Program-made: the position numbers and the translations under genes | Notes under the pieces: generated by a model | The model's database searches: none | The model's input: the letters and a program-made list of their open reading frames with translations, nothing else | Told to the model about the DNA's origin: nothing | Part shown: positions 1-16,393 of the stretch, one piece after another | Position numbering within the stretch: the stretch's first letter is position 1 | Layout: each line of letters opens with the position of its first letter | From: Acutalibacteraceae bacterium | Lineage (GTDB): Bacteria; Bacillota; Clostridia; Oscillospirales; Acutalibacteraceae | Assembly (NCBI GenBank): GCA_045643165.1 | Contig: JAZUKF010000065.1 | Location: 1 to 16,393, forward strand | Reading direction: 5' to 3' | Length of the DNA stretch: 16,393 bases

Positions 1-2
1 CA

Positions 3-494
3 ATGACAAAACCTTTTGCTTTAAAGTATTGTTTGTTTGTTCTTTTAATGAATTTACCCATTGTATTATTCTTTAATTTCATCTTTGCTTCTTCAATAAA
101 ACAAAGTAAAGATATTTTTAAAAAAATTGTTTTTATTTCGAGTATTTGTGTTCCGCTTCTTCTGATACCCAGTTGTATAATGGGTGTGGATTGGAACCGC
201 TGGTTTGCTTCCGTAATCAACTCACAGTTTATTATTATTTTCTACCTTCTTTTCAGAAAAGAAGATGTAATAACCGAAGCATCGAATAAGGTTGTTCGTT
301 TTGTAAAAGGACATTCCGTTTTATTCATTTTTATTTTAATCTTTTTAGCTGTTATCACTAATTCTATGGCTTCGGGAATATTTTTCCATATAATTGACGG
401 AAAAAATCACATGGCATTTTTCAGAAAATATTTAGGAGAATATACAACACCCTTTTCTCAAAATGCAATAGGAACTTACTATTCAATAACGTAA
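3..494 (+). CDS. Hypothetical polytopic integral membrane protein. It may be 5'-truncated by the window edge.
   Basis: Open frame from the first full codon of the window. Strongly hydrophobic with several predicted TM helices (e.g. LFVLLMNLPIVLFFNFIF, VLFIFILIFLAVI). Same strand and close spacing to the downstream membrane gene. No recognisable catalytic motif. Confidence 0.45.
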   Translation: MTKPFALKYCLFVLLMNLPIVLFFNFIFASSIKQSKDIFKKIVFISSICVPLLLIPSCIMGVDWNRWFASVINSQFIIIFYLLFRKEDVITEASNKVVRFVKGHSVLFIFILIFLAVITNSMASGIFFHIIDGKNHMAFFRKYLGEYTTPFSQNAIGTYYSIT

Positions 495-536
495 AATATA
501 TTTTAACAATAAACAAATAAATGGAGTGATAAAAAT

Positions 537-1673
537 ATGGCAAAAGAATCATTAAACGAAAAGATAAATCCGCTGAAAAAATTCTACAAACTTTTTGAAA
601 CGGAAATCGTAGTTTTTATTTTTGTTGTTTTAAGATTTTTCTTTAAAAACATCACAGAGCCGGTAAGGTATTTCAGAACGGGACATATAACCTTCGGAAG
701 TACCGAAAAAAATATTATTATCGGTTTTATTATTGTATTCATAATCAGTTTTATCCTTGCGATAATAACAGGTTCAATGATGAAAAAATATGATGACGAT
801 GAAAGGAAACCTTTAATTCTCGCCATTGCATTTTTCTATGCCTGTCCCGCCTCTTTACCTTACATTTATTCCATCGACTCGGTTGAAGGCTTCAAATTAC
901 TGTTACCTTTCCTGCTTTTTATAACGGCAGTTTTTGTTATTGACATAAAATACGTTAAATGGATAACGCCGATTATATGCTTCGTATTTTTCTATAATGC
1001 GGAAAGTTTCTCCGATTCCACCACCACTTTGTATGAAAGTTTCAACAAATACGGACTTATTTACTTCCCGGCAATATTGATGCTGATTTTAACAGGCTGT
1101 TTCGGTTTTGAAGAAATTAACGATACGGTAAAAAAGAAAAAACAAACTTCAGGAAAAATAAATGTTGAAAATATCGCACTTTTATCATCAAGTGCCGTTG
1201 CGGGAATAGTATCTTTCCTTCTCTTTAACTTAAAGAGTGATACAACTAACCAAGCAGATGCCATTGAATATCTCATGTTCGGACGCACCGTGGGATTTTC
1301 TCTTATCGTCTGCATACCGGCGGTAATTCTTTTAGGCTATATCTGGTATAAATCATTTAAAAACGGTTTTTCGCCTGTTATCCCCGCTTCAATTCTTGTC
1401 ATTACGTTAATCATATTGTTTATTGTTAACGCAAAGAAACAAAATGAAATATTGGTTCCCATGTTTCTCATTTCACAATTTACCGCAATATACGGTTTGT
1501 TGAAGAAAAAAAGCAGTGCTGTATTCAACGCACTTGCGGATGTTGAAGATTTCTTCTCCGATAAAATAGCAATATTACTTATCATTCTTATGGTTATGGC
1601 TTCGTTTTCCAATGTTACATCTGAGTATATTTCTACCTGGTTCCAGCGTTTTATGTCCTATGTTCCGTTTTAA
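537..1673 (+). CDS. Hypothetical polytopic integral membrane protein (about 10 TM segments) of unrecognised family.
   Basis: 378-aa ORF. RBS-like GGAGTGA lies 6-7 nt upstream of the ATG. Multiple long hydrophobic segments, with a lysine-rich loop (KKKKQTSGK) mid-protein. Followed by a hairpin plus T-tract. Confidence 0.55.
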   Translation: MAKESLNEKINPLKKFYKLFETEIVVFIFVVLRFFFKNITEPVRYFRTGHITFGSTEKNIIIGFIIVFIISFILAIITGSMMKKYDDDERKPLILAIAFFYACPASLPYIYSIDSVEGFKLLLPFLLFITAVFVIDIKYVKWITPIICFVFFYNAESFSDSTTTLYESFNKYGLIYFPAILMLILTGCFGFEEINDTVKKKKQTSGKINVENIALLSSSAVAGIVSFLLFNLKSDTTNQADAIEYLMFGRTVGFSLIVCIPAVILLGYIWYKSFKNGFSPVIPASILVITLIILFIVNAKKQNEILVPMFLISQFTAIYGLLKKKSSAVFNALADVEDFFSDKIAILLIILMVMASFSNVTSEYISTWFQRFMSYVPF

Positions 1674-1687
1674 TAAAATCCATAGAT

Positions 1688-1719
1688 AAAGCTGATTTTA
1701 TATCGGCTTTATTTATTTT
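1688..1719 (+). terminator. Putative rho-independent terminator after the membrane-protein gene.
   Basis: AAAGCUGAU / AUCGGCUUU stem (one G-U wobble) with a 5-nt loop, followed by the T-rich tract ATTTATTTT. Confidence 0.4.
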
Positions 1720-1733
1720 CGGTCGGTGAAAAA

Positions 1734-2444
1734 ATGAGTAAAAAGTCAAAATCTTTATCAGCATTAAAAGCTGCATTTCCCCATACAATTCCGATTTTTG
1801 CGGGCTTTTGGTTTCTCGGACTTGCCTACGGTATATATATGAACGTATCAGGGTTCAGTTTTGTTTATCCCATGATAATGAGTGCCGTCGTTTTCGGCGG
1901 TTCACTTGAATTTCTTATGGTAACAATGCTTCTTTCCCCTTTTGCTCCCGTGCAGACTTTTATTATGGCACTTCTTATTCAGGCAAGACATTTATTTTAC
2001 GGAATTTCAATGCTTGATAAGTATAAAAATGCGGGGAAGAAAAAATGGTATCTTATCTTCGGCATGTGTGATGAATCATTCTCCGTAAACTATACCGCAG
2101 ATATTCCGAAAGATGTTGACAAAGAACTGTTCATGTTCTGGGTTACACTGCTCAATCATTTTTATTGGTTTTCCGGTTCAACATTAGGCGGTCTTTTAGG
2201 CTCCTATATCAAATTCAACACTAACGGAATTGAATTTGTAATGACATCCATGTTTGTGGTAATCTTTATGAATCAATGGGAAAAAGAAAAAAATCATTAT
2301 TCGGGGATTATAGGTCTGCTATGCAGTGCTGTTTGTTTAATAATATTCGGTGCTGATAAATTCATAATACCCGCAATGATAAGTATATCATCTCTTCTGT
2401 TTCTTTTCAGAAAACCGATTGAAAGAGAGGGCGGCTTATCATGA
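1734..2444 (+). CDS. azlC: AzlC-family branched-chain amino acid permease/exporter subunit.
   Basis: 236 aa. N-terminal [26 protein letters not shown] and overall hydrophobic profile match the AzlC family. The 4-nt ATGA overlap with a downstream AzlD-like small membrane protein is the canonical azlCD arrangement. Confidence 0.8.
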
Positions 2445-2770
2445 CATTAACTCAAAGAATTATCACCATTTCTCTCTGTGTTCTTGCAACGGTACTGACA
2501 AGATTTTTACCCTTTATACTGTTCTCCTCCGAAAAACCCGCACCGGAATTTATCCGTTATTTAGGAAAAGTTTTGCCCTGTGCAATATTCGGTATGCTTG
2601 TTATCTACTGTCTTAAAGATGTTAATGTATTAAGGGGAAATCACGGTATTCCCGAGCTTATCGGAATTGCCGTTACGGCAGGACTTCAGAAATGGCAGAA
2701 AAAAACTCTCCTTTCCATTGCCGGCGGAACGGCAGTTTATATGATTTTGATACAATTTGTTTTCAAATAA
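2441..2770 (+). CDS. azlD: AzlD-family branched-chain amino acid transport protein (small membrane subunit).
   Basis: 109 aa, 3-4 TM helices. Start codon overlaps the azlC stop (ATGA). GAGAGGG RBS lies upstream. Size and topology are typical of AzlD. Confidence 0.75.
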
Positions 2771-2785
2771 TTTCGAGGTGGAAAA

Positions 2786-3349
2786 ATGGAAATCAGAAAG
2801 GCATGTACGGAAGATGCAAAGGATATTCTGAAAATCTATTCTCCCTATGTGGAAAATACGGCAGTATCCTTTGAATATGATGTTCCGTCATTAACAGAAT
2901 TTAAAGCACGTATTAAAAATACATTGGAAAAATATCCTTATTATGTGGCGACTGAGCAGGGCAAAATAATCGGCTATGCTTACGCAGGAGCATACAGAAC
3001 AAGAAAAGCATATCAGCACTGTGCCGAAGCATCAATTTATATTGATGAAAAATATCATTTAAAAGGTGTCGGGAAAAAATTATACGAGAAATTGGAAGAA
3101 ACTCTGAAACTTCAGGGTATCACAACCCTTTATGCATGCATCACGTTTTGCGAGAGAAAAAATGATGAATATTTATCTGACGGAAGTATTCATTTCCACG
3201 AAAAAGCTGGATATAAACTTGTGGGGAAATTCAACGGTTGCGGTTACAAATTCAGCAGATGGTACGGTGTAATCTGGATGGAGAAAAAACTTTCGGATGA
3301 TACTTTCCCGGAAAAATTTATACCATTCAGCCACCTTAATTTGCAATAA
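2786..3349 (+). CDS. GNAT-family N-acetyltransferase, phosphinothricin/methionine-sulfoximine acetyltransferase (PAT/YncA)-like.
   Basis: 187 aa. GAGGTGG RBS. Acetyl-CoA binding motif region HLKGVGKKLYEKL. C-terminal GYKLVGKFNGCGYKFSRWYGVIWMEK resembles the PAT-family 'GYKFGRW' signature. Confidence 0.8.
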   Translation: MEIRKACTEDAKDILKIYSPYVENTAVSFEYDVPSLTEFKARIKNTLEKYPYYVATEQGKIIGYAYAGAYRTRKAYQHCAEASIYIDEKYHLKGVGKKLYEKLEETLKLQGITTLYACITFCERKNDEYLSDGSIHFHEKAGYKLVGKFNGCGYKFSRWYGVIWMEKKLSDDTFPEKFIPFSHLNLQ

Positions 3350-3368
3350 ATAAATCCGGAATAAAGAA

Positions 3369-3397
3369 TTGAAAAATTCAAATATAAATGTTATAAT
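3369..3397 (+). promoter_or_regulatory. Sigma-A (sigma-70) type promoter: TTGAAA, 17-nt spacer, TGTTATAAT (extended -10).
   Basis: -35 TTGAAA at 3369-3374. Extended -10 TGtTATAAT at 3389-3397. 17-nt spacer. Located about 45 nt upstream of the SPFH gene start. Confidence 0.55.
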
Positions 3398-3441
3398 CAA
3401 ATAAAAATAAACTTAAAATTTTTTTGAAAGAAGGAATGGTT

Positions 3442-4746
3442 ATGGGACTTATCAAAGCCGGAGCAGGTGCACTTGGCGGAACATTGGCAGACCAATGGAA
3501 AGAATATTTTTATTGCGATTCACTTGCACCTACCGTTCTTATGACAAAAGGTCATAAAAAAACATCATCACGTTCTTCAAATACAAGAGGAAACGATAAC
3601 ATTATTTCCAACGGAAGTGTAATAGCAGTTGCCGACGGACAATGTATGATTATCGTTGAGCAGGGCAAAATCGTTGAGGTTTGTGCCGAGCCGGGAGAAT
3701 TCACCTACGATACCTCTACCGAACCCAGCATTTTTGCAGGTTCTCTCGGAGAAGGTATCAAAGAAACATTTAAAACAATAGGCAAGCGTTTCACCTTCGG
3801 CGGCGATACCGCAAAGGATCAGCGTGTTTACTATTTCAACACAAAGGAACTTATTGATAATAAATTCGGCACACCTAACCCTGTTCCTTTCAGGGTTGTT
3901 GATGCAAATATCGGACTTGATATTGATGTTTCCCTCCGTGCATCGGGTATTTATTCTTATAAAATAGTAAATCCCCTCCTTTTCTACACTAATGTTTGCG
4001 GAAATGTTGAAGATGAATATACAAGAGATACTATTGATACACAGTTAAAAACTGAATTTATAAGTGCCCTTCAACCTGCTTTCGGGAAACTTTCCGATAT
4101 GGGACTTCGTCCCAATCAAATCATTCAGCATAACAAAGAACTTGAAGATGCAATGAATGAAACCCTTTCCGGTAAATGGGAAAACCTCAGAGGATTAAAG
4201 GTTATCACCGTTTCATTGGGAAGCGTAACACTTCCGGAAGAGGATGCGGAACTTATTAAGAAAGCACAGCAAGCCGCAATTTACCGTGATCCCACCATGG
4301 CGGCGGCAACTCTTACAGGTGCTCAGGCGGACGCAATGAGAGCTGCGGCATCAAACTCAAACGGTGCAATGGCAGGATTTATGGGTATGGGTATGGCAAT
4401 GAATGCCGGAAACGCTATGAATACTCAAAATCTCTATGCAATGGGACAGCAAAATAACGCCCCGTCTCCCAAACAGCAACAGGGTTGGAAATGCAGCTGC
4501 GGAAATATCGCAACAGGTAATTTCTGTACGGAATGCGGTTGTAAAAAACCTGAAAATGACGGCTGGACCTGTTCCTGCGGAACTGTAAATAAAGGTAAAT
4601 TCTGTCAGAATTGCGGTGCAAAAAAGCCGGAAGAAGCCCCGTTATATAAGTGTGATAAATGCGGTTGGGAACCGGAAGATCCCCATCATCCTCCGAAATT
4701 CTGTCCCGAATGCGGAGATACATTTGACGAAAACGATATAAAATAA
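3442..4746 (+). CDS. SPFH/band-7 (stomatin/prohibitin/flotillin) domain protein with a C-terminal triple zinc ribbon. COG4260 'virion core protein'-like; B. subtilis YdjI-like.
   Basis: N-terminus MGLIKAGAGALGGTLADQWKEYF is characteristic of the COG4260 family. Central SPFH-like region. A/M/G/N-rich low-complexity linker. Three tandem CxCG-x7-9-FCxxCG zinc-ribbon units at the C-terminus. ATG at 3442 is preferred (AAGGA RBS 6 nt upstream) over the TTG at 3424. Confidence 0.85.
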   Translation: MGLIKAGAGALGGTLADQWKEYFYCDSLAPTVLMTKGHKKTSSRSSNTRGNDNIISNGSVIAVADGQCMIIVEQGKIVEVCAEPGEFTYDTSTEPSIFAGSLGEGIKETFKTIGKRFTFGGDTAKDQRVYYFNTKELIDNKFGTPNPVPFRVVDANIGLDIDVSLRASGIYSYKIVNPLLFYTNVCGNVEDEYTRDTIDTQLKTEFISALQPAFGKLSDMGLRPNQIIQHNKELEDAMNETLSGKWENLRGLKVITVSLGSVTLPEEDAELIKKAQQAAIYRDPTMAAATLTGAQADAMRAAASNSNGAMAGFMGMGMAMNAGNAMNTQNLYAMGQQNNAPSPKQQQGWKCSCGNIATGNFCTECGCKKPENDGWTCSCGTVNKGKFCQNCGAKKPEEAPLYKCDKCGWEPEDPHHPPKFCPECGDTFDENDIK

Positions 4747-4762
4747 TTTTCAGGAGAATGTC

Positions 4763-5947
4763 ATGAGTACTATTATTGAATATAAATGTCCTGCTTGCGG
4801 AGGAACACTTGAATTTGATGTGGCTCTGCAAAAAATGAAATGTCCCTACTGCGATACGGTAACAGACGTTGAGGATTTAATATCAAAAGATGAAGTGCTG
4901 AATGACGGAAACATTGACGTTAATTCTCTTCCCGAAAATGAATTTTCATGGAAAAGCGAAATCGGTAATTCATGGGAAAAAGAAGAAACGGAAAAAATGT
5001 CTGTTTTCATCTGTAAATCCTGCGGCGGTGAAATTGTAGGAGATGAAAATACAGGTGCAACAGAATGTCCTTACTGCGGAAATCAGGTTGTTTTCAGCGA
5101 ACGGTTCGGCGGCGGATTAAAACCGGATTACGTTATCCCATTTAAACTCACCAGGGAACAGGCAAAAGATAACTATAAAAAGCATATTGAAAAAAAATTC
5201 CTTCTTCCCAAATTATTCAAGCAGGAAAATCATATTGATGAAATCAAAGGTATTTACGTTCCTTTCTGGCTTCATTCTTCAAAAGTAAATGCCTTTGCAA
5301 GATTTGATGCGGAAAAAATACGTACATGGAGCGACTCAAACTATGAATATACCGAGGTTACCACATACGATGTTTTCCGTTCGGGAAAGATGAATTTTAA
5401 CAATATACCCGCCGACGGTTCAAGCAAAATGCCTGACGATTTAATGGAATCCGTGGAGCCCTTCGATTTTTCCGAAGCGGTCCCGTTTCAGTCGGCATAT
5501 CTTGCGGGATATTTTGCGGATAAATATGACGTTGACGAAAAAGAAACGGAAGAACGTGTCAATGAAAGGCTTCGCCAAAGCACAATAGATGTTTTACGTG
5601 ATACCGTTGTGGGATATACAAATGTATCAAATTTCGATCCCGGTATTTTCCGTAAAAAAATGAATAAAATGGATGAAACATCCTACGATGATCCCTTTGC
5701 AAATACAAACACCGAGGGAAGCGGAGTCAGTATGACAGAGGGAAATATCAAGTATGCCCTTTATCCCGTTTACCTCCTTTCCTCCACATACAAGGGTGAA
5801 AAATATACCTTTGCCATGAACGGACAAACAGGAAAATTTGTCGGTAATCTTCCCATGGATAAAACAAAAAGAAATATTACCTTTGCAGGATTGTTTGCGG
5901 GATTAACTGCATTGTCAACGGTTCTGTTATGGCTGTTTTCAAGATAA
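4763..5947 (+). CDS. Double zinc-ribbon, C-terminally membrane-anchored protein (B. subtilis YdjG-like).
   Basis: AGGAGA RBS. CPACGG-x17-CPYC near the N-terminus and a second ribbon CKSCGG-x14-CPYCG. Single C-terminal TM helix FAGLFAGLTALSTVLLWLF. Sits immediately downstream of the SPFH gene. Confidence 0.7.
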   Translation: MSTIIEYKCPACGGTLEFDVALQKMKCPYCDTVTDVEDLISKDEVLNDGNIDVNSLPENEFSWKSEIGNSWEKEETEKMSVFICKSCGGEIVGDENTGATECPYCGNQVVFSERFGGGLKPDYVIPFKLTREQAKDNYKKHIEKKFLLPKLFKQENHIDEIKGIYVPFWLHSSKVNAFARFDAEKIRTWSDSNYEYTEVTTYDVFRSGKMNFNNIPADGSSKMPDDLMESVEPFDFSEAVPFQSAYLAGYFADKYDVDEKETEERVNERLRQSTIDVLRDTVVGYTNVSNFDPGIFRKKMNKMDETSYDDPFANTNTEGSGVSMTEGNIKYALYPVYLLSSTYKGEKYTFAMNGQTGKFVGNLPMDKTKRNITFAGLFAGLTALSTVLLWLFSR

Positions 5948-5959
5948 GGAGGAGTTGAC

Positions 5960-6772
5960 ATGAAAAAGGTTTTATCGGTTTTCTTAATAGTTTTTTCCCT
6001 CCTTATTACGGTAAACATTTTTGCATTTGCACAAAACGGTGATAAACCGCTTTTGATTGACAATGCAAATCTTCTTGATGAAACGGAAAAAGAGTCTCTT
6101 GAAAACAGACTTTCGGAAACTGCCGAAGAAGAAAAATTTGATATTGTTATTCTTACAACCACCACCCTTGACGGAAAAGATGCCGAAACATACGCCGATG
6201 ATTATTATGATTATAACGGTTACGGTTACAGCGACACAAATGACGGCTGTATTTTGCTTGTATGCGTAGGTGAACAGAATAAATATCATATTTCCACCAC
6301 GGGAAAAGTAATTGATTTGATAGACAACGGTGAAATCGACTCTATCGGTGAAATGATAGTTCCCTATCTTTCGGACGGAGAATTTTCAGAGGCTTTCAAC
6401 ACCTTTATTGACGAGGTTACTTTCAGTACCGCAGACAGCGGTGATAAATTCTTTTACGGTCTTCCGACAGACAATGCCGAAAAAAACGTCGGCTTTAACT
6501 TGAAACATCTCGGTATCGGAGCGGTAATCGGATTGATAATTGCGTTTGTCGTTATAAAAATTCTCGAAGGTCAGTTGAAATCCGTTTCTCCTAAAGCTTC
6601 CGCAAACGATTATCTTGAAGAAAACAGTCTTGTTATCACCGGCAGATATGACAGATTTGTGGGCAGACATGTTACAAAAACAAAAATTCAGAAAGAAAGC
6701 AGTTCTTCAGGTTCATCAACTCACACCGGTTCTTCAGGCACAAGCCACGGCGGAGGCGGAGGAAGTTTCTGA
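5960..6772 (+). CDS. TPM-domain (TLP18.3/Psb32/MOLO-1, YgcG-like) membrane protein with a Gly/Ser-rich C-terminal tail (B. subtilis YdjH-like).
   Basis: AAGGAGGAG RBS. N-terminal signal peptide/TM. TPM-domain hallmarks (LLIDNANLL...DIVILTT...DGCILLVCVGEQNKYHISTTG). One TM helix (GIGAVIGLIIAFVVIKIL). Tail SSSSGSSTHTGSSGTSHGGGGGSF is typical of this family. Confidence 0.8.
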   Translation: MKKVLSVFLIVFSLLITVNIFAFAQNGDKPLLIDNANLLDETEKESLENRLSETAEEEKFDIVILTTTTLDGKDAETYADDYYDYNGYGYSDTNDGCILLVCVGEQNKYHISTTGKVIDLIDNGEIDSIGEMIVPYLSDGEFSEAFNTFIDEVTFSTADSGDKFFYGLPTDNAEKNVGFNLKHLGIGAVIGLIIAFVVIKILEGQLKSVSPKASANDYLEENSLVITGRYDRFVGRHVTKTKIQKESSSSGSSTHTGSSGTSHGGGGGSF

Positions 6773-6811
6773 TTTCTTCTGATAATTTCAAATATACGAG
6801 GAGTAATAAAA

Positions 6812-8083
6812 ATGAATGTTCCTTCTGCCGTAAAAAAACATACGGATGAATACTATAAAAAAATATCGGAATATAACGGTAAACTTGCCGAACTGTATCG
6901 CAACTGCTATACAAGTACGATTGATACAGCATTGAAAGAAACGGATGACGGTTCGATTTTCGTATTGACCGGTGATATTCCCGCCATGTGGTTGAGAGAT
7001 TCCACCGCACAGGTTTCCCATTATATTCCCTTGGCTGATGACAAAGAAGTTGCTTCAATAATAAAAAAAGTAATCAAACGTCAACTTAAATATATCAATA
7101 TTGACGCTTATGCAAATGCCTTTAATGAAGAAGACAACGATAACGGTCATAAAACAGATATGCCGAAAAAACTACCCTGGGTTTGGGAAAGAAAATATGA
7201 AATAGATTCTCTTTGTTATCCCATGCGGTTGATTTATCTGTATGTTAATAAAACAGGAGACCGCTCGGTACTTGAAAATGATTTTATTCCGGCTGTGGAA
7301 AAAATATTAAATGTTTTTGAAACGGAACAGTATCATTTTGAAAAGTCGGATTATTCGTTTATCAGAATGAGAGAGGGAAAACTCAGAGAACTTCACCCGG
7401 ACGGCAGAGGCTATCCCGTAGAATATACCGGTATGACATGGTCCGGTTTCCGCCCCAGCGATGATGAGTGCGAGTACGGTTACTATATTCCGGGAAATAT
7501 GTTTGCAACGGTTGAACTGAAACATATTATTGAACTTCTCCCTAATGACCGTAAAGATTTAAAAGATCGCTGTGAAAAACTTCGTAAAGAAATAAGAAAC
7601 GGTATTGAAAAATACGGCATTATCGAAAATGAAAAATTCGGAAAAATCTATGCCTGTGAAGTTGACGGACTCGGAAATTACCGTGCTTTTGACGATGCAA
7701 ATGTACCTAATCTCATATCCGCACCTTACCTGGGCTACTGTGATAAAGATGATGAGATTTACAAAAACACAAGAAAATTCATTCTTTCAAAGGAAAATGA
7801 TTATTATTATTGCGGAAAATTTGCAAAGGGTGTAGGAAGTCCTCATACACCGGAAAATTACATCTGGCATATTGCACTTTCCATGCAGGGCTTAACCTCC
7901 GCCAGCAAGGATGAAAAGCGTGAACTTCTTGAAATGTTTATAAATACCGATGCCGGAACAGGTCATATGCACGAGGGATTTTTTGCTGATAATCCGAATG
8001 AATTTACAAGAAAATGGTTTACCTGGTCAGATTCTCTTTTTGCGGAATTTGTTGAAAAATGCGTAAATGACGGAACAATATAA
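6812..8083 (+). CDS. Glycoside hydrolase family 125 (DUF1237) metal-independent exo-alpha-1,6-mannosidase-like protein. No signal peptide.
   Basis: GAGGAG RBS. 423 aa. The GDIPAMWLRDS motif and overall length match the GH125 (alpha/alpha)6-barrel family represented by the Clostridium perfringens and Streptococcus pneumoniae enzymes. Confidence 0.7.
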   Translation: MNVPSAVKKHTDEYYKKISEYNGKLAELYRNCYTSTIDTALKETDDGSIFVLTGDIPAMWLRDSTAQVSHYIPLADDKEVASIIKKVIKRQLKYINIDAYANAFNEEDNDNGHKTDMPKKLPWVWERKYEIDSLCYPMRLIYLYVNKTGDRSVLENDFIPAVEKILNVFETEQYHFEKSDYSFIRMREGKLRELHPDGRGYPVEYTGMTWSGFRPSDDECEYGYYIPGNMFATVELKHIIELLPNDRKDLKDRCEKLRKEIRNGIEKYGIIENEKFGKIYACEVDGLGNYRAFDDANVPNLISAPYLGYCDKDDEIYKNTRKFILSKENDYYYCGKFAKGVGSPHTPENYIWHIALSMQGLTSASKDEKRELLEMFINTDAGTGHMHEGFFADNPNEFTRKWFTWSDSLFAEFVEKCVNDGTI

Positions 8084-8101
8084 TTAAAGAGGAACAATAA
8101 A

Positions 8102-9073
8102 ATGCCTAAAATAAGTGTGATCATCCCCGTTTATAACGGAGAAGATTTTGTGGAAAGATGTTTGAACAGCGTTTTAAAACAAACCTTTTCCGATTATGAA
8201 ATTATAATCGTAAATGACGGAAGTACCGATAACTCCAAAAAAATATGTGAAGAATTTGCATACGAAAACAGTAATATCAGAGTTTTCAATAAAGAAAAGA
8301 ATTGCGGTCATGCCCCTGCAAGAAATACAGGAATTGATTTAGCTTTTGAAAGCGACAGCGAATGGATAACCTTCATTGACTGCGATGACTGGATTGACGA
8401 GCATTTTCTTGAATACCTTTATAATGCCGCAACTGAGAAAAATGTTGATATCAGCCTTTGCGATTTTATAAGGTCTGTTTCAGAAAATGATGTTGATACC
8501 GATATCAGATATGAACCGGTTTTATATTCTCCGGAGGATTTTTGGTGTGAAAACAGGATAACCGCAACAATTCCCTGTGCAAAACTTTTCAAAAAAACAA
8601 TATTCAATTCCGTTCGCTGGCCGAACAGAGTACATGATGATGAATTTCTCACATATAAACTCCTGTTTCAATATAACCAAATCGCAGTATTAAAATCAAA
8701 AATGTATTGCTATTACTATAACGAAAACAGCGTTATGGTTTCCACCTGTTCTCCGAAAAGAATTGACAGTATTTATGCCGTAAAAGAAAGACGTGAATAT
8801 TTCAGAGAAAACAATTTCAAAAAGGCGGCGGAACTTGACGATAAACTTTATCTGCCCGCTTTATATGACTTTGCATTATTCCTTTCAAAAATGAAAAAAG
8901 ACTATAAAAAGCAATACAGATTTCTGTTAAAAGAGTTGAGAAGAGAACTTAGACAAAACGGGGAAAAATACGGATTTACCAAAGAAAAAAATGAATATTT
9001 GTATATTTTCGCTTTCCCCGGTTACAAGGTTAAATATATAATCAAAAAAGGTCTTAATAAAATCTTCAAATAA
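8102..9073 (+). CDS. Family 2 glycosyltransferase (GT-A fold).
   Basis: N-terminal ISVIIPVYNGEDFVERCLNSVLKQTF...IIIVNDGSTDNS and a DxD-like motif (FIDCDDW) are typical of GT2. 323 aa. Confidence 0.85.
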   Translation: MPKISVIIPVYNGEDFVERCLNSVLKQTFSDYEIIIVNDGSTDNSKKICEEFAYENSNIRVFNKEKNCGHAPARNTGIDLAFESDSEWITFIDCDDWIDEHFLEYLYNAATEKNVDISLCDFIRSVSENDVDTDIRYEPVLYSPEDFWCENRITATIPCAKLFKKTIFNSVRWPNRVHDDEFLTYKLLFQYNQIAVLKSKMYCYYYNENSVMVSTCSPKRIDSIYAVKERREYFRENNFKKAAELDDKLYLPALYDFALFLSKMKKDYKKQYRFLLKELRRELRQNGEKYGFTKEKNEYLYIFAFPGYKVKYIIKKGLNKIFK

Positions 9074-9079
9074 CTTTTT

Positions 9080-9119
9080 CGGCAAAAACTCACGAAAAGT
9101 TTTTGCCGTTCTGTTTTAT
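9080..9119 (+). terminator. Rho-independent terminator.
   Basis: Perfect 11-bp stem CGGCAAAAACT / AGTTTTTGCCG with the 7-nt loop cacgaaa, followed by TTCTGTTTT. Confidence 0.7.
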
Positions 9120-9239
9120 AAAAAGAAAATTATGAACAAAAATTACAATAGATTTTATTTATGTTAAAAAAAAATACATACAAATTCGGAAAAATAAGGT
9201 ATAATATATATATCAATGAATTTCAAAGGAGAGATCAAT

Positions 9240-9926
9240 ATGGCAAGTGAGAAAATTCTTATTGTAGACGATGACTTAAACATCTGTGATCTTCTTAAAC
9301 TTTATCTTGAAAAAGAAGGTTTCACAACCGTTATCGCAAACGACGGTCCGAAAGCGATTTCCGCTTTTCAGAACGAACAGCCTGCTTTGACACTTCTGGA
9401 TATAATGCTTCCCGGTATTGACGGCTGGCAGGTTTGCAGAGAAATAAGAAAAATTTCAAATAAACCGATTATAATGCTCACCGCAAAGGGCGAAACCTTT
9501 GATAAAGTTTTAGGACTTGAATTAGGTGCAGACGATTATATCGTCAAGCCTTTCGATGCAAAAGAAGTTGTGGCAAGAATAAAAGCCGTGTTAAGAAGAA
9601 CATCTGCGGCAGCGACAGAACTTATTAAAGAAGTTCAATTCGATAAACTTTCCATAAACCTTACGAACTATGAACTTAAAGTAAACGGTGTTCAGGTTGA
9701 TACTCCGCCGAAAGAGATGGAACTTATCTTCCATCTTGCAAGCAATCCCAACAGAGTTTATACAAGAGATCAGTTGCTCGATGAAGTTTGGGGATTTGAC
9801 TATTACGGAGATTCCAGAACGGTTGATGTTCACGTTAAACGTCTGAGAGAAAAACTTGACGGAGTAAGTGATAAATGGGAACTTAAAACCGTTTGGGGTG
9901 TCGGCTACAAATTTGAAACAAAGTAA
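9240..9926 (+). CDS. OmpR/PhoB-family two-component response regulator (REC plus winged-helix DNA-binding domain).
   Basis: ILIVDDD...LLDIMLPGIDGW receiver motifs with phospho-acceptor Asp. C-terminal trans_reg_C (RVYTRDQLLDEVWG...VDVHVKRLREKL). ATG at 9240 is preferred (AAGGAGAG RBS 8 nt upstream) over 9216. Confidence 0.9.
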   Translation: MASEKILIVDDDLNICDLLKLYLEKEGFTTVIANDGPKAISAFQNEQPALTLLDIMLPGIDGWQVCREIRKISNKPIIMLTAKGETFDKVLGLELGADDYIVKPFDAKEVVARIKAVLRRTSAAATELIKEVQFDKLSINLTNYELKVNGVQVDTPPKEMELIFHLASNPNRVYTRDQLLDEVWGFDYYGDSRTVDVHVKRLREKLDGVSDKWELKTVWGVGYKFETK

Positions 9927-9947
9927 TTTTCAGAGGAAGGTTATATT

Positions 9948-11438
9948 ATGTCCGGAAGAAAAAGAATAAAAAGGTCTTCCACTTTCCGAAGATATTTCAT
10001 CAGTATTTTCAGTGCAATTCTTGTTTCGTTCATAATATTAGGCATTTCCATGCTGGCTTTTGTTGCAGGATATTGGCAGCGTGAAACCGTGGAACGTATT
10101 CAATCAAATGTTCAGCATCTTTCACATCTTTCTTCACAGTATTTTGAACTTGAAATTGATGATAAATATCAAAATAATCCTACAATTATGTTGGCGTATT
10201 CTCTTTCCCTTGTTTCTCAATCATTGGGAAGCGGTGCGGATATTTATATCTGCAATCTTAACGGAGATATTATTCTTTGCCGTGATACGCTGAATGTTAT
10301 TTCATCGGGTAATCCTAATCAAATATGTACCGAACATGCCGGTATGAAGGTTCCGTCTTCCGTTATTGAAAATGCGAAAAAGGGTAATTATAAATATGTG
10401 GGAAAAACCGATAAACTTAACAACAGTTTAAATCTTCTTGTGGGTGAGCCGGTAAAGGTCGGCGGTAAAACCATTGCTTTGATTATCTGCACGGAACCTG
10501 TTGAAGAAAATTTAAGTCCCTTTGTAGGTTCAATACTTAAACTGTTTTTGCTGTCCGCATTAGTGGCATTTGTTGTTTCCTTTATAGCGGTGTATATCGT
10601 TACCTATACGATTACAAATCCTTTAAGAAAAATGTCGCAGATTACAAAAAGTTATGCCCGAGGTGATTTCAACGAGCGAATTACCGTTAAAGGTCATAAC
10701 GAACTGACGGAACTTGCGGATGCGTTCAACTCAATGGCACAGTCTCTTTCCGCACTTGAATATTCAAGAAGAAGTTTTGTTGCCAACGTATCCCATGAAT
10801 TAAAAACACCCATGACTTCAATCGGCGGATTTATTGACGGAATACTTGACGGAACTATTCCGCCGGAAAAGGAAGAACATTATCTGAAATTAGTTTCCGG
10901 AGAGGTCAAACGCCTTTCAAGGCTTGTTTCATCCATGCTTAATTTATCGAAAATCGAAGCAGGTGAACTGTCATTAAACCCGAAGGAAATAGACCTTTCG
11001 GAATTGATTTTCAAAACAATGCTATCCTTTGAACAGCAGATAAATAATAAATCCATTGATATTACGGGACTTGATACCATGGATAATAATATAGTCAACG
11101 CTGACGAAGGATTGATTCATCAAGTGGTATATAATCTTATTGATAACGCCGTTAAGTTTACTCCCGAAGGGGGCTACATCAACGTAAGCGTTACGAGAAC
11201 CGATGTAAATACTACCGTTGCCATAAAAAACAGCGGTCAGGGTATTGCACCGGATGAAATCAGAAGAATTTTTGAAAGATTTTATAAGGTGGATAAATCA
11301 CGCAGTCTTGATACAAAAAGTACGGGACTGGGCTTATATATCGTTAAAAGCATTGTTGAAATGCACGGCGGAAGCGTTGAAGCAAACAGTGAAGTCGGTG
11401 AATATACGGAATTTAAATTCACTATTCCTAATTTATAA
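9948..11438 (+). CDS. Sensor histidine kinase with two TM segments flanking an extracytoplasmic sensor domain of about 150 aa, plus HAMP, HisKA and HATPase_c domains (CssS-like architecture).
   Basis: GAGGAAGG RBS. H-box SHELKTPMTSIGGFID. N, G1 and G2 boxes (DNAVKF, GQGI, GLGLYIV). TM1 FISIFSAILVSFIILGISMLAFV and TM2 LFLLSALVAFVVSFIAVYIV. Confidence 0.9.
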   Translation: MSGRKRIKRSSTFRRYFISIFSAILVSFIILGISMLAFVAGYWQRETVERIQSNVQHLSHLSSQYFELEIDDKYQNNPTIMLAYSLSLVSQSLGSGADIYICNLNGDIILCRDTLNVISSGNPNQICTEHAGMKVPSSVIENAKKGNYKYVGKTDKLNNSLNLLVGEPVKVGGKTIALIICTEPVEENLSPFVGSILKLFLLSALVAFVVSFIAVYIVTYTITNPLRKMSQITKSYARGDFNERITVKGHNELTELADAFNSMAQSLSALEYSRRSFVANVSHELKTPMTSIGGFIDGILDGTIPPEKEEHYLKLVSGEVKRLSRLVSSMLNLSKIEAGELSLNPKEIDLSELIFKTMLSFEQQINNKSIDITGLDTMDNNIVNADEGLIHQVVYNLIDNAVKFTPEGGYINVSVTRTDVNTTVAIKNSGQGIAPDEIRRIFERFYKVDKSRSLDTKSTGLGLYIVKSIVEMHGGSVEANSEVGEYTEFKFTIPNL

Positions 11439-11522
11439 AATGTTAAAAACTTTAATATAATTTCTTTAAATAAATATTTTATTATTATTTCAATCATTAC
11501 GATGTGAAAGGAAATGATATAT

Positions 11523-13067
11523 ATGGATGAGTTCAACAACAACCCCTTCAATAACAACCAAAACGATGAAGAGGAAAAAACAAACTCGGATAACGAAAAT
11601 TATCAGGAAAGAAATGAGGAGCCCCGACAAAATCCCGAAAATAATTACGGAAATTCATACGGAAACTCCTATGGAAATTATAACTCACAAAGTTACACTC
11701 CTCCCAACTCAAACCAATATCAAAATAATAATAACGGTAATAATCCCAACAACGGAAATATTTTTCAAAACGGCACATACCGTTACGGAAACACATTTTA
11801 CACTCAGCCTCAACCTGTTAAGAAAAAGAAAAACAAAGGCTTAATTGCATTGATAATCGCCGTCAGTGTTGTTGTGATTTTCTCGGTTGCATTTGCTTTC
11901 GGCTCGTTTCTCTCAGGCAAAAACGTATCCGGCACCGTAGAGGAGCAAAGTCCGGCAGGCGACAATGATACTGTTTTTGAAGCACAAAGCACTCCCAAGG
12001 CATCATCAAACGGCAAGGCACTTTCTTCAACCGATATAGCCAAAGTTGCCAGAGCATCCTCTGTGGGAATTCTTGTTTATTCCGAAAACACCGGATATTA
12101 TCCCGGCTCATCCTCAACGGCAGGTGAAGGAACAGGTATTATCGCAACACGTTCCAAGGATAACAAATATACCTATGTTCTCACCTGTGCCCACGTTATT
12201 TCCTCAAGCGGAATAAAAGTTAAAATTCTTCTTGAAGACGGAACCACATACGATGCGGATATTGTGGGCTATGACGTTCAAACCGATGTGGGAGTTTTGA
12301 GAGTTAAAACAACAAAACTTACCTGTGCAACATTCGGAGAATCCGATGCACTTGAAGTAGGTGAAGAAGTTTATGCCGTAGGAAATCCCGGCGGTTCTGA
12401 ATTTTTCGGTTCCGTAACAAAGGGAATTATTTCCGCAATCGGACGTTCAATCAACAACGATATCGGCTATACCATGGAATGTATTCAGCATGATGCCGCC
12501 ATCAATCCGGGTAACTCCGGCGGTGCATTGCTTAACAATTTAGGACAGGTAATCGGCATTAACTCGTCAAAAATCGCCAGCACAGAATACGAAGGTATGT
12601 CATTCTCCGTTCCGATTAAAACGGCTCTTGAAATCGCTCAAAGTCTTATTAAAACCGGTTATGTTCCCAACAGACCGAAACTCGGTATCTCTTACAGTCT
12701 TGCAACCACCAACGGCACATACGCTATGATAGTTCAAATCAAAGGTCTCCCCTCAGGTTCGCTTATTATCAGAAACATTTCAAGCGACAGCGACCTCAAA
12801 AACAAGGGTGTCCAGGTGGGTGATATTATCACGGCGGTAAACGGCAAAAAACTTGATAAAGCAGATACTCTTCTTGACGTAATCGACAACAGTAAAGTCG
12901 GCACAAAAATCAAATTAAGCATTTGCAGAGTAAACACCGACTACACGCTGAAAGAATTTGACGTAACGGTAAAACTTGTTGAGGATAAAGGCTCAACGGC
13001 GGAAGAAGAAACAACCACCGCCATGAATCCCTTTGATTACTTTGAACAGTACGGTTTCGGTAATTAA
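11523..13067 (+). CDS. htrA: Membrane-anchored HtrA/DegP-family trypsin-like serine protease with a C-terminal PDZ domain and an N/Q/Y-rich low-complexity N-terminal extension.
   Basis: Catalytic triad contexts LTCAHV (His), DVGVLRV (Asp) and GNSGGALLN (Ser). PDZ region GDIITAVNGKKL. Single TM (LIALIIAVSVVVIFSVAFAFG) after about 100 low-complexity residues. ATG at 11523 is preferred (AAAGGAAA RBS 10 nt upstream); an alternative ATG lies at 11514. Confidence 0.85.
   Translation: MDEFNNNPFNNNQNDEEEKTNSDNENYQERNEEPRQNPENNYGNSYGNSYGNYNSQSYTPPNSNQYQNNNNGNNPNNGNIFQNGTYRYGNTFYTQPQPVKKKKNKGLIALIIAVSVVVIFSVAFAFGSFLSGKNVSGTVEEQSPAGDNDTVFEAQSTPKASSNGKALSSTDIAKVARASSVGILVYSENTGYYPGSSSTAGEGTGIIATRSKDNKYTYVLTCAHVISSSGIKVKILLEDGTTYDADIVGYDVQTDVGVLRVKTTKLTCATFGESDALEVGEEVYAVGNPGGSEFFGSVTKGIISAIGRSINNDIGYTMECIQHDAAINPGNSGGALLNNLGQVIGINSSKIASTEYEGMSFSVPIKTALEIAQSLIKTGYVPNRPKLGISYSLATTNGTYAMIVQIKGLPSGSLIIRNISSDSDLKNKGVQVGDIITAVNGKKLDKADTLLDVIDNSKVGTKIKLSICRVNTDYTLKEFDVTVKLVEDKGSTAEEETTTAMNPFDYFEQYGFGN
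11646..11681 (+). repeat. Three tandem 12-nt codon-level repeats encoding (Y-G-N-S/Y)x3 inside the htrA 5' region.
   Basis: TACGGAAATTCA / TACGGAAACTCC / TATGGAAATTAT read directly from the sequence. Embedded in a longer N/Q/Y/G-rich low-complexity coding stretch (11523 to about 11830). Confidence 0.5.
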
Positions 13068-13075
13068 CAACAAAA

Positions 13076-13112
13076 ATCTGTTCGGAGATTTTTCTCTGAA
13101 CAGATTTTTTAT
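13076..13112 (+). terminator. Rho-independent terminator after htrA.
   Basis: 13-bp stem AUCUGUUCGGAGA / UCUCUGAACAGAU (one G-U wobble) with the loop uuuuu, followed by TTTTTT. Confidence 0.7.
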
Positions 13113-13120
13113 ATATAATA

Positions 13121-13148
13121 TTGTAAAGATCTGAAAAAAATGTATAAT
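13121..13148 (+). promoter_or_regulatory. Sigma-A type promoter: TTGTAA, 16-nt spacer, TGTATAAT (extended -10).
   Basis: -35 TTGTAA at 13121-13126. TGtATAAT at 13141-13148. About 30 nt upstream of the rpe-family gene start. Confidence 0.5.
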
Positions 13149-13177
13149 ATATTTGTATATTATTTCGAGGTGATATT

Positions 13178-13864
13178 TTGAAAGCAAAAATTTCTCCTTC
13201 CATGATGTGTGCGGATATTTGCAGAATAAAAGAAACGGTTGAAGAATTTGAAAAAAACAATATTGAATATCTGCATATTGACATTATGGACGGACATTTT
13301 GTTAAAAACTTTACATTAGGTACAGACTACTGCAAAGCCTTAAAAGAAATAACGTCAATTCCCCTTGATATTCATCTTATGATTGAAAAACCCGAAGAAA
13401 AACTTGATTGGTTTCCCTTCGGAAAGTCAGATATTGTTTCCGTCCATGCGGAAAGCACTCCGAATATTCAAAAATCATTGCAAATAATCCGTTCACGTGA
13501 AGCAAAGGCGTTTATCGCAATAAACCCGGAAACGGATATTGACATGATTAAAAATATGATTGACGATATTGACGGAGTTCTGGTTATGACCGTTAATCCC
13601 GGATTTGCGGGACAAAAAATGATATCGTCCACCCTTGACAAAATCAAAAAAGTAAGAGAATATCTTGATATATCCGGTCGTAATAATATCTCCGTAGAAG
13701 TTGACGGAAACGTAAGTTTTGAAAATTGCGTTAAAATGAAAGAAGCAGGTGCCGATATTTTTGTCGCCGGCACATCAAGTGTTTTCACGAAGGATTTATC
13801 GCTTTCGGAAAGCATTGCAAAAATGCAAAATCTTCTTGAAAGGAAAAGTACGTTGTACCGGTAA
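13178..13864 (+). CDS. Ribulose-phosphate 3-epimerase family protein (Rpe / D-allulose-6-phosphate 3-epimerase-like). TTG start codon.
   Basis: N-terminal ISPSMMCADI...YLHIDIMDGHFVKNFT and the M-x-x-NPGFAGQ region match the RPE (beta/alpha)8-barrel family signatures. GAGGTGA RBS 5 nt upstream of TTG at 13178. The first in-frame ATG (13199) would delete the conserved N-terminal strand. Confidence 0.75.
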   Translation: MKAKISPSMMCADICRIKETVEEFEKNNIEYLHIDIMDGHFVKNFTLGTDYCKALKEITSIPLDIHLMIEKPEEKLDWFPFGKSDIVSVHAESTPNIQKSLQIIRSREAKAFIAINPETDIDMIKNMIDDIDGVLVMTVNPGFAGQKMISSTLDKIKKVREYLDISGRNNISVEVDGNVSFENCVKMKEAGADIFVAGTSSVFTKDLSLSESIAKMQNLLERKSTLYR

Positions 13865-13869
13865 TTGCT

Positions 13870-14760
13870 ATGAAAATTCTTGTTTTCGGTTCACTTAACA
13901 TTGATAAGGTTTATTCCCTTTCTCACCTTCCGGAAAAGGGTGAAACGCTGTATTGCAACAATTATGAGATCCACGTAGGCGGAAAAGGTTTAAATCAAGC
14001 CGTTGCCCTGTCAAAATCAGGTTCGGATGTTTTTATGGCGGGAGCAGTGGGCAAGGACGGTCAATTCCTCATTGACTGCCTGAACCGTGCCAATGTCAAC
14101 ACCGGGAAAATAATGCATACCGACGGCTATACAGGTCATGCGGTTATTGAGGTTGACACAGAGGGGCAAAATCAGATGATACTTTTTTCAGGTGCCAACG
14201 GAGAAATAACCGAAAAATATTGTGATGAAGTTTTGTCAAACTTTGAAAAAGGCGACCTTATTCTGATGCAATATGAAACAAGTTGTGTGGAATATATGAT
14301 TGAGAAAGCCCGTGAAAAAGGCTTGACAGTTGCATTAAACCCGTCTCCGTTTTCGGATAAAATAAAAAATCTTCCCTTTGAATTGATTGATTATCTTATT
14401 TTAAACGAAACGGAAGCACAAGGTATTGCCGAAGAAACAAATATTGATTACGCACTTGATAAACTGAAAACTATGGTAAAAAACGGTGCGATAGTTTTAA
14501 CTTTAGGTTCAGACGGAGCAATTTATTCCGATAAAAATACTACGGAAAAAGTCCGGGCATTTAAAGTTAATGCCGTTGATACCACCGGTGCGGGAGACAC
14601 TTATACAGGATATTTCCTGACTTCGGTTTTAAGCGGTAAGGATATTAAAACATCTATGCTGACCGCAGCGGCGGCATCGGCAATAGTCGTAACCAAAACG
14701 GGAGCGGCGGAAACAATACCGTTACCGGAAGAAGTAAATAATTTTTTAAAACAGAAATAA
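13870..14760 (+). CDS. rbsK: Ribokinase (PfkB-family carbohydrate kinase).
   Basis: N-terminal ILVFGSLNIDKVY, substrate-binding GGKGLNQAVA, and C-terminal DTTGAGDTYTGYF anion-hole/catalytic motif typical of ribokinase. Only 5 nt after the rpe-family stop, so probably translationally coupled. Confidence 0.8.
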   Translation: MKILVFGSLNIDKVYSLSHLPEKGETLYCNNYEIHVGGKGLNQAVALSKSGSDVFMAGAVGKDGQFLIDCLNRANVNTGKIMHTDGYTGHAVIEVDTEGQNQMILFSGANGEITEKYCDEVLSNFEKGDLILMQYETSCVEYMIEKAREKGLTVALNPSPFSDKIKNLPFELIDYLILNETEAQGIAEETNIDYALDKLKTMVKNGAIVLTLGSDGAIYSDKNTTEKVRAFKVNAVDTTGAGDTYTGYFLTSVLSGKDIKTSMLTAAAASAIVVTKTGAAETIPLPEEVNNFLKQK

Positions 14761-14768
14761 ATTTATCG

Positions 14769-14802
14769 GTCAACGAAGTAATTTTTCGTTGACTATTTTT
14801 TT
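14769..14802 (+). terminator. Rho-independent terminator after rbsK.
   Basis: 9-bp stem GTCAACGAA / TTCGTTGAC with the 7-nt loop gtaattt, followed by TATTTTTTT. Confidence 0.65.
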
Positions 14803-14817
14803 ATGTTTTAGTATAAT
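14789..14817 (+). promoter_or_regulatory. Sigma-A type promoter: TTGACT, 17-nt spacer, TATAAT. Its -35 box overlaps the 3' arm of the rbsK terminator.
   Basis: -35 TTGACT at 14789-14794. -10 TATAAT at 14812-14817. 17-nt spacer. About 30 nt upstream of the phosphatase gene ATG. Confidence 0.55.
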
Positions 14818-14848
14818 ATTCTTATCATTTAAAAAGGAGTGCAAAAAA

Positions 14849-16279
14849 ATGAAAAAAACTTTAAACAGGTCTCTTGCCGTATTACTTGCATTTATAATGA
14901 TTTTCAGTACATTCGGCATACAGACTTTTGCTCTTACCGCCGACAAACAATGGGAAAATTACTTTAATTCCTATCTTCAGGACGGAAGAACCGTTGTTAT
15001 GTCCCCCGGAGCAGATGACACGCAACGAAATTTCTCATGGTATTCCTCCCTTAAATCGGGAAAAGGCGTACTGTATCTCAGCGAAACAAAGGATTTCAAA
15101 AATTATAAGACTTTCACCGCCTCAAAGGTTATCACCTTTCAGGGGGATTGCAGAAACAAAGTAACGGTAACAGGTCTTGCAAAAGGAAAAACATATTATT
15201 ATAAATGTGTAAACGGCTCCGATTCAAGCGACGTTTACTCCTTCAAAACAATGAAGGATAAATCATTTACCGCCATGTACGTTACCGATATACATATTAC
15301 CCATGATGAAGAAGGTTTGGAAAATCCCATTATGACACAGTCATACGGATTTCATAAAGTTCTGGAAGATGCAAAACTTAAAACGACTGACGGTCTTGAC
15401 CTTATTATTTCCTCCGGAGACCAGGCAACTTACGGACTTCGTAAAGAATATCAGGGTGTTTTCGCTTCACCTGAATTAAGAAGTATTCCCTTTGCTTTCT
15501 GCGTAGGAAATCACGACCGCAAGGGAGCTGACTATAAATTCATCAACAACAATCCGAATATATATAAAAAAGGCGTTTCATCATATATCGGTCCTGATTA
15601 TTATTATGTTAAAGGCGATGTGCTTTTCCTGGTATATGACAGCAACTGCAAATCTTCAACAACACACAAAAATTTCACAAAAGCGGCAGTTGAAGCAAAT
15701 CCTGACGTAAAATGGCGTATTGCGGTTATGCACCACGATATGTACGGAAAATTGACGGACGGCAGACTTGAAGATTCCGTTGAAAACAGACGTCCTGTTT
15801 TTGTTCCTATATTTGATGAATTTAAAATCGACTTTGCTTTCCTTGGTCATAGCCACTATTATTCAATTTCAAACGTAATGTACAACAATAAAATAACTCA
15901 AAATATTTCGGGACAAAAATCCGTAACCGATCCGGCAGGAACAATAGTTATGGTTTCAGGCTCAATCAGTCATGCCAGAACCATTGATATGTCGGAAATC
16001 CCCGTACAGGACACTATCGCATATTACTACTCCACAAATGATATGATTTATAATATTGTAGATTTTTCAAACGATACCATGTCAATTAAATCATACACAT
16101 TGGGAAGCGAAAAGCCCTTTAACGCATTGACTGTTAAAAAAACTACTGCCGACGGCGGACATCCGGAATACAGTCAGACATTATTTGCACCGGTAAAACG
16201 TTCCGCTTTTGAATTCCTTGCATTCTTCGAGGAACTTGCCATGGGAATTAAGGCTGTTGCATCCTGCATTTTCGGATAA
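14849..16279 (+). CDS. Secreted purple-acid-phosphatase-like calcineurin-type metallophosphoesterase with an N-terminal FN3-like domain.
   Basis: AAAGGAG RBS upstream of ATG at 14849, with a signal peptide following (KKTLNRSLAVLLAFIMIFSTFGIQTFA). The upstream TTG at 14789 lies inside the promoter -35 box. Metallophosphoesterase motifs D-x-H (TDIHITHD), GDxxY (SSGDQATYG), GNHD (CVGNHD), MHH (VMHHD) and GHxH (LGHSHYY). PAP N-terminal domain features (RNFSWYS...TVTGLAKGKTYYYKC). Confidence 0.8.
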   Translation: MKKTLNRSLAVLLAFIMIFSTFGIQTFALTADKQWENYFNSYLQDGRTVVMSPGADDTQRNFSWYSSLKSGKGVLYLSETKDFKNYKTFTASKVITFQGDCRNKVTVTGLAKGKTYYYKCVNGSDSSDVYSFKTMKDKSFTAMYVTDIHITHDEEGLENPIMTQSYGFHKVLEDAKLKTTDGLDLIISSGDQATYGLRKEYQGVFASPELRSIPFAFCVGNHDRKGADYKFINNNPNIYKKGVSSYIGPDYYYVKGDVLFLVYDSNCKSSTTHKNFTKAAVEANPDVKWRIAVMHHDMYGKLTDGRLEDSVENRRPVFVPIFDEFKIDFAFLGHSHYYSISNVMYNNKITQNISGQKSVTDPAGTIVMVSGSISHARTIDMSEIPVQDTIAYYYSTNDMIYNIVDFSNDTMSIKSYTLGSEKPFNALTVKKTTADGGHPEYSQTLFAPVKRSAFEFLAFFEELAMGIKAVASCIFG

Positions 16280-16343
16280 TGATATAACTAAACTAAAGCG
16301 GAACGGTCAAGACCGTTCCCTGCATTTTGATTTCAAAAACTAA

Positions 16344-16380
16344 GGGGCTGTTCGCACTAAGGAACAGCCCCGTTATTTTA
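16344..16380 (+). terminator. Strong rho-independent terminator.
   Basis: Perfect 10-bp GC-rich stem GGGGCTGTTC / GAACAGCCCC with an 8-nt loop, followed by GTTATTTTA. A weaker hairpin lies just upstream at 16300-16319 (GGAACGG...CCGTTCC). Confidence 0.7.
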
Positions 16381-16393
16381 TATTTGCTTCTCT

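Follow-up and report, generated by a model that had tools for sequence, protein, structure and literature searches.

A conserved SPFH, zinc-ribbon and TPM gene triad with GH125 and GT2 genes as probable read-through passengers in an Acutalibacteraceae bacterium

The window analysed here is the whole stretch of 16,393 nucleotides from contig JAZUKF010000065.1 of an Acutalibacteraceae bacterium. Within it, five genes of the + strand follow one another closely, encoding an SPFH protein, a zinc-ribbon/transmembrane (TM) protein, a TPM protein, a GH125 protein and a GT2 glycosyltransferase, in this order (Table 1). Do these genes form one functional unit, or are they only neighbours? The gaps between them are 16, 12, 39 and 18 nt in gene order. 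A Shine-Dalgarno-like motif, read directly from the sequence, is located 6–9 nt ahead of each gene (GAAGGA, AGGAGA, AAGGAGGAG, GAGGAG and AGAGGAA, respectively). Thus, the ORF coordinates and the motifs agree with the gaps and the separate ribosome-binding sites reported in the first-pass annotation. As a rule, two bacterial genes on the same strand with less than 50 nt between them share a transcript. The window has 16 ORFs, every one on the + strand, so that the common direction of the five genes carries little information. Rfam and tRNA searches of the window gave no match, indicating that no riboswitch or attenuator is present in the block. Directly downstream of the block are the genes of an OmpR-type two-component system and of an HtrA-like protease.

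Table 1. Coordinates of the genes and predicted signals in the five-gene block
Feature	Position	Strand	Basis
Sigma-70-type promoter-like site, TTGAAA-17 nt-TATAAT with TG extension	3369..3397	+	motif scan 11/12
SPFH/Band_7_1 protein, 434 aa, YdjI-like	3442..4746	+	PF13421 at 5.6e-19
Zinc-ribbon/TM protein, 394 aa, YdjG-like	4763..5947	+	zinc-ribbon matches, TM prediction
TPM-domain membrane protein, 270 aa, YdjH-like	5960..6772	+	PF04536 at 6.6e-28
Wobble-rich weak hairpin across the TPM stop codon	6757..6781	+	centroid fold, shuffles
GH125 exo-alpha-1,6-mannosidase homolog, 423 aa	6812..8083	+	PF06824 at 2e-148
GT2 glycosyltransferase, 323 aa, generic polysaccharide type, orphan	8102..9073	+	PF00535 at 1.2e-38
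Predicted intrinsic terminator, 11-bp stem, 7-nt loop, T-rich tail	9080..9119 (hairpin 9080-9108)	+	folding, shuffles

Judging from the protein sequences, the first three genes are a triad of the YdjI/YdjG/YdjH type. The SPFH protein most likely starts at ATG 3442 (MGLIKAG...) rather than at TTG 3424. According to its translation, three C-terminal CxxC...CxxC zinc ribbons are present within the last 90 residues, and no TM or hydrophobic segment was found; thus, the protein is predicted to be soluble. It is 59–60% identical to the product of the leading triad gene in two related loci (L015 and L102). The YdjG-like protein has two N-terminal zinc ribbons (residues 5–32 and 82–110, both below the Pfam cut-offs), a central uncharacterised domain and a single C-terminal TM segment (371–393). 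The TPM protein has hydrophobic segments at residues 1–27 (signal peptide or TM) and 177–208 (TM), and its Ser/Gly-rich tail ending in GGGGGSF is conserved in the alignment with relatives.

In Bacillus subtilis, YdjI/YdjG/YdjH anchors PspA at stressed membranes (PMC8581546, PMC11237479, PMC9239133), and the ydjG and ydjH mutants show shape defects under stress that resemble those of cell-wall synthesis (PMC8581546). The pspA-ydjGHI operon (PMC8581546, PMC11237479) encodes the same three protein architectures as the window triad, the likeness being one of architecture. YdjI is soluble, belongs to the band-7/SPFH proteins and carries zinc ribbons at its C-terminus, YdjG combines two zinc ribbons with an unknown domain and a TM segment (PMC11237479), and YdjH is a membrane protein of the TPM type whose tail is of low complexity. 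In both cases, linkage between the three genes is tight, and they are kept as a unit across Firmicutes. There are also differences. The gene order is I-G-H in the window, whereas it is G-H-I in B. subtilis, and only in the window do two unrelated carbohydrate-enzyme genes follow the triad without a terminator. The PSP-associated triad is characterised by stress regulation of the sigma-W type and by a mutual dependence of its proteins for localisation at the membrane. The promoter-like site of the window triad resembles the sigma-70/sigma-A consensus, and not that of sigma-W as in the B. subtilis operon. Among the 16 ORFs of the window, no PspA/IM30 family match was found; a pspA gene may be present in another part of the genome.

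The block is flanked by a near-consensus promoter-like site upstream and a clean terminator downstream, as the first-pass annotation described. The predicted promoter is the top + strand match of the window and is located in the 92-nt gap between the stop of the upstream GNAT gene (3349) and the SPFH start. No terminator was found between the GNAT gene and this site; thus, the transcription unit could start further upstream. The terminator hairpin has a folding energy of -14.6 kcal/mol (z = -4.3; 0/200 shuffles equally stable) and is followed by the tail TTCTGTTTTA. Inside the block, the + strand scan gave two minimal terminator-like matches, 6476-6493 (5 bp) and 6751-6771 (7 bp including a G-T pair). 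Over both strands of the 16.4 kb, 23 such matches were found against 13.2 ± 3.3 expected by chance, and the internal ones are at about chance level. In the energy scan of the block, nothing rivalled the hairpin at 9080-9108 except branched in-gene structures without U-tracts.

One reason to doubt continuous transcription is the hairpin of about -10.6 kcal/mol (centroid) located right at the TPM stop codon. If this hairpin, or Rho, ended most of the triad transcripts, the five genes would be incidental neighbours transcribed separately, and GH125 and/or GT2 would have weak promoters of their own. Candidates for such promoters are, for example, TTGATA-17-AAAAAT (6533-6561), GATAAT (6781-6786) and TTGAAA-16-AACAAT (8052-8079); promoter-like matches of 9/12 are present upstream of GH125 and GT2. 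The hairpin, however, has 11 bp with 4–5 G.U pairs, does not stand out from shuffled sequence (z = -0.28; 78/200 shuffles as good), and is followed by AUAAUUUC, not by a U-tract. Under the hairpin plus T-tail criteria it reaches -5.8 kcal/mol, as against -12 to -28 in relatives. From these features, the hairpin is not convincing as a terminator. The promoter candidates fare no better, because 53 matches of 9/12 were found against 52 ± 7 expected, which is the chance frequency. In addition, a promoter and a leader would hardly fit into gaps of 39 and 18 nt. The earlier observation that no terminator interrupts the block therefore holds, with chance-level matches and this marginal hairpin as the only signals. 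As no terminator-like signal or better-than-chance promoter is present between the units, read-through from 3369 to 9080 is probable, and we infer that a single five-gene transcript is plausible.

In order to see whether the arrangement is kept, loci of relatives were compared. In the module-anchored sample (87 loci of about 36 lineages), GH125 and GT2 were sought by tblastn at E <= 1e-5 within ±10 kb. No GH125 or GT2 homolog was found within 10 kb of the triad in any of the 87 loci; at this threshold a very divergent GT2 could be missed, while GH125 is too conserved to escape. The triad itself is conserved as a unit. SPFH-ZnR-TPM is complete in 60/84 module-anchored loci, and ZnR-TPM is present in 21 more, many of them cut by contig ends. 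The YdjG-like gene adjoins the TPM gene in nearly all of the 87 loci with 47–73% identity, and the same triad is found in L102–L104 (59/53/45% identity).

Downstream of TPM, 32 lineages were assessable. A strong terminator follows in 15 of them and a convergent gene in seven. Thus, the triad normally ends with the TPM gene. The 15 terminated lineages make an ancestral stop at this point plausible, which speaks for separate transcription; set against the hairpin and promoter statistics above, we consider that explanation rather unlikely. An unrelated, close co-directional gene follows TPM in nine lineages (DUF6935, unknown secreted proteins or a second SPFH gene), indicating that the module can gain true partners. 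In the remaining lineage, the co-directional gene is more than 100 nt away.

The other two genes gave a similar result. Neither the triad nor an orthologous GT2 was found near GH125 in the 13 GH125-anchored loci (52–73% identity), and the GH125 neighbours there are varied, including F420-ligase-like, GH2 beta-mannosidase, AraC regulator and GHMP kinase genes. The GH125 search of genome contigs listed at least eight distant loci (52–57% identity), mostly of Paenibacillus, with no close GTDB relative among the matches listed. Linkage to the triad or GH125 was seen in 0/4 GT2-anchored loci. A conserved GH125-GT2 pair was considered for L009, where GH125 is 73% identical, and was rejected, since the GT2 there lies in convergent orientation and is practically unrelated to the window GT2 (E = 7e-4 over 86 aa). 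The other genes of the window (AzlCD, GNAT, RR/HK and HtrA) were also sought in all fetched loci, giving only paralog-level RR/HK matches. Conserved five-gene synteny, for which the first-pass annotation had looked to related genomes, is therefore absent from the loci sampled, all of which belong to distant relatives (GH125 at most 73% identical). The nearest relatives sampled have 73% (GH125), 52% (TPM) and 51% (GT2) identity, and the lineage is sparsely sampled. With relatives at these distances, a five-gene order restricted to one genus or family, that of this bacterium, would escape detection.

The absence of the arrangement from the sampled relatives makes a chance neighbourhood likelier than a new functional partnership. 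We therefore favour, as the probable explanation, that the five genes belong to three units, evolutionarily independent of one another, which are incidental head-to-tail neighbours. The first unit would be the conserved, self-contained triad of a soluble SPFH protein with zinc ribbons, a zinc-ribbon/TM protein and a TPM membrane protein. The second would be a free-standing cytoplasmic GH125, and the third an orphan GT2 of the polysaccharide type. The genome is low in GC and of the Clostridia type, and the stretch is + stranded throughout. With neither a terminator nor a better-than-chance promoter between the units, transcription would read through from 3369, or from further upstream, to 9080, and GH125 and GT2 would be carried along as passengers on the triad transcript. 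We also considered GH125-GT2 as a recently inserted horizontal cassette. This was rejected, because GC3 is even over the block (0.33–0.36) and only short, chance-level repeats flank the two genes.

The GH125 protein matches PF06824 over positions 3–413 of 414. It aligns with the Clostridium perfringens GH125 (CpGH125) structures 2NVP/3QT3/5M7I at 3.3e-148, including the SDD and MHEGF motifs, and with Streptococcus pneumoniae SpGH125 (3QPF) at 6.5e-121. According to the structure alignment, RPSDDxCEYGY and MHEGF are conserved at the positions of the catalytic Asp (D220) and Glu (E393) of CpGH125. No signal peptide, TM or hydrophobic segment was detected; thus, the protein is predicted to be cytoplasmic. 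By homology, it would trim alpha-1,6-linked mannose from imported manno-oligosaccharides. CpGH125 and SpGH125 share with it the full-length homology, the SDD/MHEGF motifs and the lack of a signal peptide, but, unlike the free-standing window GH125, they are encoded in glycan-processing loci, typically with GH38 (PMC5215778). The pairing with GH38 in N-glycan-processing loci is the normal context of the family (PMC5215778), and not a requirement for membership. Within the 16 kb window, no GH38, other glycoside hydrolase or sugar transporter was found.

The GT2 protein has a Glycos_transf_2 domain of the GT-A type, in which the translation shows a DxD motif (DCDD in FIDCDDW), and is predicted to be soluble and cytoplasmic. 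None of the NCBIfam equivalogs reaches its own cut-off against this protein. Its closest homologs (39–51% identity) are located in surface-polysaccharide clusters, which also carry a flippase, other GTs and Kdo-synthesis genes. In Wzx/Wzy-type clusters, such as that of Ruminococcus sp. JL13D9 (L099), the GT2s have the same PF00535 GT-A domain and DxD motif and are 39–41% identical to the window GT2 over the full length. Unlike them, the window GT2 is not accompanied by a gene for a flippase, a polymerase, a priming transferase or sugar nucleotides.

It was originally proposed that the scaffold module is coupled to glycan or lipoglycan remodelling. Here the five genes would be a true functional operon, in which the stress scaffold is co-regulated with the alpha-mannosidase and GT2 and envelope mannoglycan or lipoglycan is remodelled under stress. 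The tight spacing between one strong promoter-like site and one clean terminator is consistent with such an operon. The shape defects of the B. subtilis mutants cited above point the same way, as does the envelope-stress flavour of the two-component system and protease next door. The linkage, however, is unconserved from all three anchors (0/87 module, 0/13 GH125 and 0/4 GT2 loci), and GH125 and GT2 are both predicted to be soluble, cytoplasmic proteins. Relatives of the GH125 act in catabolism and are encoded in glycan-foraging loci (PMC5215778), the GT2 homologs belong to ordinary polysaccharide clusters, and no paper in the literature searched deals with both GH125 and SPFH. The proposed coupling is thus not supported, and we regard the functional operon as very improbable. 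An absence of coupling between the triad and GH125/GT2 is suggested by the lack of conserved linkage, which does not prove missing function in this organism. A more specific form, to which we give if anything still less credence, is that in this Clostridia lineage the YdjI/G/H-like scaffold recruited the cytoplasmic alpha-1,6-mannosidase and GT2 into one stress-responsive operon, so that membrane-damage sensing would be coupled to the turnover or resynthesis of an envelope glycolipid or lipoglycan that contains mannose. If the coupling were true, an SPFH/TPM membrane-repair scaffold would be tied to glycan metabolism, of which the literature searched holds no earlier description.

With GH125 and GT2 as passengers, the window illustrates that tight, terminator-less gene strings on a strand-biased Firmicute chromosome can mimic functional links that synteny does not support. 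For the SPFH-ZnR-TPM triad, the comparison confirms a widespread module of gut Clostridia that is self-contained, lacks pspA and usually has its own terminator.

In the best-supported reading of the five-gene block, which we hold to be probable, three independent units lie side by side: a YdjI/G/H-like triad of SPFH, zinc-ribbon/TM (ZnR) and TPM genes, an orphan cytoplasmic GH125 gene and an orphan GT2 gene. Transcription would run on by default from the triad into GH125 and GT2; the units are probably co-transcribed, because no terminator separates them. The intergenic gaps are 16, 12, 39 and 18 nt, exactly as in the first-pass annotation, and each gene has its own RBS, a purine-rich Shine-Dalgarno-like motif 6-9 nt before the start. 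According to the sequence, the SPFH gene most likely starts at ATG 3442 (MGLIKAG...), six bases past GAAGGA, and not at the TTG. The predicted promoter at 3369-3397 (TTGAAA-17-TATAAT with a TG extension) matches the consensus at 11 of 12 positions and is the top + strand match in the window.

Genes of the five-gene block
Gene	Position	Strand	Basis
SPFH (gene 1)	3442-4746 (alternative start 3424)	+	ORF call
Zinc-ribbon/TM (gene 2)	4763-5947	+	ORF call
TPM (gene 3)	5960-6772	+	ORF call
GH125 (gene 4)	6812-8083	+	ORF call
GT2 (gene 5)	8102-9073	+	ORF call

The terminator claimed after the GT2 gene is real on all measures: at 9080-9108 an 11-bp stem closes a 7-nt loop ahead of a T-rich tail, and the fold (-14.6 kcal/mol; z = -4.3) was equalled in stability by 0 of 200 shuffles. 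Consensus and energy scans agree that no convincing terminator is located between the promoter at 3369 and this site. On the + strand of the block, the consensus scan gave only two minimal matches, one of 5 bp at 6476-6493 and one of 7 bp, G-T pairs included, at 6751-6771. Both strands of the whole window gave 23 terminator-like matches against 13.2 +/- 3.3 in shuffles; thus, about two per 5.7 kb of one strand is the chance level. In the separate energy-based scan, the only structures within the block on a par with 9080-9108 were branched in-gene folds, which lack U-tracts. An 11-bp hairpin at the TPM/GH125 junction (6757-6781; centroid -10.6 kcal/mol) originates mostly from the Gly-codon-rich 3' end of the TPM gene, and similar weak folds are seen at the equivalent place in relatives. 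If it caused partial termination, and weak internal promoters were active, the neighbourhood would still be incidental but the units would be transcribed separately. We consider this main alternative unlikely. The hairpin holds 4-5 G.U pairs, is followed by AUAAUUUC with no U-tract, and does not exceed shuffled sequence in stability (z = -0.28, with equally good folds in 78 of 200 shuffles), and is therefore not convincing as a terminator. Promoter-like matches of 9/12 are present at 6533-6561 and 8052-8079, but their number in the scan is at the chance level (53 found, 52.0 +/- 7.0 expected).

With such short gaps, read-through would be the simplest expectation from what is established about operon spacing. 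All 16 window ORFs are on the + strand, so the shared direction carries little information, and other junctions in the window are equally short (15, 21, 5 and 28 nt), indicating that tight co-directional spacing is the local norm and not special to these five genes. A terminator-like structure is absent from 3350-3441, between the azlC-azlD-GNAT string (1734-3349) and the promoter; thus, upstream transcripts could also enter the SPFH module. Scans of the whole window found no Rfam family or tRNA.

The product of the SPFH gene is soluble, belongs to SPFH/Band_7_1 (PF13421, 5.6e-19) and carries three CxxC zinc ribbons at its C-terminus. The ZnR protein has two N-terminal zinc ribbons (sub-threshold matches, residues 5-32 and 82-110), a middle domain of about 250 residues with no family assigned, and one C-terminal TM. 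The TPM-domain protein (PF04536, 6.6e-28) begins with a signal or TM segment, carries a second TM and finishes in a Ser/Gly tail whose last residues are GGGGGSF. In B. subtilis pspA-ydjGHI, YdjG and YdjH tether both YdjI and PspA to the membrane (PMC8581546, PMC11237479, PMC9239133). Unlike that operon, the triad has the order I-G-H, its promoter looks housekeeping-type, and the 16 kb contain no PspA-family ORF. The triad is thus a pspA-less, I-G-H-ordered case of a described kind, and all five block genes are from known families. The product of gene 4 matches GH125 over its full length (PF06824, 2e-148) and aligns with C. perfringens exo-alpha-1,6-mannosidase structures (3.3e-148), including the SDD and MHEGF motifs; it lacks a signal peptide and any TM and is therefore predicted to be cytoplasmic. 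Gene 5 encodes a soluble GT2 protein (PF00535, 1.2e-38; DxD motif DCDD), for which no NCBIfam equivalog passes the cut-off.

For synteny, 87 loci were gathered around TPM homologs. Look-ups supplied L012-L015, a single metagenome scan with an alignment of 43 sequences supplied L016-L095, and L102-L104 completed the set. Among the first 84, SPFH-ZnR-TPM is present in 60 and ZnR-TPM in 21, many of the latter cut by a contig end; L102-L104 carry the same triad at 59/53/45% identity. Clustering of the TPM proteins at 80% identity gave 35 lineages plus the L102 group, and 32 were assessable for what comes after TPM. A strong hairpin with a T-tail (-12 to -28 kcal/mol) is located at most 150 nt from the TPM stop in 15/32, a convergent gene follows in 7/32, a close co-directional gene without a terminator, as in the window, in 9/32, and a co-directional gene more than 100 nt away in 1/32. 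By the same criteria the window junction reaches only -5.8 kcal/mol. The triad is thus, as a rule, a closed three-gene unit. The genes trailing it without a terminator vary by lineage: DUF6935 in two lineages, and elsewhere unknown secreted proteins, a second SPFH gene or other genes.

The first-pass annotation had suggested that, if read-through is real, this membrane-stress module may be coupled to envelope glycan or lipoglycan remodelling through GH125 and GT2. By the refuting condition which that annotation set itself, a lack of synteny in relatives, the suggestion fails in the available sample, in which GH125 relatives reach 73% identity: neither a GH125 nor a window-GT2 homolog was found in flanks of up to 10 kb in any of the 87 module loci, and the triad is absent from all 13 GH125-anchored loci (L001-L011, L100, L101; 52-73%). 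Furthermore, both enzymes are predicted to be cytoplasmic and soluble, and the GH125 relatives are catabolic. Functional coupling is therefore very improbable. The association, which that annotation did not know to have been described, is unreported in the literature searched, yet the linkage appears fortuitous.

The GH125 neighbours vary (an F420-ligase-like gene with a small ORF, GH2 beta-mannosidase, an AraC regulator, GHMP kinase). GH125 characteristically pairs with GH38 in N-glycan-processing loci (PMC5215778); unlike those loci, the window contains no GH38. The nearest homologs of the window GT2 (39-51%) are in classical surface-polysaccharide clusters with other GTs, a Wzx-type flippase and Kdo-synthesis genes. 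A conserved GH125-GT2 pair in L009, the locus with the closest GH125 (73%), was rejected: its GT2 is convergent and essentially unrelated to that of the window (E = 7e-4, 86 residues). Recent cassette insertion is ruled out by the flat GC3 across the block (0.33-0.36) and the absence of flanking repeats. The best matches outside the window are 73% (GH125), 52% (TPM) and 51% (GT2). Sampling of this lineage is very sparse. Each window protein looked up among 5.8 billion protein clusters (~15 billion sequences) occurs a single time, on the 16,393-bp NCBI contig that the window spans in full; those relatives that have names are MAGs of Oscillospiraceae, Ruminococcaceae and Eubacteriales.

Several further features were observed. 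DUF6935 overlaps or closely trails TPM in two separate lineages (L012:9278-9772, L043:1143-1712 and related loci) and could be a genuine fourth component in some triads; in loci of the L012/L014 type, ZnR-TPM-DUF6935 is present with no adjacent SPFH gene. In L057 (258-2109), the SPFH gene comes after TPM; L032, L045, L053, L060 and L079 are also order variants, and in several loci other genes separate ZnR-TPM from an SPFH gene about 4 kb upstream. At the left end of the window (GC 0.29-0.34), the ORFs 3-494 (163 aa) and 537-1673 (378 aa) have no Pfam match. Directly 3' of the block terminator, genes for an OmpR-type response regulator (9216-9926) and a HAMP/HisKA histidine kinase (9948-11438) are followed by one for an HtrA-like trypsin-PDZ protease (11514-13067), a layout resembling CssRS-HtrA secretion/envelope-stress units. 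Regulator/kinase pairs are also near the triad in a few relatives (L017, L018, L041, L051, L060), at paralog-level identity only. For the last ORF, a purple-acid-phosphatase-like gene, the assigned TTG start (14789) falls in the 3' arm of a terminator-like hairpin (14768-14794), and an 11/12 promoter-like site (14789-14817) has its -35 box at the same place; the gene probably begins further downstream. Two successive hairpins rich in G+C, at 16300-16319 and 16344-16371, stand at the contig end and score as terminators whichever strand is read.

Follow-up and report, generated by a model that had tools for sequence, protein, structure and literature searches.

Bases 11523–11840 of the window (the whole stretch of 16,393 nucleotides analysed here) code for the N-terminal tail of an HtrA protease that is anchored in the membrane in type II topology; this tail is translated, lies in the cytoplasm and is intrinsically disordered. 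It consists of an acidic head, a Tyr-studded segment and a poly-Lys stretch, a three-part plan that is old and spans the Oscillospirales-type Clostridia. The best explanation, to which we assign a probability of about 0.4, is that the conserved tail makes multivalent, Tyr-mediated associations at the inner membrane face, which would cluster or position HtrA. Coordinates are given in Table 1.

Table 1. Features of the htrA region of the window (aa, residues of the HtrA product).
Feature	Position	Strand	Basis
OmpR-family response regulator (RR), gene 1 of the conserved RR-HK-HtrA cassette	9216–9926	+	closest to MtrA/YycF, below cut-offs
HAMP-HisKA-HATPase sensor histidine kinase (HK), gene 2 of the cassette	9948–11438	+	Pfam, synteny
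Ribosome-binding site AAAGGA, 10 nt 5′ of ATG 11523	11507–11512	+	sequence reading
htrA-like CDS, S1C serine protease with a type II membrane anchor and one PDZ domain	11523–13067	+	Pfam, NCBIfam and PDB matches
Acidic head (aa 1–40, MDEFNNNPFNNNQNDEEEK...)	11523–11642	+	12 D/E, 3 K/R, 1 Y
Tyr-studded polar low-complexity segment (aa 41–97)	11643–11813	+	9 Y, 2 F, 0 D/E, 1 R; N/Q/G/S/P-rich
Imperfect 12-nt repeat encoding YGNS-YGNS-YGNY	11646–11681	+	TRF
Polybasic juxtamembrane stretch PVKKKKNKG (aa 98–106), positive-inside topology signal	11814–11840	+	composition
Single transmembrane (TM) anchor (aa 107–130)	11841–11912	+	hydropathy maximum 3.04; AlphaFold helix 106–130
Extracytoplasmic disordered linker (aa 131–165), S/T/E-rich, without Tyr	11913–12017	+	low pLDDT
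Trypsin_2 protease domain (aa 203–346)	12129–12560	+	Pfam, E = 9e-33
PDZ domain (PDZ_2, aa 387–481)	12681–12965	+	Pfam, E = 1e-9

The htrA frame is uninterrupted from 11514 or 11523 to 13067, and translation from the ATG at 11523 gives a product of 514 amino acids. The alternative upstream ATG at 11514 is separated from AAAGGA by a spacer of only 1 nt, and the proteins of relatives begin MDE.., in agreement with a start at 11523. The further in-frame start codons, TTG 11850 and GTG 11874, each lie within the TM helix. The ribosome-binding site, the conserved MDE.. head and the lack of an in-frame start between ATG 11523 and the TM segment together indicate that the tail is translated, as the preliminary description had supposed. 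In the product, H224, D255 and S332 (in GNSGG) form a His-Asp-Ser triad that is invariant in an alignment of 60 sequences, and the PDZ domain is folded with confidence in the AlphaFold model. The protein matches NCBIfam degP_htrA_DO with E = 1.5e-68, yet under the curated cut-off, and has DegP, DegQ and DegS as PDB relatives with E values down to 4e-41; in the PDB search no relative of solved structure reached aa 1–150. With its trypsin-fold triad and PDZ domain, the window protein is an HtrA/DegP (MEROPS S1C) serine protease, and with its tail, polybasic patch and single TM segment it is a Gram-positive membrane-anchored HtrA of the Bacillus subtilis HtrA type.

The same description had placed the tail in the cytoplasm ahead of one TM anchor, and hydropathy, the AlphaFold helix at 106–130 and the charges flanking it bear this out, with KKKKNK on the N-side of the TM segment against one Lys only on the C-side. 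The N-in topology is fixed by the poly-Lys stretch at aa 98–106. In the AlphaFold model aa 1–96 have no secondary structure and a pLDDT of 35–47, so the suggested disorder is supported by prediction. Two shadow ORFs overlapping the tail, at 11527–11844 (+) and 11548–11796 (–), were rejected as genes as their frames are not consistently open in relatives; the HtrA frame is the sole frame open in 39 of 39 long tails. An Rfam scan of the whole window gave no match, and an RNA element is therefore not the explanation.

A tail of this kind had been called unusual, Firmicute HtrA N-termini being held to be short and basic. Neither statement is supported by comparison: the B. subtilis HtrA tail is already 47 aa long, acidic and polar, and a long tail is the rule in the large clade to which the window protein belongs. 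The relatives are Oscillospiraceae, Acutalibacteraceae and 'Clostridia bacterium' MAGs, from ruminant gut for the most part, and the nearest is 62–70% identical. Tails of 81–198 aa were present in the 60 closest homologues inspected, tails of more than 80 aa in 122 of the 140 representatives of 50% clusters that have a TM segment (37–58% identity; median 131 aa), and tails of 87–234 aa in 39 of 64 species-level loci. Because almost all related gut Clostridia carry such a tail, it is a lineage trait, not a one-off oddity. One sister clade has lost it: the tail is only 10–14 aa long and the same cassette is kept, showing that the tail module is dispensable.

What is held in common is the layout. 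The acidic head opens with MDEF, MDENN or the like; its motif M-[DNS]-[DE]-[NEFD]-[NF] is kept in 251 long tails and recurs in B. subtilis HtrA as MDNYRDEN. Across 39 loci the final 10 tail residues are 47% K/R and the equivalent middle segments contain on average 13.5% Y, 25% N+Q and 3.8% hydrophobics. A homology search with the tail plus TM segment alone returned 23 candidates, none of them significant, and the tail is thus untraceable by sequence. It had been considered that relatives might share a conserved rather than low-complexity extension; an equivalent extension is indeed shared, but only its composition is conserved. The plan is preserved in architecture and composition, and the sequence does not align.

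The tail might instead be tolerated filler: a short tail of the ancestral HtrA would have expanded into a disordered and mostly functionless one. It would have grown by repeat amplification, stayed soluble through selection against hydrophobics and taken its flavour from mutational bias and chance Tyr units. We regard this as possible but doubtful. It would fit the unalignable sequence of the tail, its failure to find matches in the tail-only search, its frequent indels, and an identity of 26–30% in the tail against 67–69% in the ectodomain. The spacer residues also track GC. Across the 39 loci the Asn content of the tail declines as GC3 climbs (rho –0.64) and G+P+A climbs with it (rho +0.85), the spacer being Asn in AT-rich genomes and Gly/Pro/Ala in GC-rich ones, and the Asn-richness of the window's tail is the low-GC version of this spacer. 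The loss of the whole tail in one clade that retained the cassette, and the ability of B. subtilis HtrA to function with 47 aa and no Tyr-rich segment, point the same way. A cytoplasmic linker of PcrA in related genomes is similarly S/Y/G-flavoured, which suggests a generic disorder style of the lineage.

The behaviour of Tyr speaks against filler. Despite its AT-rich codons, the Tyr content of the tail (8.1% ± 1.9%) has no significant trend with GC3 in the 39 loci (rho –0.22, p = 0.18). We used the extracytoplasmic linker of the same gene, where mutational bias is equal, as an internal control for tail composition: Tyr makes up 13.5% of the cytoplasmic segment, 0.3% of this disordered linker and 5.3% of the folded ectodomain (39/39 loci; kinship is ignored in all these composition tests over loci). 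In unsaturated pairs, dN/dS was 0.23–0.44 for the tail, below 1, and 0.01–0.11 for the ectodomain. Filler is also hard to reconcile with the presence of the tail, at a median of 131 aa, down to 37% ectodomain identity, and with conservation of the three-part plan and head motif.

According to the preferred explanation, the Tyr-rich polar segment would act as a multivalent 'sticker-and-spacer' region that mediates weak self- or partner association on the inner membrane face. The acidic head, with a net charge of about –9, could pair with the basic juxtamembrane patch and may assist association. The outcome would be a protease clustered or positioned, for example, near secretion or division sites or the co-encoded kinase, the tail serving as an accessory module that is probably dispensable for catalysis. 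Besides the translation, topology, disorder and lineage-wide occurrence of the tail and the selection on its composition, its specificity favours this explanation: neighbourhoods totalling 666 kb contain 827 ORFs, and only the HtrA tails and three PcrA linkers have a segment of this kind. In composition the segment resembles the [G/S]Y[G/S] domains of the FUS family, being uncharged and polar with about 14–16% Tyr and very few aliphatics (9 Y in 57 residues, 0 D/E). FUS-family proteins are eukaryotic, soluble and RNA-binding, and are described by the sticker-and-spacer model. In contrast to them, even Tyr spacing could not be demonstrated in the HtrA tail: aromatic spacing in the window's segment was no more regular than that of shuffles (p = 0.47), and relatives gave a weak trend, 79% of segments having a CV under the shuffled mean, with p < 0.05 in only 16%. 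Work on the FUS low-complexity domain is listed in PMC10643395.

Clustering through cytoplasmic disordered regions is known for membrane-anchored bacterial proteins, namely PodJ of Caulobacter (PMC9684454, PMC8980812) and Rv1747 of Mycobacterium tuberculosis (reviewed in bioRxiv 10.1101/2020.08.05.239012). Like the window protein, these are bitopic or polytopic membrane proteins with a cytoplasmic disordered region, and PodJ additionally modulates a histidine kinase; unlike the tail, they have other compositions and extra coiled-coil or FHA modules, and there is no homology. A streptococcal HtrA with a short N-terminus localises to the septum (PMC3188284), so localisation needs no such tail. 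Also counting against the preferred explanation are the rate of non-synonymous evolution, 3–25 times higher in the tail than in the ectodomain, and the sister clade that keeps the cassette with a tail of 10–14 aa. A stronger version of the association model seems unlikely to us: the tail, prion-like, Tyr-rich and tethered to the membrane, would condense in two dimensions on the cytoplasmic leaflet. Such condensates would set both the site and the density of this extracytoplasmic quality-control protease, and could couple it physically to the co-encoded kinase. If true, many gut Clostridia, a large group, would have inside-out control of envelope proteolysis, with feedback into the two-component system.

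Gram-positive HtrAs have been treated as a TM anchor plus ectodomain, and the review PMC12826053 omits the cytoplasmic side; our literature search found no description of a low-complexity cytoplasmic tail on a Gram-positive HtrA. B. subtilis HtrA (YkdA), and by extension HtrB, is a membrane-anchored protease of the secretion-stress response and resembles the window protein in having an S1C domain, one PDZ domain and a single N-in TM segment. Its tail is also comparable, beginning MDNYRDEN.. (MDEFNNN.. in the window), acidic and Asn-rich with KKKRG before the TM segment, but is only 47 aa long and lacks a Tyr-rich low-complexity segment. In Brevibacillus HtrAw and other Gram-positive HtrAs, the TM-containing N-terminal domain is an anchor, unneeded for folding or activity, and autoprocessing downstream of the TM segment can release the ectodomain (PMC5359297), but no low-complexity cytoplasmic extension is described. 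Staphylococcus aureus HtrA2 is a Gram-positive paralogue with a large extra N-terminal region, predicted to be an adhesion-type domain and not a cytoplasmic low-complexity tail (PMC12826053). The present clade, in contrast, has long retained a Tyr-rich disordered cytoplasmic tail of 100–230 aa in plan and composition only. Should this tail cluster or position the protease, or connect it with the kinase, bacteria would provide a natural case of a low-complexity domain that is tethered to the membrane and organises an envelope function. The tail would then also be well suited to studying which properties of such domains selection maintains, with Tyr fixed and spacers drifting with GC. If it is tolerated filler only, the finding is ordinary.

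The tail could also be a turnover or signalling handle, which we consider improbable. Its disorder would give a cytoplasmic or membrane AAA+ protease, for example FtsH, a hold for degrading HtrA, either full-length or as the tail-plus-TM stub left by ectodomain autoprocessing, or the released stub would itself signal to the cytoplasm. FtsH reportedly needs at least about 20 residues of free tail, a threshold ascribed to Chiba et al. in 2000. The tail is disordered and exposed, the 10–14 aa of the short-tail clade fall under that length, and the gene lies within a two-component system cassette. Gram-positive HtrAs autoprocess just downstream of the TM segment and an N-terminal stub remains (PMC5359297), and in B. 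subtilis RasP has an influence on the amounts of HtrA and HtrB (PMC8767453). However, some 20 residues of any sequence would suffice, and a length of 100–230 aa and the enrichment in Tyr are left unexplained.

It is very unlikely that the Tyr clusters of the cytoplasmic tail (YGNSYGNSYGNY) are phosphorylated by a tyrosine kinase of the bacterium to regulate the protease from inside. Tyr is the one residue kept high in every long tail and the YG-x motif recurs, but no such kinase is encoded nearby within the window. BY-kinases such as CpsD carry (YGX)n Tyr clusters as C-terminal parts of the kinase itself. The HtrA cluster is N-terminal, on a protease in which Pfam finds no kinase domain, and does not belong with them; the resemblance is one of motif only.

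The N/Q/Y-rich, prion-like composition noted at the outset for the pre-TM region stands. The tail of approximately 105 aa is 30% N, 10% Y, 9% E, 9% Q, 8% P and 7% G, and relative to the window's 15 other ORFs it is enriched in Asn (31 observed, 5.3 expected, p = 4e-16), depleted in ILVMFWCA (6 observed, 38.8 expected, p = 3e-14) and of lower entropy (3.22 against 3.95 bits). Its low-complexity half is uncharged and non-hydrophobic. The richest 80 residues (5–84) contain 37 Q/N, and the maximum elsewhere in the window is 18; the classical prion-like threshold, said to come from Michelitsch and Weissman in 2000, is 30 Q+N per 80 residues. That a Q/N-rich tail passing this threshold, and disordered, is a true prion or amyloid switch converting to self-propagating amyloid is nevertheless highly improbable. 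The tail contains 8 prolines and a strongly acidic head with 12 D/E, and it is tethered to the membrane. Moreover, Q/N falls to 8% in GC-rich relatives in which the tail persists, and Q/N is thus not the conserved property. There is a Clostridial precedent in the prion domain of Clostridium botulinum Rho (PMC4703818), likewise an Asn/Gln-rich disordered segment that passes prion-composition screens, and the domains reported together with predicted bacterial prion domains include PDZ (PMC4606120). Rho, however, is soluble and its domain is experimentally amyloidogenic, whereas the HtrA tail is membrane-tethered and Pro-containing, and its conserved feature is Tyr, not Q/N.

The preliminary description read tandem YGNS repeats in the tail as a recent expansion, and suggested that the region could be hypervariable and slippage-prone. 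The repeats exist, TRF calling 2.8 copies at 11646–11679 with 81% matches and a score of 47, but they do not exceed what codon composition gives: 519 of 5000 codon shuffles had an equal or better tandem self-match of the tail (p about 0.1). The copies (TACGGAAATTCA, TACGGAAACTCC and TATGGAAATTAT) differ mostly at synonymous third positions. This divergence, together with the shuffles, indicates that the repeat is not recent and not clearly beyond chance. Comparing N-terminal length among strains of related species, as had been proposed, showed in-frame, repeat-unit-sized indels nearly all confined to the tail (clusters at ≥90% identity). Over evolutionary time, then, indels arise readily in this region, and this part of the slippage claim can be kept, although recent expansion of the YGNS repeat cannot. 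The tail is remodelled through in-frame repeat-unit indels and fast substitution; in B. subtilis HtrA, unlike here, strain length polymorphism lies mainly in an extracellular poly-Ser linker.

It is scarcely credible that the tail is a contingency locus, in which frequent slippage of tandem codon repeats would switch the protein or tune it from one generation to the next. Strains of related species are distinguished by in-frame repeat-unit indels, but the window has only 2.8 imperfect 12-nt copies, synonymously diverged and within codon-shuffle expectation, and several 90%-identity clusters have only 3–5 gap columns in the tail. On/off switching is impossible as the repeat unit is a multiple of 3, and the tail does not contain the long near-perfect repeat altering frame or expression that marks a simple-sequence contingency locus. 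The least probable reading, that the region is an artefact of a mis-called start or an assembly error, can be practically dismissed: the window consists of one metagenome-assembled contig of 16.4 kb and there is no close strain for comparison, but no alternative start precedes the TM segment, the ribosome-binding site and MDE head are conserved, the frame is open in 39 independent assemblies, and TRF found in the tail no perfect repeat long enough to be collapsed in assembly.

The neighbourhood of htrA was also compared. A promoter and terminator scan found no terminator-like site between the kinase gene and htrA, hit counts being at shuffle level. Against the YycF model, with a cut-off of 340 bits, the response regulator reaches 242, and against MtrA, with a cut-off of 300, it reaches 247; the kinase matches WalK over its C-terminal catalytic part only (273 bits against a cut-off of 725). 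With these scores below the equivalog cut-offs, the arrangement resembles the WalRK/YycFG or CssRS cassettes and is not a member of either. Docking of the tail to the kinase was considered and set aside: the alignable part of the kinase, ~490 residues, is the same whether a clade has short or long tails, and there is thus no sign of a kinase region lost with the tail. B. subtilis HtrA and HtrB are under two-component system control (PMC8767453, PMC12826053), with cssRS directly upstream of htrB ('htrA2') and regulating both htrA and htrB (PMC12826053). The RR-HK-HtrA synteny of the window, with htrA as the third gene, is retained in 60 of 69 loci.

The htrA-like gene encodes a protein with Pfam matches to Trypsin_2 at residues 203-346 (E=9e-33) and PDZ_2 at residues 387-481. 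Its nearest NCBIfam models are Do/HtrA, with scores under their cut-offs, and the matching solved structures (DegP, DegQ, DegS and MucD) cover only residues ~155-502. Because H224, D255 and S332 were invariant in a 60-sequence alignment, the protein should be an active protease. Hydropathy analysis gave a single outstanding hydrophobic segment, with its peak at residues 107-125; in the AlphaFold model this transmembrane (TM) segment is helix 106-130. It is flanked by KKKKNK on the N-terminal side and by just one Lys and two Glu on the C-terminal side. Residues 1-105, hereafter the tail, are predicted to be cytoplasmic because of the positive-inside rule and because the protease must be extracellular.

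The tail consists of 30% N, 10% Y, 9% E, 9% Q, 8% P and 7% G. Set against the 15 remaining ORFs of the window, it has about six times as much Asn (p=4e-16) and few ILVMFWCA residues (6 observed versus 39 expected, p=3e-14). Its sequence entropy of 3.22 bits lies below the background value of 3.95, and its best 80-residue stretch contains 37 Q/N, whereas no such stretch elsewhere in the window exceeds 18. With 60 homologues as input, AlphaFold predicted residues 1-96 to lack secondary structure (pLDDT 35-47), and gave pLDDT >90 for the protease and PDZ domains. The N/Q/Y-rich low complexity noted in a preliminary description was thus borne out, and the region is predicted to be disordered.

AAAGGA lies 10 nt 5' of ATG 11523, and the next in-frame starts, TTG 11850 and GTG 11874, both fall within the TM helix. 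The head M-[DNS]-[DE]-[NEFD]-[NF] is common to the N-termini of relatives, and the HtrA frame is the only one open across the full tail in 39 independent assemblies. Because of this ribosome-binding sequence, the lack of a usable start before the TM segment, the kept head and the open frame, we judge the tail region to be coding and not an artefact, in agreement with the earlier view that the extension is translated. Overlapping ORFs at 11527-11844 (+, 105 aa) and 11548-11796 (-, 82 aa) were rejected as genes, since in most relatives these frames are not open; we regard them as by-products of low-complexity sequence. An Rfam scan of the window gave no match.

Coordinates and composition of the features discussed
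Feature	Position or sample	Strand	Details
OmpR-family response regulator	9216-9926	+	same strand as htrA; precedes kinase gene
HAMP-HisKA-HATPase kinase	9948-11438	+	same strand as htrA; precedes htrA
htrA-like CDS	11514/11523-13067	+	ORF; 514 aa from ATG 11523
Acidic head	aa 1-40	+	12 D/E, 3 K/R
Low-complexity segment	aa 41-97	+	9 Y, no D/E, 1 R
Polybasic stretch	directly after aa 97	+	PVKKKKNKG
First 40% of tail	39 long tails		D+E 24%, Y 2% (acidic)
Next part of tail	39 long tails		Y 13.6%, N+Q 25%, G 11%, P 12%, hydrophobics 3.8%
Last ten tail residues	39 long tails		K/R 47%
PcrA/UvrD helicases with S/Y/G-rich linker	L027:7212-9686, L029:2347-4902, L065:7239-9797 (genome loci)		downstream of htrA, one subclade

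The best 120 homologues were all 490-613 aa long, and a pre-TM tail of 81-198 aa was present in 60/60 whose N-termini were inspected. A search of 1.84 billion representatives with the TM segment and ectodomain only returned 150 proteins at 37-58% identity; the TM segment was present in 140, where the pre-TM length had a median of 131 aa and a maximum of 316, and exceeded 80 aa in 122. At species level, 64 ORFs were recovered from 69 genome loci, and 39 of the 64 had tails of 87-234 aa. These long-tail loci come from Oscillospiraceae, Acutalibacteraceae and 'Clostridia' MAGs, chiefly of the ruminant gut. The extension, first taken to be unusual, is instead a clade-wide module with conserved composition, and more interesting than a singular oddity. 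The remaining 25 ORFs are short-tailed (mostly 10-14 aa, e.g. MEDNKKKSSGSK and LETEKKKKLRK). Their proteins form essentially one clade, sister to the window's group, in a neighbour-joining tree of ectodomains, which suggests that the tail was lost once.

The window tail matches the three-part plan of the 39 long tails: acidic head, Tyr-bearing low-complexity segment and polybasic stretch. A homology search with tail plus TM as query found nothing, and identity between the window protein and its nearest relatives is 26-30% in the tail against 67-69% in the ectodomain. Repeat units are lineage-specific, with YGNS in the window and YSQNN, PYSQN, YNG or NNGYPYGAQ in others. The head aside, the only alignable pieces are Tyr/Trp-rich subclade motifs a few residues N-terminal of the poly-Lys: YYTGTPDN (27/251 tails, e.g. 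proteins P0002-P0028), Y[QK]WN[FY][ED]DY (19/251, e.g. P0349-P0353 and P0380-P0383) and NPYPYAN...YAYP (21/251, e.g. loci L017-L037). The window protein has YRYGNTFY at this position.

Among the long tails, with kinship ignored, higher gene GC3 goes with less Asn (rho -0.64) and more G+P+A (rho +0.85). Whole-tail Tyr is 8.1% +/- 1.9%, its trend with GC3 being non-significant (rho -0.22, p 0.18, kinship likewise ignored). Tyr codons are AT-rich, and the GC content of the window is 37%. Because of the opposite trends and the steady Tyr, we read the Asn-richness of the window tail as the low-GC form of a generic polar spacer. A second disordered stretch of the same proteins, the extracellular linker, served as internal control: Tyr makes up 13.5% of the cytoplasmic low-complexity segment, 0.3% of the linker and 5.3% of the folded ectodomain (39/39 loci, kinship ignored). 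For pairs with unsaturated dS, dN/dS was 0.23-0.44 in the tail versus 0.01-0.11 in the ectodomain. Constraint on the tail is relaxed yet present, and composition, chiefly Tyr, is its conserved property. Among 827 ORFs in 666 kb of neighbourhoods, such a segment was found only in HtrA tails and in three PcrA/UvrD helicases, as a FUS-like linker of 55-85 aa that joins the helicase core to the C-terminal Tudor domain. Tyr-rich low-complexity linkers are not exclusive to HtrA in this lineage.

The 12-nt repeat at 11646-11679 (TRF: period 12, 2.8 copies, 81% matches) has copies TACGGAAATTCA, TACGGAAACTCC and TATGGAAATTAT, which differ chiefly at synonymous positions, and ~10% of tail codon shuffles gave an equal or better tandem self-match. 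By both results, the YGNS codons are not the recent expansion that had been proposed. The nearest database relative is only 62-70% identical; indels were followed in ten clusters at >=90% identity, all from related species. Length varies within these clusters and, start-codon call artefacts aside, gaps are nearly confined to the tail (in example clusters, 13 v 1, 5 v 0, 8 v 0 and 7 v 2 gap columns on the N- v the C-terminal side of the TM segment). Tail gaps are in frame and sized like repeat units (YSS/YAP, NGY, EPEVTA, NNAYQH, AEETVAP), and variable columns were denser in the tail in 9/10 clusters, up to ~five-fold. The suggested proneness to slippage therefore holds over evolutionary time; nothing points to phase variation.

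A database search with the ectodomain of B. subtilis HtrA matched entries for this protein (YkdA) at 100% identity. In these entries MDNYRDENRTKGNENEVFLTKENDQSASYSARNVIHDQEKKKRGFGWFRP forms the N-terminus and leads into the TM segment. This tail resembles that of the window in head motif, acidic Asn-rich stretch and polybasic patch, but is just 47 aa long and lacks the Tyr-rich segment; it departs from the short, basic N-terminus said to typify Firmicute HtrAs. Because of the shared elements, the window tail looks like an expanded form of an older HtrA tail. At strain level, B. subtilis HtrA variants (P0402-P0519) are 446-455 aa long; SSS/SSSSSS indels within the extracellular poly-Ser linker and alternative start calls account for most of the differences, and a single Asn insertion lies in the cytoplasmic tail. 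IDR tails are common on bacterial membrane proteins. In published descriptions, the HtrA N-terminal domain anchors the protein in the membrane, is not required for activity and is removed by autoprocessing C-terminal of the TM segment (PMC5359297). Cytoplasmic tails are absent from a 2025 review of Gram-positive HtrAs (PMC12826053), and a survey of predicted bacterial prion domains names PDZ, without detail, as one of the domains found with them (PMC4606120).

The tail is a real, coding feature, and we hold the account of its anatomy, topology, disorder, lineage-wide retention and Tyr-specific compositional constraint with high confidence. From it we infer a function. A polar, uncharged chain in which Tyr recurs every few residues would make many weak contacts; tethered to the membrane via the polybasic patch and capped by the acidic head, it could self-associate or bind partners at the inner leaflet, and the protease could thereby be clustered or positioned. 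PodJ and Rv1747, bacterial membrane proteins that cluster via cytoplasmic disordered regions, are precedents, the former being a modulator of a histidine kinase as well (PMC9684454, PMC8980812, bioRxiv 10.1101/2020.08.05.239012). Clustering as such is a tentative proposal, and description and clustering together, our best explanation, have a probability of roughly 40%. That the tail is tolerated filler with no specific role is the main rival, possible if doubtful: one clade has lost the tail, the tail evolves fast and PcrA carries a similar linker, but the Tyr data speak against it. A role as a handle for degradation or signalling is improbable and phosphotyrosine regulation still more so, and a true prion, a contingency locus and an artefact, in that falling order, deserve very little credence.

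The order regulator, kinase, htrA (window 9216-13067; loci L001-L068) is kept in 60/69 species-level loci, including those around short-tail htrA genes; of the nine exceptions, upstream flank is under 1 kb in seven, a contig end truncates one and the last is a distant CPR protein. Across the loci that keep the order, identity is 70-89% for the regulator and only 37-73% for the kinase. The closest models are MtrA/YycF for the regulator and, for the kinase, WalK in its catalytic part, with scores under NCBIfam cut-offs in both cases; the cassette is similar to walRK...htrC or cssRS/htrB yet by these cut-offs belongs to neither. Scans with counts at chance level gave a terminator-like site at 9080-9108, upstream of the regulator gene, a promoter-like site at 11432-11461, and no terminator-like site between the kinase gene and htrA.

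Some loci are oddly labelled (L022, L023, L026, L028, L033 and L061; also L046 and L066). The first six share the identical 11-aa tail LETEKKKKLRK, very short branches in the ectodomain tree and Clostridia-type cassettes, under titles of Bacteroidaceae, Phascolarctobacterium, Butyricicoccaceae, Paludibacteraceae and Muribaculaceae 'cleanbin' isolates; another locus carries the title Croceicoccus. These look like mis-binned or mislabelled contigs.

C-terminal of the PDZ domain, a short aromatic peptide (window 13026-13064, residues 502-514, NPFDYFEQYGFGN) is kept at the extreme C-terminus across the clade, with consensus NPFDYFxQFG in the 60-sequence alignment, and is disordered in the AlphaFold prediction. 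C-terminal aromatic peptides are ligands of HtrA PDZ domains (DegS and YxF), and by analogy this one could serve as an intrinsic ligand of the PDZ domain or as an autoinhibitor. Finally, the kinase-htrA spacer at 11450-11491, just 5' of the htrA ribosome-binding site, carries ~3.1 copies (65% matches) of an AT-rich 14-nt unit, CTTTAATATAATTT, and may be a regulator-binding or promoter region.
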